Sequence record: MH791409.1
Source of the DNA: Escherichia phage EcWhh-1
Strand: one strand, 5' to 3'
DNA: 64,000 nt
Shown here: positions 1-64,000 of the stretch, one piece after another
How positions within the stretch are numbered: the first letter of the stretch is position 1
Layout: every line of letters begins with the position of its first letter
The notes under the pieces: model-generated
Told to the model about the DNA's origin: nothing
Databases searched by the model: none
Seen by the model: the letters and a program-made list of their open reading frames with translations, nothing else
Program-made: the position numbers and the translations under genes

Positions 1-195
1 AAGCTTATTAAACTGGGCTGCATCCATCATCAAGTTAACTTCCTCTGGACGCCAGAAGAAACTCAACTGCTTTTCACAAAGCTCTTCGAATACTTTATGG
101 CGTTGGATATCGTAACGAGCAATACCCAAACCTGAACCAAAGAACATCGGTTCGGCTAAAACATCAACTGGGGTAGTATTAAAAACTGTAGACAT
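1..195 (-). CDS. nrdB: ribonucleotide reductase small subunit NrdB, N-terminal part only (gene continues beyond window start)
   Basis: Minus-strand translation from ATG at 195-193 reads MSTVFNTTPVDVLAEPMFFGSGLGIARYDIQRHKVFEELCEKQLSFFWRPEEVNLMMDAAQFNKL, matching the recalled T4 NrdB N-terminus; lies downstream of nrdA as in T4. Confidence 0.85.
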   Translation of the reverse strand, partial: MSTVFNTTPVDVLAEPMFFGSGLGIARYDIQRHKVFEELCEKQLSFFWRPEEVNLMMDAAQFNKL

Positions 196-248
196 ATTAT
201 TCTCATTTGTTAGTGACTCATCCATGAGTCAATTATAATCAGATTTTA

Positions 249-2504
249 TTAAAGCTTACAAGCTGCACAATCATCGGCTTTAGGAGTTTCGATTTCGTAA
301 TCGTCGGTACCAGAGCCGTCACGGGTGTTATGGTAGTAAAGGTTCTTACCACCAAAGTACCAGAAATATAACAGGTCATCAAGCATTACTGACATAGGAA
401 CTTTTCCTTTCTCATAGTTCTGAGGGTCGTAATACGTATTCGCTGATGCTGATTGGCAAACCCATTTCAACATAATTGCTACTTGGGTAAGATAAGGTTT
501 ATTACCTTTCTTAGCGAGGCTCCAAGCGTAATCATAAAGGCCTTGGTTATGTTCTACATTAGGAACTACCTGTCGGAAGTTACCTTCTTTAGATTCTTTA
601 ATACTTACCGGGCCGCGCGGAGGTTCGATACCGTTTGTAGAGTTGGAAACCTGGCTGCTTGATTCACACGGCATAAGTGCTGATAATGTGCTATTACGGA
701 TGCCATGTTTAGCCAAGTCTTCCCGCAACGACGCCCAGTCACAAACATAGTTAGGGGCTGCGATTTGGTCAATCTTTTTATTGTACCAGTCGATAGGAAG
801 CTCGCCTCGAGACCATTTAGTGTCTGAATAATACTCGCAAGGTCCTTTTTCTTCGGCCAACTTGATTGATGCTCTGATAAGTCCATACTGTAATCTCTCA
901 AACAGTTCATGAGTTAAATCGTTTGCGTCTTCATAAGAAGCAAAGTTGCTTGCCAGCCATGCTGCGTAGTTAGTAACACCGACACCCAAGTTACGACGTT
1001 TCTTAGCCTTCAGAGCTTCAGGAACAGGATAATCTTGGTAGTCTAACAAGTTATCAAGTGCACGTACCTGTACTTCAGCAAGTTCGTTGATTTTGTCTTG
1101 GTCTTGCCAATCAAAGTTATCTAATACGAATGCAGACAGAGTACACAACCCGATTTCGGCGTCAGGACTATTCACATCGGTAGTCGGGATAGCAATTTCA
1201 CAACACAGGTTACTCTGGCGAATAGGAGCCTTTTCACGAATAAATGGTGTGAAGTTGTTAGTGTTATCAACGAACTGAGGATAAATTCGTGCAGTGCCTG
1301 AACGTTCGGTCATAAACAATTCGAAGAGGTCGCGTGCTTTAATACGTTTCTTACGAATACTAGGGTCTTTTTCAGCAGCTTCATACAATTCACGGAAACG
1401 TTCTTGGTCTTCGAAATAAGAATAATAAAGCTCGCCACCCATTTCATGAGGACTAAACAGGGTAATGTAATCATTTTTACCGAAACGTTCCATCATCAGG
1501 TCGTTTAACTGGATTCCGTAGTCCATATGACGAATACGGTTCTCATCGACACCTTTGTTGTTTTTCAGAACGAGCAGATTTTCAACTTCCAAATGCCAAA
1601 TAGGATAATAAGCAGTAGCAGCGCCGCCACGGATTCCACCTTGTGAACATGATTTAACAGCAGTCTGGAAATGTTTCCAGAATGGAATAACACCGGTATG
1701 TTTGACTTCACCCATGCCAATACGAGAACCTTCAGCACGAATCATACCAACGTTAATACCAATACCTGCACGTTTAGAAATGTATTCAATTATTGAGTTT
1801 GCAGTTTTGTTAATAGATTTCAGTGAGTCACCTGCTTCAATAACAACACAAGAACTAAATTGACGGGTTGGAGTACGTGCACCAGCCATAATAGGAGTAG
1901 GCAACGAAACCTGACGAGTACTTACAGCGTCATAAAAACGAATAATATGTGCTAAACGGTTACCCGGCTCATCTTGGTGTAAGGCCATACCAATACACAT
2001 GATAGCGAACTGAGGAGTTTCATAGATTTTACCGGTTGTTTTATCTTTAACCAGATATTTCTCTTTCAGCTGCATTGCGCCAGCATAAGTCAATTCGAAA
2101 TCGCGTTCATGCTTGATATGAGATTCTAAGAAAGTAATTTCTTCTGCAGAATATCGAGATAGCAATTCTGGGTCATATTTACCTTCGTTAACACAATAGG
2201 AAATATGGTCGATAAAACTACGTGGTTCAAACTGACCGTAAACTTCTTTACGCAGCGCAAACATCAATTCTTTTGCTGCTACATATTGGTAATCAGGTTC
2301 TTCAACTGAAATAAGGTTAGCCGCAACTTTAACAGTCAGATTCTGGATATCTTTGGTAGTCATACCATCACGAAGGTGGGGTTTAATTTCTTCGTATAAT
2401 TCATAAGGGTCGATTTGGGTTCCTTCACAGCCCCAAGTCAGAACTTTAATAATTTTTTGTGCGTCAAAATCTTGGGATACACCACTACTCTTTTGTACTT
2501 GCAT
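249..2504 (-). CDS. nrdA: ribonucleotide reductase large subunit NrdA (class Ia)
   Basis: 751-aa ORF with ATP-cone N-terminus and C-terminal redox cysteine tail (CAACKL); T4 gene order nrdA-nrdB. Confidence 0.96.
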   Translation of the reverse strand: MQVQKSSGVSQDFDAQKIIKVLTWGCEGTQIDPYELYEEIKPHLRDGMTTKDIQNLTVKVAANLISVEEPDYQYVAAKELMFALRKEVYGQFEPRSFIDHISYCVNEGKYDPELLSRYSAEEITFLESHIKHERDFELTYAGAMQLKEKYLVKDKTTGKIYETPQFAIMCIGMALHQDEPGNRLAHIIRFYDAVSTRQVSLPTPIMAGARTPTRQFSSCVVIEAGDSLKSINKTANSIIEYISKRAGIGINVGMIRAEGSRIGMGEVKHTGVIPFWKHFQTAVKSCSQGGIRGGAATAYYPIWHLEVENLLVLKNNKGVDENRIRHMDYGIQLNDLMMERFGKNDYITLFSPHEMGGELYYSYFEDQERFRELYEAAEKDPSIRKKRIKARDLFELFMTERSGTARIYPQFVDNTNNFTPFIREKAPIRQSNLCCEIAIPTTDVNSPDAEIGLCTLSAFVLDNFDWQDQDKINELAEVQVRALDNLLDYQDYPVPEALKAKKRRNLGVGVTNYAAWLASNFASYEDANDLTHELFERLQYGLIRASIKLAEEKGPCEYYSDTKWSRGELPIDWYNKKIDQIAAPNYVCDWASLREDLAKHGIRNSTLSALMPCESSSQVSNSTNGIEPPRGPVSIKESKEGNFRQVVPNVEHNQGLYDYAWSLAKKGNKPYLTQVAIMLKWVCQSASANTYYDPQNYEKGKVPMSVMLDDLLYFWYFGGKNLYYHNTRDGSGTDDYEIETPKADDCAACKL

Positions 2505-2570
2505 AATTTCCTCAATATGTTAGGTTCTACATCTATAATAACATAGAACCTGTTAAGCATGGACTGATAT

Positions 2571-2990
2571 TTATAGGTCTTCTAATGAGAACGTATCTTT
2601 GAAAAGTTTGTTAACAACCAGGGCTATCACATCCCCATGACAGTCCTTAGGTTTACAGGTGCACGCTATTCGCATACCTCTAAGGGTTTCAAGGTGTTCT
2701 CTTTTAATTTCACCCGATTTTATTTTAGCAATAAAGTATTCTTTAAAGTTCTTGATGTTTTCCTCACGGGTCCCATCTTTAAATGGATTACCCCACATGG
2801 TCCCGCGTTGGATATTGACATCAAAATCTTCTTTATACTTGTTAACAACTCTGCAGACTCTCATTATAACACCAAATTCAGTCCGACCATAATAACCAAA
2901 AACAGAGTACAGATTATTTGAATTTTCATACAGCCATTTTAGCCTTAATGGTAGGGTGTGATTCGTAACCAATGAGTTTAAAATCTTCAT
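2571..2990 (-). CDS. hypothetical Cys/His-containing protein; start uncertain (an internal Met at 2864 would avoid overlap with td)
   Basis: 139-aa ORF between nrdA and td; contains GNPF and CTCKPKDCHGDV motifs suggesting a small metal-binding fold; its 5' end overlaps the 3' end of td by about 65 nt if the first ATG is used. Confidence 0.45.
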   Translation of the reverse strand: MKILNSLVTNHTLPLRLKWLYENSNNLYSVFGYYGRTEFGVIMRVCRVVNKYKEDFDVNIQRGTMWGNPFKDGTREENIKNFKEYFIAKIKSGEIKREHLETLRGMRIACTCKPKDCHGDVIALVVNKLFKDTFSLEDL

Positions 2991-3785
2991 GGACCATATG
3001 CTCTGTTACCCAATGAAGCTGTAATGTCGTGCTCCAATCAGAGAATCCTTCAGGCCAATTAATTTCCAGTTCACAAAGCTCTTTAGGCTCACGACGAAGA
3101 ACTTCTTGACATTGTTCAACGTGGTTAGAATAGATGTGCGTATTGCCGCCTGAGAACACTAAATCGCCAGGAATAAGATTACACATCTTAGCTACAATAT
3201 GCACAAGAGCGGCGTAAGAGGCGATATTAAATGGCAATCCTAAGAACACGTCAACAGAACGCTGATACCACTGGAGGTCAAGATGGCCGTTACGAACGTT
3301 GAACTGGTAAAAGCAATGGCAAGGCGGAAGAGCCATCCGGTTGATTTCAGCCGGGTTCCATGCAGATACGATTTGACGACGGTCGTTAGGCATCTTTTTA
3401 ATGCGGTCGATAATTTCTACAACCTGGTCGACACCACCAAAATCTCGCCATTGTTTACCGTATACAGGACCCAGTTCGCCGCTATGATAGCCAAGGTCTT
3501 TAGCTTGGTTTTCATAGTTTTCGTCCCAAATAGTTTTACCACCAATTAATGAACCGTGAGTACGTAAACGAAGGTCGTTAACGTTTGTTGAACCCGAAAG
3601 GAACCAAAGGAGCTCAGCAATGCAGGCTTTCCATGCTAATTTTTTAGTTGTTACTGCAGGAAAGCCTTTAGTTAAATCAAAACGTAATTTAGTACCGAAC
3701 AGTGCAATTGTACCGGTGCCGGTACGGTCGTCGGTTTCGTAGCCATTTTCCAGGATATCTTTAATTAAAAATTGGTATTGTTTCA

Positions 3786-3798
<13 letters not shown>
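2926..3798 (-). CDS. td: thymidylate synthase
   Basis: 290-aa ORF with the ThyA fold signature (catalytic Cys in PCH context, FNIASY); single uninterrupted reading frame. Confidence 0.95.
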
Positions 3799-4908
<1,110 letters not shown>

Positions 4909-4918
4909 TATATTTTCC

Positions 4919-5158
4919 TCACGCTTTCTTAGCAACTTTCCAGTCGGCTTTAAATTGGTCAATATCAGAATGGTGAATCCAGAAACCAGATGAGCTACCA
5001 TCTTCATAAAGAGGACAACCATCACACTCATCTTTCCAACCCATTTCACACAAAGCTTGTTCGGCTTTTTCCAGAGCTTCCGGATTGCTACCTTGGATTG
5101 TGAAGTACCATTTGCCTTTAACTTCAGAATCTTTAATTGATTCGCGTTGTAATTTCAT
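4919..5158 (-). CDS. hypothetical Cys-containing small protein
   Basis: 79-aa ORF preceded by a conserved early-promoter element at 5185-5214. Confidence 0.5.
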   Translation of the reverse strand: MKLQRESIKDSEVKGKWYFTIQGSNPEALEKAEQALCEMGWKDECDGCPLYEDGSSSGFWIHHSDIDQFKADWKVAKKA

Positions 5159-5184
5159 TTTATTCTCCTCAAGTTGATAAGGCT

Positions 5185-5214
5185 ATAGTATCACTACCAT
5201 AGCCTTAGGTAAAC
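5185..5214 (-). promoter_or_regulatory. early promoter, conserved family (-35 GTTTAC, -10 TACTAT)
   Basis: Minus-strand GTTTAC-N18-TACTAT followed by the conserved AGCCTTATCAACT leader and RBS. Confidence 0.6.
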
Positions 5215-5216
5215 AC

Positions 5217-5444
5217 TTATTTTTGAATTAAGCCCATATAAAATTTATTGTCTTCTGGGTGCATACCATCGCAATATTCATCAGCCATAAAGCGGGTAAG
5301 GTCTTCAAGAGGACCTTGGACTTCAATTTGCATACTACAGAATTGTGTGTCTTTGATATAAGTCATAGTCAAAGAAGGATAACGATTACGGATAACTTCG
5401 TAAGTGTATTCAAAATCAACGATATCAATATTAACCTTAGCCAT
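5217..5444 (-). CDS. hypothetical protein
   Basis: 75-aa ORF preceded by a conserved early-promoter element at 5473-5501. Confidence 0.5.
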
Positions 5445-5472
5445 TTTATTTTCCTCATTAGTTGATAGGTCT

Positions 5473-5501
5473 ATAGTATCATGCCTATAGACCTTGTAAA
5501 C
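5473..5501 (-). promoter_or_regulatory. early promoter, conserved family
   Basis: GTTTAC-N17-TACTAT; the -10 lies inside the perfect inverted repeat GGTCTATAG-N8-CTATAGACC. Confidence 0.6.
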
Positions 5502-5503
5502 AC

Positions 5504-5764
5504 TTATTTTTGAATTTTATCTAGCCATTTACCAAGTTTAATCATTTCCTTGGTGGCTTTTTCCATACTTCTGAATTTAACCAGTAAAGGTTGGGCATCA
5601 ACACCCATAACTAAGCTGGTTACAAGACTATGTTCACCTACAAGCCATAATGAATACGTTTGGATATCAAGACCGTAATTTCGGTCTTTATGAACTCGTA
5701 CACCCATCACTTCAAATTTCTCACTGGCTTTTTCTACTGCATCCAGGAAATCATCTTTAGTCAT
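5504..5764 (-). CDS. hypothetical protein; start taken at internal Met MTKDDF
   Basis: ORF-track frame 5504..5827; ATG at 5764 abuts the stop of the upstream ORF. Confidence 0.45.
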
Positions 5765-5765
5765 G

Positions 5766-6161
5766 TTAGGCCTTAAAAGTTTTTTGCAAAAGTTCAATAA
5801 TTTGGTCGACGTTCTGTTCAGTGACAATGCAATGGATTTGGGTCACACCGGTCTTAGTAACAGGTTTGTCAACTTCATCTTCGTCATATTCACGGAAGCA
5901 ATAGAACTCATCTTCATGCAATTCAAAATATTCCTCTAGTGTTCCGTCCGAACTAAAAATCTTGCCATTAGCACATTTGATTTTAGTTACAAATTTATCC
6001 CCATCTGTGGTCATTGTATCCTTTACTTCAAACCACCCACCGTTTTCTTGGATAATATCGACCATATCATTATTATTGATAGGGGTGATATTAATAAAAG
6101 CTTTGATACACTCAGGGCGAAGTTCGTATTTTTTACCAATTTTCATTTTTTTAAATTCCAA
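5766..6161 (-). CDS. hypothetical protein, paralogue of 6151..6516
   Basis: 131-aa ORF; shares motifs with the neighbour (EEYFELHEDEFYCF vs DEYFELGEWEFCHF; TQIHCIVTEQN vs TQTIHVQVNHKN). Confidence 0.55.
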   Translation of the reverse strand: MEFKKMKIGKKYELRPECIKAFINITPINNNDMVDIIQENGGWFEVKDTMTTDGDKFVTKIKCANGKIFSSDGTLEEYFELHEDEFYCFREYDEDEVDKPVTKTGVTQIHCIVTEQNVDQIIELLQKTFKA

Positions 6162-6516
6162 AGGTAGCTTTAATCAAGGCAACAACTTCTGCCGCATTTT
6201 TGTGGTTTACCTGTACATGGATAGTTTGGGTATCAACGGCAGGAGCATCGCCATCAACTTCCAGGAAGTGACAGAATTCCCATTCACCGAGTTCAAAGTA
6301 CTCATCAGAATCACCCATACTATTCAGGATGGTGCCATCTTTCATTTCAACTTTTTCAACAAAATAATCACCTTCAATATAACGCATATCCAAGACTTTG
6401 AAGGAATTGCCATGTTGTTCCATCAACCTGACCATGCACGAATTATCATCAGGACTAAAAGCGATGAATTGTTTTTTAGCAGCAGGGTCTAATACGTAAA
6501 ATTTACCAATTTCCAT
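6151..6516 (-). CDS. hypothetical protein, paralogue of 5766..6161
   Basis: 121-aa ORF; tandem duplicate of the downstream gene; RBS GAGGAAA before the ATG. Confidence 0.55.
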   Translation of the reverse strand: MEIGKFYVLDPAAKKQFIAFSPDDNSCMVRLMEQHGNSFKVLDMRYIEGDYFVEKVEMKDGTILNSMGDSDEYFELGEWEFCHFLEVDGDAPAVDTQTIHVQVNHKNAAEVVALIKATFGI

Positions 6517-6545
6517 TTTTATTTCCTCATGTAGTTGATAGGTCT

Positions 6546-6574
6546 ATAGTATCATGTTTAAAGGCATTGTAAAC
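6546..6574 (-). promoter_or_regulatory. early promoter, conserved family
   Basis: GTTTAC-N17-TACTAT-AGACCTATCAACTA upstream of ORF 6151..6516. Confidence 0.6.
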
Positions 6575-6583
6575 CATTAAATG

Positions 6584-6610
6584 CCAAAAAGGGAAGACCG
6601 AAGTCTTCCC
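6584..6610 (-). terminator. rho-independent terminator downstream of gene 32
   Basis: Minus-strand hairpin GGGAAGAC-UUCG-GUCUUCCC followed by a U-run (plus strand 6591-6610 with aaaaa at 6586-6590). Confidence 0.7.
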
Positions 6611-6626
6611 ATTATAAATCAATAAC

Positions 6627-7532
6627 TTATAGACCAGCTAACAGGTCGTCCAGACCATCGTCATCAGAAGGACTTACTGATGGTTCAGGAGTAGTGGAAC
6701 GGGCCGGTGTAGACGGTTTGGAATCATATGCATCAAGGTCTGCACTGAATGCGTCCAGGTCATCACCAATCTTATCAGCAGCTGCAGAAGCTTTAGCGGC
6801 AGCACCACCAAGAGCAGCAGTACCAACAACTTTCTTAAACTTGGCTTCGTTAGTTTCAAAGGATTTGAACTCGAGCAGTTTAGAAAGGTCGTGCATTTCT
6901 TCCATCAATTTAGCTTGGTAAGCTTCATCATTGATGTTAGGAATTTCAGACTGACCCATGAATTTGGAATCGTCGTAGTTTTTGAAGTCGCCAACTTTCT
7001 TAGATTTCAGTACGAAGTTAGCACCATCAAACGGACATGTTACGTCAACCGGCACTTCACCGATATCAGTATCAACTTCAACCATCTGGTTGATTTTATC
7101 CATAATTTTCTGACCGAAACGGAATTTAAACACTTTACCTTCGTTAGCAGGCACTGCACTATCCTTAATAACAAGGATGTTAGCCCAGAAGGAAGTTTTA
7201 CGTTTCATCAGTTTGTATTCGGCGTTATTAGTATTATACGTATCGTTCTGGTTCATGTATTTACATACAGGACAAGAATCGAAATCGCCGTGAGTAGACG
7301 TACAGTTTTCAATGTACCATTGACCATTTTTCTTAAAGCCGTGGTTAACGAGCTTAACGAATGGAGATGGATTTTCTTCGTTTTTCGAAGGTAGGAAACG
7401 AATTACCGCAGTACCAACACCATTGTCATCTTTCAATTTCCATTCAGCTTTATCATCGGAAGAGAAAGAAGAACCACCTTTCATTGCAGACAGTTGAGCA
7501 GCCAGTTGGGAAGGGTCTTTACGTTTGAACAT
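6627..7532 (-). CDS. 32: single-stranded DNA-binding protein gp32
   Basis: 301-aa [17 protein letters not shown]...[11 protein letters not shown]...CPVC zinc site, acidic C-terminus; closely matches recalled T4 gp32. Confidence 0.96.
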
Positions 7533-7600
7533 ATTATTTACCTTAGCAGATTTTAGCAGTTGTATTTTATTAACAGTTTTTAACAGATTGAGTTAGTATA
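7533..7600 (-). promoter_or_regulatory. gene 32 5' leader; candidate autoregulatory translational operator
   Basis: A/U-rich leader carrying four direct heptamers CTG(T/C)TAA on the minus strand immediately upstream of the gene 32 start. Confidence 0.5.
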
Positions 7601-7622
7601 TTAACACATTTGATATGAAGCA

Positions 7623-8276
7623 TTAAAACTTACAAGATTTGATAGTTTCAATGAACAATTTACGAGCTTCTAAATTATCGATTATAAGAATTTTCTTATA
7701 AGCATTTAATTTAGTCGAATACTTAGACCACACTAAATCGTTGGTCTGTTCATCATGTTTATTTATTATGTCCATAAATGAATCAAGCAAAATAAACGTT
7801 TCGAACGAAATAACATTCGATTGAAGGAGCTTAAAAATATAGCTCGAGTTAACTTTTTTATTATAATCAAAAATTTCAGAAAGCGCTTTAACTTCCACTT
7901 TCTTACTGAAATAATAGATGTTTTTGATATCGTCCTCAAAAACTTGTTTTATTCTTTTAAGTCTACCAATATATTCTCGGTAAAAGACTAAGGCGTCAGC
8001 ATCACTGATGTCGCCAATCCATGCGTCTTGGTTAGCCACCAAGTTACTCATGAAGATAAGAGCAAGCTCTTTCAAAGTGTATTTATCACTCAATTTCTCG
8101 AAGAAATATTTGTCACGACGTTTTTGGTAAGCCGTATCAGAGATTCGCATGACCCAGTTATATTTTATAACGTCGTATTTGGCGTTGAAGTGATGTTTGA
8201 GCATTAAGTATAGTGAATATACGCTCTTACCATTCACCATACGATTATTGTTTGGTGGCATGCGAATCTTAATCAT
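7623..8276 (-). CDS. 59: helicase loader gp59
   Basis: 217-aa ORF starting MIKIRMP...GKSVYSLYLMLKHHFNAKYDVIKYNW, matching recalled T4 gp59. Confidence 0.93.
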   Translation of the reverse strand: MIKIRMPPNNNRMVNGKSVYSLYLMLKHHFNAKYDVIKYNWVMRISDTAYQKRRDKYFFEKLSDKYTLKELALIFMSNLVANQDAWIGDISDADALVFYREYIGRLKRIKQVFEDDIKNIYYFSKKVEVKALSEIFDYNKKVNSSYIFKLLQSNVISFETFILLDSFMDIINKHDEQTNDLVWSKYSTKLNAYKKILIIDNLEARKLFIETIKSCKF

Positions 8277-8575
8277 AACAAGAAATCCAGGGTATTAGTT
8301 TTTTGCGTTCGTGCCATTGAAGGACGAAGCAAGTTATCATCAATGGCCTCGTTCATAATTTTATCAATAATTCCTGCAGGCAAATAACGAGCAAAGTTAC
8401 CTTCAGGGATGCTGTTCTCTTCCAACCATGTGGTGGCCGCTTCGAGATAGCTACATCCTTCAGCCTCAACAAAGGCCTCAATATCAAGGCCATTCTGTTG
8501 TTTATTTACCAATACATGGACAGGTTCAGAAGCGGTATTAACCGCTCCATCAAAATCATTCAAAGATTGTGTCAT
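8273..8575 (-). CDS. 33: late transcription co-activator gp33
   Basis: 100-aa acidic ORF in the T4 gene 33 position between 59 and dsbA. Confidence 0.85.
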   Translation of the reverse strand: MTQSLNDFDGAVNTASEPVHVLVNKQQNGLDIEAFVEAEGCSYLEAATTWLEENSIPEGNFARYLPAGIIDKIMNEAIDDNLLRPSMARTQKTNTLDFLL

Positions 8576-8834
8576 ACAGTTCTACCACTTCAGTTTTTTC
8601 GTCTTCGAAACGTTCACGAGTGCCTTTATGATACAAGGAGAACAGCTGGTTAAACATTTTACCGTCTACACCAAGTTCAGTCTTAGCACGGTCTTTGATA
8701 TCTTTAATTTCGTCACCATATGCTTCCATTTTTAATTTGGTATCGGAAGCAGTTTTAATCAACTGGGCTAGGGTATTACCATGTTCTTCTTGGTTGAATT
8801 CAACTTTCACTTTTTCTTTAGCCATTATATTCAC
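8556..8834 (-). CDS. dsbA: dsDNA-binding protein DsbA
   Basis: 92-aa ORF in the T4 dsbA position; overlaps the gp33 start. Confidence 0.8.
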   Translation of the reverse strand: MNIMAKEKVKVEFNQEEHGNTLAQLIKTASDTKLKMEAYGDEIKDIKDRAKTELGVDGKMFNQLFSLYHKGTRERFEDEKTEVVELYDTIFE

Positions 8835-8835
8835 C

Positions 8836-9783
8836 TTAATAAAAATCAGCTACTGTAGCAGTTAGTTTAGACAAACCCGATTTAACGAAATAAGGATAAA
8901 CTTTAGATTTCGAAGGTTTGTTATACGTATTATATCTTTCAGTAATTAAAGCAACAATATCATCTGGAATAAAGTCCATATCAATTAAGATTTGGTTTTC
9001 ACAGAAACGTTCATATTGTTCCTCAGTAAGAAGTGTTTTAATTATATCATGGTCATAATAATTCAGAGCAATTGCTTCAAGTTCCTTAGCACGAGTGCTA
9101 GGAGTACGTTCACCTTCAACCATTGTCAACCAATAATCACCACGAACTTTAATACTTGCAACGTTATCCTTGCGGTCACCTTTAATAACCTTAGTCACAC
9201 AATCAAGCAGAGCATCACCAGATTTTGTTTTGACGAATTTTTTCTGCATTGGAGACCATTGTTTTACACCAGGGAATTTATGAAGTTGGGTAAAGTCACC
9301 ATCAGAAGAACCAATCATAACCGGATGGCCTTTAGCCGTAAGGATACGAGTCAACACAGCAATATGGTCATCGGCCTCGATTGTATCGATATTCATAACA
9401 ATATAAGGCATATTTTGTTCCAGTTCATCCACAATAATATGCATTGCAGTGAATAAGCCTTCCCAATCAAATGGTGATTCGTCACGTGCCTTAGCACGGT
9501 TTTTCTTATAATAAGAAGAATAACGACGACGCCAATAACCTGATTTAGAGTTATCAACACAAATGATTAGTTGGTTGTAACCTTGTTTTTTAAAGTCTTT
9601 AATGTTTTTCTTGATTGAATTCAAGACGAGATGTCGAAGCATTGCTGTTGTTACTTTAGGAAATCCAGCGTTTTCACCAAATTCTTGGAAGGCTGCCGCC
9701 ATAATGATTTGGCTGAAATCCAGGAGTAAAAATCCATCTTTTTGTTGGTCTTCTTCAGGAAGTAAAAAATCTAAATCGTTCAT
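8836..9783 (-). CDS. rnh: RNase H / 5'-3' flap exonuclease
   Basis: 315-aa ORF with FEN-family motifs (ICVDNSKSGYWRR, EADDHIAV, SSDGDFTQL); matches recalled T4 Rnh. Confidence 0.94.
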   Translation of the reverse strand: MNDLDFLLPEEDQQKDGFLLLDFSQIIMAAAFQEFGENAGFPKVTTAMLRHLVLNSIKKNIKDFKKQGYNQLIICVDNSKSGYWRRRYSSYYKKNRAKARDESPFDWEGLFTAMHIIVDELEQNMPYIVMNIDTIEADDHIAVLTRILTAKGHPVMIGSSDGDFTQLHKFPGVKQWSPMQKKFVKTKSGDALLDCVTKVIKGDRKDNVASIKVRGDYWLTMVEGERTPSTRAKELEAIALNYYDHDIIKTLLTEEQYERFCENQILIDMDFIPDDIVALITERYNTYNKPSKSKVYPYFVKSGLSKLTATVADFY

Positions 9784-9850
9784 ATGAACCTCTGTCCAAT
9801 TAGTGTAGAAGGTTATTATATCATGGCCCTGGAAGAAGTAAACACTTTGC

Positions 9851-9858
9851 TATAAATA
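9851..9858 (+). promoter_or_regulatory. T4-type late promoter (TATAAATA) for gene 34
   Basis: Exact TATAAATA octamer 33 nt upstream of the gene 34 ATG. Confidence 0.8.
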
Positions 9859-9890
9859 GTTCTATACCCTGAAAACGAAAAGGAAATAAA

Positions 9891-12800
9891 ATGGCTGATA
9901 TTTTAAAACCTGCATTCCGTGCTACATCCGGACTCGATGCTGCGGGCGAGAAAGTTATCAATGTTGCCAAAGCCGATTACAATGTACTAGATGATGGCGT
10001 CAACGTTGAATTCTTTATAGATGAGAACACCATCCAGGCGTACGACGAGACGCGCGGATATAAGAAAGGGTTTGCAGTAATCCATGACCAACGTATTTGG
10101 GTTGCTCAACGTGATATCGCTGCACCAGCTGGAACTTTTGTACCTGGTTATTGGACCGCTACCCGTACTGACCCTAAATGGATTACAGTAGCATCTCCTA
10201 CACGCCAGCTGGCTTCCGGTGAATATATCGCAGTGGATTCTGCTGCTAGCTTTACTACATTTACCCTGCCTCCTAACCCTACTGATGGCGATACCGTCGT
10301 AATCAAGGATATCGGTGGCCGTGTAGGTTATAATGAAATCAAGGTTCAATCTAGTTCTGCTCCAGGCGGTGGTAATCAGAAAATTGTTCGATTTGGTAAC
10401 CAGTTCTCTGAAACTCTGATAACCAAACCTTTTTCTTATAACATGCTTATCTTTGCTAACCGCCTTTGGCATTTCTGGGAAGCCGGTAACGAAGAACGTG
10501 GTATTCGTGTAGAGCCTAACACTGCACAGTTCCAATCACAAGCAGGTGATAACGTTTTACGTCGTTATACTTCAGGTGCAGTAATTAAATTTACTCTTCC
10601 CAAGTATGCGAACCAAGGTGACATGGTTAAAACCGTAGATATCGATGGTCTTGGAAGTAAGTTCCACTTAATCGTTGAAACCTTTGATGCATCGTCTTCA
10701 TTAGGTAAGCCTGGCCAGCATAGCATGGAATTCCGTACCTCTGGTGATGGGTTCTTTGTTTATAACTCTGTTGAAAAAATGTGGTATGTTTGGGACGGCG
10801 ACCGCCAAACTCGTCTGCGTGTTATTCGTGATGACGTAGAACTTTTGGCTAACGAAAGTATTATTGTTTTTGGTGAGAACAATTCCACACCTCAAACAAT
10901 TAATATCACGTTACCTACCGGTGTAGCTATTGGTGATACTGTTAAGATTGCTCTGAACTATCTTCGTAAAGGCCAGACTGTAAATATCAAGGCAGTTACT
11001 GGTGATAAAATTGCATCTTCTGTTCAGTTGCTTCAGTTCCCTAAACGTTCGGAATATCCACCAGACACTGAATGGGTATTGGTTGATTCATTAACCTTTA
11101 ATGGTAATATCAGTTATACTCCGGTTATTGAGTTGAGTTATATCGAAGACCATGTAGAAGATAAAAACTATTGGGTTGTTGCTCAGAACGTTCCTACGGT
11201 AGAACGTGTGGATTCTAAGGATGATTTAACTCGTGCTCGTCTCGGTGTTATTGCCCTTGCGTCTCAGACCCAGGCAAACGTTGACCATGAAAATAATCCT
11301 GAAAAAGAACTTGCAATTACTCCGCAGACTTTAGCCAATCGTGTTGCCACTGAAACTCGTCGTGGTATTGCTCGTATTGCTACTACTGCTCAGGTGAACC
11401 AGGACACAACCTTCGCATTCCAGGACGATTTGATTATTTCTCCTAAGAAATTAAACGAACGTACTGCAACCGAAACTCGTCGTGGTGTAGCCGAAATTGC
11501 TACGCAACAGGAAACTGATTCCGGTGTTGACGATACCACCATTATTACTCCTAAGAAGCTACAGACGCGCCAGGGCACTGAAAGTCTTTCAGGTATTGTA
11601 AAATATACCTCTACGGTAGACACCACTCCTGCGACTGCTAGGGACACTGTAGGTACTAACGTTTATAATAAGAACGTAGGCAATTTGGTTATTTCTCCTA
11701 AAGCTTTAGACCAATATAAAGCTACTCAAGCCCAACAAGGTACGGTATATCTTTCTACCCAGTCAGAAGTTAATACCGGACAATCTGCTAGCGGATTTGC
11801 TAACAGTGCAGTTTCTCCTGAAACGTTGCATGCCCGTGTGGCTCTTGATACTCGTACAGGGTTAATTGAAATTGCTACGCAAGTAGAGACCGATACTGGA
11901 ACAGATTATACTCGTGCGGTAACGCCTAAAACGTTAAATGATAGGAAAGCTACGGAAGGATTGACTGGTATTGCTAGAATTGCAACCCAAGCAGAATTTG
12001 ATGCAGGCACGTTAGATAATGTTATTTCAACTCCGTTGAAAATTAAAACAAGACTTAATGATACTGCTAGAACTTCTGTCTCAGCAGCCAGTGGTTTGAT
12101 TGAATCAGGAACCTTATGGAACCATTATACACTAGATATTAGAGAAGCAAATGAGACCCAACGTGGTACCGCTCGTCTGGCTACCCAGACCGAAGTCAAT
12201 GTTGGCACCGATGACAAAACCATCATCACTCCTTTGAAATTACACTCTAAAAAATCTACTGAAAGTTCTGAAGGTATTATTCGTGTTGCAACGAATACCG
12301 AAACCACTGCAGGAACTTCTAAAGTTCTGGCTGTAAGCCCTTCTGGTTTAAAATATGTAGTACAGACCGAAACCACTTGGGAAGCTACTGCACTTCGTCG
12401 TGGATTTGTTAAATTGACCGAAGGTGCTTTGACTTACTCAGGAAATAAAGTTACCGGTTCTGGTGTTAAATTTAACTCAGGTACAGGCCTTTATGAGAAC
12501 GACGATACTGTTCTGAATGCAGCCAACTATCCTAAAACAGGTTATGCGGTTTCATCTTACGAGATGAATAAAACTTTACAGAACTTTTTACCTATAAATG
12601 CTACGGCTGTGAACTCTGAGAAATTGGATGGTCTGGATTCACTTCAGTTCATTCGTAGAGACGTCGACCAAACGGTTAATGGTTCTTTAACCCTGACCAA
12701 ACAATTGAACCTGGCAGCCCCTCTGGTGTCTTCTAGTACTGCTACATTTACGGATGTTACAGCTACTAATTCTACCTTTGGTACAGTGAACGTTGTTAAC

Positions 12801-13862
12801 GGAACCAATAAATGGAAAATAACATCTCCATCTACCGGAACTACATTAACGATTGGCGATACTACTAACGTATTGACATTAAACACTGCTACAGGTAATG
12901 TTGCTGCACTTAACAACCTTAGCGCTGGTAATGATGTTCAAGCCAAAAATAACTTTGTGTTAAATGGAAGAACTATCGCAACCACCACTGGTGAAGCTTC
13001 TGGTGCTACATTGACTTTAGGCGATAACTCACAGAATTTAGTGCTCAAAACTCTTGATGCTGGTAATATCATAGCAAATGGCGGTGGTGCATTTAAAGTT
13101 CTTACCGAGAAAAACGCAGTAGAAATTGTAGACAGAAACTTTGTTAACCAAGCAGGTGATACAATGTCCGGTGTACTCCGTGTGAATGCTCCGGTTCGTG
13201 TATTTGGTACTAAGCCTACATTAGCTTCTCAGGTTCCTACGGCAGAGACAGTTGGCTTCTGGTCTGTTGATATCAATGACGAGGCCACTTATAGTAAGTT
13301 CCCTGGGTATCATAGAATGATATTACGTCGTCATATAACTATTGATACAATTCAGACCAAGCCACCTTCGGTGACGGATGAAGTTTGGAAAGCCTCAGGC
13401 TGGTTGACGTTAGATGGAACTTTTAGTTCGCCTGAAATACATTATCTGAATGAGGATGGTACTGAAGGAGCCCCAGTTTTAGGCTCTAATGATGAAAAGC
13501 TTAGAGGCCAATGGTTTGATTTCTTTGATAGAGATAAAAACGAAATTAAATACCCTGGTACGTTAACCCAGTTTGGTAATACATTGGATTCGTGTTATCA
13601 AGATTGGATTTGTTATCCTGTAGGTTTGAATGGTGGTACCATTCGTTATACCCGTACTTGGCAGAAAAATAAAAATGAGTGGACGGATTTTGCTATGGTT
13701 TATACAGCAGCTAACCCGCCTACAGCCAATGACGTTGGTGCTTTACCTGCAGATAATGCCACCATGAAAAACATTACAATCCTTGATTGGTTACGTATTG
13801 GTAATGTTCGTATTATCCCTGACCCAGTCACTAAATCCGTTAAGTTTGAGTGGATTGAATAA
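9891..13862 (+). CDS. 34: long tail fibre proximal subunit gp34
   Basis: 1323-aa ORF; conserved blocks (ATETRRGIARIATTAQVN, ITPKKLNERTATETRRGVAEIATQQETD, final IGNVRIIPDPVTKSVKFEWIE) match recalled T4 gp34. Confidence 0.96.
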   Translation: MADILKPAFRATSGLDAAGEKVINVAKADYNVLDDGVNVEFFIDENTIQAYDETRGYKKGFAVIHDQRIWVAQRDIAAPAGTFVPGYWTATRTDPKWITVASPTRQLASGEYIAVDSAASFTTFTLPPNPTDGDTVVIKDIGGRVGYNEIKVQSSSAPGGGNQKIVRFGNQFSETLITKPFSYNMLIFANRLWHFWEAGNEERGIRVEPNTAQFQSQAGDNVLRRYTSGAVIKFTLPKYANQGDMVKTVDIDGLGSKFHLIVETFDASSSLGKPGQHSMEFRTSGDGFFVYNSVEKMWYVWDGDRQTRLRVIRDDVELLANESIIVFGENNSTPQTINITLPTGVAIGDTVKIALNYLRKGQTVNIKAVTGDKIASSVQLLQFPKRSEYPPDTEWVLVDSLTFNGNISYTPVIELSYIEDHVEDKNYWVVAQNVPTVERVDSKDDLTRARLGVIALASQTQANVDHENNPEKELAITPQTLANRVATETRRGIARIATTAQVNQDTTFAFQDDLIISPKKLNERTATETRRGVAEIATQQETDSGVDDTTIITPKKLQTRQGTESLSGIVKYTSTVDTTPATARDTVGTNVYNKNVGNLVISPKALDQYKATQAQQGTVYLSTQSEVNTGQSASGFANSAVSPETLHARVALDTRTGLIEIATQVETDTGTDYTRAVTPKTLNDRKATEGLTGIARIATQAEFDAGTLDNVISTPLKIKTRLNDTARTSVSAASGLIESGTLWNHYTLDIREANETQRGTARLATQTEVNVGTDDKTIITPLKLHSKKSTESSEGIIRVATNTETTAGTSKVLAVSPSGLKYVVQTETTWEATALRRGFVKLTEGALTYSGNKVTGSGVKFNSGTGLYENDDTVLNAANYPKTGYAVSSYEMNKTLQNFLPINATAVNSEKLDGLDSLQFIRRDVDQTVNGSLTLTKQLNLAAPLVSSSTATFTDVTATNSTFGTVNVVNGTNKWKITSPSTGTTLTIGDTTNVLTLNTATGNVAALNNLSAGNDVQAKNNFVLNGRTIATTTGEASGATLTLGDNSQNLVLKTLDAGNIIANGGGAFKVLTEKNAVEIVDRNFVNQAGDTMSGVLRVNAPVRVFGTKPTLASQVPTAETVGFWSVDINDEATYSKFPGYHRMILRRHITIDTIQTKPPSVTDEVWKASGWLTLDGTFSSPEIHYLNEDGTEGAPVLGSNDEKLRGQWFDFFDRDKNEIKYPGTLTQFGNTLDSCYQDWICYPVGLNGGTIRYTRTWQKNKNEWTDFAMVYTAANPPTANDVGALPADNATMKNITILDWLRIGNVRIIPDPVTKSVKFEWIE

Positions 13863-13870
13863 GAGGTATT

Positions 13871-14992
13871 ATGGAAAGATTTATGGCAGAATTTGGACAA
13901 GGATATGTCCAGGTTCCTACATTATCTGAAAACAATGCTGTAAGGTATAAACTTAGTATAGCAGGTAGTTGTACTAAGTCTACCACAAAAGCATATGTTA
14001 AATTTCAAGATGGGGACTTTGGTCCCCAGAATTTTCAAAATGGACTAAACCTTATAGAAATTGATGTTAGTGCCGAACCTAAAGTGGTGGCTAACAAAAC
14101 TTATAGCTTTACAAAAGATTTTGATGTTATCTCTGAAGCTTTTATTACTTACATAAGTTCAATACCGGCCAATAGAATAGTTTGTTTAGTATCTTCCGGT
14201 AGATTAAATGCTTCGCAAAATCTTATTGATTGGTTCCGTGCAGCAGGAAGTACCGCATTTCCATCTAAATGGCTAATAGACCGCTTCGAGCCGTCTTATT
14301 CGGCCTTTTACGTGTCTGGTAGAAATACTATAGTGATGGAACATGTCCTTTATAATGACGGGGTGTTTGTTGAAGATGTTTCTACCCCGTTAGAAGTTGT
14401 TTTTGACGATATCAGTGATGTTGGCGGCACCGGGTATCCTATAAGAATAGTGGAAGATGAAAACACTTATCTAAGTAATGATGGAGAGGAAATAAAACGT
14501 TTCCCTACTGAATCTCCTACTACTCCTTGCGCCGATTATAATATGAAGCCTGGAGAATTCTTTTATCTTAAATTCCAAATGATGTGTGACCAGGAATTAA
14601 AAGATTTAGGGACCTCTCAGATGTCTGTTAGATTTTTTAATGCCTCAGGTGCTTTAACAGGGTCGGTTAATATGGAAGTTCCACCTAATGTCCCTGCTGG
14701 GTCTTGGATGACTTTTGAGCGGGTAATTGAAGTTCCTGCTAATACTGAAACATTTACATTGTATGCAAGAAAAACAGTGGCCGATGGAGTCGGTGGTGTA
14801 CGTAATGTGATGTTCGGGGAAGTATCAGAGCCAGAATCTCAACCTAAATTGGCCGAATTTGGTGTAAATGGTATTCGTATGAATTTCGGTACCGAAACAA
14901 AGAATATGGGTACTACCATAGCCCAGTTATACGATAAAACAGGTACTAAACCAGGACAGGTTTGGGTGTCTGAATTTAGAGAAAAATATTAA
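13871..14992 (+). CDS. 35: long tail fibre hinge connector gp35
   Basis: 373-aa ORF directly after gene 34 in the late operon. Confidence 0.85.
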   Translation: MERFMAEFGQGYVQVPTLSENNAVRYKLSIAGSCTKSTTKAYVKFQDGDFGPQNFQNGLNLIEIDVSAEPKVVANKTYSFTKDFDVISEAFITYISSIPANRIVCLVSSGRLNASQNLIDWFRAAGSTAFPSKWLIDRFEPSYSAFYVSGRNTIVMEHVLYNDGVFVEDVSTPLEVVFDDISDVGGTGYPIRIVEDENTYLSNDGEEIKRFPTESPTTPCADYNMKPGEFFYLKFQMMCDQELKDLGTSQMSVRFFNASGALTGSVNMEVPPNVPAGSWMTFERVIEVPANTETFTLYARKTVADGVGGVRNVMFGEVSEPESQPKLAEFGVNGIRMNFGTETKNMGTTIAQLYDKTGTKPGQVWVSEFREKY

Positions 14993-15020
14993 GGAACCTT
15001 CGGGTTCCTTTTTCGTTTTC
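14993..15020 (+). terminator. rho-independent terminator after gene 35
   Basis: GGAACC-TTCG-GGTTCC hairpin followed by TTTTTCGTTTTC. Confidence 0.75.
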
Positions 15021-15068
15021 TACGGCCATAAATATATAAAAGGCTATAACTCCCAAAGGAAACTCAAA

Positions 15069-15716
15069 ATGGCAGATTTAAAATTAGGTTCTACAGCAGG
15101 AGGTTCGGTATTATGGCACCAAGGTAATTTCCCCTTAACGCCTGTATCAAATGACCTTCTTTACAAAACATATAAAGTTTACACCGAGTATAATAAACCT
15201 CAAGCAGTTGATAACGATTTCGTTTCAAAAGCTAACGGCGGTAATTATAAGAACAACGTGTATTTTGAAAAAGGTTTGACCTTTAATGATACTAATGGAT
15301 ATGGTATTAAATTAGGAGCAAGAACCGGCGGGGCTCCGTTCACAGCTTCTTTCCGTATTAAAGGTGCTTTTGGATATGAAACGGAAGATGGTACTCCGTT
15401 TGTGATATTTGACCCAAGTAAAGTAGTGGGTGCTAAACGTCTTACCGTAATGGGTGATTCATTATTCCGCCAAGTATATGATGAATCGGGCCGCGTATTC
15501 AGCCCTGGCAACACCCCTACTAAGGCCCAAGTTGGATTGTCATTAGTAGATAACGCAAAACAGGTCCAAATAAATAATACTGACATGCAAATAATGGATG
15601 GAGTGCTAGCGGCTCCTAACTTTATTTCACGGAATCCGGCCTCTGGTGCAGGACACGTTCCTCGCTTTGACCAGATTGTTCAAAAAGATTCTATTCAAGA
15701 TTTTGGTTATTATTAA
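15069..15716 (+). CDS. 36: long tail fibre distal connector gp36
   Basis: 215-aa ORF between 35 and 37; gene order. Confidence 0.85.
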   Translation: MADLKLGSTAGGSVLWHQGNFPLTPVSNDLLYKTYKVYTEYNKPQAVDNDFVSKANGGNYKNNVYFEKGLTFNDTNGYGIKLGARTGGAPFTASFRIKGAFGYETEDGTPFVIFDPSKVVGAKRLTVMGDSLFRQVYDESGRVFSPGNTPTKAQVGLSLVDNAKQVQINNTDMQIMDGVLAAPNFISRNPASGAGHVPRFDQIVQKDSIQDFGYY

Positions 15717-15724
15717 GAGGCATT

Positions 15725-18700
15725 ATGGCTACTTTAAAACAGATACAATTTAAAAGAAGTAAAGTAGCTGGTGTACGTCCTACGCCAGCGCAGTTGGCTG
15801 AAGGCGAGCTGGCTATTAACTTAAAAGACCGTTTGTTATTTACCAAAGATGACACTGGAGCGATTATCGACCTTGGCTTTGCTAAAGGTGGTAATATCGA
15901 CGGAAACGTTATTCATAACGGTAACTACAACCAGACCGGCGATTATGCCCTGAAGGGTGCTTTTACCCAAACAGGTAGTTATACGACATCCGGAAGTATA
16001 ACAGCAAATGGCGATATCACAGCAAAATCTCGCCTAATGACAGATAACGGTGAAGTTCTTGTACGGGGTGCAGGAACTACCCACGTTCGATTCCAGGATT
16101 TGGCTGATGCGCGTGAAAGAGGCATAATTTATTCTCAAAACCGTGCTGGGGATACCAAGCAAATCTTAAATGTTCGTGTTCAGGATTACACTAATTCAAC
16201 ATCTAATATTTTTGCATTCAACGGTGACGGTTTATTTTATGCTCCATCTATTTCTGGTGGAACATCGGTAAAATCTCCAATAATTTATACTAATAAAGTT
16301 ATTACCGACGGTAAAGCCGCCGGCGATTACGATATATCTTCATTATCAAATAACACTCCATTGGCAGAAAGCGAAACGGCTATTAACCACCTCCGTGTTA
16401 TGCGAAATGCTGTAGGAGCAGGTATTTTCCACGAAGTTAATGTTAATGACGGAATAGCCTGGTATTCCGGAGATGGCTTAGACACTTATCTTTGGTCGTT
16501 TACCTGGTCCGGTGGATTGAAAGCCGGTCATTCTATTTCTGTAGGTCTTCCAGGTGGCCCTAAAGGATATTCTGAATTAGGGACGGCTTCAATTGCTCTT
16601 GGTGACAATAACACAGGTTTGAAATGGAAACAAGACGGCCAGTTCCATACAGTTAATAATGGAGCTTATACTTTACTTACAACTCCGACTGAAGTTACAA
16701 GCCTTAAACAGTTAGTTGCTGGTTATTCAACCAACGGTTCTGATTTAATTCTTCCTACAGCTCAAAACTATCCATTAGTTATTGTTAATACTACTAATGA
16801 TAAAAACGGCTTTGGTGATGGACAGACTCTTTTAGGTTATCATCAGAGTGGTAAATACCACCATTATTTCCGTGGTAAAGGTGTAACAAACGTTAACACT
16901 GATGGTGGGTTGTTGGTTACTCCTGGTAACGTTGAAGTCCGTGGTGGTTCGGTTAATATTGACGGTCGTGGTAACGCTTCCACTGTGATTTTTAAAGGAA
17001 GTACCACAGGATATAGTTCAGTTGATAATATAGAGCTCAAAGGTTGGGGTGACACTTTTAATACGGTAGGTGGTTCTCGTAAAAACGTATTGGAAACATC
17101 TGATGCTACCGGCTGGATGCACTATATTCAACGAACTACAGCAGGTAAAGTCGAATCTTATTTAAACGGCACGATGAACATCGTCGAAGGATTGTCTGTC
17201 AGTCAAGATACATCCTTAAAACGCAATCTGTATGTTTCCAATGAAATTAAAGTCCGCGCTGCTAGTGGTCTTCGTATTTGGAATGATAAGTATGGTGTTA
17301 TTTTTCGAAATTCAGAAGACCAGCTGCATATTATCCCAACCAATGCTAATGCTGGTGAAAGTGGCGGATTGGGTCCATTACGCCCATTAAGTATTATGTT
17401 AGACACTGGTCGGGTTAAAATCCCTAACTTAGAAGCTAAGCAGGTTTCAGGTGTATTGGAATTCATCACCACTCACGGCTCCTCTTATGCCAACCAGAAT
17501 ACGACTAAAGCCCCGTTGTATCAAACATTAGATTCTGCGTCTGCTCAAGCATTCTATCCTATTACTAAGCAGAAAAATACTGTTTCGAATGTAACTGTTA
17601 CTCAAGGTATGGACCGAACTACAAGTGAATACCGAATTGTTGCTCAAGGTGATTTGCTTGATGATGGTGATGATACAGGATTAAAATATTGGCGCTTTAC
17701 CAAAGAAGGTAACTTCATGGCTCAGAACCGCTTATATGCCGGTACAGCTTTCATGGATACCGAGGGTAATATTGTTGGTTCTATTTGGAACAAGTATAGC
17801 GGTGCTACTAACCTTGACGCAGCGGTGAATACTCGTGTTGGTAAAGGCGGGGACACAATGACAGGCCGCTTAACTCTTAAAACCAATTCAGACGCTATTG
17901 TTATTGATTATCCGGCAGATGAAGCGGGTTATGTTAAGGGTAAAAAAGGTGGTGTTGATAACTGGTATATAGGTAATGGTGGTGCTGATAACGGTTTAGC
18001 CTTCTGGAGCTTCCAATCCCAAGGTGGTATCAATATTAACCCGAATGGCGAGGTTATTTTATCTCCACAAGGTGCTTCAGTATTCAATGTAAACCGAGAC
18101 CGTATTTATATGAACGGTTCCAACTGGATTGCACATAAATCTGGTGCATGGGGTGACCAATGGGGTTTAGAAGCACCTTATTTCCTTGAGTTTGGTAGTG
18201 TGGGTGAAGACAGTTATTATCCTATTATTAAAGGTAAATCAGTAATTACTGGTCAAGGATATACTACTTCTGTTGAGCTTGGTATTAGACGTACACCTCA
18301 AGCATGGGGACAAGCGATAATTCGTGTAGGTAATGCCGAGCGCGGCGACGGTCCTGTAGGTATTTTCGAATTCCATTCTAGCGGACTATTCTACAGCCCT
18401 ACTATGGTTCAAACTCCTGCAATCGGTGTTGGTACTGTTAACGGATTAGGTGCTCCTAGTATTGCAATTGGTGATAATGATACAGGCTTATCACACGGTG
18501 GTGACGGCCGAATCAATATGGTTGCCAATGGGATTCATATTGCGTCATGGTCCAGCTCATACCATATCCATCAAGGTCTTTGGGATACCACTGGCGCTTT
18601 ATGGACTGAGCAAGGAAGAGCTATTATGTCTTATGGTCATCTTGTTCAGGCAAACGACAGCTATTCTACATATGTCCGTGACGTTTATGTCCGTTCTGAT

Positions 18701-19030
18701 ATTCGTGTTAAAAAGGACCTCGTTAAATTTGAAAATGCTTCTGATAAGCTTTCTAAAATTAACGGTTACACTTATATGCAGAAACGTGGAATGGACGAAG
18801 AAGGTAATCAGAAATGGGAACCTAACGCTGGTTTAATTGCTCAAGAAGTTCAAGCTATTTTACCAGAATTAGTTGAAGGTGACCCTGACGGTGAAGCTTT
18901 ACTTCGTTTGAACTACAACGGTGTAATTGGTTTAAATACAGCTGCAATCAACGAGCATACTGCAGAAATTGCAGAACTCAAATCAGAGATTGAAGAGCTT
19001 AAAAAATTGGTTAAATCATTGTTGAAATAA
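15725..19030 (+). CDS. 37: long tail fibre distal subunit gp37, with C-terminal intramolecular-chaperone-like domain
   Basis: 1101-aa ORF; the C-terminal ~110 aa (SDIRVKKD...[35 protein letters not shown]) resemble the self-cleaving chaperone domain of endosialidase and tail-fibre proteins. Confidence 0.93.
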
Positions 19031-19034
19031 TAAG

Positions 19035-19050
19035 AGGGGCTTAGGCCCCT
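19035..19050 (+). other. intercistronic hairpin between genes 37 and 38
   Basis: AGGGGC-TTAG-GCCCCT perfect 6-bp stem directly before the gene 38 RBS (GGAGG); no T-run, so not called a terminator. Confidence 0.5.
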
Positions 19051-19061
19051 TGGAGGTTTAT

Positions 19062-19835
19062 ATGGCAGTTGAAGGACCGTGGGTAGGATGGTCTGCAAGG
19101 GTACAAACTGGAGACCCTTGGATGGCAGGAGCAGCCGTAAGATTAAGAATGGGTGTTCCGTTTTGGATGAGTAATATGATAGGTCGATCTGTTGAAGTAA
19201 TTCACACACTTGGGGCAGATCATAACTTTAACGGACAATGGTTTAGAGACCGTTGTTTTGAAGCCGGTGGTGCTCCTATCGTGTTTAACATAACTGGGGA
19301 CTTAGTATCTTATACTAAAGACGTTCCATTATTCTTTATGTATGGAGATACCCCTAACGAATATGTTACTTTGAATATTCATGGTGGTGTTCATATGTGG
19401 GGCCGAGGTGGCAACGGTACAGTAAATGGAAACCCAGGCACTAATGGTGGTGACGTAATCCAAAATGATATTGGTGGACGACTTCGCATTTGGAATTATG
19501 GTGTGATAGCCTCCGGTGGTGGCGGCGGCGGTGGCGTATCATTACAGAATAGTTGGCCTGCAAATTCTACAGCAGGTGGTGGAGGCGGCAGACCATTTGG
19601 TCTCGGCGGCGGTGGTGTTAATTGGCCAGGCGGCAATGCTAGTTATGTTGGTCCAGGTGGCGGTGGTAATGCAAGCCAATTTGGCGGTGGCAATGGTGGT
19701 GATGCTGGAGGTTGGGGCGGAGATGGATGGGGTAAAAACTTATCCAGGTCAGGTGGTGGTGCTCCTGGTAGAGCAGTATTCGGTTCCTCCCCATCATGGG
19801 GCGCTACAGGCACTATCTACGGCTCTTGGTTATAA
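19062..19835 (+). CDS. 38: long tail fibre tip adhesin gp38 (T2-type, glycine-rich motifs)
   Basis: Begins [10 protein letters not shown]; poly-Gly runs ([24 protein letters not shown]) separated by variable segments. The ORF track starts at a TTG at 19050; the ATG at 19062 with GGAGG 5 nt upstream is the likelier start. Confidence 0.88.
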
Positions 19836-19851
19836 TACGAAAGTATTAAAT

Positions 19852-19859
19852 TATAAATA
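19852..19859 (+). promoter_or_regulatory. T4-type late promoter (TATAAATA) for holin t
   Basis: Exact TATAAATA 18 nt upstream of the t ATG. Confidence 0.8.
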
Positions 19860-19877
19860 TCTTTAAAGGAGAAAAGT

Positions 19878-20531
19878 ATGGAACCAAAAGTAGGATTTTC
19901 ATTATCAGACCTACTTTTTGGACTTCTTGATAGAATTTTTAAAGATACTTCTTCCGGGAAAGTAGTTTTTTCCCGGGTCCTAGTCGTAATATTATTGTTC
20001 TTTATGGCATTAGTTTGGTATAAAGGCGAGTATATTCTAAACTTTTATAAAGAGACAACTTATGCCTCTTATACTGAAATGATTAGACAAGACCAGGACA
20101 ATAGATTTAAAATTGCGGCTATCGAGCAGCTCCGAATAGTGCATTCTTCTTCAGGCGCAGACTTCACAGCAATATATTCTTTTAGACCAACCAACATGAA
20201 TTATTTTGTGGACATGGTTGCTTATGAGGGTAAATTACCGGAAACGGTAGACGCAAAAAATACGGGAGGGTTTCCAATTGACAAAACGTCAGTAGAATAT
20301 ATGGCGGGAGTTAACGGGAACTATTTTGAATCAAGTACCGAAACTGTATTCCTTCCTACAAAGAAGAAAACACAATTCACGTATATGTTTTCATGCCCGT
20401 TTTTTAATTTGGATAACATCTATGCCGGCTCGATATCATTATATTGGTATGATATCAAACCGGATTTAGGATTTCCTAGACTTTCGTCTATGTGTGGTCA
20501 GGCTGGGAGAACATTAGGTCGAACTCGTTAA
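19878..20531 (+). CDS. t: holin T
   Basis: 217-aa ORF with one N-terminal TM segment and a large periplasmic domain; conserved YSFRP.NMNYFVDM.AYEGKLP and FLPTKK...YMFSCPFFNLDNIYAG blocks match recalled T4 holin. Confidence 0.94.
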   Translation: MEPKVGFSLSDLLFGLLDRIFKDTSSGKVVFSRVLVVILLFFMALVWYKGEYILNFYKETTYASYTEMIRQDQDNRFKIAAIEQLRIVHSSSGADFTAIYSFRPTNMNYFVDMVAYEGKLPETVDAKNTGGFPIDKTSVEYMAGVNGNYFESSTETVFLPTKKKTQFTYMFSCPFFNLDNIYAGSISLYWYDIKPDLGFPRLSSMCGQAGRTLGRTR

Positions 20532-20803
20532 AAATTGGAGGTATACATCATTAGATAACGATGTATATCTTCATACCCTTCATTAAATTGCTCAATAAGA
20601 GTATCACGTTCATCTTCAGTTAAAGACTTAAAGAGTTTATTAAAAGATAGGCCGTTAAGTTCCTTTCCATGTTCATTACGAATACCCAACTCATTCAAAA
20701 AGGCAATAAACTCATCACGGCGCTGCATGATGTCTTCACAATCCGTTTTAATCAAAATGGAAACAATAGTAGCAATTTCGGAAACGATTTCAATTTTAGT
20801 CAT
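20528..20803 (-). CDS. asiA: anti-sigma70 factor AsiA
   Basis: 91-aa ORF; IAFLNELGI...LIEQFNEGYEDIHRYLMMYT matches recalled T4 AsiA; convergent with t as in T4. Confidence 0.88.
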   Translation of the reverse strand: MTKIEIVSEIATIVSILIKTDCEDIMQRRDEFIAFLNELGIRNEHGKELNGLSFNKLFKSLTEDERDTLIEQFNEGYEDIHRYLMMYTSNF

Positions 20804-20843
20804 AATATTCTCTTCAATTCAGTACGACATTATCTGATAAGGC

Positions 20844-20872
20844 TATAATAACATATCCTTATGGATTGTAAA
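20844..20872 (-). promoter_or_regulatory. early promoter upstream of asiA
   Basis: GTTTAC-N17-TATTAT on the minus strand. Confidence 0.6.
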
Positions 20873-21106
20873 CATGTTCTTCGTTCTTTTTAACATATTC
20901 CTGATACATTTCTTCAATAGGTTCCTGGAACTTAAAATCAGCTCCTAGGAATTCCTCAAAGCACTCCTGCTCACGAGTACGCATACCTGTTACGGTATTC
21001 TCTAAGTTATGACTCATACCCTTTACCCTTATGTTTCTGCTTACGCTTGGACTCTTTAAAATTTTTCTTCTTGTCCTTATGGACCGAAGCCTTATTGAAA
21101 TCGTGC

Positions 21107-21388
21107 TTAGCTACAAGATTGTTCACGTAATTTCCTTAATTGATATTCAAGAGAACTGATAATTTCTTTATTAGTTGCAATATACATATCACGTAGGAAC
21201 GGCTTCAACCCTTCCATATTCCCATGAATTGTCTTAGAACTAATATTCTTTATATATTCATGGTCTAATGCATCCCAAGCCGGCTGGTTGACATAAGTTC
21301 CCCAGTTGTCTTCAACCATAACATTCAGACGTTTAATGTGGTTGATATGGGCTTCGATTGCATCAATCTGGAGTTGTTTAAGATTCAT
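21107..21388 (-). CDS. hypothetical protein (arn/motA.1 region)
   Basis: 93-aa ORF between asiA and motA. Confidence 0.45.
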   Translation of the reverse strand: MNLKQLQIDAIEAHINHIKRLNVMVEDNWGTYVNQPAWDALDHEYIKNISSKTIHGNMEGLKPFLRDMYIATNKEIISSLEYQLRKLREQSCS

Positions 21389-21885
21389 TAGTAAAGGTCC
21401 TCAGAGTAAAGTTCTTTTTCACTACCACCACGTTCAATACGAACTTGATTAGCATATGTTGCAATAATCATTGCTTCTTCGCGAGTCCAATAGTTTGAGT
21501 ATTGGTCGATAAATCCTTGGTCATCACCGCAAACATGCTCTGACACAAGTTTATCACTTACTTGGTCAAGCACTTCTGCCATATCTTTTGAATAATGACG
21601 AGCTCCTGGAATAACCAGAGTCCCACCGTCTTTTAACTTAAAGCGATTGGCTGCGCATACAATTCGACGTTGGTATTTTTCATTGTTATTCCAATGAGCA
21701 ATCTGCCAACAGATTTCAGGAACCTCTTCCAAAACATCCTCTTCCGAATATTCAGCGTAATCACCGTAGGCCTGTAATTTAGCTGCTAGACTTTTAGGAG
21801 TCTCACGAGAAAGGGCTTTATCTAATAAAGCCAATTGGGCTTTAAAAGACAATTCTTTAGCTTTTAATGGGTTCATTTGAACCAT
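21388..21885 (-). CDS. hypothetical protein
   Basis: 165-aa ORF; start overlaps the upstream ORF end. Confidence 0.5.
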
Positions 21886-22202
21886 CCTTTAACACGTTGC
21901 CATAAAGTTTTCTGTTGAGCTTTATTAACACCAATTGAACGAATAACCGGTTGTGATTCCTGGTATTCTTTGTAGTCGGCTTTATAGACTTCATAAGCGG
22001 CAGGAACAAAGGTGCTGATTGCGGCCATGAAATTCTTGCGGATTCCCATAGAAGCTTCAGAACCGCCACGGATGATTAAGTATTTACCAGCTTTAATCTT
22101 AACAATAGTGCCGAGATAAGCACCATGGTACCAAATATCCCAACCTTCTTGAGTAGGTTCTGCACAACGACGAAGTTCATTAACAATATTCAGCTTGTTC
22201 AT
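21873..22202 (-). CDS. hypothetical protein
   Basis: 109-aa ORF immediately downstream of motA. Confidence 0.5.
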
Positions 22203-22216
22203 AATAATTTCCTCAG

Positions 22217-22852
22217 TCAGTTAATTGCGTTGGTTACGGTTTTGATAACTTCAGATGATACGTTTTGGAAGTCGATATAAGTATTCTTACCACCAGTCTT
22301 AATCTTAACATCAAGATTCAAAGAAGTAAACACTTGTTTTTCTTTATCGGTCATATTATAACCGAAGATACGCATCATTCCGTCACGACGGACTTCAATT
22401 TGACGAATGCCATTGGTACGTTTAGCGAACCGAACTTCAAGGTTGCTACGGTTTTCAGCAATTTCACGAATCTCGATACGGTCTTCTAATAAAGCTTTAA
22501 CTTCATCAGCCAATACCACCATTTCAGGAGTAACACCACGTGAACTGCGTGTTTTACGTTTTTCCAACATCTCTGGAGCATTTTCAGAAGCGAACAGATC
22601 AGCAGCTTTTTGAACTAAGTCCATTGCTTCACCTGTAGCCACCAGTCCATCACCAGATTTTTCGATGAATCCTTTCTTAATCAATACACCAATGTTAGAG
22701 TTAACTACCGCTGCACTAAATTGTTCACTCAGGGCTTCACGGACTTCGCCTGAAGTGATGAAGTTGTTCTTGATGATATGTACTAAGATAGAAGCCGTTT
22801 TTTCATTCAGGACGTCTTCAGAAGCTTTGATGATATAAGTAATTTTAGACAT
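22217..22852 (-). CDS. motA: middle-transcription activator MotA
   Basis: 211-aa ORF starting MSKITYIIKASEDVLNEKTA, highly similar to recalled T4 MotA. Confidence 0.92.
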   Translation of the reverse strand: MSKITYIIKASEDVLNEKTASILVHIIKNNFITSGEVREALSEQFSAAVVNSNIGVLIKKGFIEKSGDGLVATGEAMDLVQKAADLFASENAPEMLEKRKTRSSRGVTPEMVVLADEVKALLEDRIEIREIAENRSNLEVRFAKRTNGIRQIEVRRDGMMRIFGYNMTDKEKQVFTSLNLDVKIKTGGKNTYIDFQNVSSEVIKTVTNAIN

Positions 22853-22886
22853 TTTAATCTCCGATAACCATTTATTTGATAGGTCT

Positions 22887-22915
22887 ATAGTATCATGTTT
22901 AAAGCAGAAGTAAAC
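22887..22915 (-). promoter_or_regulatory. early promoter upstream of motA
   Basis: GTTTAC-N17-TACTAT-AGACCTATCAAATAA. Confidence 0.6.
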
Positions 22916-22954
22916 TTTATTTTGAGCTCTTTTTCAAGAGCTCTAATAAAGTAC

Positions 22955-23182
22955 TTACTTAATGTTCAGATTACGAACTTCGATTTCGTCTTCAGGGGCA
23001 AAATCAAACTGTTTGAATTCTGTGTCACCTTTAAATTTAAAAATCATTGTGAAGAAAGTCAGAACACCGGGTTTTTCTTCACGAACTCCACATATATCAT
23101 ATTCAATACCATCTACAACCAGTTTGTTAGCAGTCAGAGCATTTTTAGCTTTAACGATTTCGTTTTCGATTTTAAATTTCAT
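22955..23182 (-). CDS. hypothetical protein
   Basis: 75-aa ORF flanked by two conserved early-promoter elements. Confidence 0.5.
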   Translation of the reverse strand: MKFKIENEIVKAKNALTANKLVVDGIEYDICGVREEKPGVLTFFTMIFKFKGDTEFKQFDFAPEDEIEVRNLNIK

Positions 23183-23230
23183 TTTTGTATCTCCGGGTTG
23201 TTTGTTTCAGTTCATTTATTTGATAGGTCT

Positions 23231-23259
23231 ATAGTATCATGTTTAAAGCAGATGTAAAC
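23231..23259 (-). promoter_or_regulatory. early promoter upstream of ORF 22955..23182
   Basis: Near-identical copy of the motA promoter. Confidence 0.6.
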
Positions 23260-23278
23260 ACTTTTTTGCACTAAACCC

Positions 23279-23299
23279 AAAAAGGAACCCGAAGGTTCC
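23279..23299 (-). terminator. rho-independent terminator after gene 52 and its trailing peptide gene
   Basis: Minus-strand GGAACC-UUCG-GGUUCC hairpin followed by UUUUUGGG. Confidence 0.7.
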
Positions 23300-23404
23300 T
23301 TACTTTTTAAAGTGGGCCGCTATTAAACCTATAGCTAAGCCTGTTGCCAGGCCTAGGATAACAGCAAAGATACAGAGTAGCAAGAACTCGACTCCAAGGC
23401 TCAT
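23300..23404 (-). CDS. 34-aa hydrophobic peptide (single predicted TM helix)
   Basis: ATG overlaps the gene 52 stop (ATGA); translation MSLGVEFLLLCIFAVILGLATGLAIGLIAAHFKK; below the ORF-track size cut-off. Confidence 0.5.
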   Translation of the reverse strand: MSLGVEFLLLCIFAVILGLATGLAIGLIAAHFKK

Positions 23405-24780
23405 AGAGCCTCCAAATCTTTAACATACTCAGTTACAACATCAGTGGTTTTCCAGTATTGATGCTCTTCTTTCTTAGCCTTGGCTTCCAAAGCCAGTTTC
23501 TTAGCTTCATCGGACGTGATATGGAAAATATTCATTGCTACGAGTTTATCAGCGTATTCGCCGTAGACTTTATTACCGGCTAATTCTTCGGTTAAAACCT
23601 TACGGGTCTTACCTTGGATAACCACTACACCATCAATAACATCTTTGATAAATGTGGCTTTAGCCAATGCCAGTTTGAAAGCTTCTTCGGTTTCGATGAT
23701 TTTACCATCAATACGTTTTTGTACAAAGGTCTTACGGACCTCAACGAAATCACGAATCAATTCAACTACATCTTCGTAAACCTTAAGTTTACCTTTCTCA
23801 TTAATGACTGTCAGGTTTTGCGAACGACGTTCGATTAACCCGAAGTCCTTCATGATTTTCTCATGCTTCTTATTTTCTTCAGTAGGCAATTCGTATTCTT
23901 TACGAATTTTAACCTTGAAGCCGAAACCATTCTCGTCACAGTCATCATCATACGTGATGTACCCTTTGTCTTCTAAAGGGTCCAACACCTTAGCCACATA
24001 CGTTTCACGGTCGTATTTGTACGGGATTTCTATGATATGCATTTGGGTTCGAGATGTGAACTTATACGTGCCTCGTAGTTCATAACTACCCGGTTCAATC
24101 TCAACCACATCACCACGGAATTCCGGATAAGCCACCTTAGGCTTGGTTACGCGTTTTTCTTGAAGAACCTGCAATACAGCTTTCTTAACAGAATCAAAAC
24201 TATGAGGAAGAATATTAGTTGCATAACCAGTTGCAATACCGGAAATACCATTAAGAAGAACAGTAGGAATAATAGGCAGATAAAAAGCTGGTGGCTTATG
24301 TTCGACATCCGCATGAACCGGAGCATATTCTGTATCCTTATAAACTTTGGCAAAGTTACTTCCGATACGAGCAAAAATATAACGAGATGCCGCTGCTTTT
24401 TGAACCAAACGAGAACCAAAGTTACCTTGGCCATCCAACAGTGGGAAGTTGTTGTTCCAAGTGTTAGCCATCAGAGCACCTGCTTCTTGAGCAGAGCCTT
24501 CACCATGGTGATATCCAAGGTCGGCTACACCACCTGCAATAGAAGCCAGTTTGTGGAATTTTTCTTTATTACCACGAGCCATATCAAGACAACGAGCAAC
24601 TACAAAACGTTGCACTGGTTTAAAGCCGTCAATCATATTTGGAATGGCGCGGTTTTCGACAGTATACATTGCGTAAGCCAGCGCTTCATTGTCGATAATG
24701 CTTTTTAAGTCACGACGAGTAAAAGCATCATCGTAAACATCTAAGGATTGTTTAAAAAGGGTATCAATTACATCAGCCAT
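23401..24780 (-). CDS. 52: DNA topoisomerase II medium subunit gp52 (GyrA-like)
   Basis: 459-aa ORF with GyrA/ParC-type motifs (AYAMYTVENRAIPNMIDGFKPVQR); T4 order motA-52. Confidence 0.92.
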   Translation of the reverse strand: MADVIDTLFKQSLDVYDDAFTRRDLKSIIDNEALAYAMYTVENRAIPNMIDGFKPVQRFVVARCLDMARGNKEKFHKLASIAGGVADLGYHHGEGSAQEAGALMANTWNNNFPLLDGQGNFGSRLVQKAAASRYIFARIGSNFAKVYKDTEYAPVHADVEHKPPAFYLPIIPTVLLNGISGIATGYATNILPHSFDSVKKAVLQVLQEKRVTKPKVAYPEFRGDVVEIEPGSYELRGTYKFTSRTQMHIIEIPYKYDRETYVAKVLDPLEDKGYITYDDDCDENGFGFKVKIRKEYELPTEENKKHEKIMKDFGLIERRSQNLTVINEKGKLKVYEDVVELIRDFVEVRKTFVQKRIDGKIIETEEAFKLALAKATFIKDVIDGVVVIQGKTRKVLTEELAGNKVYGEYADKLVAMNIFHITSDEAKKLALEAKAKKEEHQYWKTTDVVTEYVKDLEAL

Positions 24781-24784
24781 AATT

Positions 24785-24925
24785 TTACCATACTAGTGAA
24801 TGAATAACCATAATAACATCGGAAATAAAAAGCACAACTTGGATAAGACCGAATATTACTCCATAATACAGTGCTACCAATAAAGCAGCAAGGGCCACCG
24901 AGTAGCCCAAGATTTTCTTAATCAT
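24785..24925 (-). CDS. 46-aa hydrophobic peptide
   Basis: Translation [46 protein letters not shown]; start overlaps the stop of the upstream peptide gene. Confidence 0.5.
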   Translation of the reverse strand: MIKKILGYSVALAALLVALYYGVIFGLIQVVLFISDVIMVIHSLVW

Positions 24926-25079
24926 TTTTAATCATCTTAAGTAAACCGACAAAAGTAGAAAGAACCCAGCCAATAAACAGAAAACTTAAGAATACCGGAC
25001 CAGGGGTCCACACACCTAAAAAGAAGCAAACCGAACAGACTATAGCCGTAATAAGTTCAATAAAAACTATGATAATCAT
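24918..25079 (-). CDS. 53-aa hydrophobic peptide (two predicted TM segments)
   Basis: Translation MIIIVFIELITAIVCSVCFFLGVWTPGPVFLSFLFIGWVLSTFVGLLKMIKND. Confidence 0.5.
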   Translation of the reverse strand: MIIIVFIELITAIVCSVCFFLGVWTPGPVFLSFLFIGWVLSTFVGLLKMIKND

Positions 25080-25089
25080 ATTTTCCTCA

Positions 25090-25228
25090 TTAGCGTCCGA
25101 AGACGCCTTTAGTTTTAAGATTGTTACGATAGAACTGCATCACATGTTCGTTATGGGAATTACTCCGTAATACAGTGTTACTAATAAAGAAGAAAGGGCT
25201 ACCGAGTAACCCAAGATTTCTTAATCAT
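25090..25228 (-). pseudogene. decayed duplicate: truncated small-peptide ORF (MIKKSWVTR-stop) fused to an stp-like frame lacking a start codon
   Basis: About 75 bp near-identical to 24850-24925 but with a 1-nt deletion (frameshift); followed by a reading frame encoding [25 protein letters not shown] that matches recalled T4 Stp, with CGG where the ATG should be. Confidence 0.55.
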
Positions 25229-25374
25229 TTTTTGGTAAAGGCCTGTAGAATCAGAACAAATGCCAATATGAATTGTGGAATGGCCTGAGAAATGACCGAA
25301 GTTTCACCCGTAGTAATAGTCCAAATACCTAGATAAGTCCAAATACCCGCAGCAAAACCTTGTAAAATATTCAT
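25225..25374 (-). CDS. 49-aa hydrophobic peptide (ac-position small membrane protein)
   Basis: Translation MNILQGFAAGIWTYLGIWTITTGETSVISQAIPQFILAFVLILQAFTKK. Confidence 0.5.
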   Translation of the reverse strand: MNILQGFAAGIWTYLGIWTITTGETSVISQAIPQFILAFVLILQAFTKK

Positions 25375-25381
25375 ATTTTCC

Positions 25382-25462
25382 TCAAGGGCGTCCGAAGACA
25401 CCAGTTAATTTCAGATTATGACGGTGCCATTGCATCACATGTTCGTTATGGAAATTACTCAT
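25382..25462 (-). CDS. stp: Stp-like 26-aa peptide
   Basis: ATG overlaps the ndd stop by 1 nt (TAATG); translation [26 protein letters not shown]; N-terminal 11 residues identical to recalled T4 Stp. Confidence 0.7.
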
Positions 25463-25911
25463 TAGTAAGCCTGCAGAACGAATTTGAAGTTATCGGCCAA
25501 CATACGGTTCATTTCTTCCAGTGTCTGAAGGTCTGAACTATGATTGCGAGTGAAAGCCATTGCAATTTGACCTTTACCAAAGCCTGTAGTCAGAGGTTTC
25601 ATTTTAGAAGCTGGCACATAAAGAACTTCATACACCACACCATTCACTGCCATAGTGCGAGCTGATTGAGAACGTTTCTTACGGATGTTAGCCACAATAC
25701 CATCAAGACCTTGAGCTGAACGTTGGTTACCGACATAAAAGCGAGCGGCTACGACACGAGAATCTGCTTCACCTTTAACAAAGAAGTAGAAGCCTGGCTG
25801 AGCTGAGATTTCTTTAGAAGGCTTACCATTTTGGTATTCGCCATTCTTAACATAAGCAACAGTAGTAGCACCAGCAGACAGAACGTTACCGCGAGTCATA
25901 TAAGTATTCAT
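25462..25911 (-). CDS. ndd: nucleoid disruption protein Ndd
   Basis: 149-aa ORF; C-terminal half ([10 protein letters not shown]...[13 protein letters not shown]...AFTRNH...[21 protein letters not shown]) nearly identical to recalled T4 Ndd. Confidence 0.92.
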
Positions 25912-25960
25912 ATCAATTTCCTCAGTAGATTAATGTTTTGTTATCCAGTCAACGAGAACC

Positions 25961-25989
25961 ATTATAACATGATTCTCGAGGTTGTAAAC
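25961..25989 (-). promoter_or_regulatory. early promoter upstream of ndd, with dyad symmetry over the -10
   Basis: GTTTAC-N17-TATAAT; the -10 is embedded in CGAGAACCAT-TATAAC-ATGATTCTCG (1 mismatch). Confidence 0.6.
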
Positions 25990-26333
25990 TATTTTTGTAG
26001 CTGTTCTAAAATAAATCCGCTCGTATAAAAGGACGCATTATATACCTTATTCAGTGGGTTCAAAGCGCGTCCATAGGTATCACGTAATTCTTTGATAACA
26101 TTTTCGTAACTCACATAGTAAGCACTACGATAGTCAGGGTCCATGCTCATACGGAATTTGATGAATCGATAAAACCCTGTATCCGGGTCTTGAACGAAAA
26201 CGAAATCCGCGCTTGCCATAGTTTTTGAATCTAACCCAGTAACCAGTTCTTGATTAAAGGCTGCCAATGCCTCTTTAAGACTGAGTTGCTCAAAGAACAT
26301 AACCTTAGCATTACCAAAAAATACTTTAGACAT
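25989..26333 (-). CDS. hypothetical protein
   Basis: 114-aa ORF upstream of ndd. Confidence 0.5.
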   Translation of the reverse strand: MSKVFFGNAKVMFFEQLSLKEALAAFNQELVTGLDSKTMASADFVFVQDPDTGFYRFIKFRMSMDPDYRSAYYVSYENVIKELRDTYGRALNPLNKVYNASFYTSGFILEQLQK

Positions 26334-26347
26334 AATAATTTCCTCAA

Positions 26348-26614
26348 TTATTCAGAGTCGACTTCTTCTGATAATTCCATCAGTTCATCAACCGTGAAAC
26401 ACTCGGTATTATTTTCAATAGCAAAACGCTTTTGATAAAAAGGATAATCCAAACAGTTTTCAGTACGAATGGGACGCTCACTATTATCCATCAAAGGAGA
26501 AATGCGAATCAATTGTTGGCCGTTACCTAATACAAATTTTTCACCAACTGCGACATCTTTAAAAAGTTTCATAATATTTTCCTCAGAAGTTAAAGAATAC
26601 ACGTACATGGTCAA
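26348..26614 (-). CDS. hypothetical protein
   Basis: 88-aa ORF. Confidence 0.5.
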   Translation of the reverse strand: MTMYVYSLTSEENIMKLFKDVAVGEKFVLGNGQQLIRISPLMDNSERPIRTENCLDYPFYQKRFAIENNTECFTVDELMELSEEVDSE

Positions 26615-26719
26615 TCATAAAAACTATTGGGAAAATGCTCAATACCATTAACAACACAAACATGTTCCAAATTGCTTTAAGTAAGTTTTTCATAATCATC
26701 TCCATTAGTTGATAGGTCT

Positions 26720-26748
26720 ATAGTATCATGTCTAATGGAGATGTATAC
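26720..26748 (-). promoter_or_regulatory. early promoter variant (-35 GTATAC)
   Basis: GTATAC-N17-TACTAT-AGACCTATCAACTAA upstream of ORF 26348..26614. Confidence 0.5.
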
Positions 26749-26838
26749 TGATTTATGCCAATTTCCACAACAATAAACTAAAACATACGCAAATCACTGG
26801 GATACAGGCTATCCAAATAAGGCACCACATTTTGCTAC

Positions 26839-27099
26839 TCATAATACTATCTCTTTTATTTCCATAAACCCATCATTCAGTGCATGGCGGAGTTCATAAT
26901 GGATATCTATACCATCGACATTATCTAATTTACCGTCGATAAGTTTTTGTAAATCTTTTTTTGACGCTATCAAAGGACGAAGAAATCTACAATTAGAAAG
27001 GGATAATTCCGTAATAACATCTTCACCTGATGCATCGTACATTGCGGCAACAACTTTACCTGTAACTTTGTGTTTAGCGTAATATAATTTGATATCCAT
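26839..27099 (-). CDS. hypothetical protein
   Basis: 86-aa ORF preceded by a conserved early-promoter element. Confidence 0.5.
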   Translation of the reverse strand: MDIKLYYAKHKVTGKVVAAMYDASGEDVITELSLSNCRFLRPLIASKKDLQKLIDGKLDNVDGIDIHYELRHALNDGFMEIKEIVL

Positions 27100-27130
27100 T
27101 TTGTTTTCCTCTCATGTAGTTGATAGGAAG

Positions 27131-27160
27131 ATAGTAACACCATCCATGGTGTATGTAAAC
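27131..27160 (-). promoter_or_regulatory. early promoter, conserved family
   Basis: GTTTAC-N18-TACTAT upstream of ORF 26839..27099. Confidence 0.55.
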
Positions 27161-27174
27161 ACTTATTTTAAAAA

Positions 27175-27654
27175 TTATAAGGCGAGATACCAGCCGTTGT
27201 AATTACTCTTACGGACTAGCTTTTTGATGGATTCTCTGTCACCAGAGAACTTAGGAGTGAACAGGACGTCGCCTGCCTCATTTACTGAAGTGTCGAATAT
27301 AATTATACAGTCTGCAACTTTATGATTCAAGAGCGGTCCCAGGTTAATCCCTGTTCCATAAGGGAAGTCACCCGAGTATCCTGTAGTGCAGGAAATCCAC
27401 TTAGAATCAGATTGGTGGGTCTTGACCTCTACACGTAGTCCACAGTACATAGGATGGGCTAAAACATCCCAGGCGTAGGTATAAGGGTCGTCATGGTCTT
27501 CCAGACCACTGTTGACGTATCCTTTCAACCAATCAGCAACCATGTACTCTGCATACGTTGCAATAACACATCGAGTCAATACTTCTTTCTTATCTTGGGA
27601 TGGGTCTTGGCCTAAGGAATACAATACGGTATCCTTAATCTTGACCTTCATTTC
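27175..27654 (-). CDS. hypothetical protein in the denB position; start uncertain
   Basis: ORF-track frame 27175..27795; start placed at an internal Met to avoid overlap with the upstream ORF. Position matches T4 denB but I could not confirm any nuclease motif. Confidence 0.4.
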   Translation of the reverse strand, partial: EMKVKIKDTVLYSLGQDPSQDKKEVLTRCVIATYAEYMVADWLKGYVNSGLEDHDDPYTYAWDVLAHPMYCGLRVEVKTHQSDSKWISCTTGYSGDFPYGTGINLGPLLNHKVADCIIIFDTSVNEAGDVLFTPKFSGDRESIKKLVRKSNYNGWYLAL

Positions 27655-27664
27655 ACCTGTTAAA

Positions 27665-27991
27665 TCAGATGTCTTCAGGGTAAATGTCGGCATCTTCGAC
27701 AGTCGAACTAGTCCCGGATTTGACGGATTCATAATCACCACCAATATACAATTCTTCGACGTGGACATTACCAAAATAGATACGAGAGTTTTCACTCAAT
27801 TTACTATGGTCTAATTTTTTAAGGTTTTCAACTGAATCGAAAATCACATCTGTTGCAAAAAGATGGCCTGTAGCTTTATCAGATTTGATTACATCTACAC
27901 AATAAACCTTATCGGCCACATGATTACCTTGGAGATAACTATCTTTGATATCTTCGTCGCCGACGTTCATGTAATTAATCATTTTACTCAC
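27665..27991 (-). CDS. hypothetical protein
   Basis: 108-aa ORF. Confidence 0.45.
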   Translation of the reverse strand: MSKMINYMNVGDEDIKDSYLQGNHVADKVYCVDVIKSDKATGHLFATDVIFDSVENLKKLDHSKLSENSRIYFGNVHVEELYIGGDYESVKSGTSSTVEDADIYPEDI

Positions 27992-28181
27992 CGAAATAAG
28001 AAATACGAACCTCTAAACAATGAACATATGCACCCATCGCATCCAGTTGGGCAATCAGTAACCCTTGTTGACGGATATCAAGAGTTTCAAAAATAGCACC
28101 TTTAATAAACTCTTCAAGAGCGTTAATTTTCAAGACCAGTTGGGCGTATTCATCAATTACACGTGCTTGGAAACCTAACAT
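27984..28181 (-). CDS. hypothetical protein
   Basis: 65-aa ORF with RBS GAGGAA, directly downstream of rIIB. Confidence 0.45.
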   Translation of the reverse strand: MLGFQARVIDEYAQLVLKINALEEFIKGAIFETLDIRQQGLLIAQLDAMGAYVHCLEVRISYFGE

Positions 28182-28219
28182 AATTCCTCATTAGGAGGCC
28201 GGAGCCTCCGTTTATTGAT

Positions 28220-29188
28220 TTAGTATTTGTATTCGTTTGCGAACTGTTCAGTGACGTCTTCCAGAACTTCATAATAACATACACGCATTTTAGCATCACC
28301 GTAATCGACCGGGATACTAACAACATCACGCGGGTTAACTTTGCATGAAACTACTTTACAGTTAGAGTTACCAAAATGACCAATATAGCTACGAGAGCAA
28401 ACATGCAGACCTGTTGAACAAGTTACTTCGTCGTCATCATTTACACGTGAACGTGGCATTTTAACTGGCTTACCTGGCGAGTTATCAAACGTGCCGGTAC
28501 GGCAGTCAGTATAATCAGAGTTAACAACTTTCCATGTGATAAAGTGGCCGTCTTCAGTGATTTTGATATCGTTCGCGACCAGGAAGTCGAACAGACGCTG
28601 TACAGCTTTTTCGCTTGGGTTTTCTAACAGATTCTCAAGGAACGGCAGGTAGAATTCGAAGTCTTCGCCATTTTCCATTGAGGTGATAATACGGTCAATC
28701 AACCCTGAACGCAATTCGATACCTTGATAAACCAGACGTCCACCTTCAATACGAACGTTACCTTTAACGAAAGCCTTAACAGCTTCTTTAATGGAAATCA
28801 GTTTAATCGCGTCATCAAAACGGGATTCTTTAAGGGCCTGTACGATGGCATCAAAATGTTTGTTCTTATTAGTGGTGTTCCATACTGTACGACCTTCAGT
28901 GATGGATACGAATTTAGAACTGGCGTTCCAGATAATTTCCGGACGAGAACCACCAATAGTAACTTCAACCGGAACTGCACGAGGCTCGTTAGGAACCGTT
29001 ACTTTAATATTTCCGGTAATAACCACTTGTGAACGTTTAGCTTCTTCAGCATTTTTCAGAACTTTACGGACCGTATCAACCGAGATACCAAAATCTTCAG
29101 CCAGATCAGATTGGGTATAATTACCTGAAGCATACATAGAAGTAATTAAGGTTTGTTCGTATTCAGAGACACATTTAATATTGTACAT
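28220..29188 (-). CDS. rIIB: rIIB protein
   Basis: 322-aa ORF starting MYNIKC...SGNYTQ..L.....GVSVDT.R.VLKNAEEAKR with conserved C-terminal blocks; matches recalled T4 rIIB. Confidence 0.93.
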   Translation of the reverse strand: MYNIKCVSEYEQTLITSMYASGNYTQSDLAEDFGISVDTVRKVLKNAEEAKRSQVVITGNIKVTVPNEPRAVPVEVTIGGSRPEIIWNASSKFVSITEGRTVWNTTNKNKHFDAIVQALKESRFDDAIKLISIKEAVKAFVKGNVRIEGGRLVYQGIELRSGLIDRIITSMENGEDFEFYLPFLENLLENPSEKAVQRLFDFLVANDIKITEDGHFITWKVVNSDYTDCRTGTFDNSPGKPVKMPRSRVNDDDEVTCSTGLHVCSRSYIGHFGNSNCKVVSCKVNPRDVVSIPVDYGDAKMRVCYYEVLEDVTEQFANEYKY

Positions 29189-29202
29189 AATATTTCCTTA
29201 GA

Positions 29203-31413
29203 TTAAGCCGCTTCCACGGCTTTCATGAATTTAACGATTTGAGCTACAGAAGCCTCGGTAATGGATGTTCCACGACGATACATGTAGTCCGAAACTAAAT
29301 GGTAATCAGATTCAAACTGTACAGTCATTTTATCATTGTTACTTGAAGCATTATTGGTTAACGTATTGAACGTGGTGTTACAGATTTTCTTGATAACAGA
29401 AAGTTTGTCATCAGTTATATACCCATGGAAATTCATATAACGGAATATATCATAGAAATTGCTCAGACGAGTATATGCTTCAGACACCGGCTTATCACTG
29501 AAATATTTAGTCATAAAACCAAGCTCAGGGAACTTAGCAATGATTTCAAGATAATACCTTGCACGGGTATTACTACCAATATAATCATCGATATCTACAG
29601 CATCTAATGCTTCGGCATAAGCTTCTAACGTGGTTTCCATCAAGCATTCACATTGGCCCAACTTTTTAATCTTTTTGGCAATCTGAGGGCGAATGATATG
29701 GAATTCGGTAGCACCAATCAAATTAGCCATACGACACATAGTAGTGGTATTGATGTCAAAGATACCATAAGCTTCATCCATTCCCATGATATCAGAACGA
29801 CTACCAAACAATACGTACCCTGTAATTTCTTCTGCTTCTGCAGCAGTTAAGTATAAGGTCTCTTGTTGCCAACGTCCATCTTTAATGAACCAACGATAAG
29901 CACTTGGTGTTTTAGGACGAGGTTCTGATGAACGGACAGTAACCGGAATCCATGGCTTAACAATTTTATTCAGTTCAGAGACTTTATAAAAATGAATAGT
30001 ATCACCTTTAAAAAGTTCTTTAACCTTTTCAAGTTGTTGCATTTGCAGCATTGAATTTGGGTCGACAAAAATAAGGTCAGTTCCATATTTAGGAATATTG
30101 TTCTCTTTAACAATTTTCTTAGCCGAAGCACTGTTGTCCATTGCCAGAGCCCAAAGTCCTCGAACTAATGGCACACGACCCTTTTCATCATCAAAAACAA
30201 TATGGATTTCTTTATTATTAATGCCTAATAAACTACTAAGTCCTGCTACCGAAGAAGTATTACTACTTGGCTTAATTCGTTTCAAACGTGGGTCTGAAAC
30301 GATTTCGTAAACCACACCTAAATTAATAAGGTCGTTTTGAAGTGTGTAACGTTGGTATAATTTCTCATATGTCAATTTTTCTGTAGTAAACAGGCTAGTC
30401 CCACCTTTTTTGGTAAGATAGTCACGAGCACTGTAACCAAGGTTAGAAAGGTCGCGATAAACATGGCGTGGATTATCAGATTCAACCCATTCTTGTGTAT
30501 CGTTTTTAAAGACCACTGCATCCAGTGCTTCGATACGGGTTGCAATATTTTCCATCGTACGTTTATCAAGAGACAACACTTCACGAGACGGAGCAATATC
30601 CAGCGAGCCCATAGGGAACTTAATATAAACTACATCATGGCGAGTACGCATCCATGTGCCTTTATTATAAGCAGAATCCAATGGATAAACAATACCACCA
30701 TAAACTGCATAAAGTCCTGAACGTTCGAAGCTGCCATAATTTGTAGTGGTTACAGGATAGTAGTCTTCAAATTCAGGGAAATAATCAACTTCAACACCGT
30801 CAACATCACCAAGTCCAATGAACGGACGCATGATATATCGAACTTCAGTTTCAAACTTACGGAAATCTTCTTCATCGACAGGAACCGTGATTTCGATACC
30901 TGTTTTATCACCTGGCTGCATAGGTTCTACGAAAGTAGGTTTAATCTGCGGCCCATCACCATCCATATATGCCACATAACCGCGAACTTCACCATTATGC
31001 CATGAGGTAATGTTGAAAGTTTCGGTATAACTGAACGGAGATTTTGAACCAAGGCCAAAGCCACCGATGAAATCGTTAGAAGCGGTTTTGGATGATGCGA
31101 AATAAGAGTTATACAAACCGGTTTCGTTTTCATCGCCACGAATCTGGAAATCACTCATGCCTGGTCCGAAGTCACGGCACACAAAGCGAGGGTCGAGCTT
31201 ACCAGGAACCTGTACTTTCCAACGTTCTTTATTACCATTCAGAATATGAGCATCAATCATGTTGGTAATTAGTTCACGAACTACGGCACGTACCTTATTA
31301 CTATAAAGGTCTGATGAAAGAATTTTAAAGACCTTAGGCGAGGCCTGGATAGTAAATCCTGTGGACTTAGAGCCGTTGCCAATGATTTGTTCTTTTTCGG
31401 TTTCAATAATCAT
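29203..31413 (-). CDS. rIIA: rIIA protein
   Basis: 736-aa ORF immediately upstream of rIIB in the same orientation; ATPase-like N-terminal region. Confidence 0.92.
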   Translation of the reverse strand: MIIETEKEQIIGNGSKSTGFTIQASPKVFKILSSDLYSNKVRAVVRELITNMIDAHILNGNKERWKVQVPGKLDPRFVCRDFGPGMSDFQIRGDENETGLYNSYFASSKTASNDFIGGFGLGSKSPFSYTETFNITSWHNGEVRGYVAYMDGDGPQIKPTFVEPMQPGDKTGIEITVPVDEEDFRKFETEVRYIMRPFIGLGDVDGVEVDYFPEFEDYYPVTTTNYGSFERSGLYAVYGGIVYPLDSAYNKGTWMRTRHDVVYIKFPMGSLDIAPSREVLSLDKRTMENIATRIEALDAVVFKNDTQEWVESDNPRHVYRDLSNLGYSARDYLTKKGGTSLFTTEKLTYEKLYQRYTLQNDLINLGVVYEIVSDPRLKRIKPSSNTSSVAGLSSLLGINNKEIHIVFDDEKGRVPLVRGLWALAMDNSASAKKIVKENNIPKYGTDLIFVDPNSMLQMQQLEKVKELFKGDTIHFYKVSELNKIVKPWIPVTVRSSEPRPKTPSAYRWFIKDGRWQQETLYLTAAEAEEITGYVLFGSRSDIMGMDEAYGIFDINTTTMCRMANLIGATEFHIIRPQIAKKIKKLGQCECLMETTLEAYAEALDAVDIDDYIGSNTRARYYLEIIAKFPELGFMTKYFSDKPVSEAYTRLSNFYDIFRYMNFHGYITDDKLSVIKKICNTTFNTLTNNASSNNDKMTVQFESDYHLVSDYMYRRGTSITEASVAQIVKFMKAVEAA

Positions 31414-31420
31414 ATTTTTC

Positions 31421-31624
31421 TCAATTCAGGTTACGTTTAAAAATATCTGCTACTTCAAGGAGCTCTTCCTTAGTAGCGATGTCGTTGAGTATTTTATATC
31501 TGATTTCTTTAAAGCGTTCTTTAAAATCTTCAGCTGCATTGATATCAAAAAATCTCTGGATTAGCCGGAATTCTTTGTGGACAGCTTTATCAAACAAATC
31601 AATGTTGACTTTAAAGTTTGTCAT
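31421..31624 (-). CDS. hypothetical protein (rIIA.1 position)
   Basis: 67-aa ORF. Confidence 0.45.
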   Translation of the reverse strand: MTNFKVNIDLFDKAVHKEFRLIQRFFDINAAEDFKERFKEIRYKILNDIATKEELLEVADIFKRNLN

Positions 31625-31934
31625 TTTTAACTACCTCATGTTGAACATATTCTCTGGTAGAACCCAGTTCAGCCAGAATTCTTCTCATAGAACCCATTGT
31701 ACTTTTGTGCTCTCTGTGGCGATACAATATCTCTAGAACCTTTTCCTGGACAATAGGAGAGAGCGCCTGGTTATCTTTAATCTTTAAGGCAATAGATTTT
31801 ACAGCCTTGAGATATTCTAGTCCCTTGCCGCTTGTAATCACTACTCCTTCGTCTTTACAATTGCGAATTGCCGTCTCCATAAAAGACAAAGCCAAGTTGT
31901 CAGTGTTCACTATACTATTATCTTGCATAATCAT
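31611..31934 (-). CDS. hypothetical protein
   Basis: 107-aa ORF. Confidence 0.45.
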   Translation of the reverse strand: MIMQDNSIVNTDNLALSFMETAIRNCKDEGVVITSGKGLEYLKAVKSIALKIKDNQALSPIVQEKVLEILYRHREHKSTMGSMRRILAELGSTREYVQHEVVKNDKL

Positions 31935-31980
31935 ATTCTCACCTCTTAGAGAATCGTATCACACTTTTAATCTGTTGTAA

Positions 31981-32006
31981 ACCCCGAAAAGGGCCTTGCG
32001 GCCCTT
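31981..32006 (-). terminator. rho-independent terminator downstream of gene 39
   Basis: Minus-strand AAGGGCC-GCAA-GGCCCUU hairpin followed by UUUCGGGGUUU. Confidence 0.6.
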
Positions 32007-32212
32007 AATTAGTTGCTTGAATCGACTCTATAAACTTGACCACGGGTTTGGTAAACTTCGCCGTCCCATGTTTCAACTGTGATAGTAACGTACTCGGCAA
32101 AAAGAGGACGTGTATCTGTCCAGAGATAACCATATTCACCTGTGACGAGCGTAACCCAGTACTTTCTCATAAAGTCTCCTTTTATACGGTACTCATGTAC
32201 CGTACGTATTTA

Positions 32213-34033
32213 TTATGACATCCAAGCCTTACGCAGCTGTGGGTCGTTTCCAAGGAGCATTTCGAACTGGTCTTTCCAATCTTCAGGTAATTGAACTACA
32301 TCGAATTTAGGGTCTTGAATCATTCGACGGTATTCAGCCTTCTCAAGAGAACCGAGTCCTTTAATATAACGAATAGAATGCTTAGGTAGAGAGTCCTTAG
32401 CTTTGGTATAACTAGGTACATCATAGAACCATTCCTGTTCTTTACCAACCTGAGCAATGATTACAGGAGTCTTACAGAAACGAATTCGTCCCTGTTCAAA
32501 CAATTCCGGCCACTGACTAAAGAAAGCTAATAACGAAGGATAAATCGAACCAGTACCATCCACATCGGCGTCAGTCATGATAGCGATATTACGATAGTTG
32601 GTTTTATCTGCAGGTTCACCAATAACCAGTCCAGTGATTGCACAGATATCAAACAATTCTTTGTTCTTCATGATATCGGCAGCAGTCATACCCCAGGTAT
32701 TCATAACCTTTCCGCGTAACGGATAACCACCTTGGAGGTCTTTATTACGAACTTCAATGAAAGGACCCATTGCAGAATCACCTTCCGTAAGGAATAAAGT
32801 CGTATCAGCATCTTTGCCATACATATTGGCTTTAATATGCTTATGGACCTTGGCTTTCAAAGCTTTCTTAGCAGCTTTTGTTTCGGCAGCCTTTTCAGCA
32901 GCGAGCTTACGTGCTAATGCAGCCTCAATAATAGGCATCAACACAGCTTCATTAGCTAATATGGATTTAGCTAGTTTTTTAGAATCTAACTGAATATGCG
33001 AACGAATTTCACCATACGGCGATGTTAGACGTTCTTTAGTCTGGGAATCGAATCGCATATTTTTCATGCTTCGCACAAACATCAGCATCGTTAAACATTC
33101 TTTAATACGGGCTTTGGTTACTTCAATTTTAAACTTACGCTTAATTTGTGGGATAAGCTCGTCACAAATATCATCCATAACACATTCAACGTGGTGACCA
33201 CCGTTTTTAGTATGAATATTGTTCACGTACGTTAATTGTCGGAATCCATCAGGAGAGCGTCCTATAGATATCGAACAATTGTCCTGTTCTTGGATAATGC
33301 ACTCTTCGTCGAACTGTTTGGCGTATTTTTTAAACGACCCTTGGATTTTCTTACCATTAAATTTAAATTCAATATCAGGATAAATGACTGCTAAGGTTTG
33401 AAGTCGGTCAATGGTAATATCTTGATAAATTTTTTCAAATTGGTTCATTTCAAAGTGGCTAAAATCAGGTACAAATTCTACTTTGGTTCCATTAGTTTTA
33501 GATGGCTTTGATTTCCAAGAAACGTTTTCAGCGTTATTAGAGCAGTTAACAATAAGTTCAGATTTACCATCAGAAGTTGTGCCTGTAAACATCACAGAGA
33601 ATATATTTGTTAAACTGGAACCGACACCGTTTTGACCACCGGTAACACGTTCAGAGTCATCACCAAAGTTACCGCCTGCCTTGGTTTTTGTCCAAGCCGC
33701 GACGGGTCCTGGGATTTCTTCACCTTCAGGAGTAACCACTAGAGCTTGAGGAATACCACGGCCATTATCTTCTACAGTAACCTTATTAGAACTTAAATCA
33801 ATGCTTACTGAAATTTTGTTGGCAAACTTAAAATTAGTACGAATAGCTTCATCAACTGAGTTATCGATGATTTCATCAACTAATTTAAGAACACCCGCTA
33901 CATACCGTACTTTGGTAAACTCGCCGAAAAGAAATCGTTCATGGTCTTCAAATGATACACTTCCGATGTACATTCCAGGACGCTTAAGAACGTGTTCCTT
34001 ATCTGAAAGCATTTCAATTTTATTATCAATCAT
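32213..34033 (-). CDS. 39: DNA topoisomerase II large subunit gp39 (GyrB-like), full-length single ORF
   Basis: 606-aa ORF with HATPase_c and TOPRIM motifs; about 90 aa longer than T4 gp39, consistent with fusion of the gene 39 and gene 60 coding regions. Confidence 0.93.
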   Translation of the reverse strand: MIDNKIEMLSDKEHVLKRPGMYIGSVSFEDHERFLFGEFTKVRYVAGVLKLVDEIIDNSVDEAIRTNFKFANKISVSIDLSSNKVTVEDNGRGIPQALVVTPEGEEIPGPVAAWTKTKAGGNFGDDSERVTGGQNGVGSSLTNIFSVMFTGTTSDGKSELIVNCSNNAENVSWKSKPSKTNGTKVEFVPDFSHFEMNQFEKIYQDITIDRLQTLAVIYPDIEFKFNGKKIQGSFKKYAKQFDEECIIQEQDNCSISIGRSPDGFRQLTYVNNIHTKNGGHHVECVMDDICDELIPQIKRKFKIEVTKARIKECLTMLMFVRSMKNMRFDSQTKERLTSPYGEIRSHIQLDSKKLAKSILANEAVLMPIIEAALARKLAAEKAAETKAAKKALKAKVHKHIKANMYGKDADTTLFLTEGDSAMGPFIEVRNKDLQGGYPLRGKVMNTWGMTAADIMKNKELFDICAITGLVIGEPADKTNYRNIAIMTDADVDGTGSIYPSLLAFFSQWPELFEQGRIRFCKTPVIIAQVGKEQEWFYDVPSYTKAKDSLPKHSIRYIKGLGSLEKAEYRRMIQDPKFDVVQLPEDWKDQFEMLLGNDPQLRKAWMS

Positions 34034-34703
34034 TATGTTTTCTCTCGAATTGTTTTAAAATATTTTTATAGGACCCTTCAGGAAATCCACGTTTAATACT
34101 TTCTTTCATGAATTTAGCCAGTTTAGGTTTATCTAATTCTAACCATAAATCTTCTAAAGCGGATTCATATTCCCAAACAGGGCTTTTACGATTTTTAAGA
34201 CCGCATTTGATTAAGGCCTCGTCTGTATGTTTCTTACCAAAGAAAGGGTTGTTTTCTTTAGCCATTGCTTTGGAATGTTCAGGGCGTTTAATCCCATACA
34301 TAGGGTTAAGTTCACCTAATTTAAGGCCTGATTGGATTTTTATAGTTTCATGAGAATGATGTTTGTTAAAGAAAGGATTGTTTTCTTTACTAACGTCGGA
34401 GCCGAAAAATCCTTTAGGTGCTGCAGTTGCTCTATTAAAAAATAAATCAGATTTAGCCGCATTATTAAGGACTTGATACTTATACTCCGCTTTAGTAGCT
34501 TCTTCTCTTGTCTCGAATTCTTCAACTATCAAACTATCGAAAAGCTCAGGATGGGCAGCCAATTCAGACTTGTAAATCTCTTGGTACTTTTTAGATTTTA
34601 CGGAGCCGTGGTATCCGTTTAAATGTTTTTCTAGGCTAGTCGAACCTATATAAAATGGAGGTAATTTGTCTCCGGAATAAATCGTCAAGTAAACTATAAA
34701 CAT
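34026..34703 (-). CDS. GIY-YIG homing endonuclease (Seg-like) with NUMOD-type DNA-binding repeats
   Basis: N-terminus IVYLTIYSGDKLPPFYIGST is a GIY-(10)-YIG module; C-terminal repeats NNPFFNKHHSHETIKIQSG and LNPMYGIKRPEHSKAMAKENNPFFGKKHTDEALIKCG resemble NUMOD3 motifs; stop overlaps the gene 39 start by 8 nt. Confidence 0.8.
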   Translation of the reverse strand: MFIVYLTIYSGDKLPPFYIGSTSLEKHLNGYHGSVKSKKYQEIYKSELAAHPELFDSLIVEEFETREEATKAEYKYQVLNNAAKSDLFFNRATAAPKGFFGSDVSKENNPFFNKHHSHETIKIQSGLKLGELNPMYGIKRPEHSKAMAKENNPFFGKKHTDEALIKCGLKNRKSPVWEYESALEDLWLELDKPKLAKFMKESIKRGFPEGSYKNILKQFERKHND

Positions 34704-34775
34704 ACATCCTCCTTTAATTTATGAAGATTATATCATGGCTTTATTGGAGCGTAAACAAAAAAAGGGCCGAAGCCC

Positions 34776-35036
34776 TTATTCGAATCGAATAGTAGAGTTT
34801 TTAAACAGTAATCCTGAGCACACGGTACCCTTAACAGTTTTACCTGTAGGACCTACAGCAATGAATCCTGTACGTTGGAAGTCATCTTCAGAACATCCAA
34901 ACAAGCTATAACCTGTGATTTGGACCTGATCGAACCCGTTTGCATTCAAAACTTTAACAGCATTATCAGCATCAGTACAACCAACCAACGAAACTGCTAG
35001 TACAAGAGCCGCAATAGAACGATTAACATATTTCAT
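34776..35036 (-). CDS. putative small lipoprotein
   Basis: 86-aa ORF with signal peptide and lipobox (LAVSLVGC). Confidence 0.55.
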   Translation of the reverse strand: MKYVNRSIAALVLAVSLVGCTDADNAVKVLNANGFDQVQITGYSLFGCSEDDFQRTGFIAVGPTGKTVKGTVCSGLLFKNSTIRFE

Positions 35037-35042
35037 AATTTC

Positions 35043-35219
35043 TCACTTAGTTAGCAGGTCATAGAACCCGCCGTTAACATGTTTAGGAGCTGAAACTAGC
35101 CGAACAGCCGGCCGATGGCAATCAGGGCAAACATCATTATCTCTTTCAGAGATTTTCTTGATTTTTTCGTATTCTTTTGCACAGTCTTCGGATTGGCATT
35201 TGTAATCATAAAGTGGCAT
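35043..35219 (-). CDS. 58-aa zinc-ribbon protein
   Basis: Translation MPLYDYKCQSEDCAKEYEKIKKISERDNDVCPDCHRPAVRLVSAPKHVNGGFYDLLTK with CxxC...CxxC spacing; below the ORF-track cut-off; read manually. Confidence 0.5.
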   Translation of the reverse strand: MPLYDYKCQSEDCAKEYEKIKKISERDNDVCPDCHRPAVRLVSAPKHVNGGFYDLLTK

Positions 35220-35220
35220 A

Positions 35221-35658
35221 TTATTCCTTAAAGTGCGCTTTCAGCATCTGGTAAACAGTCCAGGCTTCAGAATTATTAGAGATAGTGATTTTAGTCAAAG
35301 GGAAATCACTCGGTTCAGATGGGGCTGCATCTTCAGACTGGTCTTCGTCTTCAGAAAAACCATCTTCGGCCCATTCGTCTTCACTGTCAACTACAACCAT
35401 TTCCGTAAAGAATTTACGCTCGCTTGGATATAAAACCATATCAATGTTATCACCATAAGCCAAGTCCACGTTCATCACATAACCTGCCGCTAATCTAACA
35501 GGGCAAAACCCTTCAGCATTGACAATAATATCGGCTAAGCTAGAATTATCAGGATTCCTAATATTATGGGCATTCAGCTTACGGAATTCAGCTTCTGCAG
35601 CGTCATCTTTAAAATAGTACCATTTACCTTTTTCAAATTCGAGTTCTTGATTAAGCAT
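35221..35658 (-). CDS. hypothetical protein with acidic C-terminal tail; start at internal Met MLNQEL
   Basis: ORF-track frame 35221..35751; Asp/Glu-rich stretch near the C-terminus. Confidence 0.45.
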   Translation of the reverse strand: MLNQELEFEKGKWYYFKDDAAEAEFRKLNAHNIRNPDNSSLADIIVNAEGFCPVRLAAGYVMNVDLAYGDNIDMVLYPSERKFFTEMVVVDSEDEWAEDGFSEDEDQSEDAAPSEPSDFPLTKITISNNSEAWTVYQMLKAHFKE

Positions 35659-35869
35659 TGTAAGTTTCCTTCCAGAAGTCGGTGCCTTCAGCAGTGATTT
35701 CACGGAACACTGCATAGATAGGGTTTTTATCACCTTGATTTTCGTATACATAAACCGACGATAAATGAGAAAACGTATCAGAATGTTCCTTTTGAACCAC
35801 GATTAAATCAGGGTTGAACAGAACATCTTCAAATTCTTCACGAGTCGAGTTCACAGTAACTTTAGCCAT
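35651..35869 (-). CDS. hypothetical protein
   Basis: 72-aa ORF preceded by a conserved early-promoter element. Confidence 0.5.
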   Translation of the reverse strand: MAKVTVNSTREEFEDVLFNPDLIVVQKEHSDTFSHLSSVYVYENQGDKNPIYAVFREITAEGTDFWKETYNA

Positions 35870-35900
35870 TTTATTTTCCTCTCATTTGTTGATAGGGTAA

Positions 35901-35930
35901 ATAGTATCACTACCCTACCGTATTGTATAC
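35901..35930 (-). promoter_or_regulatory. early promoter variant (-35 GTATAC)
   Basis: GTATAC-N18-TACTAT upstream of ORF 35651..35869. Confidence 0.5.
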
Positions 35931-35943
35931 TATTTTTTAAACT

Positions 35944-36510
35944 TTATGCACGGTGAATGTTAGCATATTCAACAATAAAGCTTTCAGGAACAACCTTAAA
36001 GGTTCCAAGGAACACGATGTTATAGAGCTTAACGCCACCTTCAACCCACTGGTCTGTGATGTAACCAGACATGCTACTGGTTTCGTAAGTACCAAAAGGT
36101 TCGTCAACATATTTGAACGGTTTAGGAGTATTAAAACACACTCCTCGACCTAATTTCCATTTGAAATCAACGCCAACATGGGACTGGTCGATAGTTTCAA
36201 CGTCTTGAGCTACTACGCCACGGATATCATTGCTTTCACATACATACCCATCATGGGATTCAACTTCTTCAACTACAGGAGCGATGTACCCGGTAAATTC
36301 AGTCGATTCCAAGAATTTAGCACGCACATAACCGAATTGAGTTTCAGTCTGGCGATTTTTAGGAATGATACGAACTTTTACTTCATAATTTTCTTCACTG
36401 ACACCTTCTTTAAGTTGGATGCTAACAACTTCAACTAAACTGCCCGCAGCTTTTGAACGAGACTTTTTGGATACACGAACGATACTGCCGATATCGGAAA
36501 TAGTAATCAT
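35944..36510 (-). CDS. hypothetical protein, paralogue of 36584..37132
   Basis: 188-aa ORF; C-terminal block GYITDQWVEGGVKLYNIVFLGTFKVVPESFIVEY matches CGWVTDQWIEDGVELLNVVHAGDFSIVPRSAVVN in the neighbour. Confidence 0.55.
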   Translation of the reverse strand: MITISDIGSIVRVSKKSRSKAAGSLVEVVSIQLKEGVSEENYEVKVRIIPKNRQTETQFGYVRAKFLESTEFTGYIAPVVEEVESHDGYVCESNDIRGVVAQDVETIDQSHVGVDFKWKLGRGVCFNTPKPFKYVDEPFGTYETSSMSGYITDQWVEGGVKLYNIVFLGTFKVVPESFIVEYANIHRA

Positions 36511-36552
36511 AATTTTTCTCTCTTGGTTAAAGGTTTATAATCCATGAGAGCC

Positions 36553-36581
36553 ATTATAACATGGCTCTCGATAAAGTAAAC
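36553..36581 (-). promoter_or_regulatory. early promoter with perfect 9-bp inverted repeat flanking the -10
   Basis: GTTTAC-N17-TATAAT; GAGAGCCAT-TATAAC-ATGGCTCTC palindrome at plus 36546-36569. Confidence 0.6.
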
Positions 36582-36583
36582 TA

Positions 36584-37132
36584 TTAATTCAATACGTTAA
36601 CCACTGCACTACGAGGTACTATGCTAAAATCACCAGCATGTACAACGTTCAGGAGTTCAACACCATCTTCAATCCACTGGTCTGTTACCCAACCACAGAT
36701 AGGATTATCAAAAGGACGACGGATAGCCACAGCAGCACACAACAGGTCGGTAGGGCCTTGTTCTTCAACTTCTTGGAACAGGATGAACTCATCTTCATAA
36801 ACCAGGTTTTTCTCTATTTTGTTATTATCTAACCGGCGACCGTGGATGACGTAAGATTTGTCAAACCACTCACTTTTGGCGAATTCTTCAACAATAAATT
36901 CGCCTTCGCCAAAAACATCAGTCAGAGTTTTATAACCAGAAATCAAGGCCTTAGTTTTAATTTCAGGTTCAACCAGTTTGTAGGTTTTGCCGATTTCGAT
37001 AGTCTGAGTAGTCATAGTGGTTTCCTTAATTTCCAGTGGTTTAACAGGGCATACATAAGTGCTTAAAACATCAAAATCAATCAGTTTAGCTGCCGGATTC
37101 GGGGTGTATTTAGGGTTGTAATTAAATTTCAT
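36584..37132 (-). CDS. hypothetical protein, paralogue of 35944..36510
   Basis: 182-aa ORF; shared C-terminal domain. Confidence 0.55.
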   Translation of the reverse strand: MKFNYNPKYTPNPAAKLIDFDVLSTYVCPVKPLEIKETTMTTQTIEIGKTYKLVEPEIKTKALISGYKTLTDVFGEGEFIVEEFAKSEWFDKSYVIHGRRLDNNKIEKNLVYEDEFILFQEVEEQGPTDLLCAAVAIRRPFDNPICGWVTDQWIEDGVELLNVVHAGDFSIVPRSAVVNVLN

Positions 37133-37638
37133 ATTGTTCTCAATTCAATAAAATCTACGAGTTCGGCATAGGATTTGCGGAACATTACTTGGCGGCCACC
37201 AATGACAACCTCATCTTCAGGTATTTCGTAAACAGCAAGATAGAATCCTTTAGAAGATAATTCTTTACGCTCTTCACGAGTGAACCAGCGCATCATATCA
37301 TACTCACTGGCAAAAGCAAAATGGTAGAGGTTAACAAACCAGCCTGGAATATAATCGTCGCAGCCTTCATAATCAGGTCGTTTCCACTTAGTTCTAATGG
37401 TTTTATTAGAATTTTCTACCAGCAACTTATCTTGACTTGGTAGTGGGATATTTTTATTAATGCTATGATGATGTCTAAAAATAGGTCTGTCTAAACCTAC
37501 TTCTAATAACCAGCCTTCACTCCATGAGTCTGTTGTACTTCTATACGGGGTCATTTGGGTACAGAGGTCTCGTCGTATTGTGATAGCGTTTCCATCATCT
37601 AAGATACTGAACGATGACTCAACTCGATAAATTTTCAT
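37129..37638 (-). CDS. hypothetical protein
   Basis: 169-aa ORF with overlapping stop/start to the downstream paralogue. Confidence 0.5.
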   Translation of the reverse strand: MKIYRVESSFSILDDGNAITIRRDLCTQMTPYRSTTDSWSEGWLLEVGLDRPIFRHHHSINKNIPLPSQDKLLVENSNKTIRTKWKRPDYEGCDDYIPGWFVNLYHFAFASEYDMMRWFTREERKELSSKGFYLAVYEIPEDEVVIGGRQVMFRKSYAELVDFIELRTI

Positions 37639-37665
37639 TTTGTTCTCCTCATGTTGATAGGGTAG

Positions 37666-37694
37666 ATAATATCATGTCATGAGGAGAAGTAAAC
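37666..37694 (-). promoter_or_regulatory. early promoter upstream of ORF 37129..37638
   Basis: GTTTAC-N17-TATTAT. Confidence 0.55.
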
Positions 37695-37698
37695 ACTT

Positions 37699-38373
37699 TT
37701 ATCGATTTTTTACACTTAATGGGTCTGGATTCTCAGGAACATCTTCCAGGTTTAAAGCATATCGTTGGGCATATTTCAGCATCAAGATATCCTTAGCACA
37801 GTCATGGATAGAGTCATGGGCTACAAAGCCATTCAATGTTCCGTTAGGCAGAGGGCACATGCTTAATCCACGCGTCAGTGAATAGGCTTCAATGGCCGTG
37901 CGGATATCACGTTGGTTCCAGAATTTAACCGGTTCCAACTTAGTGGTATCGATTTCGTTCTCAGGAACACCTTCAGAACGATAAGCATCGCGAATAAGGT
38001 CCACTAAGATTGGAAAGTCAAAGGACATTCCGCGGCACCACATCTGCGATTTCCATTGGTCCACTTCGTTTTTACGGCAGTATTCCAGGAAATTACCAAT
38101 GCCGATAGAAGTACTCACATCAATTTCGGACGGAGCCAGGTTTTTACGTGCTTCGGGTCCTTGTTCTTTCCACCACTGCAATGTGCTTTTAGAGAACAGA
38201 CGTTTATCGCGTTGAGAAGCCAAATCGAATTTAATACGAAGGCCACGTTGAGTAAGCTCTTCAAACGATTCTACTACCTCTGGATTAGGGTCATAAGCAA
38301 TTACGGCGAGGTCGATAACTGCTGCATTTTGGGTAGTGGCAAAGGTTTCGAAGTCAATAATTATATCTTTCAT
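37699..38373 (-). CDS. dexA: exonuclease A (DnaQ-like 3'-5' exonuclease)
   Basis: 224-aa ORF; N-terminal IIIDFETF motif and C-terminal H..D motif; T4 dexA position next to dda. Confidence 0.85.
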   Translation of the reverse strand: MKDIIIDFETFATTQNAAVIDLAVIAYDPNPEVVESFEELTQRGLRIKFDLASQRDKRLFSKSTLQWWKEQGPEARKNLAPSEIDVSTSIGIGNFLEYCRKNEVDQWKSQMWCRGMSFDFPILVDLIRDAYRSEGVPENEIDTTKLEPVKFWNQRDIRTAIEAYSLTRGLSMCPLPNGTLNGFVAHDSIHDCAKDILMLKYAQRYALNLEDVPENPDPLSVKNR

Positions 38374-38609
38374 TTAACGTACCTCATAAGGTCTCGGATT
38401 TGGCCAACAGTATAGTCTTCAATATAAACCGAAGAGATATTGTCGTCCATCAGTTTTTGCACTGCAATAAAATCACTTTCAATCTCTTTAAGTGAATGCA
38501 AGACCTTATGAGCCTTGCCACGGATATTTGTATCGTCTGGGTTGACCTTAATAATATATTCCGTCTCGAATTTCAACTTATAAAATTGGTCTTTAGTTAC
38601 TTTAATCAT
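38370..38609 (-). CDS. hypothetical protein; start at internal Met MIKVTK
   Basis: ORF-track frame 38370..38660; the ATG at 38609 has a GAGGAAAA RBS and avoids overlap with dda. Confidence 0.45.
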   Translation of the reverse strand: MIKVTKDQFYKLKFETEYIIKVNPDDTNIRGKAHKVLHSLKEIESDFIAVQKLMDDNISSVYIEDYTVGQIRDLMRYVK

Positions 38610-38616
38610 ATTTTCC

Positions 38617-39948
38617 TCAAACATAATAGGCATCAGTACGAGCACGGGTAATACTAACATAAGCCAGCTGTGAAGCTAAATTGGCATCTGCCATGTGCAT
38701 GCACGGAGTATAGATGAAACTGTTTTGGACAGTAAGACCCTGTGATTTATGAACAGTGCTCACCGGAAGAGCTCGAACCTTAGTGAACATTCGCTTAGCT
38801 TTCCAGAAATCAGCCCACTTAGGTTTCTTACCAGTTCCACGCATAGCCTTGTACTCAGTAGCCACCTTAGCCAAGAAATAATGGAACTTCTCAACTGAAG
38901 CCTCATCAATAACTTTCAAGTGTTCTACATAGTACTCGTCATCCTCATCAACAGATTCAACCTGGAGGTCCCAGTAATTAATCATCTGGCGAGTGCCTAC
39001 ATCCTTGGCAGACAAGAACAATGAGGTGTGGTTCACATCTAAAATACGAACCATCTGGCCGTTATTAAAAATGGTTTCAGAGAATTTCTTACCGTCGTAT
39101 TCAAGTTCCTTAATAAAAGGCTCTTGCATCACGAGGATTTCGCCCTTGATATAAGGCGCATCGGTTTCATAAAGCTTTTTACGAATAATACTATTCAGTT
39201 TTTCAACTGATTTATTTGTATAAGCAAACATCCTATTCTCAAACAAGGCATCGGCATCTTTTACGATGGAAAAATAATTCATCATAAAATCTTTTAAAGC
39301 CGTTTGAGATTTAAAACCATGGACACCGTGACCTTCGAATATACAATCTCGGAACCATCCACCATTACGGATTTCAGTAGCAACCTCAATGATGGGAGCA
39401 TTACTACGCATTACTTCAGTAAGGTGCAGCTGTTTAATTTTAGGATGAGTAAAGAATGGAGACAACTGAGGGCTTCCATCACTTCCTGGTTCTACAGGTT
39501 GTAACTGTGCTCGGTCGCCAATCCCTAGTACAGTGCACCATGGTGGAACCGAAGCTTCGATAATCTTAAACAGCTTGCCGTCAATCATTGAGCCTTCGTC
39601 GACCACAAGAACATTACATTTGCTCAAGTCAGGAGCTTCACGTTGTTCAAAAATATCCTGGTCTTCGTATGTAGTCGGGTTAATCTTTAAGATTCGGTGG
39701 ATTGTCGATGCTTCTTGGCCTGCGAGTTTCGACAATACCTTCTTGGCCGCGTGTGTAGGTGCGGTCAAAATAACTCCGAGTTCGCCATTCTTGACTAAGT
39801 GGTCAAGGATAAATTTAGTAAGGGTCGTTTTACCTGTACCCGCAGGACCATTCAATGTAATCCATTCGCCCTTACGTCGTTTAATAGCTTCAATGATTTC
39901 TTTAAAGGCCGTCCGTTGCCCAATATTCAAGTCTTCAAATGTAATCAT
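38617..39948 (-). CDS. dda: SF1B DNA helicase Dda
   Basis: 443-aa ORF; Walker A GPAGTGKTT, then LTAPTHAAKK, VVDEGSM and other helicase motifs; closely matches recalled T4 Dda. Confidence 0.94.
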   Translation of the reverse strand: MITFEDLNIGQRTAFKEIIEAIKRRKGEWITLNGPAGTGKTTLTKFILDHLVKNGELGVILTAPTHAAKKVLSKLAGQEASTIHRILKINPTTYEDQDIFEQREAPDLSKCNVLVVDEGSMIDGKLFKIIEASVPPWCTVLGIGDRAQLQPVEPGSDGSPQLSPFFTHPKIKQLHLTEVMRSNAPIIEVATEIRNGGWFRDCIFEGHGVHGFKSQTALKDFMMNYFSIVKDADALFENRMFAYTNKSVEKLNSIIRKKLYETDAPYIKGEILVMQEPFIKELEYDGKKFSETIFNNGQMVRILDVNHTSLFLSAKDVGTRQMINYWDLQVESVDEDDEYYVEHLKVIDEASVEKFHYFLAKVATEYKAMRGTGKKPKWADFWKAKRMFTKVRALPVSTVHKSQGLTVQNSFIYTPCMHMADANLASQLAYVSITRARTDAYYV

Positions 39949-40244
39949 GCCAATTTTACTCGCTTAACATATAAAGTATCTAAAATCAATTTTAATTCTC
40001 GGGCCCGTTCTTTGGTAGGAAAAACTGTTTTAGTTTCCCACTTATCAAACCACCACTTTCTTGGCGTGCACACTGTTTCAAGGCGTCCAAGCCGAAGATA
40101 TCTTTTTGTTGAGATTTCATAAGCCTCTAAAGCAGTGTCAGCCCCAATCTTTGTCGAATACAAAGTCACTTCACCGGCATCTTCTAACGGAATTTCATAC
40201 CCGTCTTTGTCCTTGTGAACCAATACGTATGCATAGTACATCAC
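39945..40244 (-). CDS. hypothetical protein (dda.1 position)
   Basis: 99-aa ORF. Confidence 0.5.
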   Translation of the reverse strand: MMYYAYVLVHKDKDGYEIPLEDAGEVTLYSTKIGADTALEAYEISTKRYLRLGRLETVCTPRKWWFDKWETKTVFPTKERARELKLILDTLYVKRVKLA

Positions 40245-40245
40245 G

Positions 40246-40995
40246 TTAACCTCTAATCAGTGAAAAAATTGAAGCATTCAGCGGAAGACCTTTTTTCAAC
40301 TTCAATTTGTCAATAAAAGAAAGGTGTTCTAAACGCTCCAGACCTTGAATAATTTTATCATACATATCGTAACGCGTTTCTGCTTCAGACAATTTAAACT
40401 TGACACGCCAGTCAGGTCCACCAATTAAAGATTTAAGACCTTTTTCCATAGTACCGATTGAAGCATTAGAACCGTGGATACGGGCCTTAACTGCGATAAC
40501 AGAAGGAGTCTTATCAGTAGCTCCTGATTTAATAAGGTCTTTAAGACGTTTTTCACGTTTTTTAAGACCTCTTTGGGTATCTTTTATATTTTTAACGATT
40601 TTACGGATTTTATAATAATTATCAGGGGTAACTTTAAAACTATTAGGCATTTTAGAACTACCTGAAATACGAACTGCTAAACGAGTCTGAGCACGTTTCA
40701 GTTCATCAAGGGACAAATCGGCACGTAAGCTGTTATACTTAACTTTAACTGGGATTACATTACCCTCAATATAGCCGATATCGTTGTTAAAACGTTCAAA
40801 TGAAATCTTATCATTAACTGAATTTTCATCAAAGTACTCGCCTGAATAAGCGCACACTTTTTGTTCGAGAAGTCTACGAACATATTTACTAGACAGATTG
40901 AAGTCCTTACCACGTTTATAAGCAGAAGCTTTGGTGTGTTTGCGGCGGTTGTAAACCTTTAACTCAAATTCATCGTTAGTTTTAATAGTAGGCAT
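40246..40995 (-). CDS. hypothetical basic protein in the T4 srd position
   Basis: 249-aa Lys/Arg-rich ORF; assignment is by position between dda.1 and the Mod-like genes only. Confidence 0.45.
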   Translation of the reverse strand: MPTIKTNDEFELKVYNRRKHTKASAYKRGKDFNLSSKYVRRLLEQKVCAYSGEYFDENSVNDKISFERFNNDIGYIEGNVIPVKVKYNSLRADLSLDELKRAQTRLAVRISGSSKMPNSFKVTPDNYYKIRKIVKNIKDTQRGLKKREKRLKDLIKSGATDKTPSVIAVKARIHGSNASIGTMEKGLKSLIGGPDWRVKFKLSEAETRYDMYDKIIQGLERLEHLSFIDKLKLKKGLPLNASIFSLIRG

Positions 40996-41035
40996 GATAT
41001 TTTTCTCATCTTACGGACGATTAGTTGATAGGTCT

Positions 41036-41064
41036 ATAGTATCATGTTGCTTGATAAAGTAAAC
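41036..41064 (-). promoter_or_regulatory. early promoter upstream of the srd-position gene
   Basis: GTTTAC-N17-TACTAT-AGACCTATCAACTAA. Confidence 0.6.
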
Positions 41065-41133
41065 ACTTTTTTGCTTTAAATTTTCAACGGTATAATGAAT
41101 CAAGGACTTTGCCTTTCAATTAAACCGGGTGGT

Positions 41134-41748
41134 TCAGTAAGAAAGAACGGAAAGATTCCAAATGGTGTAATTATTCCATTTAGGATTTCTCTCAATAGAG
41201 TCTACGCGCAGCGTAGTTCCCGCAGGGAACATCATCTCATCTTCATCATTAATTAATTGTAAGTTTGCTACACGTGTAGATTCAGGAAATGCGCCTGGGA
41301 ACTCTTCAGGGGGCGCAGCACATAACATTTTAAAGATTTCTTCCTGATAATTGTACACAAATGGCGCATCATTAATACAAAAGATATTAAATGTGCCGTA
41401 GAAGTTATAAGATGCGAAATTCCTTGCTACGTTGAAGTCTTTAGAGAAGCTCATCACACGGTCGAATTCAATTACCGCACCCACACACATTGTGGACTCT
41501 AGATACTTCAGGGTCTTTTTAGATATACCGCGATAGAGCTTATCAGGCACTACAGAAGTCAGGTTCTTACGAATAATTTTGTTCAGAGTTTCCTGGATAG
41601 AATCAGGTTTATTTTCCATACACTGCCAGAGCGTGCTCTGTTCTAAATCAGAATACACCTCATCAATTTCTATCTGAGTATTCTCACGGAAATCATCGCA
41701 TTTGGCATTGTTGATAAATTCTGCTAATTTATGGCTTGGATATAACAT
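41134..41748 (-). CDS. mono-ADP-ribosyltransferase, ModA/ModB-like (R-S-E class)
   Basis: 204-aa ORF with Arg (LYRG), S-x-S (MSFSKD) and Glu-rich (DEDEMMF) motifs in ART order. Confidence 0.7.
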   Translation of the reverse strand: MLYPSHKLAEFINNAKCDDFRENTQIEIDEVYSDLEQSTLWQCMENKPDSIQETLNKIIRKNLTSVVPDKLYRGISKKTLKYLESTMCVGAVIEFDRVMSFSKDFNVARNFASYNFYGTFNIFCINDAPFVYNYQEEIFKMLCAAPPEEFPGAFPESTRVANLQLINDEDEMMFPAGTTLRVDSIERNPKWNNYTIWNLSVLSY

Positions 41749-41802
41749 ATTATTCTCCTCAGTTGATAGAAAGATAGTAACATAAGCATCCTTGCCTGTA
41801 AA

Positions 41803-42372
41803 CTAAAAATCTAACATTTTTAAATGAATTGTTTTATACTCGATTTCGTATGGATCCCTTTTGACGGTTTCGATTGCAACAATCTCAAATCGCGATAGAC
41901 TAGAGACCATGAACTCACATTCAGTTTCAACCATATCATAGAGGTCGATACGAGATTCATCTATTTCAAGCTCATCCACATTCCCTGCAAGAACAAGGTC
42001 GATAGCATGATTGTAGTAGTCGAAAATGAACGGTGCATTCCTGAGACTTAAAATGGTTTTGGTTCCATACTCCCATGCCCCTGCGAACTGACGAGCCTGA
42101 GAGTATTGTGTACTAAAAGAAGTAACTCGACCAGGAGACCATTGACACCCTACTGAAAGGAGCTCTAATTGCTCAAGTTCTCTGGTGGTAATCCCACGAT
42201 ACAACTCTACTGGAACCGCTGAAGTAACATGCTTGCGAACCAGTTTGTCGAGGTCGTAATGGAAGTTAGGGTCTTTTTTGGCGTCCAGACATTTCTCTAA
42301 CAACGCTTGTTCAGATTTTGAAAATTTAGAATTGATTCGGTCTTGATAAAGACATTTTTGTTCGATGTTCAT
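41803..42372 (-). CDS. mono-ADP-ribosyltransferase, ModA/ModB-like paralogue
   Basis: 189-aa ORF with LYRG, TSFSTQ and ECEFMV motifs; tandem with 41134..41748. Confidence 0.7.
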   Translation of the reverse strand: MNIEQKCLYQDRINSKFSKSEQALLEKCLDAKKDPNFHYDLDKLVRKHVTSAVPVELYRGITTRELEQLELLSVGCQWSPGRVTSFSTQYSQARQFAGAWEYGTKTILSLRNAPFIFDYYNHAIDLVLAGNVDELEIDESRIDLYDMVETECEFMVSSLSRFEIVAIETVKRDPYEIEYKTIHLKMLDF

Positions 42373-42424
42373 ATGACCTCCAGTGATTTAGAGGTCATTA
42401 TAACATGAAGGGAGGGGGTGTAAA

Positions 42425-42679
42425 CTACTTAAACACACCAAGTGGGACGCCAAACACTGCAATGTCGGCAGCCATGCCTAATGAGGATTGGGTATATGAA
42501 GTATAGGAGCTTTTTGATTCATAAGAGCTTTTTGTTTCTGGCTTCTCAGCTTCAATCTTAGGAGCTTTTGCCTGAATATTTTTTTGCTCGGTTTCCTTAC
42601 GAGCTTGTTTACGGTCGATATCCAACGCCGATGTAGGTATATTAGTTAGCCAATTCATTATTTTACCCAAGGGGCCCAA
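42425..42679 (-). CDS. hypothetical protein
   Basis: 84-aa ORF. Confidence 0.45.
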   Translation of the reverse strand: MGPLGKIMNWLTNIPTSALDIDRKQARKETEQKNIQAKAPKIEAEKPETKSSYESKSSYTSYTQSSLGMAADIAVFGVPLGVFK

Positions 42680-42846
42680 GGTGGAGGGTCTTGATAGTAA
42701 GAAGCTAGGTCACTAAGGACCTCTTTAGGCAACTTAAAACCGTGCTTCTGTATAATCATATCAAGTTCGTTGACAAGGTCAACAGGCGGCTCCTGAGTTG
42801 TTTCAGGCTCAGGGTCCGGAATGACAAACATATCAAATAAGTCCAT
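42658..42846 (-). CDS. hypothetical protein
   Basis: 62-aa ORF. Confidence 0.4.
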   Translation of the reverse strand: MDLFDMFVIPDPEPETTQEPPVDLVNELDMIIQKHGFKLPKEVLSDLASYYQDPPPWAPWVK

Positions 42847-43337
42847 TAGTAACCACCGATAGGACCATAACCATACATACGAGCTCGTAACTTAGCATCA
42901 CGAATAGCTTCTTCGGTCGGGGTAAAACGCAAACCAATATCAAAGTGTTTCCAAATCTGACATTCTACCTCCGTCAGGTCTTCGACGGTAGAAATCAGAT
43001 AAGTACGACCTTTAAGACGTTCAGTAGCCATTCTATCTCTATCTTTATAGAAAATATCCATTGTTCCATCGGCATACGGGTCTGCCGGGTAACGATAGCC
43101 TTTGATATGCAAGGCTTGAGCCACACTAAAAGGGCACCCCTCAGCGACATCAACATTTTTGTTATGGTAAGCCTTCATCAGAATATTTTCTGGCAGCTTA
43201 ATATCTTTTAATCTTGTTTCTAACTGGGTTATAGAATTCATACCATTGTCGACAAAGATAAGACACGCCGTAGCATCATAAGGACGCGTTTGGCCTGATG
43301 AATCACGTACATGGAATTCGAGTTCATAGACTTTCAT
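42846..43337 (-). CDS. hypothetical protein
   Basis: 163-aa ORF. Confidence 0.5.
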
Positions 43338-43487
43338 TATGTTTTCCTCTTTTTAGTTTACCTACTAAAGGACCATCCGGAATTTTATTTTCCTGGATGT
43401 ATTTCTCGTTTTCTTCCATCATTTTACTACCAATTTTAAGAAGCAAATCCATTGCCTCTTTAGTACGTGCTTCAGCTTCTTCAATAG

Positions 43488-43688
43488 TCATGATTTATCC
43501 CCATAGATATCACGCATAATCCTAAGGGCCTCGCGTTCTAATTTCTTTTCGCGTTCGTCACGGATGCCTTTAAGAATCCATTCCTCTGATTCACGTTTCA
43601 TTTCTGCATTAGCTTGGTCTAACCAACCGTCATCAAGATAATCACCGGGACGGTCTAGCCAATCTTTAAGCCATGATAAAGGTTTCAT
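43488..43688 (-). CDS. hypothetical protein
   Basis: 66-aa ORF. Confidence 0.45.
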
Positions 43689-44023
43689 TAATCACACGAG
43701 CCGGACGATGAGTCACAGCTTCCTGAGTCAGAATAAGACGAATCGCCGGTCCAAGAACTAACGGCAGCCGCTACTACAATAGGAGTGGTATCAATATAAT
43801 TTTGCCTTTGCGCTCGCTCGTCTTTTAATTTTTCTAAACGGGCTTTTAATTCGTCGGCATTTAAGCTCGAAGCGTGAGACCCAACATTGCCTGCTTTTTC
43901 AGGCTGACGGATAACTTCTTCCATCATACCGTCGCCTACATAAACATATTCCTTCGGGCCTGAGATAGGAACTACACCTTCGCCAGGAGTGGTCTTGAAA
44001 AAATTCTTAAGCCACTGAATCAT
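43688..44023 (-). CDS. hypothetical protein with Ser/Cys/Asp-rich C-terminus
   Basis: 111-aa ORF ending SSYSDSGSCDSSSGSCD. Confidence 0.45.
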   Translation of the reverse strand: MIQWLKNFFKTTPGEGVVPISGPKEYVYVGDGMMEEVIRQPEKAGNVGSHASSLNADELKARLEKLKDERAQRQNYIDTTPIVVAAAVSSWTGDSSYSDSGSCDSSSGSCD

Positions 44024-44253
44024 AGGAAACCTCGTTTAAATTCAACTTTATCAATATCATCAGTCTCGTGACGGATTTCGGCGTTAAATTCGATAGAACC
44101 GTCTTCATGCATCATAAATGAATGGACAATAACTTCGGTATACCAAGGAGTATAGAAATACTTTTTCAATACGTGATTAGCGATAATTTCATCCAAAGTT
44201 TTATTTGGTTTAATCCAACGATTTAACATAGTGTTCTCCTCTATAAGATACAT
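44020..44253 (-). CDS. hypothetical protein
   Basis: 77-aa ORF preceded by a promoter-like element. Confidence 0.45.
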   Translation of the reverse strand: MYLIEENTMLNRWIKPNKTLDEIIANHVLKKYFYTPWYTEVIVHSFMMHEDGSIEFNAEIRHETDDIDKVEFKRGFL

Positions 44254-44293
44254 CTATCTTAACATGGCCTACTCGTAAAGTAAACTACTAAAA

Positions 44294-44317
44294 CGAAAAA
44301 AGGAACCCGAAGGTTCC
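44294..44317 (-). terminator. rho-independent terminator after soc
   Basis: Minus-strand GGAACC-UUCG-GGUUCC hairpin followed by a U-run. Confidence 0.7.
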
Positions 44318-44323
44318 TTATAA

Positions 44324-44557
44324 TTAAACAATATCGGTAGGCGTAAACATCGCCGCGTTCTTAGTTCGCCAATCGGCTGCATCAGTCACTACAGTAGTAT
44401 AGGCTGCAACGGCCGAAGGGAAAGTCTGATAATGAGCATTAGCAATACGATGCTCATTTGAATAGATTTCAAACGGAACTGAAACCTCAGTACCTTTAAC
44501 TTCTTTACCTTCACCAGCTGGATGCGTAAAGGTTTTGATATTAACGAAACCACCCAT
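44324..44557 (-). CDS. soc: small outer capsid protein Soc
   Basis: 77-aa ORF; G.VNIKTF...EGKEV.G.EVSVPF.IYS..HRI..AHYQTFPS..AAY.TV matches recalled T4 Soc. Confidence 0.85.
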   Translation of the reverse strand: MGGFVNIKTFTHPAGEGKEVKGTEVSVPFEIYSNEHRIANAHYQTFPSAVAAYTTVVTDAADWRTKNAAMFTPTDIV

Positions 44558-44588
44558 AATTAACTCCTTTGTTGTTTAATTACAGGTG

Positions 44589-44596
44589 TATTTATA
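44589..44596 (-). promoter_or_regulatory. T4-type late promoter (TATAAATA on minus strand) for soc
   Basis: Plus-strand TATTTATA is the reverse complement of TATAAATA, about 30 nt upstream of the soc ATG. Confidence 0.7.
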
Positions 44597-44598
44597 AC

Positions 44599-45138
44599 TT
44601 AATAACCTCGGTCTTGACGAGCAAAGTTCTCGGCATTTTTCAGGTAATACAGTTTAAAGATTTCTTCAGCGGTCAGTCCAAGACCCTGGAACATATTCAG
44701 AACAAAGTGCAGAATATCAATCATTTCGAATTTAATTTCGAGCTGGTCTTCAGGAGACAAATCGTTAATCAGGGTTTCACGACGTTCAGCATGTTGAGCT
44801 TTCCAAGGCTTCCATACTGCAGATGCATCTTTTTCACCATTGCTCATACCACCAAGAGAAGTCAGAAGTTCACGGAATTCGTCATCAATATAATCTTTCT
44901 GGTTGCGAAGCCAATCGACAACTTCACCCGCAGTGGCCAAATCATCAGGATGACGATTATATTCAGGCTTATCTTTAGCTAAACGAACCTGCAAAGATTT
45001 CTGCATATCAAGCATAACCTGCAGAGGGTCTTTATCTTCGTGAATCAGAGCATTAAAATAAGCTTCTTCAGCTTTATCGGCACCGGCAATCAGTTGAGAA
45101 CATTCATTAAAATGAGCCATTATATTTTTCCTTATCAA
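44599..45138 (-). CDS. 56: dCTP pyrophosphatase gp56 (MazG-like)
   Basis: 179-aa ORF; from MAHFNECSQLIAG the sequence matches recalled T4 gp56 through the C-terminal FKLYYLKNAENFARQDRGY. Confidence 0.92.
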   Translation of the reverse strand: MIRKNIMAHFNECSQLIAGADKAEEAYFNALIHEDKDPLQVMLDMQKSLQVRLAKDKPEYNRHPDDLATAGEVVDWLRNQKDYIDDEFRELLTSLGGMSNGEKDASAVWKPWKAQHAERRETLINDLSPEDQLEIKFEMIDILHFVLNMFQGLGLTAEEIFKLYYLKNAENFARQDRGY

Positions 45139-45214
45139 TTCATTTGTTAGTAAGTTAGATAATTATAAACTGCTAGATTAAAGCGAATAAATATTAATTT
45201 AACAGGAGGATAAC

Positions 45215-45415
45215 ATGGGTAGTATTTTTTACCAAATCTGGAAATTGGCTGAAAAGAAAGACAAGAAAATGATGTTAGGTTTTCTTGCGCTAGACGTATT
45301 CCTTTGGAATCTTTTAGTAGTTCCTGTAGCCGCTAGCCAAGGGGTAATTTTACCAGCGGTTACAATGGAACACGTATTAAGCATAATTGGATTCTTTAGC
45401 GGAGTTCCTGTCTAA
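45215..45415 (+). CDS. hypothetical small membrane protein on the opposite strand
   Basis: 66-aa plus-strand ORF with RBS AGGAGG 7 nt upstream; hydrophobic; convergent with gene 61. Confidence 0.5.
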   Translation: MGSIFYQIWKLAEKKDKKMMLGFLALDVFLWNLLVVPVAASQGVILPAVTMEHVLSIIGFFSGVPV

Positions 45416-46440
45416 ATTTTAGAATATTTTGAAAGCCTCATTTTTGCCATTAACCCTTGGGCTATATTAGCTTTCATATACGCCAATATATCATTTATAT
45501 CAGCTTTATCTTTCATAACCATATCATTTATATCTTTAGAAGGCCATGGAGCCTTGTCCCAGAATAGGACCCTTTCGCCGGCATCAACTAATCGTTGCAT
45601 ACGCTTAATTGTGTCAGGATGACGGGGTTCATTGTCCATTACCCAAGCACGAGTTTCTTTACATGGAACCATAGCCAAGTCCAACGACCCACCAGTAATT
45701 GCTATTGCATTAGGTACGAATAATGAATCAATAGGACCTTCCATTACCCACACCAATTGACGTTCGTCAACTGTATCCATTCCATATATTTTTGTAGCTT
45801 GGTCATGAGCTTTTATTGTAATATATTTTTGTGGAGCATCTTTACGCAAGGCTCGGCCCTGAAAACTTTCAATTTGTTTATTCTTATTGAAAATTGGAAT
45901 AACCAAACGTGGTTCAGGCATTTCTTTGGAATAGGTCCCCGGATTAACAGAATTCACCAATGCAGGCCATTCTTTAGTAAACCATAACCGATTCCATTTA
46001 TTTTCAGGAATGCACCGCAGAGTTACATACTTAATAATAGGATGGTCCTTAGGCATTCTATCTAATCGTTCACAGAAATTAAGCTTTTCGATGACAGGCA
46101 TCTTAGCTTTAATTTTTTCAGATATCTCCACCTTAGGTGCAGCTTGTCTCCCAAACGATTGCTCTTTATGTTTCTCAAGAATATATTCGCGATATAAATC
46201 AGGCTCATATTCGTATAGGTACTTCTTAATTCCTGCCGAATAATCACAGTTAAAACAGTGTAGCATTACAGAGCCGTCATTGGCCGGATAGGCCCAGAAT
46301 CGAGCTTTGTTCTCATCCTTTTGGGAGTCGCCACATACACGACAACGACAGTTTAATTTAAAATCACTACCAGTTACTTGTCTGAATTTAGGTTGGTAAT
46401 TCAAGGCACGTACAGCAAATTCTCTATCGACATATGACAT
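45412..46440 (-). CDS. 61: DNA primase gp61
   Basis: 342-aa ORF with N-terminal zinc-binding Cys cluster (CRCRVCGDS...CFNCDYS) and TOPRIM-like C-terminal domain. Confidence 0.92.
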   Translation of the reverse strand: MSYVDREFAVRALNYQPKFRQVTGSDFKLNCRCRVCGDSQKDENKARFWAYPANDGSVMLHCFNCDYSAGIKKYLYEYEPDLYREYILEKHKEQSFGRQAAPKVEISEKIKAKMPVIEKLNFCERLDRMPKDHPIIKYVTLRCIPENKWNRLWFTKEWPALVNSVNPGTYSKEMPEPRLVIPIFNKNKQIESFQGRALRKDAPQKYITIKAHDQATKIYGMDTVDERQLVWVMEGPIDSLFVPNAIAITGGSLDLAMVPCKETRAWVMDNEPRHPDTIKRMQRLVDAGERVLFWDKAPWPSKDINDMVMKDKADINDILAYMKANIAQGLMAKMRLSKYSKI

Positions 46441-46656
46441 TATTTTTCCTTGGGCTCTAAATTAATAGAGCCATTATATCATTCGTTTTCGGATTTTTCT
46501 TTACGCTTTTTGGATGGGATTTGTTCAGGCCCTTTGTTGACGACTGCACCTGAGGTAGTTCCGGAGGCAATATTAGATGGGTTTCCACCTGCATCGCCTG
46601 CGACCATATCTTCGTTCATAACTTCTTTAAAAGATTTCATAGGCTCCTGGCCTTAT

Positions 46657-46848
46657 TTATATTACGAAAATAGCTTTGTCACCGTTGGCGTCAGTGACTT
46701 CGTACGTATCTTCGTGGTAAAGTGGGATAATCCAGGTCACACCATCATCAGCAATAACATGGATAGCTTCTTGGTCTTTTGATACGATTTCATATTCTTC
46801 GAACAACTCGAATACAGAAATCTTAGAGCCCGTACACATTGCACTCAT
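46657..46848 (-). CDS. hypothetical protein
   Basis: 63-aa ORF. Confidence 0.45.
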   Translation of the reverse strand: MSAMCTGSKISVFELFEEYEIVSKDQEAIHVIADDGVTWIIPLYHEDTYEVTDANGDKAIFVI

Positions 46849-47044
46849 ATTGTTCCCTTCTTTTAATCAGTTGACGATGGGCCTTTTTAAGTTTACGAAG
46901 CTGGCGCTTAGTTGGCCGTGCAACATAAGCTTGAGTAGTTACTCGTCCAAAAACACCATACTTAGGTGAAGGAGAATCAATAAAGACTTCCCACTGGCAG
47001 GAGTAACCATATACCGCTTTAGAGAATTGAGTTAAAACAAACAT
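46823..47044 (-). CDS. hypothetical basic protein, paralogue of 47866..48129
   Basis: 73-aa ORF; shared RPTKRQ(L/I)R..KKA.R motif. Confidence 0.5.
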   Translation of the reverse strand: MFVLTQFSKAVYGYSCQWEVFIDSPSPKYGVFGRVTTQAYVARPTKRQLRKLKKAHRQLIKRREQYECNVYGL

Positions 47045-47045
47045 A

Positions 47046-47486
47046 TCAACCTCGATTCATAAAGGCATTAAAAATCTGGTCGTCAATTGAATAAACCGGA
47101 GCTTCCAGAATTTTCAACAGGCTATTTTTGATATACTTGCTAGGGATATCCATATTAACGCAGTCGTTCAATTCATTGTCCGGGAGGATATCTTTAAATT
47201 CGAATCCTTCAAATTCAACCTTGTCAGGAAAACCATCAGCGAAAAAATAAACCAATTGGTGTATTGTATTGCGCGAAAATAATTTAGACTTAACAGCAAT
47301 AAGTTCTTGCCAGTGGTTTAATTCTCTATTAAGAAGTTTATGGGCAAATACAATCCTATCATCGCTATCAACAATAAAATAACCCAGGTATTGATGGTCG
47401 TCGCTCCAATACATTCTGTATGCCTGGGCATTTGGATTTTTACAACGAAGTTTTTTGATAACCAAATTTCTGTTAATCTTATTCAC
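47046..47486 (-). CDS. hypothetical protein
   Basis: 146-aa ORF. Confidence 0.5.
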   Translation of the reverse strand: MNKINRNLVIKKLRCKNPNAQAYRMYWSDDHQYLGYFIVDSDDRIVFAHKLLNRELNHWQELIAVKSKLFSRNTIHQLVYFFADGFPDKVEFEGFEFKDILPDNELNDCVNMDIPSKYIKNSLLKILEAPVYSIDDQIFNAFMNRG

Positions 47487-47772
47487 CTGTCACCTCTTTA
47501 ACGATATTTTTGTTATCGAAATTAGCATCACAGTACAGAACATAGTTATACTGCATAACACCGCTAGAAGCCAATTGGTCAGATACTTCTTTAACCATAT
47601 CAGGACGGTCACGTTTAGTGATGTTCATGATATCGGCATAAATCTGATGCTCAACTGCTTCTTGATCGGCAGTCATAGACCACTCACAAAGGTCTGCGTC
47701 ATAACCGGCCGTTACCGGAGCCGTGCCACATGATGCTACTGTAAGGATTGCTGCGATTAATAACTTTTTCAT
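47479..47772 (-). CDS. sp: secreted/lipoprotein, Spackle-like (candidate superinfection-exclusion protein)
   Basis: Start at internal Met MKKLLIAAILTVASCG (signal peptide and lipobox), giving about 97 aa; GYDADLCEWSMTADQ and YNYVLYCDANF blocks resemble my recollection of T4 Sp. Confidence 0.6.
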   Translation of the reverse strand: MKKLLIAAILTVASCGTAPVTAGYDADLCEWSMTADQEAVEHQIYADIMNITKRDRPDMVKEVSDQLASSGVMQYNYVLYCDANFDNKNIVKEVTGE

Positions 47773-47800
47773 TTTTAACTCCTCGTTAGTTGATAGGTCC

Positions 47801-47830
47801 ATAGTATCATTACCATAGACCATTGTAAAC
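47801..47830 (-). promoter_or_regulatory. early promoter upstream of the Spackle-like gene
   Basis: GTTTAC-N18-TACTAT-GGACCTATCAACTAACGAGGAG. Confidence 0.6.
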
Positions 47831-47865
47831 ACTTATTTTACTTTAGCGTAATCTAAAGTTACTAA

Positions 47866-48129
47866 CTATGATTCCATTATCAGACGACGTTGACGACGGA
47901 GAACCTCACCGCCGACATAAGCACGAAAAGCTTTTTTGCACTGACGAATCTGGCGCTTAGTAGGACGAACAGTAAATTCGTAGAACTCTACAAAATCCAT
48001 TTCACCTTTAGTTTCCTGAGAAAGGACAAGTTCCCAGCGACTGTTAATACGATCTGCATAAATCTTATGCTTACCGAAAGACCGGTCCCAAAAGCCACTT
48101 TTAACAGGCTTCATAATTTGGATATTCAT
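47866..48129 (-). CDS. hypothetical basic protein, paralogue of 46823..47044; start at MNIQIM
   Basis: ORF-track frame 47866..48180; ATG at 48129 has RBS GAGGAA. Confidence 0.5.
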   Translation of the reverse strand: MNIQIMKPVKSGFWDRSFGKHKIYADRINSRWELVLSQETKGEMDFVEFYEFTVRPTKRQIRQCKKAFRAYVGGEVLRRQRRLIMES

Positions 48130-48130
48130 T

Positions 48131-48271
48131 TTATTCCTCGTCTTCATGTTTATGAGCAATTTCTTCGAATTCACTGTCACAGTCTAAACAGGTTGCGTTG
48201 TCCCAAGCATCAAATACCGCTTGCTCTTCACAAACTGAACAGCCGCACACTACACATTCTACTTCTTCCAT
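48131..48271 (-). CDS. 46-aa Cys-rich acidic protein (possible zinc finger)
   Basis: Translation MEEVECVVCGCSVCEEQAVFDAWDNATCLDCDSEFEEIAHKHEDEE; read manually. Confidence 0.45.
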   Translation of the reverse strand: MEEVECVVCGCSVCEEQAVFDAWDNATCLDCDSEFEEIAHKHEDEE

Positions 48272-48478
48272 TTAGATTTCCTCAATGCGGGCATCATATT
48301 CAAAAACTTTATTGTCATTAACAAAGGCTTTCACCAGCGCATTATTCACTTCTGCATACTGCACCGTAACCCATTCAATCATATTTTGGTCACTAACATC
48401 CAGCGCAGTTTCTTTGGTAAACATATTACCATTTTCAAACCAACCAATAAACACTACGATCTCTTCTAATTTACGCAT
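48272..48478 (-). CDS. dmd: Dmd-like antitoxin (discriminator of mRNA degradation)
   Basis: From internal Met MRKLEEIVVF; FIGWFENGNMFTKE...VQYAEVNNALVKAFVNDNKV resembles recalled T4 Dmd. Confidence 0.7.
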   Translation of the reverse strand: MRKLEEIVVFIGWFENGNMFTKETALDVSDQNMIEWVTVQYAEVNNALVKAFVNDNKVFEYDARIEEI

Positions 48479-48479
48479 T

Positions 48480-48809
48480 TTAGATTTCCTCACAGAAGGC
48501 CCATTCAGCATGATAAACCGTGGCGCCTTTAGTATCATTTAAACAAACCACATCTACCGGAGCAATTACACGATAAAGACGAGGTTCTCCTCCCACTGAA
48601 CGAGCAGCTCGTCCAGCATAAATCTTAGCCAAACCGATATCTTCAGTAAAGAATACACGATTCAGGTTTTTCTTACGACCAGTTTCAGACAGAACTCCTG
48701 TTTCCTCAGGAGGACAAAGCATATTACCAATATTAGCCACACTACAACTTCCGTGATAATACACTTTATATTCTGCTTTACAGTCGATGGTTTTCATTTT
48801 GTTCTCCAA
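48480..48809 (-). CDS. hypothetical protein with N-terminal Y-H-G-S motif
   Basis: 109-aa ORF between gene 41 and dmd; preceded by a conserved early-promoter element. Confidence 0.5.
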   Translation of the reverse strand: MENKMKTIDCKAEYKVYYHGSCSVANIGNMLCPPEETGVLSETGRKKNLNRVFFTEDIGLAKIYAGRAARSVGGEPRLYRVIAPVDVVCLNDTKGATVYHAEWAFCEEI

Positions 48810-48821
48810 GTTGATAGGTCT

Positions 48822-48850
48822 ATAGTATCATGCCTATAGGAGATGTAAAC
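48822..48850 (-). promoter_or_regulatory. early promoter upstream of ORF 48480..48809
   Basis: GTTTAC-N17-TACTAT-AGACCTATCAACTT. Confidence 0.6.
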
Positions 48851-48856
48851 CCTTAA

Positions 48857-48879
48857 AACAAAAAAGGAGCCGAAGCTCC
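48857..48879 (-). terminator. rho-independent terminator after gene 41
   Basis: Minus-strand GGAGC-UUCG-GCUCC hairpin followed by UUUUUUG. Confidence 0.65.
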
Positions 48880-50319
48880 TTAAAATTTGATAGATGCTGC
48901 TAAATCGTCTAAATCACTTCTATTAACACGCGACTGGCGATTGACCTCTGCTTGGCGGTTCATTTCACCTGTAGCCTCACGAACAGTGTTCACTGGACCT
49001 GGGTTAAAATCGTCTTCAACTTCATACCAACGCTGGTTTCCTTTCTTAACACCAATCTTAAATTTGTTGTAGTAGCTCTTATCACCATAACGAGATTTAA
49101 GCTGCTTAACCATCTGCATACCCATCTGAGCAAACTCTTCTGTCTCGACCACACCTAACATGAAGTCTGCAGTATGTGCAATACCAAAGGATTCAGCGAT
49201 ATCAGCCATATCGATTTCGGCGGCAACGTTCGCACCACGAGTAGTCTGGGCTGCAGTCCACAACAATAATTTCTTCTCTACTGCAAGTCCACGTAGTTCT
49301 TCGGCAACCATCTTAATCAATCCATAACTGTTTTCAGAGAAAACTTTCGTACGGGATGAAGCACAGATAGCCAAGTAGTCGACGATAACGACCTGTGGGA
49401 CAAAGTTTTGTTTGAGCTTGTATTCGTTTAATAATGCACGGAATGTATCGGCATTAGCACCACCAGTAGGGTACTGTTTAATCTTTAAACGACCTAAAGT
49501 AGCAGTTGAACGCCACTTATCCATCTTAGCTTTATATTCAGGCCATGAGACGTGACCATCATCGATATCATCCAGTGATACATCCAGAAGGTTAGCATCG
49601 ATACGCTTAGCACATACTTCCTCTGCCATCTCCATAGAGATATAAAGAACATCATAACCGGATTGAAGGTAATCAGCAGCCAATGAACACAGTCCAAGAG
49701 ACTTACCTACGTTTGTTCCTGCCAACAATACGTTTTCAGTACCAAACTCTGCTCCACCCTTAGTAATCTTGTTCAGAATATTAAGACGGAATGGAACCTT
49801 ACGTGCTTTATCGGAATAACTTTTGAATCGTTCTTCATAGTCATCCATCCAGTCATGACCTAATTCGGAATCGAAACAAATCGATAATGCATCACGCATG
49901 ATATCTGGAATAGCACCAATACCTGGAAGTTTTCTATTTTGTTGCTCAACCGGAAGGTCGGCATTAGTTTGGATTTCAATGATTTTTGAAGTTGCATTAT
50001 ACATCGCTGCTTTCTGAACGTATTTCTCCGTTTCTTTAACCAACCATTCTTGGTCTTCGGGTCCAGCATTCAGTGAGCTTAAAAGCTCTTTAGCTCCTTG
50101 ATGTTCAACTTCTGAAAGCGTACTGTTATCTAATGCAATGCTCAATGCGTTCTTAGAAGGCACTGCATTATATTCATTGACGTGTTTTTTAATTTCTTTG
50201 AAAAGGGTCTTTGCAGGACCCTGGTCAAAATATGAATCATTCATATAAGGCCAGACCTTAGTGAAATAATCACTATTGCCTAGCAGTTGAGCCAAAATAG
50301 TTTCTACCACTTCCACCAC
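48880..50319 (-). CDS. 41: replicative DNA helicase gp41 (DnaB-like)
   Basis: 479-aa ORF with Walker A (GTNVGKS) and RecA-like core; T4 order uvsX-40-41. Confidence 0.94.
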   Translation of the reverse strand: MVEVVETILAQLLGNSDYFTKVWPYMNDSYFDQGPAKTLFKEIKKHVNEYNAVPSKNALSIALDNSTLSEVEHQGAKELLSSLNAGPEDQEWLVKETEKYVQKAAMYNATSKIIEIQTNADLPVEQQNRKLPGIGAIPDIMRDALSICFDSELGHDWMDDYEERFKSYSDKARKVPFRLNILNKITKGGAEFGTENVLLAGTNVGKSLGLCSLAADYLQSGYDVLYISMEMAEEVCAKRIDANLLDVSLDDIDDGHVSWPEYKAKMDKWRSTATLGRLKIKQYPTGGANADTFRALLNEYKLKQNFVPQVVIVDYLAICASSRTKVFSENSYGLIKMVAEELRGLAVEKKLLLWTAAQTTRGANVAAEIDMADIAESFGIAHTADFMLGVVETEEFAQMGMQMVKQLKSRYGDKSYYNKFKIGVKKGNQRWYEVEDDFNPGPVNTVREATGEMNRQAEVNRQSRVNRSDLDDLAASIKF

Positions 50320-50633
50320 CTCTTAGATTTAATTTTATCCAGTTCTTCTTGTATTTGCATTGTAACACATTTTTCTACATGAAGCGCTAGCTCTTCTTTT
50401 CGGTCTTCGGAAGGTGTTCCGAAATCAACCGACACTTTTCCATCTTTCTCAATAACAATATTCATCACATAAACGATGTGAGCAGTGCCATCGGGTAAAG
50501 TAAGCATAATTTCCTGCTTAACAGAACCCATTGACTTACGGATTATATCTAATGATTTCTCATAATAACGAGGGTCACTAGGACCCTCTTCGGTATCTTT
50601 AACAAAATTATCTAAATCAGATAAATCAGTCAT
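50304..50633 (-). CDS. 40: gp40-position protein (head assembly factor)
   Basis: 109-aa ORF between uvsX and 41 as in T4; assignment mainly by position. Confidence 0.6.
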   Translation of the reverse strand: MTDLSDLDNFVKDTEEGPSDPRYYEKSLDIIRKSMGSVKQEIMLTLPDGTAHIVYVMNIVIEKDGKVSVDFGTPSEDRKEELALHVEKCVTMQIQEELDKIKSKRWWKW

Positions 50634-51807
50634 GGTCGCTCACAAAATTCATGTTTTCTAAATCGCTTTCGATGTCAGCAGCGCTTTGGGTATTTCCACC
50701 TAATTTAACAGAAACGTTCTTAGAGACACGAGAGTTAATAAGGTCGTTCACTGCATCGTCAACTTCTTTAATAGAATTAATTGCACCGAGCTTATACTTA
50801 TTCTCGATTGCTTCACGGAACGGAGCATGTTTAAACAGTGGTCCCCAGAACTCAACACAATCGGTAGCTTTAGCACGCCATGCTTTTTCTTCTTGAACCA
50901 TTTCACCTGTGGTTTCGTCAAGGAATGCACGATTATACCACCCAGCTTTAGGTTTCACGACAAAGCCGATATCAGTAGCCATTTCAAGCAATCCACTGAA
51001 TGGGTCGATACCGCCTTCAAAGTTAACGGTGATAGGGAACGTTGACTTCTCTTTAACCGTACGAGATTTCTCAGCCTTAAGTGTGAAGTCATAACCAGTG
51101 AGCTCAGTACCATCTTTAACCTGGCGTTTAGAGATAAAGAACACGGTAGAAGCAGAGTACAGAATACCAGTACCACCACCCATAATCTCTTTAGGATACA
51201 TTCCACCAATTTCCATAGCCGTGTGGTTAATTGCTACACAAGGGATATCCTTGATGGTCAGATAAGGTGTTACGATACGGAACAGAGATTTCAGTGACTT
51301 AGCACGAGTCATATCACCTACAACTTTCTCGTTCAAAGCATCTTCGGTTTCTTTCTTAGAAGCAGTGTTACCAATGGAGTCGATAAAGATAATAACCTTT
51401 TCGCCACGAGTAATTTCTTCTAACTGGTTGGTCATATCAACTTTAAGCTGTTCGACTGACTGGATTGGTGTATGAACCACACGTTCCAAATCAACACCCA
51501 TCGAACGGAAATAAGATTCTGAAGCACCGAACTCAGAGTCATAGAACAAGCAAATTGCGTCTGGATATTTCTTCATATATGCCGCAACCATAGTTAATCC
51601 AAACAACGTTTTAAAGTGTTTAGACGGTGCAGCAAAGATTGTCAAACCTGATTGTAAGCCTGCATTCAACGCACCACCCAATGCAATATTAAGCATAGGA
51701 ATACGAGTAGGAACTTCGTCACGACCATTAAACAATTTAGATTTGGTCAGGTCGGCAGTCATTTTAGAAGTAGAAGCTTTAATCAAACGGGATTTTAAAT
51801 CAGACAT
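50626..51807 (-). CDS. uvsX: RecA-like recombinase UvsX
   Basis: 393-aa ORF; MSDLKSRLIKASTSK... nearly identical to recalled T4 UvsX over long stretches. Confidence 0.96.
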   Translation of the reverse strand: MSDLKSRLIKASTSKMTADLTKSKLFNGRDEVPTRIPMLNIALGGALNAGLQSGLTIFAAPSKHFKTLFGLTMVAAYMKKYPDAICLFYDSEFGASESYFRSMGVDLERVVHTPIQSVEQLKVDMTNQLEEITRGEKVIIFIDSIGNTASKKETEDALNEKVVGDMTRAKSLKSLFRIVTPYLTIKDIPCVAINHTAMEIGGMYPKEIMGGGTGILYSASTVFFISKRQVKDGTELTGYDFTLKAEKSRTVKEKSTFPITVNFEGGIDPFSGLLEMATDIGFVVKPKAGWYNRAFLDETTGEMVQEEKAWRAKATDCVEFWGPLFKHAPFREAIENKYKLGAINSIKEVDDAVNDLINSRVSKNVSVKLGGNTQSAADIESDLENMNFVSDHD

Positions 51808-51884
51808 TATATTTTTCCATAGGCATCATTATATTTTTCTCACGTTTTAAGATAGGGTAATTATATCACTTCACAGCTACAGCA

Positions 51885-52016
51885 TTACTTAATTCCTCGG
51901 TTGATAGCCTTATCGACTATCTTCCGAACTTCTCGTTTCTCGAGCCACACTAATAATAGCAAGCCTCCGAAAGAGAATAATAACAAACCTATAAAAAGCA
52001 ATAGAGGACCTAGCAT
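51885..52016 (-). CDS. 43-aa hydrophobic peptide
   Basis: Translation MLGPLLLFIGLLLFSFGGLLLLVWLEKREVRKIVDKAINRGIK; start overlaps the stop of the upstream gene. Confidence 0.45.
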   Translation of the reverse strand: MLGPLLLFIGLLLFSFGGLLLLVWLEKREVRKIVDKAINRGIK

Positions 52017-52903
52017 ACTACGTCCTCATAACGTGGCATTTCGTATTCAGAATGAATATTGGCACCGAAATAAATGAATTCAGCCAGACCAGGATGGAAT
52101 ACTAAACCTGGGTTCTCATGATAAATGATATGTGGTCTTGATTTCAGAATTTGATAATATTCAACCTTACTCGGTTTGAATTTAATAATCTCTACATCAG
52201 GACGATAGTCTTCGCGCTTAAATGAATCATTAGGGTCGGTGATATAAAGACGAGCACCTTCAGCGGCAGCTTGGTCTACAACTCTTTCGAATTGATAACA
52301 CTTATCCGAAATACGGAATGGATGGAAAATACCATCAATTTTAATAGGCGCTAGACCTTCAGAGTAACGCTCAATTACTGCAGGATTAATTACCTTTTGG
52401 TCTACAAAAATCTTATCAGAGGATGCACCTCGTGACATCAGGACGTCTTTCTGGCATTGATTCAAGACTGTAGTATAAAGTGAACGTTCAACTGAAGCCA
52501 CATCAATATCAATGAACTCGTCGATATAATAACGAGGAACTTCAGGGTCCATTGTGATATTAAAGTTGAATTGTACAGTATGAGCACCATCATAACCGGT
52601 GATATCGGTCACCAGTCCTGAGCAATCATAGTATTCGATTAGTGAATCGACTACAAACTCATTTTCAGACCAGAAATGTTTACGGGTTTCATAAGCATTT
52701 TCTTTATACCAAAGTGGTACGAAATTCAGTTCTGGGAATAATTCAATGCATTCTTTGATATCGCTCGAATTTCTAGGATAAGCCAGATAATCACCTGGAC
52801 GAGCACGATTTAAATGGAGTTGAAAATTACCGTCCTTAAGGACGGCATATTCACCTGTTTCGTAACTACGCATACTGAAAATAGGAACGATAAACAAACT
52901 CAT
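52010..52903 (-). CDS. hypothetical protein in the T4 bgt position; candidate DNA-modification transferase
   Basis: 297-aa ORF, translationally coupled to the upstream hydroxymethylase; no motif I can assign by eye. Confidence 0.5.
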   Translation of the reverse strand: MSLFIVPIFSMRSYETGEYAVLKDGNFQLHLNRARPGDYLAYPRNSSDIKECIELFPELNFVPLWYKENAYETRKHFWSENEFVVDSLIEYYDCSGLVTDITGYDGAHTVQFNFNITMDPEVPRYYIDEFIDIDVASVERSLYTTVLNQCQKDVLMSRGASSDKIFVDQKVINPAVIERYSEGLAPIKIDGIFHPFRISDKCYQFERVVDQAAAEGARLYITDPNDSFKREDYRPDVEIIKFKPSKVEYYQILKSRPHIIYHENPGLVFHPGLAEFIYFGANIHSEYEMPRYEDVVC

Positions 52904-53598
52904 TTCAGGAAACCTCGGACGTAGTCAAAATCACGTTCAAACACGTGTGCACTTACCATGGTGTGGGAATATGTACCTAAACCGACACCACACTGTTCAG
53001 CAATAAATGCCATCAGTTTACCCTGCAGATAGAAATCCAGCTGCATAACAACGGCGCAGTTTTGTGAACGCATATGAGTGTGTGCATACAGACGTCCATC
53101 ACGAATATAATATGTTACCGAATCGGTACACGGATATTCTAGGGATTCGTCAGAATCAAGGAGGGCTTGGTCTTGTTCTTGGAGAATTTGGAACACAACT
53201 CGTCTCGAGTTAGGCTTTTCTTTAAGCTCTTTAAGTAGGGCTGGGAGTTGGGCCACAATTCGAGGGCCATAGAAAGTGTTGAAGTTTGCAGGCAATACGT
53301 CACTTTTCGGCTTATCAATGAACTTAGCAACATTAGGGTATTCCTTAAATGCTTCGGCAGCGTCAGTACCACCAGAAATCATAAATTTCCAAAAGGATTC
53401 GGCATATTCATAACTAATACGATTGATACGTGGGTCGGTGAATTTATAGGTGCTTGCATCCAGTACTTCTACCGAAGCAGAACCAATTTCATAACAACGT
53501 CCGATACGAGAATCAACTGCAAACTGTGGAGCTTCCAGGATTTCTTCGTTCATTTGTTTAAATGCATTTTCAAAACTAACAGCGGTAATGTGTTTCAT
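52900..53598 (-). CDS. 42: pyrimidine hydroxymethylase of the thymidylate-synthase family, dCMP-hydroxymethylase-like (gp42 homologue)
   Basis: 232-aa ORF; SRR, PCTD (catalytic Cys), YYIRD and MRS blocks align with recalled T4 gp42; Asp 31 residues after the Cys (QLDFY), where thymidylate synthases carry Asn. Confidence 0.8.
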   Translation of the reverse strand: MKHITAVSFENAFKQMNEEILEAPQFAVDSRIGRCYEIGSASVEVLDASTYKFTDPRINRISYEYAESFWKFMISGGTDAAEAFKEYPNVAKFIDKPKSDVLPANFNTFYGPRIVAQLPALLKELKEKPNSRRVVFQILQEQDQALLDSDESLEYPCTDSVTYYIRDGRLYAHTHMRSQNCAVVMQLDFYLQGKLMAFIAEQCGVGLGTYSHTMVSAHVFERDFDYVRGFLK

Positions 53599-54131
53599 TT
53601 ATTCACCTTATTTTCAATATATTCGTTCAGACGTTTTAATTCTACCATATCAACATTAAGCAAATTATTATGGCCGTCATGATTTAAGATTTTAAACACG
53701 TTTTCAAAACATGTTTCGTATTGCCGGATAGTTAGGTTGAACTCATCTTTGGTTAATTTAATAAGGTCGTCTTCGAAGTCTTCGTCTAATGGATTGCGAG
53801 TTAAAATAACCTCGATAACGTTAAATTCGGATTTAAACCCTTTCCAATCTTCCAGTTCTACATAAGGGTCCATTTCACCACGAAGGAATCCTGAGTAAAC
53901 AATATTACTTGGATAACCACGGTCAAGGATATAAACGAAATTAGGGTCTAAAAACTTATACAGAGTTTCAACTAAAGCCTTATCGTTATCAGTTCCTAAT
54001 GAAATACACTTGCCATTAATCTTTTTAGGAAAATCAATAAGGCGGTATTTCTTATTGGATAACAGATTTTTAATTAAAGTGGACTTCCCGGAATTATCCG
54101 GGCCGTCTATAACAATGATTTTTGGATTCAT
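53595..54131 (-). CDS. P-loop kinase (nucleotide/nucleoside-kinase-like)
   Basis: 178-aa ORF with N-terminal Walker A IVIDGPDNSGKST. Confidence 0.65.
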   Translation of the reverse strand: MNPKIIVIDGPDNSGKSTLIKNLLSNKKYRLIDFPKKINGKCISLGTDNDKALVETLYKFLDPNFVYILDRGYPSNIVYSGFLRGEMDPYVELEDWKGFKSEFNVIEVILTRNPLDEDFEDDLIKLTKDEFNLTIRQYETCFENVFKILNHDGHNNLLNVDMVELKRLNEYIENKVNK

Positions 54132-54526
54132 GGATGATAGGCCTTATAACTATCAAGAGTTCCTTCACGAACCATTTCTTTAAAGTGGTCAGGACGGATT
54201 GCTCGGTCATCGATGATAAAAGTATAACTCGGCTTATGCGTAAGCAGATTATGATATTTCAATCCAATCTTTTCAAGGTTCTTAACCAATGCAGGAACTA
54301 CTTCAACCAAGATTCGACCTGGGCCACATGAAGTCATGCCACGGGCAGTGAATAATGTAATCTCGTACCCTTCATCATAAAGCTTATTAATCATGGACAC
54401 CATTTCGGTGTCCGGTTTAAAGTTCTCATAATCACGGTCATGGTTCCAAATCGTGATTGTGTTATCGATATCAAAACATAAATGTGGCTTATTTTCTACT
54501 CGATGCGACATTAAATTTTCTTCCAT
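54128..54526 (-). CDS. HAD-superfamily phosphatase (small, capless)
   Basis: 132-aa ORF with motif I CFDIDNTIT (DxDxT) and C-terminal IIDD motif IV. Confidence 0.7.
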   Translation of the reverse strand: MEENLMSHRVENKPHLCFDIDNTITIWNHDRDYENFKPDTEMVSMINKLYDEGYEITLFTARGMTSCGPGRILVEVVPALVKNLEKIGLKYHNLLTHKPSYTFIIDDRAIRPDHFKEMVREGTLDSYKAYHP

Positions 54527-56184
54527 TGTTTGTGGAGTTCAGTAGAACCTGTAGGTTTATATTTTACACCAGTTTCCTGGTCAAGCAAAACCCACTTATC
54601 AGGACAACGAGTAATAATTTGAGCCGTGATAGGGTCACGAACTTCATCGACAAATTCACCAGTAATAAGCTTACGCTTATGAGGATGCCGCTTCAGCAGC
54701 ACACTCAGTTGATACAAACCGTTATAATAAGCACCCAGAGCTTTCAGAGGGTTATTCTTAAAGTAACCTGCCAGCGCCATCCAAATAACAGCAATCCAGA
54801 GCTTGTGCTTAAATGTGCACATAGGAATATCGTCTAAAGGCATAACCTTTTCGATATCAACGAATACACGAGTTCCGTTACGAGTTAATCCACCCCATAG
54901 AGGGTCTGAGTTAAATTTGTCATAGCCATCGATAGAATAAAGCACCTTAGCTTCATCATAAATCGCAGGGCCTTTAGAACTATTACCGAAATAACCACGT
55001 GGGTCGATGATTTTAATATCACCTTCGTCCGACAGCATAATATTACTGTAGTGCGGGTCGCCATGAATAAGTTGGTACGGTTCTTTATGTTCAGACAGAA
55101 TTTCTAGTGCATGGCGGAGAAGTTTTTCGGGGTCGCCTACTTTGAAATCGTTAACATAGGTAATGCCCTGTGGAGCAAAGCCTTCAATCAATCCGGCAAT
55201 AGAAGCATTACGAATAAGGACCTTGTCCAACACTTCTTTCTTAACATCGGAATACCATTGCTCATCGGACGGGTTATCGATAGTTCCACCGAATGAACGT
55301 AATGCACTAATGACCTTATAAACCATGAGGACTTTAGTTTCTTTGGACATAAACCGGTAGGCATCTGCCATGGTACGACCAAAGATACGTTCCATTTTAA
55401 TGAATTCGCCTGGAGAAAAGTCTACAATGCTAGGAACGAATTCAGAATCAATAGAATTATACCAATTGATTTCTTTAGATTGAATTTCTTTACCTAATTC
55501 GTTAGTTGGTACTTTAATAGCCAGATTCTCGGTGAACTCTAATTTATTAAATTCACGGTTAATTTCAGAATCTTCATGGGCCTTGGCAAGTTTCAATTTG
55601 TCACCGACATCAACTACAAAATCCAGTTTACGTTCAGTCAAATAGACCATTGAATCCAGGTTATCAGCAAGGTCTTCGCCATAATTAGAACGGTCGAAAC
55701 CTGTCCAATTGGCTACCTGATACAAACCAACTACACCGCCACCGGTACCAATTTCACGTAAGTACGGTTCTTCAAATGTAAAGCGACAGTCAGTTCCATA
55801 GGTATAACAATAGTCGTTACCCCATTCAACTTTATGACCGATAGGAATGATGTCACACCAGTTAAACAGGACATTATGGCCAATGATATCTTCGGCAATG
55901 CAATCGATAGCATGAGCTGAACCATTAGCAACATCAACGTTACGAATAGTGAATTTAGGCTTATCACCAGTAATCATGTTAATGGATTTAATATAGCCTT
56001 TAACGAGGTCGTTAAATTTGCTGTGAATAACCAGAATAATTTCATCTGATTGGTTACTATACAAATCATACAAATGTTTTAATACCGTATGTTGTTTGTA
56101 GTTAACCAATACCTTTGGGATTTCGTTAGTAATTGGATACAACCGTGAGCCAAGACCTGCGCCTAAAATAACAACCTTTTTCAT
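54511..56184 (-). CDS. bifunctional protein: N-terminal sugar-1-phosphate nucleotidyltransferase domain fused to C-terminal APH/choline-kinase-like kinase domain
   Basis: N-terminus MKKVVILGAGLGSRLYPITNEIPKVLV matches the RmlA/GlmU G-x-G-x-R-L-Y-P-I-T...PK signature; C-terminal region has Brenner motif LIHGDPHYSNIML plus IIDPRGY. ORF-track start is 56214; the ATG at 56184 has a GAGGAA RBS. Confidence 0.75.
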   Translation of the reverse strand: MKKVVILGAGLGSRLYPITNEIPKVLVNYKQHTVLKHLYDLYSNQSDEIILVIHSKFNDLVKGYIKSINMITGDKPKFTIRNVDVANGSAHAIDCIAEDIIGHNVLFNWCDIIPIGHKVEWGNDYCYTYGTDCRFTFEEPYLREIGTGGGVVGLYQVANWTGFDRSNYGEDLADNLDSMVYLTERKLDFVVDVGDKLKLAKAHEDSEINREFNKLEFTENLAIKVPTNELGKEIQSKEINWYNSIDSEFVPSIVDFSPGEFIKMERIFGRTMADAYRFMSKETKVLMVYKVISALRSFGGTIDNPSDEQWYSDVKKEVLDKVLIRNASIAGLIEGFAPQGITYVNDFKVGDPEKLLRHALEILSEHKEPYQLIHGDPHYSNIMLSDEGDIKIIDPRGYFGNSSKGPAIYDEAKVLYSIDGYDKFNSDPLWGGLTRNGTRVFVDIEKVMPLDDIPMCTFKHKLWIAVIWMALAGYFKNNPLKALGAYYNGLYQLSVLLKRHPHKRKLITGEFVDEVRDPITAQIITRCPDKWVLLDQETGVKYKPTGSTELHKQWKKI

Positions 56185-56244
56185 TATCTGTTCCTCAAGT
56201 GAATGTAGGTACATTATACACTATTTTTAATAAATTTCTATTGC

Positions 56245-56745
56245 TTAAATCTTATCTTTACCGTATTCCATGCACTGTTCTACTGCAGCAGGCACTTTGG
56301 TCTTAAGCTTGTTGATTTGTTTCTTATAATCACGAGCCTTATCGAAGCTCTCGGTTTCGAGCATTTCGTAATAACGAGCCTCGTGGACAGAAATCTGTAG
56401 ATTGATATGGTTTACACACATGGCATACAGTTTCTGCTTTTTGTACAAATCATCTTGGCGCTTCATTTCTGCCTGGTGTTTGGCTAGTACCGCTTCACGC
56501 TTAGACTCTTGTTCACGTTGGAATTCGATTTCCCTTTGAGCATATTTTGCACAGTTATTACCACATTGATTATTAGCTCGGGTGTACACAAGTCCAGAAC
56601 CGGCACGGAATTTCATTTCGCCGTCGAATTGTTTCTGTTCAGCTGCGATACGAGCTTTACCAACTTCATCAGCAGAAACTGCATCACCGTATTGGACTGC
56701 GCAACCTGATAGGAGCATACTCATTGCGATAATTAACTTTTTCAT
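56245..56745 (-). CDS. putative lipoprotein with coiled-coil region
   Basis: 166-aa ORF with signal peptide and lipobox (LLSGC). Confidence 0.55.
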   Translation of the reverse strand: MKKLIIAMSMLLSGCAVQYGDAVSADEVGKARIAAEQKQFDGEMKFRAGSGLVYTRANNQCGNNCAKYAQREIEFQREQESKREAVLAKHQAEMKRQDDLYKKQKLYAMCVNHINLQISVHEARYYEMLETESFDKARDYKKQINKLKTKVPAAVEQCMEYGKDKI

Positions 56746-56752
56746 AATATCC

Positions 56753-56890
56753 TCAATTAAAACAGTTATACTTAATTTGTGCTATAAGAATAATCCATCC
56801 CATGATTAATGTTGGAATCATTGGAGGAATTGCCACTGCCCAATAAACGGTAAAGGCAGCCATTATAAGAAATAAAATAATTATCTTCAT
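56753..56890 (-). CDS. 45-aa hydrophobic peptide
   Basis: Translation MKIIILFLIMAAFTVYWAVAIPPMIPTLIMGWIILIAQIKYNCFN; ATG overlaps the imm stop. Confidence 0.45.
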   Translation of the reverse strand: MKIIILFLIMAAFTVYWAVAIPPMIPTLIMGWIILIAQIKYNCFN

Positions 56891-57123
56891 TGTTTAACGA
56901 TAATGATTTGTGCGTTTGATTTATGTTCAGCGACTATAGCCCAGATTAAAGCCACTACCCAACCAATCATCGTCCACCCTAACAGGAGATTAAGGAAGAA
57001 GATTCCGACATTGCTACGAGTGCCTCGCAGAAGGGCCAGAATCCATGGTAAAAAGTAACCAATGAACATAATAACCAGAGAACCGAATCCTAAAACACCA
57101 GCACTAACGATTAAAGCTTCCAT
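56887..57123 (-). CDS. imm: superinfection immunity protein Imm
   Basis: Start at internal Met MEALIVSAG; two TM segments and a YFLPWILAL motif typical of the Imm family; T4 position next to gene 43. Confidence 0.75.
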   Translation of the reverse strand: MEALIVSAGVLGFGSLVIMFIGYFLPWILALLRGTRSNVGIFFLNLLLGWTMIGWVVALIWAIVAEHKSNAQIIIVKQ

Positions 57124-57154
57124 TGTAATTTCCTCTAAGTAGTTGATAGGAAGG

Positions 57155-57184
57155 ATACTACCACGTTCCTTGTGGTATGTAAAC
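57155..57184 (-). promoter_or_regulatory. early promoter upstream of imm
   Basis: GTTTAC-N18-TAGTAT followed by the conserved CCTTCCTATCAACTA leader. Confidence 0.55.
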
Positions 57185-57186
57185 AC

Positions 57187-59898
57187 TTAAAAGTCGAACA
57201 TATCAAATAATGTTGCTTTTTTCTCGTAGTCGATTTTAGCAGACTCGGTAAAACCAGTTAGAGGCTTGATAAAGGTCTTTTGGAACAGTACGTTGTAGTC
57301 CATCCAACGGAGGACTTGGTCACGAATCTGAACTGGGAGTTCAATACCTGACGGCCATGCCATACAGGCTTCACCAAACGGGTTGCCTTCTTTAAGTGGC
57401 AGTACATATACCTTTTCACCGTCAACGATACGAGGCATAGTCAAATCACCAGCAGAAGCACGCATGTAAGCTAAGCAACCTTTGATGTGGTACGGGCATT
57501 TAGAACCAGGGAATCCGCCTTCATTATATTTCTCGATGTTGTTAGCACTGGATACTGCTGCAATGCTTACATAGTCCAGTTCGTTAAATTCCTTATTAAA
57601 CTGTTTGAAATATTCTTGCAAAGACGCCTCGCCTTCTTGAAGCATACGACGGATACATTCTTTCAGAGCTTTCTGAACAGCTTTAGGTGTACTTGATTTC
57701 TGAGTTTCGAGACCCATGATTTTCAAGTGTGGTTCGGCATAACGAGTGCCTTCCATGTCCCAAACGTTCAGTGCATAACGTTTCTTGCCTGTCCAGAATC
57801 CACCAAGACCTTTAGAACCAAGTGGAGGACCTGCGATAGCTTCTCGGTCCATGAACATCAAGTGTTGTTTGTTGTTCATGTATTCGCACATCTCACGGAA
57901 GCCTGCATCAATAGTCGGTTCCATACGTTCACGTGCAAATTTATCTAAGAAGTCGACCCAGTGGTTAGTGTCACGGAATTTATCTTCGCCTACTTTATTG
58001 ATGATTGCATCTGCCTTAACATAAATGGAGTCAGTATCACCATAGAGCACGAACTTCTGGTTTTCAGTCTTACACACGCTATTCAGATATTCGTTAACCT
58101 TACGTTCAATCCATTGGAGAGCCATTTGACCAAACAGTGTGATTGCAGTTGCGTTCCTGAGGTCGTAATAACGAAACCATACGTTACCAAGTGCACCATA
58201 AAGGGAGTTGATAAGCAACTTACGGTTAATCTGAGCAGTGTTACCTGCAACTTCGGTACGTTCAGCTCTGAACAACATTTCTTTTAAAGAAGAGGCCGAC
58301 AGTTTTTTAATCTGGGCTTTTATTTCATCAGAGAAGTCGAAACGGTAATCGATATCCAGTGGACTATCAACAGACAGATTAGGATTTTCCAATGCTTCTT
58401 TAATTAACTCGCCATTACGTTGGGCTGCAAGCATATAACCTTTATGTTCTTTACGTTGTAAGAACACCTTCGTGATTTCTGTAGGAATCACACCATCACG
58501 GTCTTTATAGTACATCATGCCGTTAGGAGAGCAACTGTAGGTGTCGCTAGGACGCGGAGCAGTTCCGGCAATATATTCATGTATCGGTGCGTTGGCGAAT
58601 GTGCCTGCGATGGTCTCTGGGCTTATATTCACTTGTCGAATGATACTCGGGTACAGAGATGTAAGGTCGAAACTCATTACATATTTGTACGCGTTAGGAA
58701 TAGGTTCCTTAACGAAAGCACCTGGATAAGGTTGAACCGCATGCGATTTGGCCTGAGGAATAACTTTACCCTGTTCTTTAAGGCTATTAAAGATAATAGC
58801 GTCCCAAGTCTTAATTGGACTGAACACCGACTGAATCTGCATCTTAGCATAATAACCCATGTCCAGACTAAGAAGAATGAACTGGCGTTTCATATCAATC
58901 TGCACAACACGATATACGTCGATAATGTTATAGGAAATATATCGTTGGTGGTTCGTCTCACGTAACTTGGAGATAGGACCATCATATTTCAACTTACCTA
59001 CTTTCAATTCATATTCAGAAACATAATCCAGAGAATAAGAAGGCTGGTTAGTAAAGCTGAATTTTTTATAAAGGTCGATATAATCCAGAACAGAGATACC
59101 GAACAGTGTAATAATTTCGCGAACACCGTACATATTCTCGATAACTTTAACACGAGTCTTACGATGTGGGCTTAATCGCTTAGCAGTGTTCTCACCAAAC
59201 AGATTTTTCAGACGGTTATAAACGTATGGCACGTCAAATGATTCAACGTTCCATCCAGTCAAAATCACAGGAGTTTTCTGTTGCCAGAAATTCAGATACT
59301 CAAGCATCATTTCTTCTTCAGAATTAAACGGAAGATAAACGATTTTGTCAATGATTTCTTGTGGAACTTCGTCACCACCTTCGTCTTGGAGTTTCTCAGC
59401 GATTTTAATCGACCACTCTTCGACCGTACCATAAGGTGAAACTAAAAGGTCAAATACATAGAATTTATCATCAATCGAGTCGTAGTGAGTAATGGCATCG
59501 ATAGGATGTTTAGCCTGGGCAGGTTCAGGGAATCCATCAGGGGATGTTACCTCGATGTCGAAGTTAGCAATACGAATCTTGGAAGAATCATACTTGATTT
59601 CTTTACGATAGGTATCAGACAAATAGGCTAATTTATAGTCGTCCATACCAAGGGCTTCGAGACCCATATCGTCCATGCGCTTCATCCACTGAGAAGCATC
59701 GCGCATTGAATCGAATTCTTTCTTAACACAACCCTTACCGTAGATGTCAATATATTTTACGGCTTGCTCTGGGTTAGCGTGCATAAACATTGTAGGCTTG
59801 TAAGGAACTTCACGACTACGTTCGTTACCATTTTTATCGATGTAACGTTCGAGAATATTATCACCGATTTGTTCGACTGTCAAATAGAATTCTTGCAT
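57187..59898 (-). CDS. 43: DNA polymerase gp43 (family B)
   Basis: Exo and pol motifs (FDIEV, YGDTDS, KILINSLYGALG); start taken at MQEFYLTVEQIGDN (ATG 59898), matching recalled T4/RB69 gp43 N-termini; the ORF track extends 20 codons further upstream. Confidence 0.95.
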   Translation of the reverse strand: MQEFYLTVEQIGDNILERYIDKNGNERSREVPYKPTMFMHANPEQAVKYIDIYGKGCVKKEFDSMRDASQWMKRMDDMGLEALGMDDYKLAYLSDTYRKEIKYDSSKIRIANFDIEVTSPDGFPEPAQAKHPIDAITHYDSIDDKFYVFDLLVSPYGTVEEWSIKIAEKLQDEGGDEVPQEIIDKIVYLPFNSEEEMMLEYLNFWQQKTPVILTGWNVESFDVPYVYNRLKNLFGENTAKRLSPHRKTRVKVIENMYGVREIITLFGISVLDYIDLYKKFSFTNQPSYSLDYVSEYELKVGKLKYDGPISKLRETNHQRYISYNIIDVYRVVQIDMKRQFILLSLDMGYYAKMQIQSVFSPIKTWDAIIFNSLKEQGKVIPQAKSHAVQPYPGAFVKEPIPNAYKYVMSFDLTSLYPSIIRQVNISPETIAGTFANAPIHEYIAGTAPRPSDTYSCSPNGMMYYKDRDGVIPTEITKVFLQRKEHKGYMLAAQRNGELIKEALENPNLSVDSPLDIDYRFDFSDEIKAQIKKLSASSLKEMLFRAERTEVAGNTAQINRKLLINSLYGALGNVWFRYYDLRNATAITLFGQMALQWIERKVNEYLNSVCKTENQKFVLYGDTDSIYVKADAIINKVGEDKFRDTNHWVDFLDKFARERMEPTIDAGFREMCEYMNNKQHLMFMDREAIAGPPLGSKGLGGFWTGKKRYALNVWDMEGTRYAEPHLKIMGLETQKSSTPKAVQKALKECIRRMLQEGEASLQEYFKQFNKEFNELDYVSIAAVSSANNIEKYNEGGFPGSKCPYHIKGCLAYMRASAGDLTMPRIVDGEKVYVLPLKEGNPFGEACMAWPSGIELPVQIRDQVLRWMDYNVLFQKTFIKPLTGFTESAKIDYEKKATLFDMFDF

Positions 59899-59930
59899 TT
59901 CATTTCCTTTATAGACGAGTGATTGTCTTT
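59899..59930 (-). promoter_or_regulatory. candidate gp43 autogenous translational operator
   Basis: Minus-strand hairpin AGAC-AAUCACUC-GUCU (8-nt loop) immediately 5' of the gene 43 RBS AAGGAAA. Confidence 0.5.
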
Positions 59931-59952
59931 TGTTTGTTGATGAATCATTATA

Positions 59953-59976
59953 CTCCAAAAAGGGACTTCGGTCCCT
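59953..59976 (-). terminator. terminator hairpin between the regA-proximal ORF and gene 43
   Basis: Minus-strand AGGGAC-CGAA-GUCCCU followed by UUUUUGG, then a TATAAT hexamer. Confidence 0.6.
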
Positions 59977-59980
59977 TTGC

Positions 59981-60195
59981 TTAAATTTCTATTGTCAAGC
60001 GTTTAATAGTCGGATTGCCATCTTCGTCTTTAGTTTTAATCATAGCCTGGAAGACTTGCTGACCTGGATGTAGTAACTTATGGAGGTCCTTTTGAAATTC
60101 TATTTGGAGCTCTTCGGAAAGGTCAAAAACAGTTTGAGTTGGTGAAAGCCCATACACCTCTTTAAGACGTTCGCACGTTTCAATTTCAAGAATCA
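59981..60195 (-). CDS. hypothetical protein; start at MILEIETCE
   Basis: ORF-track frame 59981..60262; ATG at 60195 overlaps the regA stop. Confidence 0.45.
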
Positions 60196-60197
60196 TA

Positions 60198-60560
60198 TTA
60201 ATTACCAATCGTATACTTAGACAATAGTTCCCAGTCATTTTTCTGTTTAAAGGAAATGACACGGAAATTATTAGTAATTTCGAACAATTCAGAATCGTCT
60301 ACTATATCAATAAGTCCCCAATCCTTAAGAAGCTGGGCGATAGAATCACGACGTTGGTAGTCTTCACCATCGATATCTACCTGGCGGCCATCCATACGCA
60401 ACATCTCTTTAAAGTGGACAATATAATACCGTCCTTGCTTTTGCAAAATGTGACAGGATTGATATAGTTTCTTTTCTTTATTATTAGCGATACCCATACG
60501 AGTCAGGGTCTCTTTCACTTTCAAAAAGTCTTCAGGTTGTTTCAGAGTAATTTCAATCAT
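60198..60560 (-). CDS. regA: translational repressor RegA
   Basis: 120-aa ORF MIEITLKQPEDFLKVKETLTRMGIANNKEKKLYQSCHILQK..., near-identical to recalled T4 RegA. Confidence 0.95.
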   Translation of the reverse strand: MIEITLKQPEDFLKVKETLTRMGIANNKEKKLYQSCHILQKQGRYYIVHFKEMLRMDGRQVDIDGEDYQRRDSIAQLLKDWGLIDIVDDSELFEITNNFRVISFKQKNDWELLSKYTIGN

Positions 60561-60566
60561 TTTAAT

Positions 60567-61139
60567 TTACCATTCCAATGCTTTCTTTTTCAAGTCTTTT
60601 TGTTCTTTCACATTTTTAGTTACGGATTTCAGGAACTCGTCCGTAACCAACCCTTTCATCTTCTTAAGCATTGCTGGAAGATGGCCTTTAATTTTATAAG
60701 TCTCGAGATAACGATAAGCGTCATCATTATTAATTGAATGGTATTTCATCAATAAACGAGTAATAAAAACTACACTAACTTCATCATCATGGGCCTTAGC
60801 CCATTTACCAAATCTCTTACCCTTAGGAACGGCATGTAAAAGATAATTGAAGTGACTTTGGTCGTCAAGTTTAAGACAGTTAACCATCGCGGCTTGCATA
60901 ATACAATCTACGTGTTGGCTCAAACTATTATCTAGCCAAAATTGATTATAGTTTTCTGATTGAGCCAAGTTACGTTGTTTTTTACCGTATGTGATATCGT
61001 TCATAATGGCAAACAATTCGTTTTCAGCCTTTTCTTTAAATGAATCGGCTAAGGCTTGAATAGCAGCGTCGTTACGTTGTTTCCAAGCAACTTCATGTTC
61101 ATTCAGTTCAACGTCATCATCAAAAAGACTTATAGCCAT
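60567..61139 (-). CDS. 62: clamp loader small subunit gp62
   Basis: 190-aa ORF between regA and 44. Confidence 0.88.
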   Translation of the reverse strand: MAISLFDDDVELNEHEVAWKQRNDAAIQALADSFKEKAENELFAIMNDITYGKKQRNLAQSENYNQFWLDNSLSQHVDCIMQAAMVNCLKLDDQSHFNYLLHAVPKGKRFGKWAKAHDDEVSVVFITRLLMKYHSINNDDAYRYLETYKIKGHLPAMLKKMKGLVTDEFLKSVTKNVKEQKDLKKKALEW

Positions 61140-62089
61140 TGGAGCTCCAGAGCAAGTTGGATAAACAGATAAGTCAGGTGAATTTCTGGGTTAGCAGCAA
61201 TACCATGGTATTGGTTATTTTCACCGACGATTTCATACATTCTAACAATGCTTGGTCCAGGCAATTTACCATAGAGTTCATTAGCCAATGTCATAATAAA
61301 GTTGGCATAATCATTGACATGACGTGGAGCTAATGCACGGAGTTCTTTAAAGTTTTTATCTTTCAGTGCAGCCACTACTTCATCAATAGGCGAATTGGTA
61401 TTCATTACAATACTCAAAATGCCTGTATCGATTTTACCACTTGAGGAATAACGGTCTAGTTGGTTAACTGTTTTACGGAAGTCAGGGAAGTTTTGTTTAA
61501 CCAAAGCAGCAATAACTTTAAGGTCTTCGACTTCGATATTTTCGTTTTTACAAATTGCTACGGCACGATGAATCATTTCTTTCATCATGGCTGTTTGGTC
61601 AGCTGGAGTGGCTTCACCAAATTTAATTACACGACAACGGGATTGAAGTGGACCGATGATACCATCAATATTGTTTGCTGTAATAATTACAGAACAGTTT
61701 GAGGAATAGGCCTCTAAGAATGAACGAAGGTGGCGTTGAGCTTCAGCAACACCAGCACGGTCGAATTCGTCAATAACAATTACCTTACGTTTACCTTCGA
61801 TAGATTTAGAAGATGCAAAACGAGTAAGTTCGTTACGAACGAAATCAATACGACAGTCGGAACCGTTAACAAACAACATGTCTGAATTTGTATCAGCACA
61901 CAATGCTTTAGCCACGGTAGTTTTACCTGTGCCTGGTGAAGCAGAGACTAGGATAATGTTAGGGATTAGGCCCTTATTAACAATGGCTTGGAGGGTTTCT
62001 TTATCATGTGCAGGCAGAATACACTCAGATAAAGTACCTGGACGATATTTCTGTTCGAACATGAATTCATTATTGTTTACTGTAAGCAT
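61130..62089 (-). CDS. 44: clamp loader large subunit gp44 (AAA+)
   Basis: 319-aa ORF with Walker A SPGTGKTT, Walker B VIVIDEFD and SRC motif. Confidence 0.94.
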   Translation of the reverse strand: MLTVNNNEFMFEQKYRPGTLSECILPAHDKETLQAIVNKGLIPNIILVSASPGTGKTTVAKALCADTNSDMLFVNGSDCRIDFVRNELTRFASSKSIEGKRKVIVIDEFDRAGVAEAQRHLRSFLEAYSSNCSVIITANNIDGIIGPLQSRCRVIKFGEATPADQTAMMKEMIHRAVAICKNENIEVEDLKVIAALVKQNFPDFRKTVNQLDRYSSSGKIDTGILSIVMNTNSPIDEVVAALKDKNFKELRALAPRHVNDYANFIMTLANELYGKLPGPSIVRMYEIVGENNQYHGIAANPEIHLTYLFIQLALELQWL

Positions 62090-62150
62090 ATTAATTTCCT
62101 CAGGTTTGTTTTTACATTATACTCCAAGGGAGGAATTTCCTCCCTATGCT

Positions 62151-62849
62151 TTAGAACGAGTGGCTTGAGCCTGCTTCCATAGCTAATACATAAGAAGCTT
62201 GTGTACCTTCAAACTTAGCTGCAAATCGAGCATCCTGACCTTCACCGCGCGCCCATAACAACACATGATAATCAGCAGGCATCATTTTCATATTGGTTTT
62301 GTTAATGATGAACTTAAAGTCAGGACCATCATGGTCGGCCACGACCAGAGAATACAATGGGCGAGTTAATTCTTTATCGTCGACTTGTTTATAACCGTTG
62401 ATAACAATTTTACCATCGTCTACAGTGATTGCAAATGTATCAATACTCAGACCAGAGGACACACGCATCAACTGTTGATAATCTTCGGCTTTCAGGTCGA
62501 AAATAACTTCGGCCACAGGGAACGGAATAGCTTTACTTGGGAATGCGATTGTGCTTGGGTCGGCAATAGGCCACTTAATTGTTGAACGTTGGTCTTTAAT
62601 AATTAATGTTGTTTGGTCTTCACTTACCGAAACTTCAGCACTTTCCGATACCAAAGACAGAATACTTAAGAAGCCATTCAAATCATAGATTGCTGCTTCG
62701 ATATCGAAGGTATCACTTACAGTAGCTTCACCATAACTTGCACCGGTAACAGATCGGGTCAGAATGGTGTTACCTGGTTTAAGCATAATGCCTGGGTTAA
62801 TACCAGAGAAGTTTTTAAGAATGTTCAGGGTTTCTTTAGAGAATTTCAT
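62151..62849 (-). CDS. 45: sliding clamp gp45
   Basis: 232-aa ORF; MKFSKETLNILKNF...FIINKTNMKMMP matches recalled T4 gp45. Confidence 0.94.
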   Translation of the reverse strand: MKFSKETLNILKNFSGINPGIMLKPGNTILTRSVTGASYGEATVSDTFDIEAAIYDLNGFLSILSLVSESAEVSVSEDQTTLIIKDQRSTIKWPIADPSTIAFPSKAIPFPVAEVIFDLKAEDYQQLMRVSSGLSIDTFAITVDDGKIVINGYKQVDDKELTRPLYSLVVADHDGPDFKFIINKTNMKMMPADYHVLLWARGEGQDARFAAKFEGTQASYVLAMEAGSSHSF

Positions 62850-62874
62850 AATGTTTCCTTATCAAGTCAAATTA

Positions 62875-63309
62875 TTAAGCAATTACGATCATTTGTTTAC
62901 GGATTGATTCAGGCAGAGATTCAATATACTCTGGAATCTTGGAAGCAATAATAGAACCGGCTTCAAGCAACTGCTCATCAGGGTCGACGCAATAATCATC
63001 TTCTAAACGTTCAGAACCGTCGCGGTCGATAACAAGTTTAGCACCTGCAGCCAAAGAATCTTTAAAGTGTTTACGCATGATTTCAATCCACTTATCAGAT
63101 ACATCATTATCGATGATACTGTACAGCATAAACTTGGTTTCTTGTGGAAGAGACTGCAGTCGGCGTGCAGAGTCGGTATCAATATTCAGTACCCATGATT
63201 TACGGATACGGTTCTGATTATGTGGGTTGGAATCAGTACGGATGGTTTTAACTTGGATATCTTTAACGGTAACGCCATTAGAAGTAGCAAACATAATATT
63301 TTCTCTCAT
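62875..63309 (-). CDS. rpbA: RNA polymerase-binding protein RpbA; start may be the internal Met at 63294
   Basis: 144-aa ORF directly upstream of gene 45 as in T4. Confidence 0.7.
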   Translation of the reverse strand: MRENIMFATSNGVTVKDIQVKTIRTDSNPHNQNRIRKSWVLNIDTDSARRLQSLPQETKFMLYSIIDNDVSDKWIEIMRKHFKDSLAAGAKLVIDRDGSERLEDDYCVDPDEQLLEAGSIIASKIPEYIESLPESIRKQMIVIA

Positions 63310-63350
63310 TTAGTTGGTAAATGTATTATAAATCAATATTTTAAAGCAAT

Positions 63351-63542
63351 TTAATCAAAGTACTCATAGACAAACCATGCTGGATTTCTATTTGACATGA
63401 TTGTAACATATTCTGACTTAAAAGCATTTTGGAGATAATCTTCAGTAACAAGATGTTCGTCTCCAGAGAAGTTGTTAACTAAAACATATCTCTTTATTTC
63501 TGGAACGGCCAACAAATGCTGGCCTGTTATAAAATCACTCAT
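63351..63542 (-). CDS. hypothetical protein (45.2 position)
   Basis: 63-aa ORF between rpbA and 46. Confidence 0.5.
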   Translation of the reverse strand: MSDFITGQHLLAVPEIKRYVLVNNFSGDEHLVTEDYLQNAFKSEYVTIMSNRNPAWFVYEYFD

Positions 63543-64000
63543 TCTAACACCGTGAATCGCCCAACTTTCTTCATTTGAAGATGTTGGCCATAAGCTTGTG
63601 GGTCATGGTCTCGGTGAGAGATAATGAACACGTTCGTATCCTCAAGGCTATTCAAGATGGTTGCAATGCTCTTAACGCCTTCAGAATCCGTGGCACTGTC
63701 AAATACCTCATCAAGAATCAGTGTGGATATATTAACACCTGATACCCTAGAAGCAATATCACGCCATGTAAAAAGTAGTGCGATATCAATACGTGCTTTC
63801 TCACCCTGTGAAAATGAAGCATAACTAAAGTCTTCACGTCCACGTGATTTAATCGTCTCATTGAATTCTTCGTCTAGGGTAAAGACGTAGTCCGCTTCCA
63901 TAATCTTCAAATAAGAATTAATCTGCTTATTAAAGATAGGAATGTATTTCTTAATAATGGAACCTTTAATACCTGTATCCTTCAACATTTCTGTCAGAAT
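63539..64000 (-). CDS. 46: recombination endonuclease subunit gp46 (Rad50/SbcC-like), C-terminal part only (gene continues beyond window end)
   Basis: C-terminal ABC-ATPase motifs: signature FSQGEKARIDIALLF, Walker B LILDEVFDS, H-loop FIISHR. Confidence 0.85.
   Translation of the reverse strand: MLTEMLKDTGIKGSIIKKYIPIFNKQINSYLKIMEADYVFTLDEEFNETIKSRGREDFSYASFSQGEKARIDIALLFTWRDIASRVSGVNISTLILDEVFDSATDSEGVKSIATILNSLEDTNVFIISHRDHDPQAYGQHLQMKKVGRFTVLE

Follow-up and report, generated by a model that had tools for sequence, protein, structure and literature searches.

The open reading frame (ORF) at 52900..53598 of Escherichia phage EcWhh-1 very probably encodes a dCMP 5-hydroxylase, an enzyme predicted from its sequence to use flavin and O2 in place of methylene-tetrahydrofolate and to feed the synthesis of arabinosyl-5-hydroxycytosine DNA. 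The ORF lies in a 64,000-nucleotide stretch of record MH791409.1, referred to here as the window, which comes from a JS98/UP19-like Dhakavirus and is 98% identical to phage JS98 over the queried interval 51800..56300. Orthology, signature residues, fold, operon and gene content were determined here, and the activity of orthologues was taken from the literature; from these we infer what the ORF protein does and by which catalytic steps, and also which sugar is attached and how many. This enzyme family and its spread, Dhakaviruses included, were already published in 2025-2026, and the finding introduces no new principle.

The ORF, which an earlier note had picked out as a hydroxymethylase gene, is a real gene for a protein with the thymidylate synthase (TS) fold. 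By its sequence matches to Pfam PF00303 (E=3.9e-14) and PDB 9iqu (E=1.7e-126), the product belongs to this family well beyond chance. Cys157, Arg132/133, Arg177 and Ser178 are invariant in alignments with the TS family. The motifs NSRR (position 130), PCTD (156, including Cys157), YYIRD (163), MRS (176) and QLDFY (186) are all present, as the earlier note had said; it matched the first four to T4 dCMP hydroxymethylase (gp42), but the shared motifs are general to the TS family and not specific to gp42. T4 gp42 itself gives a weak match, with 25% identity over 159 residues and E=1.1e-5 in a PDB search.

Cytosine, rather than uracil, is the base indicated by the specificity residue. Asp188 stands exactly 31 residues past the catalytic Cys157, and the same spacing separates Cys148 from Asp179 in T4 gp42 and Cys146 from Asn177 in E. 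coli ThyA. In an alignment with dCMP-hydroxymethylase, dUMP-hydroxymethylase and ThyA sequences, the ORF and T4 gp42 have Asp at the position of ThyA Asn177, and E. coli ThyA, the window's own thymidylate synthase (Td) and the dUMP hydroxymethylase SPO1 gp29 have Asn. As Asn was not seen at this position in the ORF, the claim of cytosine specificity stands, with Asp supporting dCMP over dUMP as the substrate.

The probability that the ORF is instead a second thymidylate synthase or another dUMP-directed enzyme is negligible. Its Pfam and NCBIfam matches are to TS models, and many records name it accordingly, yet the NCBIfam TS scores are 41-63 bits against curated cut-offs of 108-427. The ORF shares with E. 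coli ThyA, Td and SPO1 gp29 the fold, the catalytic Cys and the equivalents of Arg166/Ser167, Arg126/127, Tyr94 and His207, but is only 14-21% identical to these proteins, which keep Asp at position 169 (E. coli ThyA numbering) along with Asn at 177. Furthermore, the ORF has Glu154 where ThyA and Td have Leu143 and lacks their C-terminal tail, which closes over the folate. The window already encodes a bona fide Td, a full-length canonical enzyme (PF00303 E=3.7e-98), and the ORF is not redundant with it, as had been pointed out before.

The closest relatives of the ORF are enzymes that hydroxylate dCMP. Identity is 80% over 231 aa to RB69 gp48, 80% to HY126 AfhB and 71% to the enzyme of Thanatos-2. 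For RB69 gp48, production of 5hodC in vivo was demonstrated by LC-MS, the oxygen was traced to 18O2, and FMN co-purified with the protein; the enzyme of Thanatos, a phage related to Thanatos-2, was also assayed (PMC13326640). A PDB sequence search returned 9iqu (E=1.7e-126) and 9iqc (E~1e-126), and an AF2 model of the ORF product (pLDDT 88.7) superimposes on 9iqc with a TM score of 0.96 and an rmsd of 1.4 A, with 9iqu as the next structural match. The Foldseek entry titles, from which the nature of these entries was read, are 'Monooxygenase dependent on riboflavin with dCMP and FAD' for 9iqc and 'phage HY126 dCMP hydroxylase-AfhB' for 9iqu. The full-length similarity to HY126 AfhB (PDB 9iqc, 9iqu, 9ir2) and RB69 gp48 extends to the same Cys, N169, V173, D177, E143 and A80. 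In a neighbor-joining tree, the ORF groups with RB69 gp48 in a clade apart from that of T4 gp42, the gp42 clade being separated with 100% bootstrap in one run. Dhakaviruses are listed with the groups sharing this synteny for which production of 5hodC has been predicted (NAR 2026, PMC13326640). None of the papers searched reports an experiment on Dhakavirus DNA or on a Dhakavirus protein, and the hydroxylase assignment therefore rests on orthology.

The best non-orthologous match, in both structure and sequence, is the CMP hydroxymethylase MilA (PDB 5jnh/5b6d; E~3e-14, TM 0.83, 25% identity). Unlike what is predicted for the ORF, MilA is folate-dependent, prefers ribonucleotides, serves antibiotic biosynthesis and is extended at its C-terminus (about 320 aa). 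Positions 177 and 143 are both Asp in MilA (PMC13326640).

The signature that separates hydroxylases from hydroxymethylases lies in the folate pocket. Asn in place of E. coli ThyA Asp169 (D169N) is a published diagnostic of 5hodCMP synthases (PMC13326640), and the ORF carries it as Asn180, within MRSQN. The Asp169 equivalent is kept in T4 gp42, two other T4-type hydroxymethylases, SPO1 gp29, E. coli ThyA and the window's Td. Two further changes in this pocket were consistent in every alignment, from W80 to Ala91 and from G173 to Val184, and T4 gp42, COW86c and STP4-a keep D, W and G at 169, 80 and 173 where the ORF has Asn180, Ala91 and Val184. With Asp188 (N177D) and Glu154 (L143E), these residues complete the key positions of the ORF. 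All of a set of 120 database relatives (50-99% identity) share N169, V173, E143 and D177; this separate set is the independent sample for Asn169. Related viral loci were found with a clade-alignment pattern that contained MRS-x-N and are thus not an independent test of Asn169, so they were used for gene context and for other positions. A change from Glu58 to Phe was considered as a fourth marker of the cofactor switch and dropped because the alignments disagree: Phe69 pairs with Glu58/Glu60 in alignment A1 and two others, and Glu67 takes that place in alignment A4.

These residues bear directly on the reading of the earlier note, a dCMP hydroxymethylase like that of T4 and 5-hmC in the phage DNA; on this view the enzyme would depend on folate and the 5-hmC might be glycosylated. 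The ORF resembles T4 gp42 (PDB 1b5d/1b5e) in its TS fold, its catalytic Cys157 with Asp188 31 residues downstream, its acidic Glu154 at the L143 position and its phosphate-binding Arg and Ser. Its chromosomal position, between uvsX and gene 43, is likewise that of gene 42, and it is expected to modify dCMP before replication, with gp56 and gp1 acting beside it. Several GenBank records label the protein 'dCMP hydroxymethylase', and RB69 DNA, as related by citing papers, was first reported to contain arabinosyl-5-hmC (Thomas et al. 2018). However, the 'hmC' of RB69 has since been revised to a direct C5-O-arabinose ether (PMC13326640, PMC13390438). Identity to T4 gp42 is 22-25% but reaches 80% with enzymes of demonstrated 5hodCMP synthesis, and Asp171, Trp82 and Gly175 of T4 gp42, which correspond to E. 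coli positions 169, 80 and 173, are replaced in the ORF. No alpha- or beta-glucosyltransferase accompanies it either: neither the window nor the whole JS98 genome contains a homologue of T4 beta-glucosyltransferase, and neither an alpha- nor a beta-glucosyltransferase gene is annotated in JS98. A folate-dependent hydroxymethylase is therefore highly improbable here. The Asp residue tells which base is accepted and not which group is added at C5, which is why the step from this residue to 5-hmC failed. T4 gp42 uses folate, adds 5-CH2OH and is partnered by a glucosyltransferase; the ORF product is predicted to use flavin and O2, to add 5-OH and to be partnered by an arabinosyltransferase.

The hydroxylase gene belongs to an operon of five genes whose stop and start codons overlap (Table 1), surrounded by genes for arabinose activation and a putative arabinosyltransferase. 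The first 4 nt of the glycosyltransferase (GT) gene are shared with the end of the hydroxylase gene. The GT gene stands immediately after the hydroxylase gene in 38 of the 47 related viral loci, and the thymidylate-kinase-like gene adjoins these two in most of them. The RB69 orthologue of the GT was modelled as a GT-B-like enzyme and its function as base-proximal arabinosyltransferase was proposed, not demonstrated; because the enzyme was inactive in vitro, its role is a proposal (PMC13326640). The HAD-family phosphatase is orthologous to AfhF and RB69 gp51, which convert arabinofuranose-1,5-bisphosphate to Araf-1-P (PMC13326640). For the AfhE-like enzyme, the program's ORF reaches 56214, but a likelier ATG at 56184 stands behind a GAGGA ribosome-binding site, and the JS98 annotation gives a protein of 557 aa. 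A candidate promoter occupies the gap upstream of the operon; sigma-70-like sites in the region are no more numerous than in shuffles, and this site rests on its consensus match only.

Table 1. Coordinates and supporting matches of the operon and of related nucleotide-metabolism genes in the window.
Feature	Coordinates	Strand	Evidence
dCMP 5-hydroxylase / 5hodCMP synthase candidate (AfhB, RB69 gp48 orthologue)	52900..53598	(-)	ATG start, 232 aa, TS fold
Predicted glycosyltransferase, RB69 gp46:47 orthologue ('arabinosyltransferase 1', base-proximal GT), 297 aa	52010..52903	(-)	65-70% identity to RB69 gp46 and gp47; PHROG 3891 E=9.5e-159; no Pfam or PDB sequence match
P-loop thymidylate-kinase-like nucleotide kinase, RB69 gp45-like	53595..54131	(-)	38% identity to RB69 gp45; PHROG 761 E=1.5e-39; weak cmk/TMK matches
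HAD-family phosphatase, AfhF / RB69 gp51 orthologue	54128..54526	(-)	PDB 9iqw E=5.3e-54; 62% identity to RB69 gp51; TIGR01689 E=1.3e-14
Bifunctional sugar kinase / NDP-sugar pyrophosphorylase, AfhE / RB69 gp52:53 orthologue	54511..56184	(-)	Pfam NTP_transferase and APH kinase; 41-44% identity to RB69 gp52 and gp53; PHROG 4098 E=1.3e-267, aligned from residue 11
Candidate sigma-70-like promoter TAGAAA-16-TATAAT	56213..56240	(-)	10/12 consensus match
gp56 dCTPase/dUTPase	44599..45138	(-)	PHROG 173 E=1.6e-46; Pfam dUTPase_2; likely start ATG at 45120; 'gp56 dCTPase' in JS98 annotation
Td, canonical folate-dependent thymidylate synthase	2926..3798	(-)	Asp at 169, Asn at 177; likely start internal Met5 (ATG at 3786); JS98 annotation
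Frd, dihydrofolate reductase, Td partner	3989..4570	(-)	Pfam DHFR_1 E=2.5e-18; JS98 annotation

The ORF, HY126 AfhB and RB69 gp48 have the same neighbours (GT1, AfhF, AfhE and a TMK-like kinase) and share the slot between uvsX and gene 43. Gene order differs, in that the Dhakavirus kinase gene is placed between those for the hydroxylase and the phosphatase and not next to uvsX. RB69 gp49, gp50, gp55 (arabinose-5-phosphate, or A5P, isomerase) and gp3 (second arabinosyltransferase) are absent from the Dhakavirus cluster. The U32-like gp50 and the A5P isomerase occur in most relatives, and the whole JS98 genome contains no A5P isomerase, no gp50, no second arabinosyltransferase and no other gp42-like gene. 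With five genes and one glycosyltransferase, the predicted Dhakavirus version is the most reduced 5-hydroxycytosine glycosylation pathway in the survey. Genes for gp56, gp1, cd, alc, denA and denB are present in JS98.

In the proposed mechanism, which retains the nucleotide chemistry of TS enzymes, Cys157 would add to C6 of dCMP and Asp188 would read the N3/N4 face of the cytosine; a flavin-derived oxygen species would oxygenate the activated C5, and the Cys would then leave to give 5-hydroxy-dCMP. The gp56 dCTPase would both supply dCMP and remove dCTP. Then gp1, the phage dNMP kinase encoded outside the window, and the NDP kinase of the host would make 5hodCTP, which the gp43 polymerase would build into the DNA instead of C. 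Starting from arabinose-5-phosphate, the co-transcribed AfhE-like and AfhF-like enzymes would produce UDP-arabinofuranose, and the adjacent glycosyltransferase would join arabinose to the 5-OH by an ether bond. The arabinose-5-phosphate is probably derived from the host, since the phage is without its own isomerase; E. coli produces A5P itself via KdsD/GutQ. The phage DNA most likely carries (mono-)arabinosyl-5-hydroxycytosine, the mono-arabinosyl state being expected because there is only one glycosyltransferase. Thanatos, with a single syntenic GT, is mono-arabinosylated (PMC13326640).

The sugar part of this pathway is less certain than the hydroxylation because the AfhE-like enzyme is divergent and the A5P isomerase and gp50 are absent. 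The hydroxylase could be correctly assigned and the final modification still differ from the arabinofuranose of RB69, HY126 and DLP3, whether as another pentose or a hexose or as a fraction of unglycosylated 5hoC. The AfhE-like enzyme is an outlier, with 41-45% identity to its counterparts in RB69, KARL-1 and Thanatos, whose mutual identity is 52-64%, and the absence from JS98 of an A5P isomerase, gp50 and a second GT points the same way. The base does not fix the sugar, as 5hoC bears galactose and glucose in Rhizobium phage RL38J1. Nevertheless, such a departure is unlikely: the glycosyltransferase, which would have to recognise the donor, has 65-70% identity to RB69 gp46:47, the AfhF orthologue retains 62% identity, and AfhE has kept its domain architecture. 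No A5P isomerase lies within 9 kb of the Thanatos-2 cluster either, and Thanatos is reported to be mono-arabinosylated, and it is established that E. coli's own KdsD/GutQ make A5P. There is a small chance that Dhakavirus DNA carries a C5-O-glycosyl cytosine unlike the known arabinofuranosides, with a different sugar or a strict dependence on host KdsD/GutQ for the precursor.

Arabinosyl-5-hydroxycytosine is the preferred prediction, with consequences for annotation and for phage biology. Database entries for this gene commonly carry a wrong name, either 'thymidylate synthase' or 'dCMP hydroxymethylase'. Hydroxymethylases and hydroxylases cannot be told apart by the Asp specificity residue alone but can be by the D169N position, which makes D169N worth checking in any phage TS homologue with Asp177. 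The genome paper on JS98 by Zuber et al. in 2007 reportedly describes a phage assessed for medical use, and DNA modification matters for JS98-type phages for that reason. Predicted arabinosyl-5-hydroxycytosine instead of 5-hmC would alter which restriction, CRISPR and type IV systems are evaded or triggered. The product of this ORF, as a predicted hydroxylase, would take the first step towards arabinose-decorated phage DNA.

The window comes from a Dhakavirus, one of the T4-like phages; over the 4.5 kb around the ORF under study, identity is 99.6% to Escherichia phage UP19 and 98.2% to both JS98 and JS10. The ORF starts at ATG, encodes 232 aa of the thymidylate synthase family (PF00303, E=3.9e-14), and carries NSRR at residue 130, PCTD at 156 (catalytic Cys157), YYIRD at 163, MRS at 176, and QLDFY at 186, with exactly 31 residues from Cys157 to Asp188. 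The earlier note had described these motifs correctly, and was also right that the enzyme is not redundant with the separate canonical thymidylate synthase (Td), which is full length. The td gene adjoins a dihydrofolate reductase gene and, unlike T4 td, is continuous, with no group I intron. Translation of td likely starts at the ATG of Met5 (3786), four codons into a mechanical ORF that opens with TTG, and the 3′ end of the gene is overlapped by an NrdA.1-like ORF of 139 aa.

The ORF was aligned with T4-type hydroxymethylases (T4 gp42, Erwinia phage COW86c, and Salmonella phage STP4-a), further folate-dependent members (the dUMP hydroxymethylase SPO1 gp29, E. coli ThyA, and the window Td), and relatives from RB69 (gp48), Shewanella phage Thanatos-2, Acinetobacter phage KARL-1, Tenacibaculum phage PTm1, and Rhizobium phage IG49. 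At the N177 position (E. coli ThyA numbering), ThyA, Td, and SPO1 gp29 have Asn, while T4 gp42 and the ORF have Asp, which points to cytosine rather than uracil as the likely substrate and upholds the earlier argument for cytosine specificity. A second partition lies eight residues upstream (QRSCD169VFLGLPFN177 in E. coli, MRSND..GFRND in T4 gp42, and MRSQN180CAVVMQLD188 in the ORF), where every folate-dependent enzyme of the set has Asp, and the ORF, RB69 gp48, Thanatos-2, KARL-1, PTm1, and IG49 have Asn. Every alignment made also replaced E. coli Trp80 with Ala91 and Gly173 with Val184 in the ORF, at positions that line the folate pocket in thymidylate synthase structures. Glu58, a candidate fourth difference, was not relied on, its counterpart being alignment-dependent (Phe69 in alignment A1, Glu67 in A4). 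An independent database sample of relatives sharing 50-99% identity had N169, V173, E143, and D177 in every member (120 of 120).

Over 231 residues the ORF shares 80% identity with RB69 gp48, versus about 25% with T4 gp42, and in a neighbour-joining tree it groups with RB69 gp48 in a clade distinct from that of gp42. Its best PDB sequence matches are 9iqu, 9iqc, and 9ir2 (E~1e-126). An AlphaFold model of the ORF (59 family sequences, pLDDT 88.7) superimposes on 9iqc, titled "Monooxygenase dependent on riboflavin with dCMP and FAD", with a TM score of 0.96 and an rmsd of 1.4 Å; 9iqu bears the title "phage HY126 dCMP hydroxylase-AfhB with substrate dCMP". After these, the closest structures are MilA (25% identity) and ordinary thymidylate synthases. 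As reported in PMC13326640 (NAR 2026), dCMP is converted to 5-hydroxy-dCMP, not 5-hydroxymethyl-dCMP, by gp48 of RB69 and gp80 of Acinetobacter phage DLP3. LC-MS comparison with a standard established the product there, 18O2 supplied the oxygen, and the enzymes, yellow when purified, released FMN. D169N was proposed as the diagnostic residue, and 5hodC was also formed by each of nine other homologues with D169N, among them the Thanatos and Rhizobium phage RL38J1 enzymes (PMC13326640). In RB69 DNA, arabinose is joined directly to C5 via an ether oxygen, correcting an earlier report of arabinosyl-hmC (PMC13326640; PMC13390438). Published work already covers this enzyme family, the signature, and the occurrence of the enzyme in Dhakaviruses.

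Asn at 169 and the closeness to a 5-hydroxy-dCMP-forming enzyme run against the 5-hmC product proposed in the earlier note, and the DNA base is most likely 5-hydroxycytosine bearing arabinose. Orthology, signature, and fold are direct observations, whereas the enzymology is taken from the orthologues: the protein is most likely a flavin- and O2-dependent C5 hydroxylase of dCMP built on a thymidylate synthase scaffold, and 5-hydroxy-dCMP would then be phosphorylated and built into DNA instead of dC.

The gene content, likewise observed, places the ORF in a modification operon of five minus-strand genes with overlapping stop and start codons, which the JS98 annotation labels RB69 orf052c-, 051c-, 045c-, 048c-, and 047c-like. 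The co-transcribed enzymes would produce UDP-arabinofuranose, and the adjoining transferase, homologous to the proposed base-proximal arabinosyltransferase RB69 gp46:47 (PMC13326640), would link arabinofuranose to the 5-OH. Among 47 related viral loci, 38 have a homologue of this glycosyltransferase directly after the hydroxylase gene, and most of the loci keep the P-loop kinase beside the pair. The published pathway, in which a gp1-type dNMP kinase already phosphorylates 5hodCMP, has no step for a thymidylate-kinase-like enzyme.

Coordinates of features in the window
Feature	Position	Strand	Remarks
NrdA.1-like ORF	2571..2990		139 aa
Thymidylate synthase (td)	2926..3798	-	E=3.7e-98
RB69 gp46:47 homologue	52010..52903	-	297 aa; 65-70% identity; operon gene 5
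Hydroxylase (ORF)	52900..53598	-	operon gene 4
Thymidylate-kinase-like P-loop kinase	53595..54131	-	operon gene 3
AfhF-like HAD phosphatase	54128..54526	-	PDB 9iqw, E=5e-54; operon gene 2
AfhE-like sugar kinase + nucleotidyltransferase	54511..56184	-	bifunctional; Pfam NTP_transferase + APH; operon gene 1
Sigma-70-like promoter site	56240..56213	-	upstream of operon; consensus match only (10/12)
Lipoprotein-type ORF	56245..56745	-	166 aa

The mechanical AfhE-like ORF (54511..56214) begins at an ATG that overlaps the promoter -10 hexamer (TATAATG); translation probably begins instead at the ATG at 56184, which is preceded by GAGGA, consistent with the 557-aa JS98 annotation and a PHROG alignment from residue 11. 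The 166-aa ORF has a lipoprotein-type signal (MKKLIIAMSMLLSGC) and is flanked by the operon on one side and by the gp54-like and imm genes on the other. Its matches are PHROG 1754 (function unknown) and JS98 orf43; it has no Pfam assignment, and RB69 lacks a counterpart at this position. The Thanatos-2 HAD-phosphatase homologue (L004 8430..9020) is annotated at 196 aa versus 126-132 aa elsewhere, which may reflect an extension or a mis-called start, because only about 100 residues align.

Searches by tblastn of the window and the complete JS98 genome found no second gp42-like gene, no T4 beta-glucosyltransferase, and no homologue of RB69 gp3 (second arabinosyltransferase), gp49, gp50, or gp55 (arabinose-5-phosphate isomerase). 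Most arabinosylating relatives have gp55, the U32-peptidase-like gp50, gp49, and gp3, which Dhakaviruses (the whole window and the JS98 genome, L011 and L013-L015) lack, and the Dhakavirus modification cluster is the smallest among the 47 loci. The T-even cytosine-exclusion apparatus is represented by gp56 dCTPase in the window and by gp1 dNMP kinase, cd, alc, denA, and denB elsewhere in JS98.

Because the phage has no isomerase, arabinose-5-phosphate would presumably come from host KdsD/GutQ; no isomerase was found within 9 kb of the Thanatos-2 cluster either. Thanatos, which has only the syntenic transferase, is mono-arabinosylated (PMC13326640), and by analogy the likewise single transferase of Dhakavirus leads us to expect mono-arabinosyl-5-hydroxycytosine, in which the sugar and its copy number are inferred. 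The literature searched yielded no experiments on the DNA of any Dhakavirus. Identity of the AfhE-like enzyme to its RB69, KARL-1, and Thanatos-2 counterparts is only 41-45%, and those counterparts share 52-64% among themselves; the adjoining hydroxylase, in contrast, is nearest to that of RB69 (80%). Taken together with the absent isomerase and gp50, this divergence could mean that a different sugar decorates Dhakavirus 5-hydroxycytosine, but that is quite improbable given a transferase 65-70% identical to that of RB69, and arabinose is preferred. Three Klebsiella-phage loci (L021, L022, and L056) share with the window both the divergent AfhE (79-80% identity) and the kinase (78-85%), which suggests that the sugar-activation module was swapped as one unit. 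The practical lesson for this family is that Asp177 tells which base is accepted, and position 169 tells the chemistry at C5.

Follow-up and report, generated by a model that had tools for sequence, protein, structure and literature searches.

Why would a T4-like phage keep a second nucleotide kinase, one that resembles thymidylate kinases, beside a gene-1-type kinase that is active on 5-hydroxy-dCMP? This is the main point of interest raised by two small genes of Escherichia phage EcWhh-1 (MH791409.1), from which a stretch of 64,000 nucleotides was analysed (hereafter, the window). The initial annotation had described them as a 178-aa Walker-A kinase and a 132-aa capless HAD phosphatase embedded in a DNA modification operon, and we confirmed both the coordinates and the motifs of the two open reading frames. 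The window comes from a JS98-like Dhakavirus, a T4-like coliphage: the region is 98–99.5% identical in DNA to Dhakaviruses, and JS98 matches the window at 98% identity across a 4.3-kb region. Conservation of the HAD and kinase genes across hundreds of phages (387 and 343 phage records, respectively, from >10 host genera, with kinase identities of 35–100%) shows that they are real genes and not chance open reading frames. Both lie in a five-gene operon with stop/start overlaps, listed here in operon order after a small open reading frame that precedes it:

56756–56863, minus strand: small conserved open reading frame upstream of the operon, homologous to RB69 gp54 (tblastn, 53% identity, E-value 6e-11)
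54511–56214, minus strand: AfhE-like bifunctional enzyme, 567 aa (Pfam domains; HY126 and RB69 matches)
54128–54526, minus strand: predicted capless HAD phosphatase, 132 aa (127 aa from the ATG at 54511), ortholog of HY126 AfhF and RB69 gp51
53595–54131, minus strand: putative P-loop nucleotide kinase with a thymidylate-kinase fold, 178 aa, ortholog of RB69 gp45, DLP3 gp78 and HY126 XAN60473
52900–53598, minus strand: predicted 5-hydroxy-dCMP synthase of the ThyA superfamily (PDB 9iqu/9iqc; RSQN motif)
52010–52903, minus strand: putative first DNA arabinosyltransferase (GT1), 297 aa, ortholog of RB69 gp46:47

The HAD/kinase and kinase/synthase junctions are both ATGA overlaps, and a scan of the operon for promoters and terminators gave nothing above chance. 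All of RB69 gp45, 46:47, 48, 51, 52:53 and 54 have orthologs in the window, where we found no phage arabinose-5-phosphate isomerase, no U32-like gene, and no second arabinosyltransferase of either the RB69 gp3 type or the Acinetobacter-phage type.

The ThyA homolog identifies the pathway. This protein has RSQN at the site of RSCD in E. coli ThyA and of RSND in T4 gp42, which places an Asn at the D169 position, and its catalytic Cys (C146) is invariant. It matches PDB 9iqu/9iqc with an E-value of 1.7e-126 and shares 80% identity with both RB69 gp48 and the HY126 enzyme. Lee et al. (PMC13326640) describe both the D169N signature and the 5-hydroxy-dCMP synthase activity, which has been shown experimentally for the RB69 and HY126 orthologs and depends on flavin and O2. 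Judged by these sequence features, the protein is a 5-hydroxy-dCMP synthase and not the dCMP hydroxymethylase that it was initially taken for; replacing the label ‘hydroxymethylase’ is of practical use for the annotation of this window. Given the D169N signature and the 80% identity to the RB69 and HY126 enzymes, the operon is an arabinosyl-5-hydroxycytosine DNA hypermodification pathway, already known from publications of 2025–2026; Dhakaviruses are among the phages listed as carrying the cluster (Lee et al., PMC13326640). We consider it fairly probable that both small genes are components of this operon in a Dhakavirus, in the roles proposed for each below. Arabinosylated 5-hydroxycytosine in phage DNA blocks many restriction enzymes, phage DNA modifications are treated in the cited literature as protection against CRISPR-Cas as well, and the pathway is therefore of relevance to phage therapy and to the engineering of T4-like phages.

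The two genes at the ends of the operon conform to the same pathway. The AfhE-like enzyme has an N-terminal Pfam NTP_transferase domain (3.4e-8, residues 13–110) and a C-terminal APH domain (1.3e-5, residues 356–427), both above cutoff, and it aligns over its full length with HY126 XAN60479 (42.5% identity, E-value 5e-142), with RB69 gp52:53 matched too. By its domain content, it is a fusion of a sugar-1-phosphate nucleotidyltransferase and an APH-type kinase, predicted to yield UDP-arabinofuranose, the function given for HY126 AfhE in the account available in PMC13326640. GT1 is 65–69% identical to RB69 gp46 and gp47 and 67% identical to the HY126 protein, matches phrog_3891, and is homologous to gp215 of phage RL38J1 (E-value 4e-10); Pfam and PDB sequence searches returned no match for it. 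The arabinosyltransferase role of its orthologs is inferred in PMC13326640.

The HAD protein retains all four HAD motifs: D19-I-D21-N-T23 (I), T60 (II), K98 (III) and D106-D107 (IV). Motif I is kept in RB69 gp51, HY126 AfhF and PDB 1xpj, motifs II–IV are invariant in the alignments, and a length of 127–132 aa leaves no space for a cap domain. The translation start is probably the ATG at 54511 rather than the first ATG at 54526: the former forms a TAATG overlap with the upstream stop codon, has GGAAG upstream, and yields an N-terminus in agreement with the HY126 and RB69 proteins, whereas no Shine-Dalgarno-like sequence precedes the latter. Matches to curated models stayed below their cut-offs (Hydrolase_3, 12.5 bits against 20.9; TIGR01662, 22.4 against 44.6; TIGR01689, E-value 1.3e-14 and 54.3 bits against 162). 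Homologs were more informative: the protein is 62% identical to HY126 AfhF across 125 residues, it matches PDB 9iqw_A with an E-value of 5.3e-54 (HY126 XAN60478 and the aligned part of 9iqw have the same sequence), its identity to RB69 gp51 is likewise 62%, with no change in any HAD motif, and it matches PDB 1xpj at an E-value of 4.5e-12. With HY126 AfhF, RB69 gp51 and DLP3 gp81, it shares length, catalytic motifs and a position after the AfhE-like fusion; its gene directly follows the AfhE-like gene here as it does in HY126, RB69, Kimel and 22 of 24 IMG/VR loci. The genomic settings differ in three respects. The window is from the genus Dhakavirus, whereas AfhF and RB69 gp51 are from Mosigvirus; the next gene is the kinase, whereas in those systems it is a U32-like gene or the synthase; and, unlike in the HY126, RB69 and DLP3 systems, no phage arabinose-5-phosphate isomerase accompanies the HAD gene.

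In the account of He et al. (2026) given in PMC13326640, the kinase domain of AfhE phosphorylates arabinose-5-phosphate at C1, and HY126 AfhF then strips the 5-phosphate from the resulting arabinofuranose-1,5-bisphosphate to leave arabinofuranose-1-phosphate. At 62% identity to HY126 AfhF, the window protein is very likely an AfhF-type arabinofuranose-1,5-bisphosphate 5-phosphatase. RefSeq calls it a ‘phosphoheptose isomerase’, and renaming it as a HAD sugar-bisphosphate phosphatase would improve its annotation. Such a route would resemble ADP-heptose synthesis, in which the product of the GmhA isomerase passes through the HldE kinase, the GmhB HAD phosphatase and the HldE adenylyltransferase. 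In each, phosphorylation of a sugar phosphate at C1 is followed by loss of the distal phosphate through a small HAD enzyme, after which the second domain of a bifunctional enzyme attaches the nucleotide, but there the sugar is a heptose, the kinase is of ribokinase type and the carrier is ADP, whereas here they would be a pentofuranose, an APH-type kinase and UDP. Membership of the HAD protein in the GmhB family is not detectable by sequence.

It is very unlikely that the HAD enzyme instead acts first, releasing free arabinose from arabinose-5-phosphate for C1 phosphorylation by the kinase domain of the fusion enzyme. Table 1 of PMC13326640 does carry the label ‘dephosphorylates Araf5p to Ara’, the preprint of Lee et al. 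proposed the free-arabinose route, and sequence alone does not separate the two candidate substrates. The text of PMC13326640, however, settles on the bisphosphate route because of the biochemistry of HY126 AfhE and AfhF as it is presented there; that route mirrors the HldE/GmhB logic, and the window protein shares 62% of its residues with AfhF. The initial suggestion of a sugar-phosphate phosphatase that feeds the fusion enzyme thus stands, but not the part that had it release a free sugar ahead of the anomeric kinase, as AfhF acts after that step. Nothing supported the other suggestion made for it, a dNMP phosphatase.

Combined with the remaining genes, this gives a pathway with two branches. 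The ThyA homolog would hydroxylate dCMP to 5-hydroxy-dCMP (the activity shown in the 80%-identical orthologs), a nucleotide kinase would convert this to the diphosphate and host NDP kinase to the triphosphate, and the phage polymerase would incorporate it. The sugar branch would begin with host arabinose-5-phosphate, since the phage encodes no isomerase of its own. The C-terminal kinase domain of the fusion enzyme would phosphorylate this sugar at C1, the HAD enzyme would take off the 5-phosphate, and the N-terminal domain of the fusion would convert arabinofuranose-1-phosphate to UDP-arabinofuranose, from which the 297-aa glycosyltransferase would transfer arabinofuranose to 5-hydroxycytosine.

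Assignment of the nucleotide-kinase step is less straightforward. The kinase is a full-length homolog of RB69 gp45, DLP3 gp78 and HY126 XAN60473, with the invariant motifs and a thymidylate-kinase-like fold in common, and its gene lies between the HAD and synthase genes, whereas in RB69-type clusters it follows the glycosyltransferase gene, by uvsX. It is 38–39% identical to RB69 gp45 over residues 2–169 (E-value 4e-31), matches phrog_761 at 1.5e-39, and has the Walker A sequence GPDNSGKST at residues 10–18. A profile of its family matched YorR (2.5e-12) and the thymidylate kinases (TMPKs) of yeast, Aquifex and vaccinia (1e-9 to 3e-8), in alignments that span the family-invariant GxDxxGK(S/T)T and D70-R71-x3-S75-N76-x2-Y79. 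The family has the TMPK fold, with the P-loop and the DRxxxSxxxY acceptor motif present, although the Foldseek TM-scores of the kinase are only ~0.55. In TMPKs, this motif and the P-loop Asp bind the monophosphate and 3'-OH of the mononucleotide. The protein scores below the curated thresholds of PF02223 (15.6 bits against 27) and TIGR00041 (18.3 against 83.25). Since Pfam and NCBIfam thus gave only sub-threshold matches for both small proteins, we assigned them through orthologs, profiles and fold; the HMM-based family assignment envisaged in the initial annotation failed at the curated thresholds, but these other comparisons placed both proteins.

Three features set the kinase family apart from its relatives. 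It is ~20 residues shorter from the FPK motif to helix 3 than TMPKs (PF02223, TIGR00041) and SPbeta YorR (PDB 2axp/3kb2), it has an invariant F-x-D-D after strand 4 that distinguishes it from TMPKs, and it has an acidic residue where the Arg of the FSANRW motif of yeast TMPK aligns. In the HMMER alignment, which is of low similarity in this stretch, that Arg falls on family position 50, occupied by Asp in 22/43 and by Glu in 13/43 cases. In TMPKs, this Arg reads thymine O4. An acidic residue at this position, as placed by the low-similarity alignment, would fit a cytosine base.

Several observations tie the kinase to the nucleotide side of the pathway. Among 50,697 phage records, its 343 hits come close to those of the synthase (345) and GT1 (352), with 387 for the HAD gene, whereas the isomerase was matched in only 276. 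In 22/24 close IMG/VR loci, the synthase, GT1, HAD and AfhE genes are all within 8 kb of the kinase gene. The association extends to Rhizobium phage RL38J1 (Pootjesviridae), the DNA of which has been described as containing hexosylated 5-hydroxycytosine: its gene order is synthase, glycosyltransferase and TMPK-like kinase, the kinase matches our family profile with 91.6% probability (E-value 8e-7), and no arabinose genes were found in the 14 kb read. The one complete-genome exception to the co-occurrence of kinase and synthase is Morganella phage MP1, where inspection of 145 of the 163 kb recovered the kinase gene but none for a synthase, GT1, HAD protein or AfhE.

We infer, with about even confidence, that the 178-aa kinase is a deoxynucleoside-monophosphate kinase that makes the diphosphate of 5-hydroxy-dCMP or of a near derivative. 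The candidate modified dNMP is 5-hydroxy-dCMP rather than hm-dCMP because the ThyA homolog is predicted to be a 5-hydroxy-dCMP synthase; the dedicated hm-dNMP kinase of the initial annotation is accordingly best retained as a modified-dNMP kinase with a different substrate. In supplying DNA synthesis with a modified dCMP, the protein would then act like the phage kinase of T4 gene 1, but it resembles T4 gp1 (PDB 1dek) neither in sequence nor closely in structure. Lee et al. (PMC13326640) list the kinase of the cluster only computationally, as ‘Nucleotide kinase’, and the kinases that they co-expressed differ between the preprint (gp45/gp78) and the published version (gp159/gp169). The T4 map had led to the remark that gene 1 is located elsewhere, and this proved correct: JS98 retains gene 1 between 57A and 3, so that the kinase of the operon is additional to the gene-1 kinase, and we rejected a replacement of gene 1. 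The product of JS98 gene 1 has no significant similarity to the window kinase. In vitro, RB69 gp159, a kinase of the gene-1 type, produces the diphosphate from 5-hydroxy-dCMP (PMC13326640). With gp159 capable of this step and gene 1 present in JS98, another kinase for 5-hydroxy-dCMP would look redundant.

Redundancy is one candidate explanation: the kinase could be a general dNMP kinase, acting on, for instance, dTMP or 5-hydroxy-dCMP to boost flux, and perhaps a dispensable passenger of the locus. We regard this as unlikely. In its favour are the thymidylate-kinase fold, the presence of the gene-1-type kinase, the variable position of the gene within the cluster, its retention by MP1 without the rest of the pathway (over the portion of that genome examined), and its divergence, as no other protein of the cluster has diverged as far or evolves as fast (the Dhakavirus and Mosigvirus kinases are 38% identical, the synthases 80%). 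Against it, the gene closely tracks the synthase: among the 50,697 records, it occurs in 343 and the synthase in 345, and the counts per genus are also nearly equal, being identical in six host genera. The family is also tiny, comprising 62 clusters among 1.84 billion representatives in an exhaustive search (a word-indexed protein search gave 9 relatives), and the acidic residue aligned at low similarity with the FSANRW Arg would count against this reading too.

That the kinase serves a glycosylated mononucleotide (arabinosyl-5-hydroxy-dCMP, for instance) instead of the 5-hydroxy-dCMP that we favour is quite unlikely. GT1 would add the first sugar before replication, the kinase would take a bulky product beyond the reach of a gene-1-type kinase, and the glycosylated dCTP analogue would be incorporated. 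The order synthase, GT1, kinase is common to most Straboviridae loci and to the unrelated RL38J1, both groups retain a separate gene-1-type dNMP kinase, and 5-hydroxy-dCMP itself is already handled by RB69 gp159. Single glycosyltransferases were inactive on 5-hydroxycytosine DNA, and the data of Lee et al. (PMC13326640) do not distinguish whether the first arabinosylation hits the mononucleotide or DNA. If true, this scheme would account for three observations: that inactivity, the ability of the gene-1-type kinase to handle 5-hydroxy-dCMP already, and the retention by two unrelated phage families of a gene-1-type kinase together with a GT1-adjacent one. Against it, the sugar joins hydroxymethylcytosine after replication in T-even phages, and the third arabinose is added on DNA (Lee et al., PMC13326640). 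MP1 also has the kinase with no GT1 found in its examined portion, and the kinase gene does not adjoin GT1 in Dhakavirus or in the Klebsiella-phage and Proteus-phage types.

Another role raised initially, that of a DNA kinase, is highly improbable. The protein would then be a nucleobase kinase like the 5-hydroxymethyluracil DNA kinases (5-HMUDKs), acting in the polymer on 5-hydroxycytosine or on a sugar hydroxyl. The 5-HMUDKs of thymidine-hypermodifying phages are likewise P-loop kinases of small size, found in phages alongside ThyA homologs, and some distant relatives of the window kinase carry a fused HhH-GPD or UDG domain of DNA-glycosylase-like type. Nevertheless, M6 gp54, the one characterized 5-HMUDK in our comparison, aligns with the family profile over only 27 columns, all of them in the P-loop (hhalign), and the window kinase retains the fold of thymidylate kinases together with the DRxxxSxxxY motif and P-loop Asp, which in TMPKs bind a mononucleotide. 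Moreover, a glycosyltransferase that uses a UDP-sugar requires no activated acceptor, and no phosphorylated base has been reported in RB69 or DLP3 DNA. The sugar kinase also suggested initially found no support and is rejected by the thymidylate-kinase fold, the motifs, and the synteny in RL38J1 without arabinose genes (over the 14 kb read).

Beyond these close homologs, the linkage of the kinase to ThyA-family genes recurs. The scan for related loci was built on a 12-sequence kinase alignment, and three of the contigs with distant relatives (P0012, P0031 and P0057) are, at 0.7–1.6 kb, too short for gene context. At ~20 distant kinase loci, a ThyA-family gene is located 0.5–3 kb downstream, and one distant metagenomic relative is itself a fusion of the kinase with a ThyA homolog.

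The source phage, a T4-like coliphage, belongs to the genus Dhakavirus, and the 4.3 kb of DNA surrounding its P-loop kinase and HAD genes are 99.5 per cent identical to phage UP19 and 98 per cent identical to JS10 and JS98. Five closely spaced minus-strand genes lie between uvsX and the DNA polymerase gene.

Features of the window discussed here
2929-3786, minus strand: canonical thymidylate synthase (td), 47 per cent identical to E. coli ThyA
29206-31413: rIIA
32216-34033: topoisomerase gene 39
50626-51807: uvsX
52010-52903, minus strand: 297-aa protein without a family match (putative first glycosyltransferase, GT1)
52900-53598, minus strand: ThyA homolog, 232 aa
53595-54131, minus strand: P-loop kinase, 178 aa
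54128-54526, minus strand: HAD protein, 132 aa
54511-56214, minus strand: nucleotidyltransferase/APH-kinase fusion (AfhE-like), 567 aa
56245-56745, minus strand: ORF of 166 aa between imm and the fusion gene; N-terminus lipoprotein-like, MKKLIIAMSMLLSGC; no family match found
56756-56863, minus strand: 36-codon ORF, homolog of RB69 gp54, adjoining the 166-aa ORF
57187-59958: DNA polymerase

An ATGA overlap of stop and start codons marks both the HAD/kinase and the kinase/synthase junction, the HAD gene likewise overlaps the fusion gene at the latter's stop, and a consensus scan found no promoters or terminators above chance within the block, which is a single translationally coupled operon. 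Both ORFs described in the initial annotation are confirmed, and so are their motifs (kinase, GPDNSGKST; HAD protein, DIDNT, T60, K98, and D106-D107). That observation is real and was sensibly read; the system was already published in 2025–2026, and the remaining interest lies in the purpose of the second kinase alone.

The adjoining ThyA homolog had been taken for a hydroxymethylase, an assignment that its sequence contradicts. Its RSQN motif corresponds to RSCD in E. coli ThyA and RSND in T4 gp42, and this D169N change is the mark of dCMP-hydroxylating enzymes, whose product is 5-hydroxy-dCMP (Lee et al., NAR 2026, PMC13326640); these bind a flavin and take the oxygen from O2 (PMC13326640). 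The protein is 80 per cent identical to the RB69 and HY126 5-hydroxy-dCMP synthases and matches PDB 9IQU/9IQC (E 1.7e-126). Because the window encodes td as well, this phage carries a pair of ThyA-superfamily genes that differ in chemistry; database labels for the gene at 52900-53598 are often thymidylate synthase or dCMP hydroxymethyltransferase. RB69-like phages were originally reported to have DNA modified with arabosyl-hmC (Thomas et al. 2018). Their base is now established as 5-hydroxycytosine with ether-linked arabinose. Dhakaviruses are among the genera with the cluster (PMC13326640), and orthologs of RB69 gp45, gp46:47, gp48, gp51, gp52:53, and gp54 are all in the window, in which gp49, the U32-like gp50, and the arabinose-5-phosphate isomerase gp55 were not found.

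Judged by sequence, the HAD enzyme has an ortholog that is characterized both structurally and biochemically. The HAD protein matches PDB 9IQW (E 5.3e-54), the aligned portion of which is identical to HY126 XAN60478, and it is 62 per cent identical to the HY126 protein; the assignment is based on orthology because the window protein does not reach the curated HAD sub-family thresholds. Its translation more likely begins with the ATG at 54511, giving 127 aa, in view of the TAATG overlap with the upstream stop, a GGAAG upstream, and the matching N-termini of homologs. According to PMC13326640, which reports the work of He et al. (2026), HY126 AfhE phosphorylates arabinose-5-phosphate at C1; AfhF, a Mg-dependent HAD enzyme, takes off the 5-phosphate, and UDP-arabinofuranose is finally produced by the AfhE N-terminal domain. 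The suggestion that the HAD protein is a sugar-phosphate phosphatase supplying the fusion enzyme thus stands, but its order of steps does not, since AfhF acts after C1 phosphorylation. The same step logic is shared by the ADP-heptose pathway (HldE, GmhB). RefSeq and PHROG (phrog_1238) name the HAD gene 'phosphoheptose isomerase', which in RefSeq is a misnomer, and some GenBank records have 'capsule biosynthesis protein'. In approximately 40 cyanophage and marine-phage records, a HAD protein of 36–38 per cent identity adjoins a nucleotidyltransferase and a carbohydrate kinase, a neighborhood that may be an analogous sugar-activation module.

The kinase is a recognized member of the cluster with a predicted function. 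Its orthologs RB69 gp45, HY126 XAN60473, and DLP3 gp78 are 38–39 per cent identical to it over the full length, and the cluster kinases have been entered, from structure searches, only as "Nucleotide kinase" (PMC13326640). With 62 clusters at E 1e-3 out of 1.84 billion representatives, the family is very small. Its profile matches YorR (2.5e-12) and the yeast, Aquifex, and vaccinia thymidylate kinases (1e-9 to 3e-8), in alignments that traverse the invariant motif D70-R71-x3-S75-N76-x2-Y79. At the position aligned, weakly, with the yeast thymidylate kinase Arg that we take to be the thymine-reading residue, 35 of the 43 family members have Asp or Glu; an acidic residue there would suit the amino group of cytosine, which is only a lead. 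JS98 keeps a T4-type gene 1 at the usual location, and that gene is unrelated in sequence to the window kinase; the latter is therefore an addition and not a replacement.

Across 50,697 phage records, matches numbered 343 for the kinase, 345 for the synthase, 352 for GT1, 387 for the HAD protein (the surplus being cyanophages and marine phages), and 276 for the isomerase, with identical counts for Escherichia (176), Acinetobacter (57), Shigella (15), Enterobacter (9), Proteus (7), and Yersinia (6). All four partners (synthase, GT1, HAD protein, and AfhE-like fusion) lie within 8 kb of the kinase in 22 of 24 close IMG/VR loci, and a ThyA-family gene is immediately downstream in approximately 20 distant kinase loci. 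Rhizobium phage RL38J1 (Pootjesviridae), whose base is galactosyl/glucosyl-5-hydroxycytosine, has the order synthase, glycosyltransferase, and thymidylate kinase-like kinase, with a separate dNMP kinase close by; no arabinose genes were found within the 14 kb examined. Its synthase is 32 per cent identical to that of the window and shares the RSQN motif, its glycosyltransferase is homologous to the window enzyme (E 4e-10), and its kinase matches the family profile (91.6 per cent probability, E 8e-7). Among four distant metagenomic fusions (P0057, P0042, P0043, and P0071), the partner of the kinase is a ThyA homolog bearing Asp at the D169 position in one, an HhH-GPD glycosylase-like domain in two, and a UDG-superfamily domain in one; in P0043, the kinase domain matches the same Straboviridae kinases and nine Xanthomonas phage records. 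The co-occurrence, the RL38J1 synteny, and the ThyA fusion and neighbors tie the kinase to the base and nucleotide side of the pathway and not to sugar activation.

RB69 gp159, a gene-1-type kinase, converts 5-hydroxy-dCMP to the diphosphate (PMC13326640), and a second kinase for this step therefore looks redundant. The Figure 3 legend of the preprint gives the co-expressed "cognate dNMP kinases" as RB69 gp45 and DLP3 gp78 (bioRxiv 10.1101/2025.06.16.659550), whereas that of the published version gives the gene-1-type RB69 gp159 and DLP3 gp169 (PMC13326640). Because of this redundancy and mismatch, together with the ambiguous stage of arabinosylation, Morganella phage MP1, and the HhH-GPD and UDG fusions, we put the chance that the kinase acts on 5-hydroxy-dCMP or a close derivative at roughly even. 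A redundant or general dNMP kinase is unlikely beside such close co-occurrence with the synthase. The authors could not say if it is the mononucleotide or the DNA that receives the first arabinose, and lone glycosyltransferases were without activity on 5-hydroxycytosine DNA (PMC13326640); a kinase for a glycosylated mononucleotide would fit the former route and seems slightly less probable again. Action at the DNA level, which the glycosylase-like fusion partners might evoke, is very improbable, the match to the characterized 5-hmdU DNA kinase M6 gp54 being confined to the P-loop.

MP1 (Gualtarvirus, NC_031020) has a thymidylate-kinase-like kinase at 20500-21030, between polymerase and uvsX. 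A reading of 145 of its 163 kb found no synthase, gp42-type enzyme, GT1, HAD protein, or AfhE, and the only ThyA-type gene there is a canonical td. MP1 also has a gene-1-type kinase and DenB-like and Alc-like genes.

The Dhakavirus locus differs from the published archetypes. The kinase is preceded by the HAD gene in Dhakavirus, a related Klebsiella-phage type, and a Proteus-phage type, but by the glycosyltransferase in RB69, HY126, Acinetobacter phages, Thanatos, and RL38J1. Dhakaviruses and the Klebsiella-phage type also lack the phage isomerase, which RB69 has as gp55, and presumably use arabinose-5-phosphate from host KdsD/GutQ; for the isomerase and the U32-like gp50 missing from window positions 1-64000, the comparison is RB69 locus L001:7964-8599. 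A second arabinosyltransferase, of the RB69 gp3 or the extra Acinetobacter-phage glycosyltransferase type, was not found in the window, where the gap from rIIA to gene 39 is only approximately 800 bp. This is a hint of mono-arabinosylation, the state seen in Thanatos (PMC13326640), and EcWhh-1 may add a single arabinose only.

Follow-up and report, generated by a model that had tools for sequence, protein, structure and literature searches.

A gene of the window, a 64,000-nucleotide stretch of Escherichia phage EcWhh-1 (MH791409.1), encodes a kinase and a nucleotidyltransferase fused in one polypeptide. The window is that of a JS98-like Dhakavirus, a T-even phage. The protein is the Dhakavirus orthologue of AfhE (RB69 gp52:53, DLP3 gp82), and it probably serves the same route, from arabinose-5-phosphate through UDP-arabinofuranose to DNA containing arabinosylated 5-hydroxycytosine. 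This DNA hypermodification, which has recently been resolved in phages, influences how sensitive they are to restriction, type IV and CRISPR defences. The fused enzyme is proposed here as the source of its sugar donor.

The gene is the Dhakavirus copy of a published phage enzyme and not a new discovery. The original prediction had regarded the fusion as unusual, but full-length copies occur in 367 phage records. The RB69 fusion was described by Thomas et al. (2018), where Dhakavirus IME08 gp43 is named as a full-length homologue. In every Dhakavirus record the gene is labelled 'hypothetical protein', and the adjoining HAD phosphatase is mislabelled 'phosphoheptose isomerase' in many database records. 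The practical value lies in annotation, as both genes can now be named in the Dhakaviruses, a group that includes several candidate therapeutic phages.

Start codon and domains of the fused protein

The open reading frame was first listed as 54511..56214 on the minus strand, encoding 567 residues. The frame itself holds, but its start probably does not: the protein most likely begins at the second ATG and contains 557 residues. This start is preferred because the first ATG lies within the TATAAT box of a promoter-like site, a GAGGA sequence precedes the second ATG, and the homologues, along with PHROG 4098, begin aligning at residue 11 of the longer frame. The called length is also 557 residues in 13 of the 15 cluster members listed. 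The promoter-like site is the joint-best match in the region (10/12). A scan of the region showed no enrichment of promoters over shuffles (16 found versus 18.6 expected), and the promoter call is therefore drawn from position and match quality only.

Features of the fused gene and its operon (window coordinates)
Feature	Position	Strand	Details
Bifunctional kinase/nucleotidyltransferase CDS, AfhE / RB69 gp52:53 orthologue	54511..56184	-	557 aa + stop (most likely start); from ORF, start choice, homology, AF2 model
Shine-Dalgarno GAGGA	56192..56196	-	7 nt upstream of second ATG (56184)
Promoter-like site TAGAAA-16-TATAAT	56213..56240	-	30-nt gap after upstream gene; overlaps first ATG (56214)
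N-terminal sugar-1-phosphate nucleotidyltransferase domain	55570..56184	-	about residues 1-205
Nucleotide-binding signature LGAGLGSRLYPITNEIPK	56113..56163	-	residues 8-24
APH/choline-kinase-fold kinase domain	54685..55569	-	about residues 206-500
Brenner catalytic loop HGDPHYSN	55042..55065	-	residues 374-381 (H374...N381)
Mg-binding Asp394 (IIDPRG) of kinase domain	55003..55005	-	
C-terminal beta-rich tail	54511..54684	-	residues 501-557; AF2 pLDDT 70-85
Small HAD phosphatase, AfhF / RB69 gp51 orthologue	54128..54511	-	127 aa; alternative start 54526 gives 132 aa
Tmk-like P-loop nucleotide kinase, RB69 gp45 counterpart (putative role)	53595..54131	-	178 aa; PHROG 761; ATGA overlap
Thymidylate-synthase-fold 5-hydroxy-dCMP synthase homologue	52900..53598	-	232 aa
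DNA arabinosyltransferase 1 homologue, RB69 gp46:47 counterpart	52010..52903	-	297 aa; PHROG 3891

The N-terminal domain adopts the RmlA/MurU fold; its GxGxRLxPxT...PK loop is intact and its acidic metal ligands are present. In the 557-residue numbering its signature reads G8-A-G10-L-G12-S-R14-L-Y-P-I-T...P23-K24. The kinase domain contains an ATP-binding Lys/Glu pair (K224 and E238), the H374-N381 loop and D394, which are invariant in the homologue alignment; both motif sets are invariant in 44 diverse homologues. The C-terminal tail is missing in distant homologues, whose query coverage is only 86-88%. The AF2 model of the protein is of high confidence and consists of two domains, and its top structural matches include MurU, LicC, and LicA.

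Domain-level HMM searches, proposed in the original prediction as a check, recover both halves. The Pfam models NTP_transferase (E 3e-8, 33.8 bits) and APH (E 1e-5, 25.5 bits) both match above their gathering scores of 21.2 and 23.2, and PHROG 4098 aligns along its entire length (E 1e-267). The gene and its two motifs are thus real and beyond chance, and the prediction that a nucleotidyltransferase and an APH/choline-kinase-fold kinase are fused to produce an NDP-activated donor is borne out. The analogies it drew with AmgK/MurU and LicA/LicC are apt at the level of fold. The NCBIfam MurU models score only 20-24 bits against cut-offs of 250-370 (MurU equivalog, 23.6 versus 370). Judged by sequence scores, membership in the MurU, LicC or AmgK equivalogs is rejected and the likeness is one of fold only. 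NCBIfam yielded no model specific to the fused-enzyme family, and a PDB sequence search for a solved AfhE returned generic nucleotidyltransferase matches only.

The operon and the proposed route to UDP-arabinofuranose

The fused gene is the first of a translationally coupled five-gene operon. It is followed by genes for the AfhF-type HAD phosphatase, the Tmk-like kinase, the 5-hydroxy-dCMP synthase homologue, and the arabinosyltransferase. Neighbouring genes overlap throughout the operon, by ATGA or TAATG, and the start of the HAD phosphatase overlaps the stop of the fused gene (TAATG). The locus is that of RB69, between uvsX and gene 43.

The HAD phosphatase is 62% identical to RB69 p051, carries the DxDxT motif as FDIDNT, and matches PDB entries 9iqw (E 7e-54) and 1xpj (E 4e-12). 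It is predicted to be an arabinose-1,5-bisphosphate 5-phosphatase. The Tmk-like kinase is 38% identical to RB69 p045. The genome has a single such transferase, the arabinosyltransferase 1 homologue. It is 65-69% identical to RB69 p046/p047 (67%), and a PDB sequence search found no solved relative of it. The 5-hydroxy-dCMP synthase homologue is 80% identical to RB69 gp48, a 5hodCMP synthase by experiment according to PMC13326640, and matches PDB 9iqu (E 1.7e-126). The 9iqu sequence is 98.7% identical to RB69 gp48 and only 80.5% to the window homologue; the crystallised system is therefore of Mosigvirus type. Entries 9iqu and 9iqw presumably come from HY126, and the characterised system as a whole appears to be of Mosigvirus type.

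In the sections of PMC13326640 on this family, which build on He et al. 2026 and Mahler et al. 2025, AfhE is a D-arabinose-5-phosphate 1-kinase and UDP-arabinofuranose pyrophosphorylase that serves arabinosyl-5-hydroxycytosine DNA. The HY126 biochemistry described in that text runs from arabinose-5-phosphate through the 1,5-bisphosphate to arabinose-1-phosphate. The AfhE kinase converts D-arabinose-5-phosphate into arabinose-1,5-bisphosphate, and the nucleotidyltransferase can work only after a separate HAD phosphatase, AfhF, has stripped off the 5-phosphate (PMC13326640). The fused protein had been predicted to form a self-contained route. It does not, because the orthologous kinase acts on a phosphorylated sugar and AfhF, here the next gene, must remove the 5-phosphate (PMC13326640).

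The order of reactions, the arabinose, and the UTP are taken from this literature on orthologues, and we infer that AfhE chemistry holds for the 43%-identical window protein. The C-terminal APH-fold kinase would transfer a phosphate from ATP to O1 of D-arabinofuranose-5-phosphate, with arabinose-1,5-bisphosphate as the product. The adjoining, translationally coupled HAD phosphatase would take off the 5-phosphate, and the N-terminal RmlA/MurU-fold domain would join arabinose-1-phosphate and UTP to form UDP-arabinofuranose. The operon glycosyltransferase would then attach arabinose to 5-hydroxycytosine in the DNA of the phage, the base having been made as 5-hydroxy-dCMP by the thymidylate-synthase homologue. 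The resulting arabinosylation would shield the phage genome from host nucleases.

The original prediction held that the substrate could not be read from the sequence. It can be inferred from context, namely the flanking RB69 orthologues (80%, 67%, and 62% identity) and links to KpsF/GutQ-type isomerases. Proteins of 920-946 residues join an HAD domain, a KpsF/GutQ isomerase domain, and the two-domain unit of the fused enzyme. A jumbo-phage-like homologue (32% identity) has an SIS gene directly upstream. The isomerase fusions in distant relatives provide Rosetta-stone support for arabinose-5-phosphate as the substrate.

No match to an arabinose-5-phosphate isomerase was found in the window or in the complete JS98-equivalent Dhakavirus genome, and the sister lineages contain no cluster-linked isomerase. 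The substrate would therefore have to come from the host KdsD/GutQ pool, which feeds Kdo biosynthesis, and the host probably supplies it. Across the collection, the isomerase is present in 270 records versus 367 for the fusion, and the isomerase deficits in Escherichia (39) and Enterobacteria (5) phages match the Dhakavirus records. A full Dhakavirus genome contains no homologue of RB69 p003, and neither the U32-like gene nor a second transferase is present in the Dhakaviruses. With a single transferase, mono-arabinosylation is expected. That these three genes, the isomerase included, are missing appears to be a new point. Such an isomerase-less, single-transferase variant may go beyond the literature, and it predicts mono-arabinosylation together with dependence on host arabinose-5-phosphate.

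A divergent variant and alternative readings

The fused protein is 43-45% identical over its full length to the RB69 gp52:53/DLP3 gp82/HY126 AfhE family. Identity is 41-44% to RB69 p052/p053 and 43-44% to the collinear full-length Mosigvirus form (98-100% coverage, E about 1e-123). Full-length homologues also occur in Acinetobacter, Serratia, and Shewanella phages. Those of Serratia 92A1 (47%) and Shewanella Thanatos-1 (43%) belong to phages reported to contain arabinosylated cytosine. The HY126 copy was not found among the near-identical records or the 90% protein clusters.

The Dhakavirus enzymes form a deep, separate clade that includes Marfavirus and a Providencia phage. Core genes of the window are 84-90% identical to the Mosigvirus type, despite 43% for the fused enzyme; the Mosigvirus enzyme is closer to that of an Acinetobacter phage from another subfamily (56%). 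Identity to RB69 is 62-86% for the neighbouring proteins, whereas the fused enzyme (43%) and the Tmk-like kinase (38%) are discordantly more diverged. Their genes are adjacent only in the Dhakavirus/Marfavirus/Providencia-phage variant, and the order is rearranged relative to the RB69 type, with the fused enzyme, HAD, and Tmk genes contiguous. By these comparisons the two proteins appear to come from a diverged form of the module that Marfavirus and the Providencia phage also have. This, too, appears to be a new point.

The clade carries GAGLGSRL in the nucleotide-binding loop, versus GAGLATRL elsewhere, and HGDPHYSN in the catalytic loop, versus HGDPNFSN. Of 170 positions conserved to 90% or more among the other homologues, the clade keeps 143 (84%). 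Since about half of the clade-specific substitutions match residues of distant homologues, the changes suggest old ancestry or allele replacement and not remodelling. On the same two counts, a remodelled active site in the diverged enzyme was largely rejected.

These features bear on an alternative that we consider unlikely, in which the variant uses another host sugar phosphate needing no isomerase (for example ribose-5-phosphate, the C2 epimer), or another NTP, and makes a different 5-O-glycosyl cytosine. The missing isomerase, the discordant divergence of the two proteins, their unique gene adjacency, and the substitutions in the NTP and catalytic loops would all fit a changed specificity. 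Pentoses are also isobaric, and no biochemical or DNA-composition data for Dhakaviruses were found in the literature searched. Against it, the transferase, which must recognise the donor, is 67% identical to that of RB69, compared with 39% between RB69 and Serratia phage 4S and 46% between RB69 and Acinetobacter phage. The latter two transferases come from lineages related to arabinosylating phages. The retention of highly conserved positions and the match of half of the substitutions to distant homologues argue the same way. In addition, the hosts all make arabinose-5-phosphate for Kdo. If specificity had changed, common coliphages would carry a 5-O-pentosyl cytosine isobaric with, and distinct from, arabinosyl-5-hydroxycytosine. 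In a milder version, the chemistry would be the same and the phages could not modify their DNA without KdsD/GutQ of the host, which would be a host requirement not recognised before.

A different order of reactions is improbable. The HAD phosphatase would act first, turning arabinose-5-phosphate into free arabinose, which an AmgK-like anomeric kinase would phosphorylate before the N-terminal domain forms the NDP-sugar, as in salvage. The nearest solved relatives of the kinase fold do use unphosphorylated choline, aminoglycosides, and glucosamine. However, the bisphosphate order mirrors the HldE/GmhB logic of ADP-heptose synthesis. Table 1 of PMC13326640 labels the RB69/DLP3 proteins in the salvage sense ('dephosphorylates Araf5p to Ara', 'Phosphorylates Ara to Araf1p'), but the text of that source gives the bisphosphate route from HY126 biochemistry and likens the small HAD to heptose-1,7-bisphosphate phosphatase-type enzymes.

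Chance motifs without fold support, or an inactive relic, are suggested only by the modest single-sequence Pfam E-values and are effectively refuted by the high-confidence two-domain model, the strong fold matches, the invariance of all catalytic residues, the conservation of at least 95% across 51 Dhakavirus records, and the full-length occurrence in 367 phages.

The AfhE reading is thus preferred. The points counted against it are the 43% divergence, the missing isomerase, the clade-specific loop substitutions, and the Mosigvirus-type reference system.

Comparison with known systems

Heptose pathways are composed of a GmhA SIS isomerase, an HldE or HddA kinase, a GmhB HAD phosphatase, and an HldE C-domain or HddC nucleotidyltransferase. 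They are analogous to the window system in pathway logic only. Their kinases are of the PfkB or GHMP fold, whereas the window kinase is APH/protein-kinase-like, and the HldE transferase fold also differs; the fused protein has no Pfam or NCBIfam match to HldE-type PfkB or cytidylyltransferase-type domains. They yield heptose for an LPS or S-layer product, whereas the window system is proposed to use a pentose for DNA decoration.

AmgK/MurU and LicA/LicC share with the window enzyme the pair of APH-like kinase and RmlA-like nucleotidyltransferase folds. In these systems, unlike in the window enzyme, the two are separate proteins, the substrate is unphosphorylated, and no phosphatase step intervenes.

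The closest systems are those of E. coli phage HY126 (AfhE), RB69 (gp52:53, ORF53_52c), and Acinetobacter phage DLP3 (gp82). The window differs from them in its 43-45% identity, its separate deep clade, and its gene order. It also lacks the U32-like gene and second transferase of the RB69-type system, and the arabinose-5-phosphate isomerase of the canonical RB69/DLP3 cluster, which is a feature of the cluster and not of the enzyme. The RB69-type locus likewise extends from uvsX to gene 43 and contains the AfhF-type HAD, 5hodCMP synthase, arabinosyltransferase 1, and Tmk-like kinase. The enzymes share the two-domain architecture and a length of about 557-562 residues, are collinear over 98-100% of that length, and conserve all catalytic residues.

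The fused gene and its operon

The fused gene leads a run of five minus-strand genes that lies between uvsX and gene 43. The region shares 99.5% identity with Escherichia phage UP19 and 98% with JS98 and JS10 (genus Dhakavirus, Tevenvirinae). The JS98 equivalent of the window runs from ~140.4 kb over the genome end to ~34 kb. After the fused enzyme come a HAD phosphatase of 127 aa that carries an FDIDNT motif, a Tmk-like kinase of the P-loop type, a homologue of thymidylate synthase (TS), and finally a 297-aa protein without a Pfam match. Consecutive genes overlap start to stop as TAATG or ATGA, implying translational coupling within one operon.

The 567-aa reading frame of the original prediction is present exactly as described, and the predicted fusion is confirmed. 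A Pfam domain search matched NTP_transferase (residues 13-110, E 3e-8) and APH phosphotransferase (residues 356-427, E 1e-5) above curated thresholds, and the sequence contains both LGAGLGSRLYPITNEIPK, the nucleotide-binding signature, and HGDPHYSN, the Brenner loop. However, the frame probably starts too early. The first ATG (56214) sits inside the TATAAT hexamer of a promoter-like site, GAGGA precedes the second ATG (56184) at 7-nt spacing, homologues and PHROG 4098 align only from residue 11, and 13 of the 15 cluster members listed are annotated with 557 aa. The enzyme thus most likely comprises 557 residues.

In an alignment of 44 homologues (31-81% identity), G10, R14, P23, K24, D111, D192, D195, and K198 are invariant in the N-terminal half, and K224, E238, H374, G375, D376, N381, and D394 in the C-terminal half. 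A β-rich C-terminal tail is modelled at pLDDT 70-85, below the rest of the model; it is kept in Straboviridae homologues and missing from distant ones. A search of PDB sequences turned up no experimental structure for the fused enzyme.

The small HAD phosphatase is named 'phosphoheptose isomerase' in RefSeq and PHROG 1238, and 'capsule biosynthesis protein' in some records. The isomerase assignment is rejected, as the DxDxT HAD motif and matches to PDB 9iqw and 1xpj indicate a phosphatase.

Between the operon and imm lies a 166-aa ORF with a lipoprotein-type signal (MKKLIIAMSMLLSGC...) that matches PHROG 1754, a family of unknown function. In RB69, the arabinose-5-P isomerase gene sits at about this position, and none of the RB69 proteins p045-p055 matched the ORF. 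The interval from gene 43 to the operon contains imm and an RB69 p054-like micro-ORF. As called mechanically, the Imm ORF has 99 aa, and its start lies well upstream of that of the 78-aa gene in the annotation.

Coordinates of the features in the window and in related loci
Feature	Sequence	Position	Strand	Remark
Frame from first ATG	window	54511-56214	-	567 aa
Fused enzyme, most likely frame	window	54511-56184	-	557 aa
β-rich tail	window	54511-54684	-	residues 501-557
Promoter-like site TAGAAA-16-TATAAT	window	56240-56213	-	best such site in region
Small HAD phosphatase	window	54128-54526	-	
Tmk-like kinase	window	53595-54131	-	
Tmk-like kinase	Marfavirus EI (L007)	7151-7690		
Tmk-like kinase	Providencia phage PSTCR6 (L008)	7039-7599; 7684-8283		two tandem copies
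U32-peptidase-like gene	RB69 (L003)	6493-7662		p050
U32-peptidase-like gene	Marfavirus EI (L007)	7687-8847		
U32-peptidase-like gene	Providencia phage PSTCR6 (L008)	8511-9674		
166-aa ORF	window	56245-56745	-	
RB69 p054-like micro-ORF	window	56756-56863	-	36 aa
Imm superinfection-immunity homologue	window	56887-57186	-	Pfam E 7.5e-18
Four-domain proteins (HAD, KpsF/GutQ isomerase, nucleotidyltransferase, kinase)	metagenomic locus (L009)	10001-12775		P0067, P0077, P0090; metagenomes
Fused-enzyme homologue with upstream SIS-domain gene	315-kb contig (L010)	7297-9665		32% identity

Orthology to the RB69 system

The fusion and its NDP-sugar role in phage DNA modification are already known. Thomas et al. 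2018 showed RB69 ORF053c and ORF052c to be one 561-aa gene, suggested that it acts in making UDP-arabinose, and named gp43 of Dhakavirus IME08 as a full-length homologue; the window gene shares 93.8% DNA identity with the IME08 copy. According to Lee et al. 2026 (PMC13326640), RB69 and DLP3 DNA contains arabinosylated 5-hydroxycytosine, the TS homologue is the 5-hydroxy-dCMP (5hodCMP) synthase, and Dhakaviruses are among the lineages named for the syntenic cluster. The same paper, citing He et al. [quoted passage not shown] Prior publication covers Dhakavirus at the comparative-genomics level, and the literature searched yielded neither biochemical data for a Dhakavirus nor an analysis of the chemistry of Dhakavirus DNA.

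RB69 proteins searched against the window gave identities of 80% for the 5hodCMP synthase, 65-69% for arabinosyltransferase 1 (p046/p047), 62% for the HAD phosphatase, 41-44% for the fused enzyme, and 38% for the Tmk-like kinase. The full-length fusion occurs in 367 phage records. Among its homologues are proteins of two phages reported to have arabinosylated cytosine (PMC13326640), Serratia phage 92A1 and Shewanella phage Thanatos-1. Close PDB homologues exist for the TS neighbour (9iqu, 9iqc, 9ir2) and the HAD neighbour (9iqw). As 9iqu is 98.7% identical to RB69 gp48 and 80.5% to the window TS homologue, the structurally characterised system is Mosigvirus-type.

The isomerase-less Dhakavirus variant

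Pieces of JS98 were added to the window to give the equivalent of a complete Dhakavirus genome, which contains no homologue of the arabinose-5-P isomerase (RB69 p055), the U32-like p050, or the second arabinosyltransferase (p003). Collection-wide, the isomerase is found in 270 records versus 367 for the fusion; the deficits under Escherichia (39) and Enterobacteria (5) equal the Dhakavirus record numbers under those names. Klebsiella phages, 25 of which carry the fusion, are missing from the ten organism groups listed for the isomerase, of which the smallest has 3 records. The order fused enzyme-HAD-Tmk is common to Dhakavirus, Marfavirus EI, and PSTCR6, and the isomerase is absent from the sequenced gene 43-uvsX interval of the latter two. 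Only in this variant does the Tmk-like kinase adjoin the HAD gene. The U32-like gene is the cluster's best conserved (85-86% among RB69, Marfavirus EI, and PSTCR6); since Dhakavirus lacks it altogether, the product of the Dhakavirus cluster, whatever it is, can be made without it.

The genes of the module are discordant in divergence, with the Tmk-like kinase diverging in step with the fused enzyme. Dhakavirus and Mosigvirus share 84% identity in gp43, 90% in UvsX, 43% in the fused enzyme, 62% in HAD, and 38% in the Tmk-like kinase. The last three values are 56%, 63%, and 46% between Mosigvirus and an Acinetobacter phage of another subfamily, and 80%, 83%, and 77% between Dhakavirus and Marfavirus (gp43, 68%). 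Most simply, this pattern would reflect horizontal exchange of a module variant, with an old and divergent allele taking the place of the isomerase-plus-fusion segment. This reading is supported by 14 clade-specific substitutions in the fused enzyme, about half of which carry the residue seen in distant homologues, and by the retention of 143 of 170 highly conserved positions in the Dhakavirus clade. By sequence, the window enzyme is a divergent family member.

The RB69 transferase is 67% identical to that of the window, versus 39% for Serratia phage 4S and 46% for Acinetobacter. Since this donor-recognising enzyme is nearer to RB69's than those counterparts are, we infer the same product, arabinosylated 5-hydroxycytosine; a changed sugar or nucleotide specificity in the Dhakavirus variant is improbable.

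Host KdsD/GutQ makes arabinose-5-P for Kdo biosynthesis and would supply it to Dhakavirus, in which mono-arabinosylation is expected. The isomerase-less variant adds modestly to what has been published. In practice, the chief yield is better annotation, along with two predictions that are simple to test, namely mono-arabinosylation and dependence on host arabinose-5-P.

Proposed route and related pathways

Metagenomic proteins of 920-946 aa combine, in one chain, the nucleotidyltransferase-kinase unit with a HAD domain and an arabinose-5-P isomerase domain of KpsF/GutQ/KdsD type (E 3e-24), and a SIS-domain gene lies directly upstream of the 32%-identical homologue on the jumbo-phage-like 315-kb contig. 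The tie of the family to arabinose-5-P is therefore old and widespread. The contig also encodes a helicase, gyrase/topo IV, and Fpg. One four-domain protein, P0067, is surrounded by glycosyltransferases of the GT25, GT11, GT2, and GT1 families, and its neighbourhood lacks a TS homologue, which suggests that non-DNA glycans, too, are fed by the same route of sugar activation.

In the best-supported order, drawn from the published orthologues, the kinase half would phosphorylate O1 of arabinose-5-P, the HAD phosphatase from the next gene would take off the 5-phosphate, the N-terminal half would turn arabinose-1-P into UDP-arabinofuranose, and the operon transferase would place its sugar on 5-hydroxycytosine in DNA. 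The reverse order, with HAD acting first on arabinose-5-P and the kinase then on free arabinose, is still labelled in Table 1 of PMC13326640; it is a minor alternative, as the orthologue biochemistry cited there (He et al. 2026) gives arabinose-5-P, not the free sugar, as the kinase substrate.

The kinase-first order departs from the original prediction of a self-contained route starting from a free small molecule. Removal of the 5-phosphate falls to a separate HAD gene, required between the kinase and nucleotidyltransferase steps, so the route is not self-contained, and by the published orthologue biochemistry the substrate is an already-phosphorylated sugar. The proposed likeness to AmgK/MurU or LicA/LicC salvage holds for the folds, which the fused enzyme shares, but not for the two-step logic. 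ADP-/GDP-heptose synthesis (GmhA, HldE or HddA, GmhB, HddC) is nearer in pathway logic.
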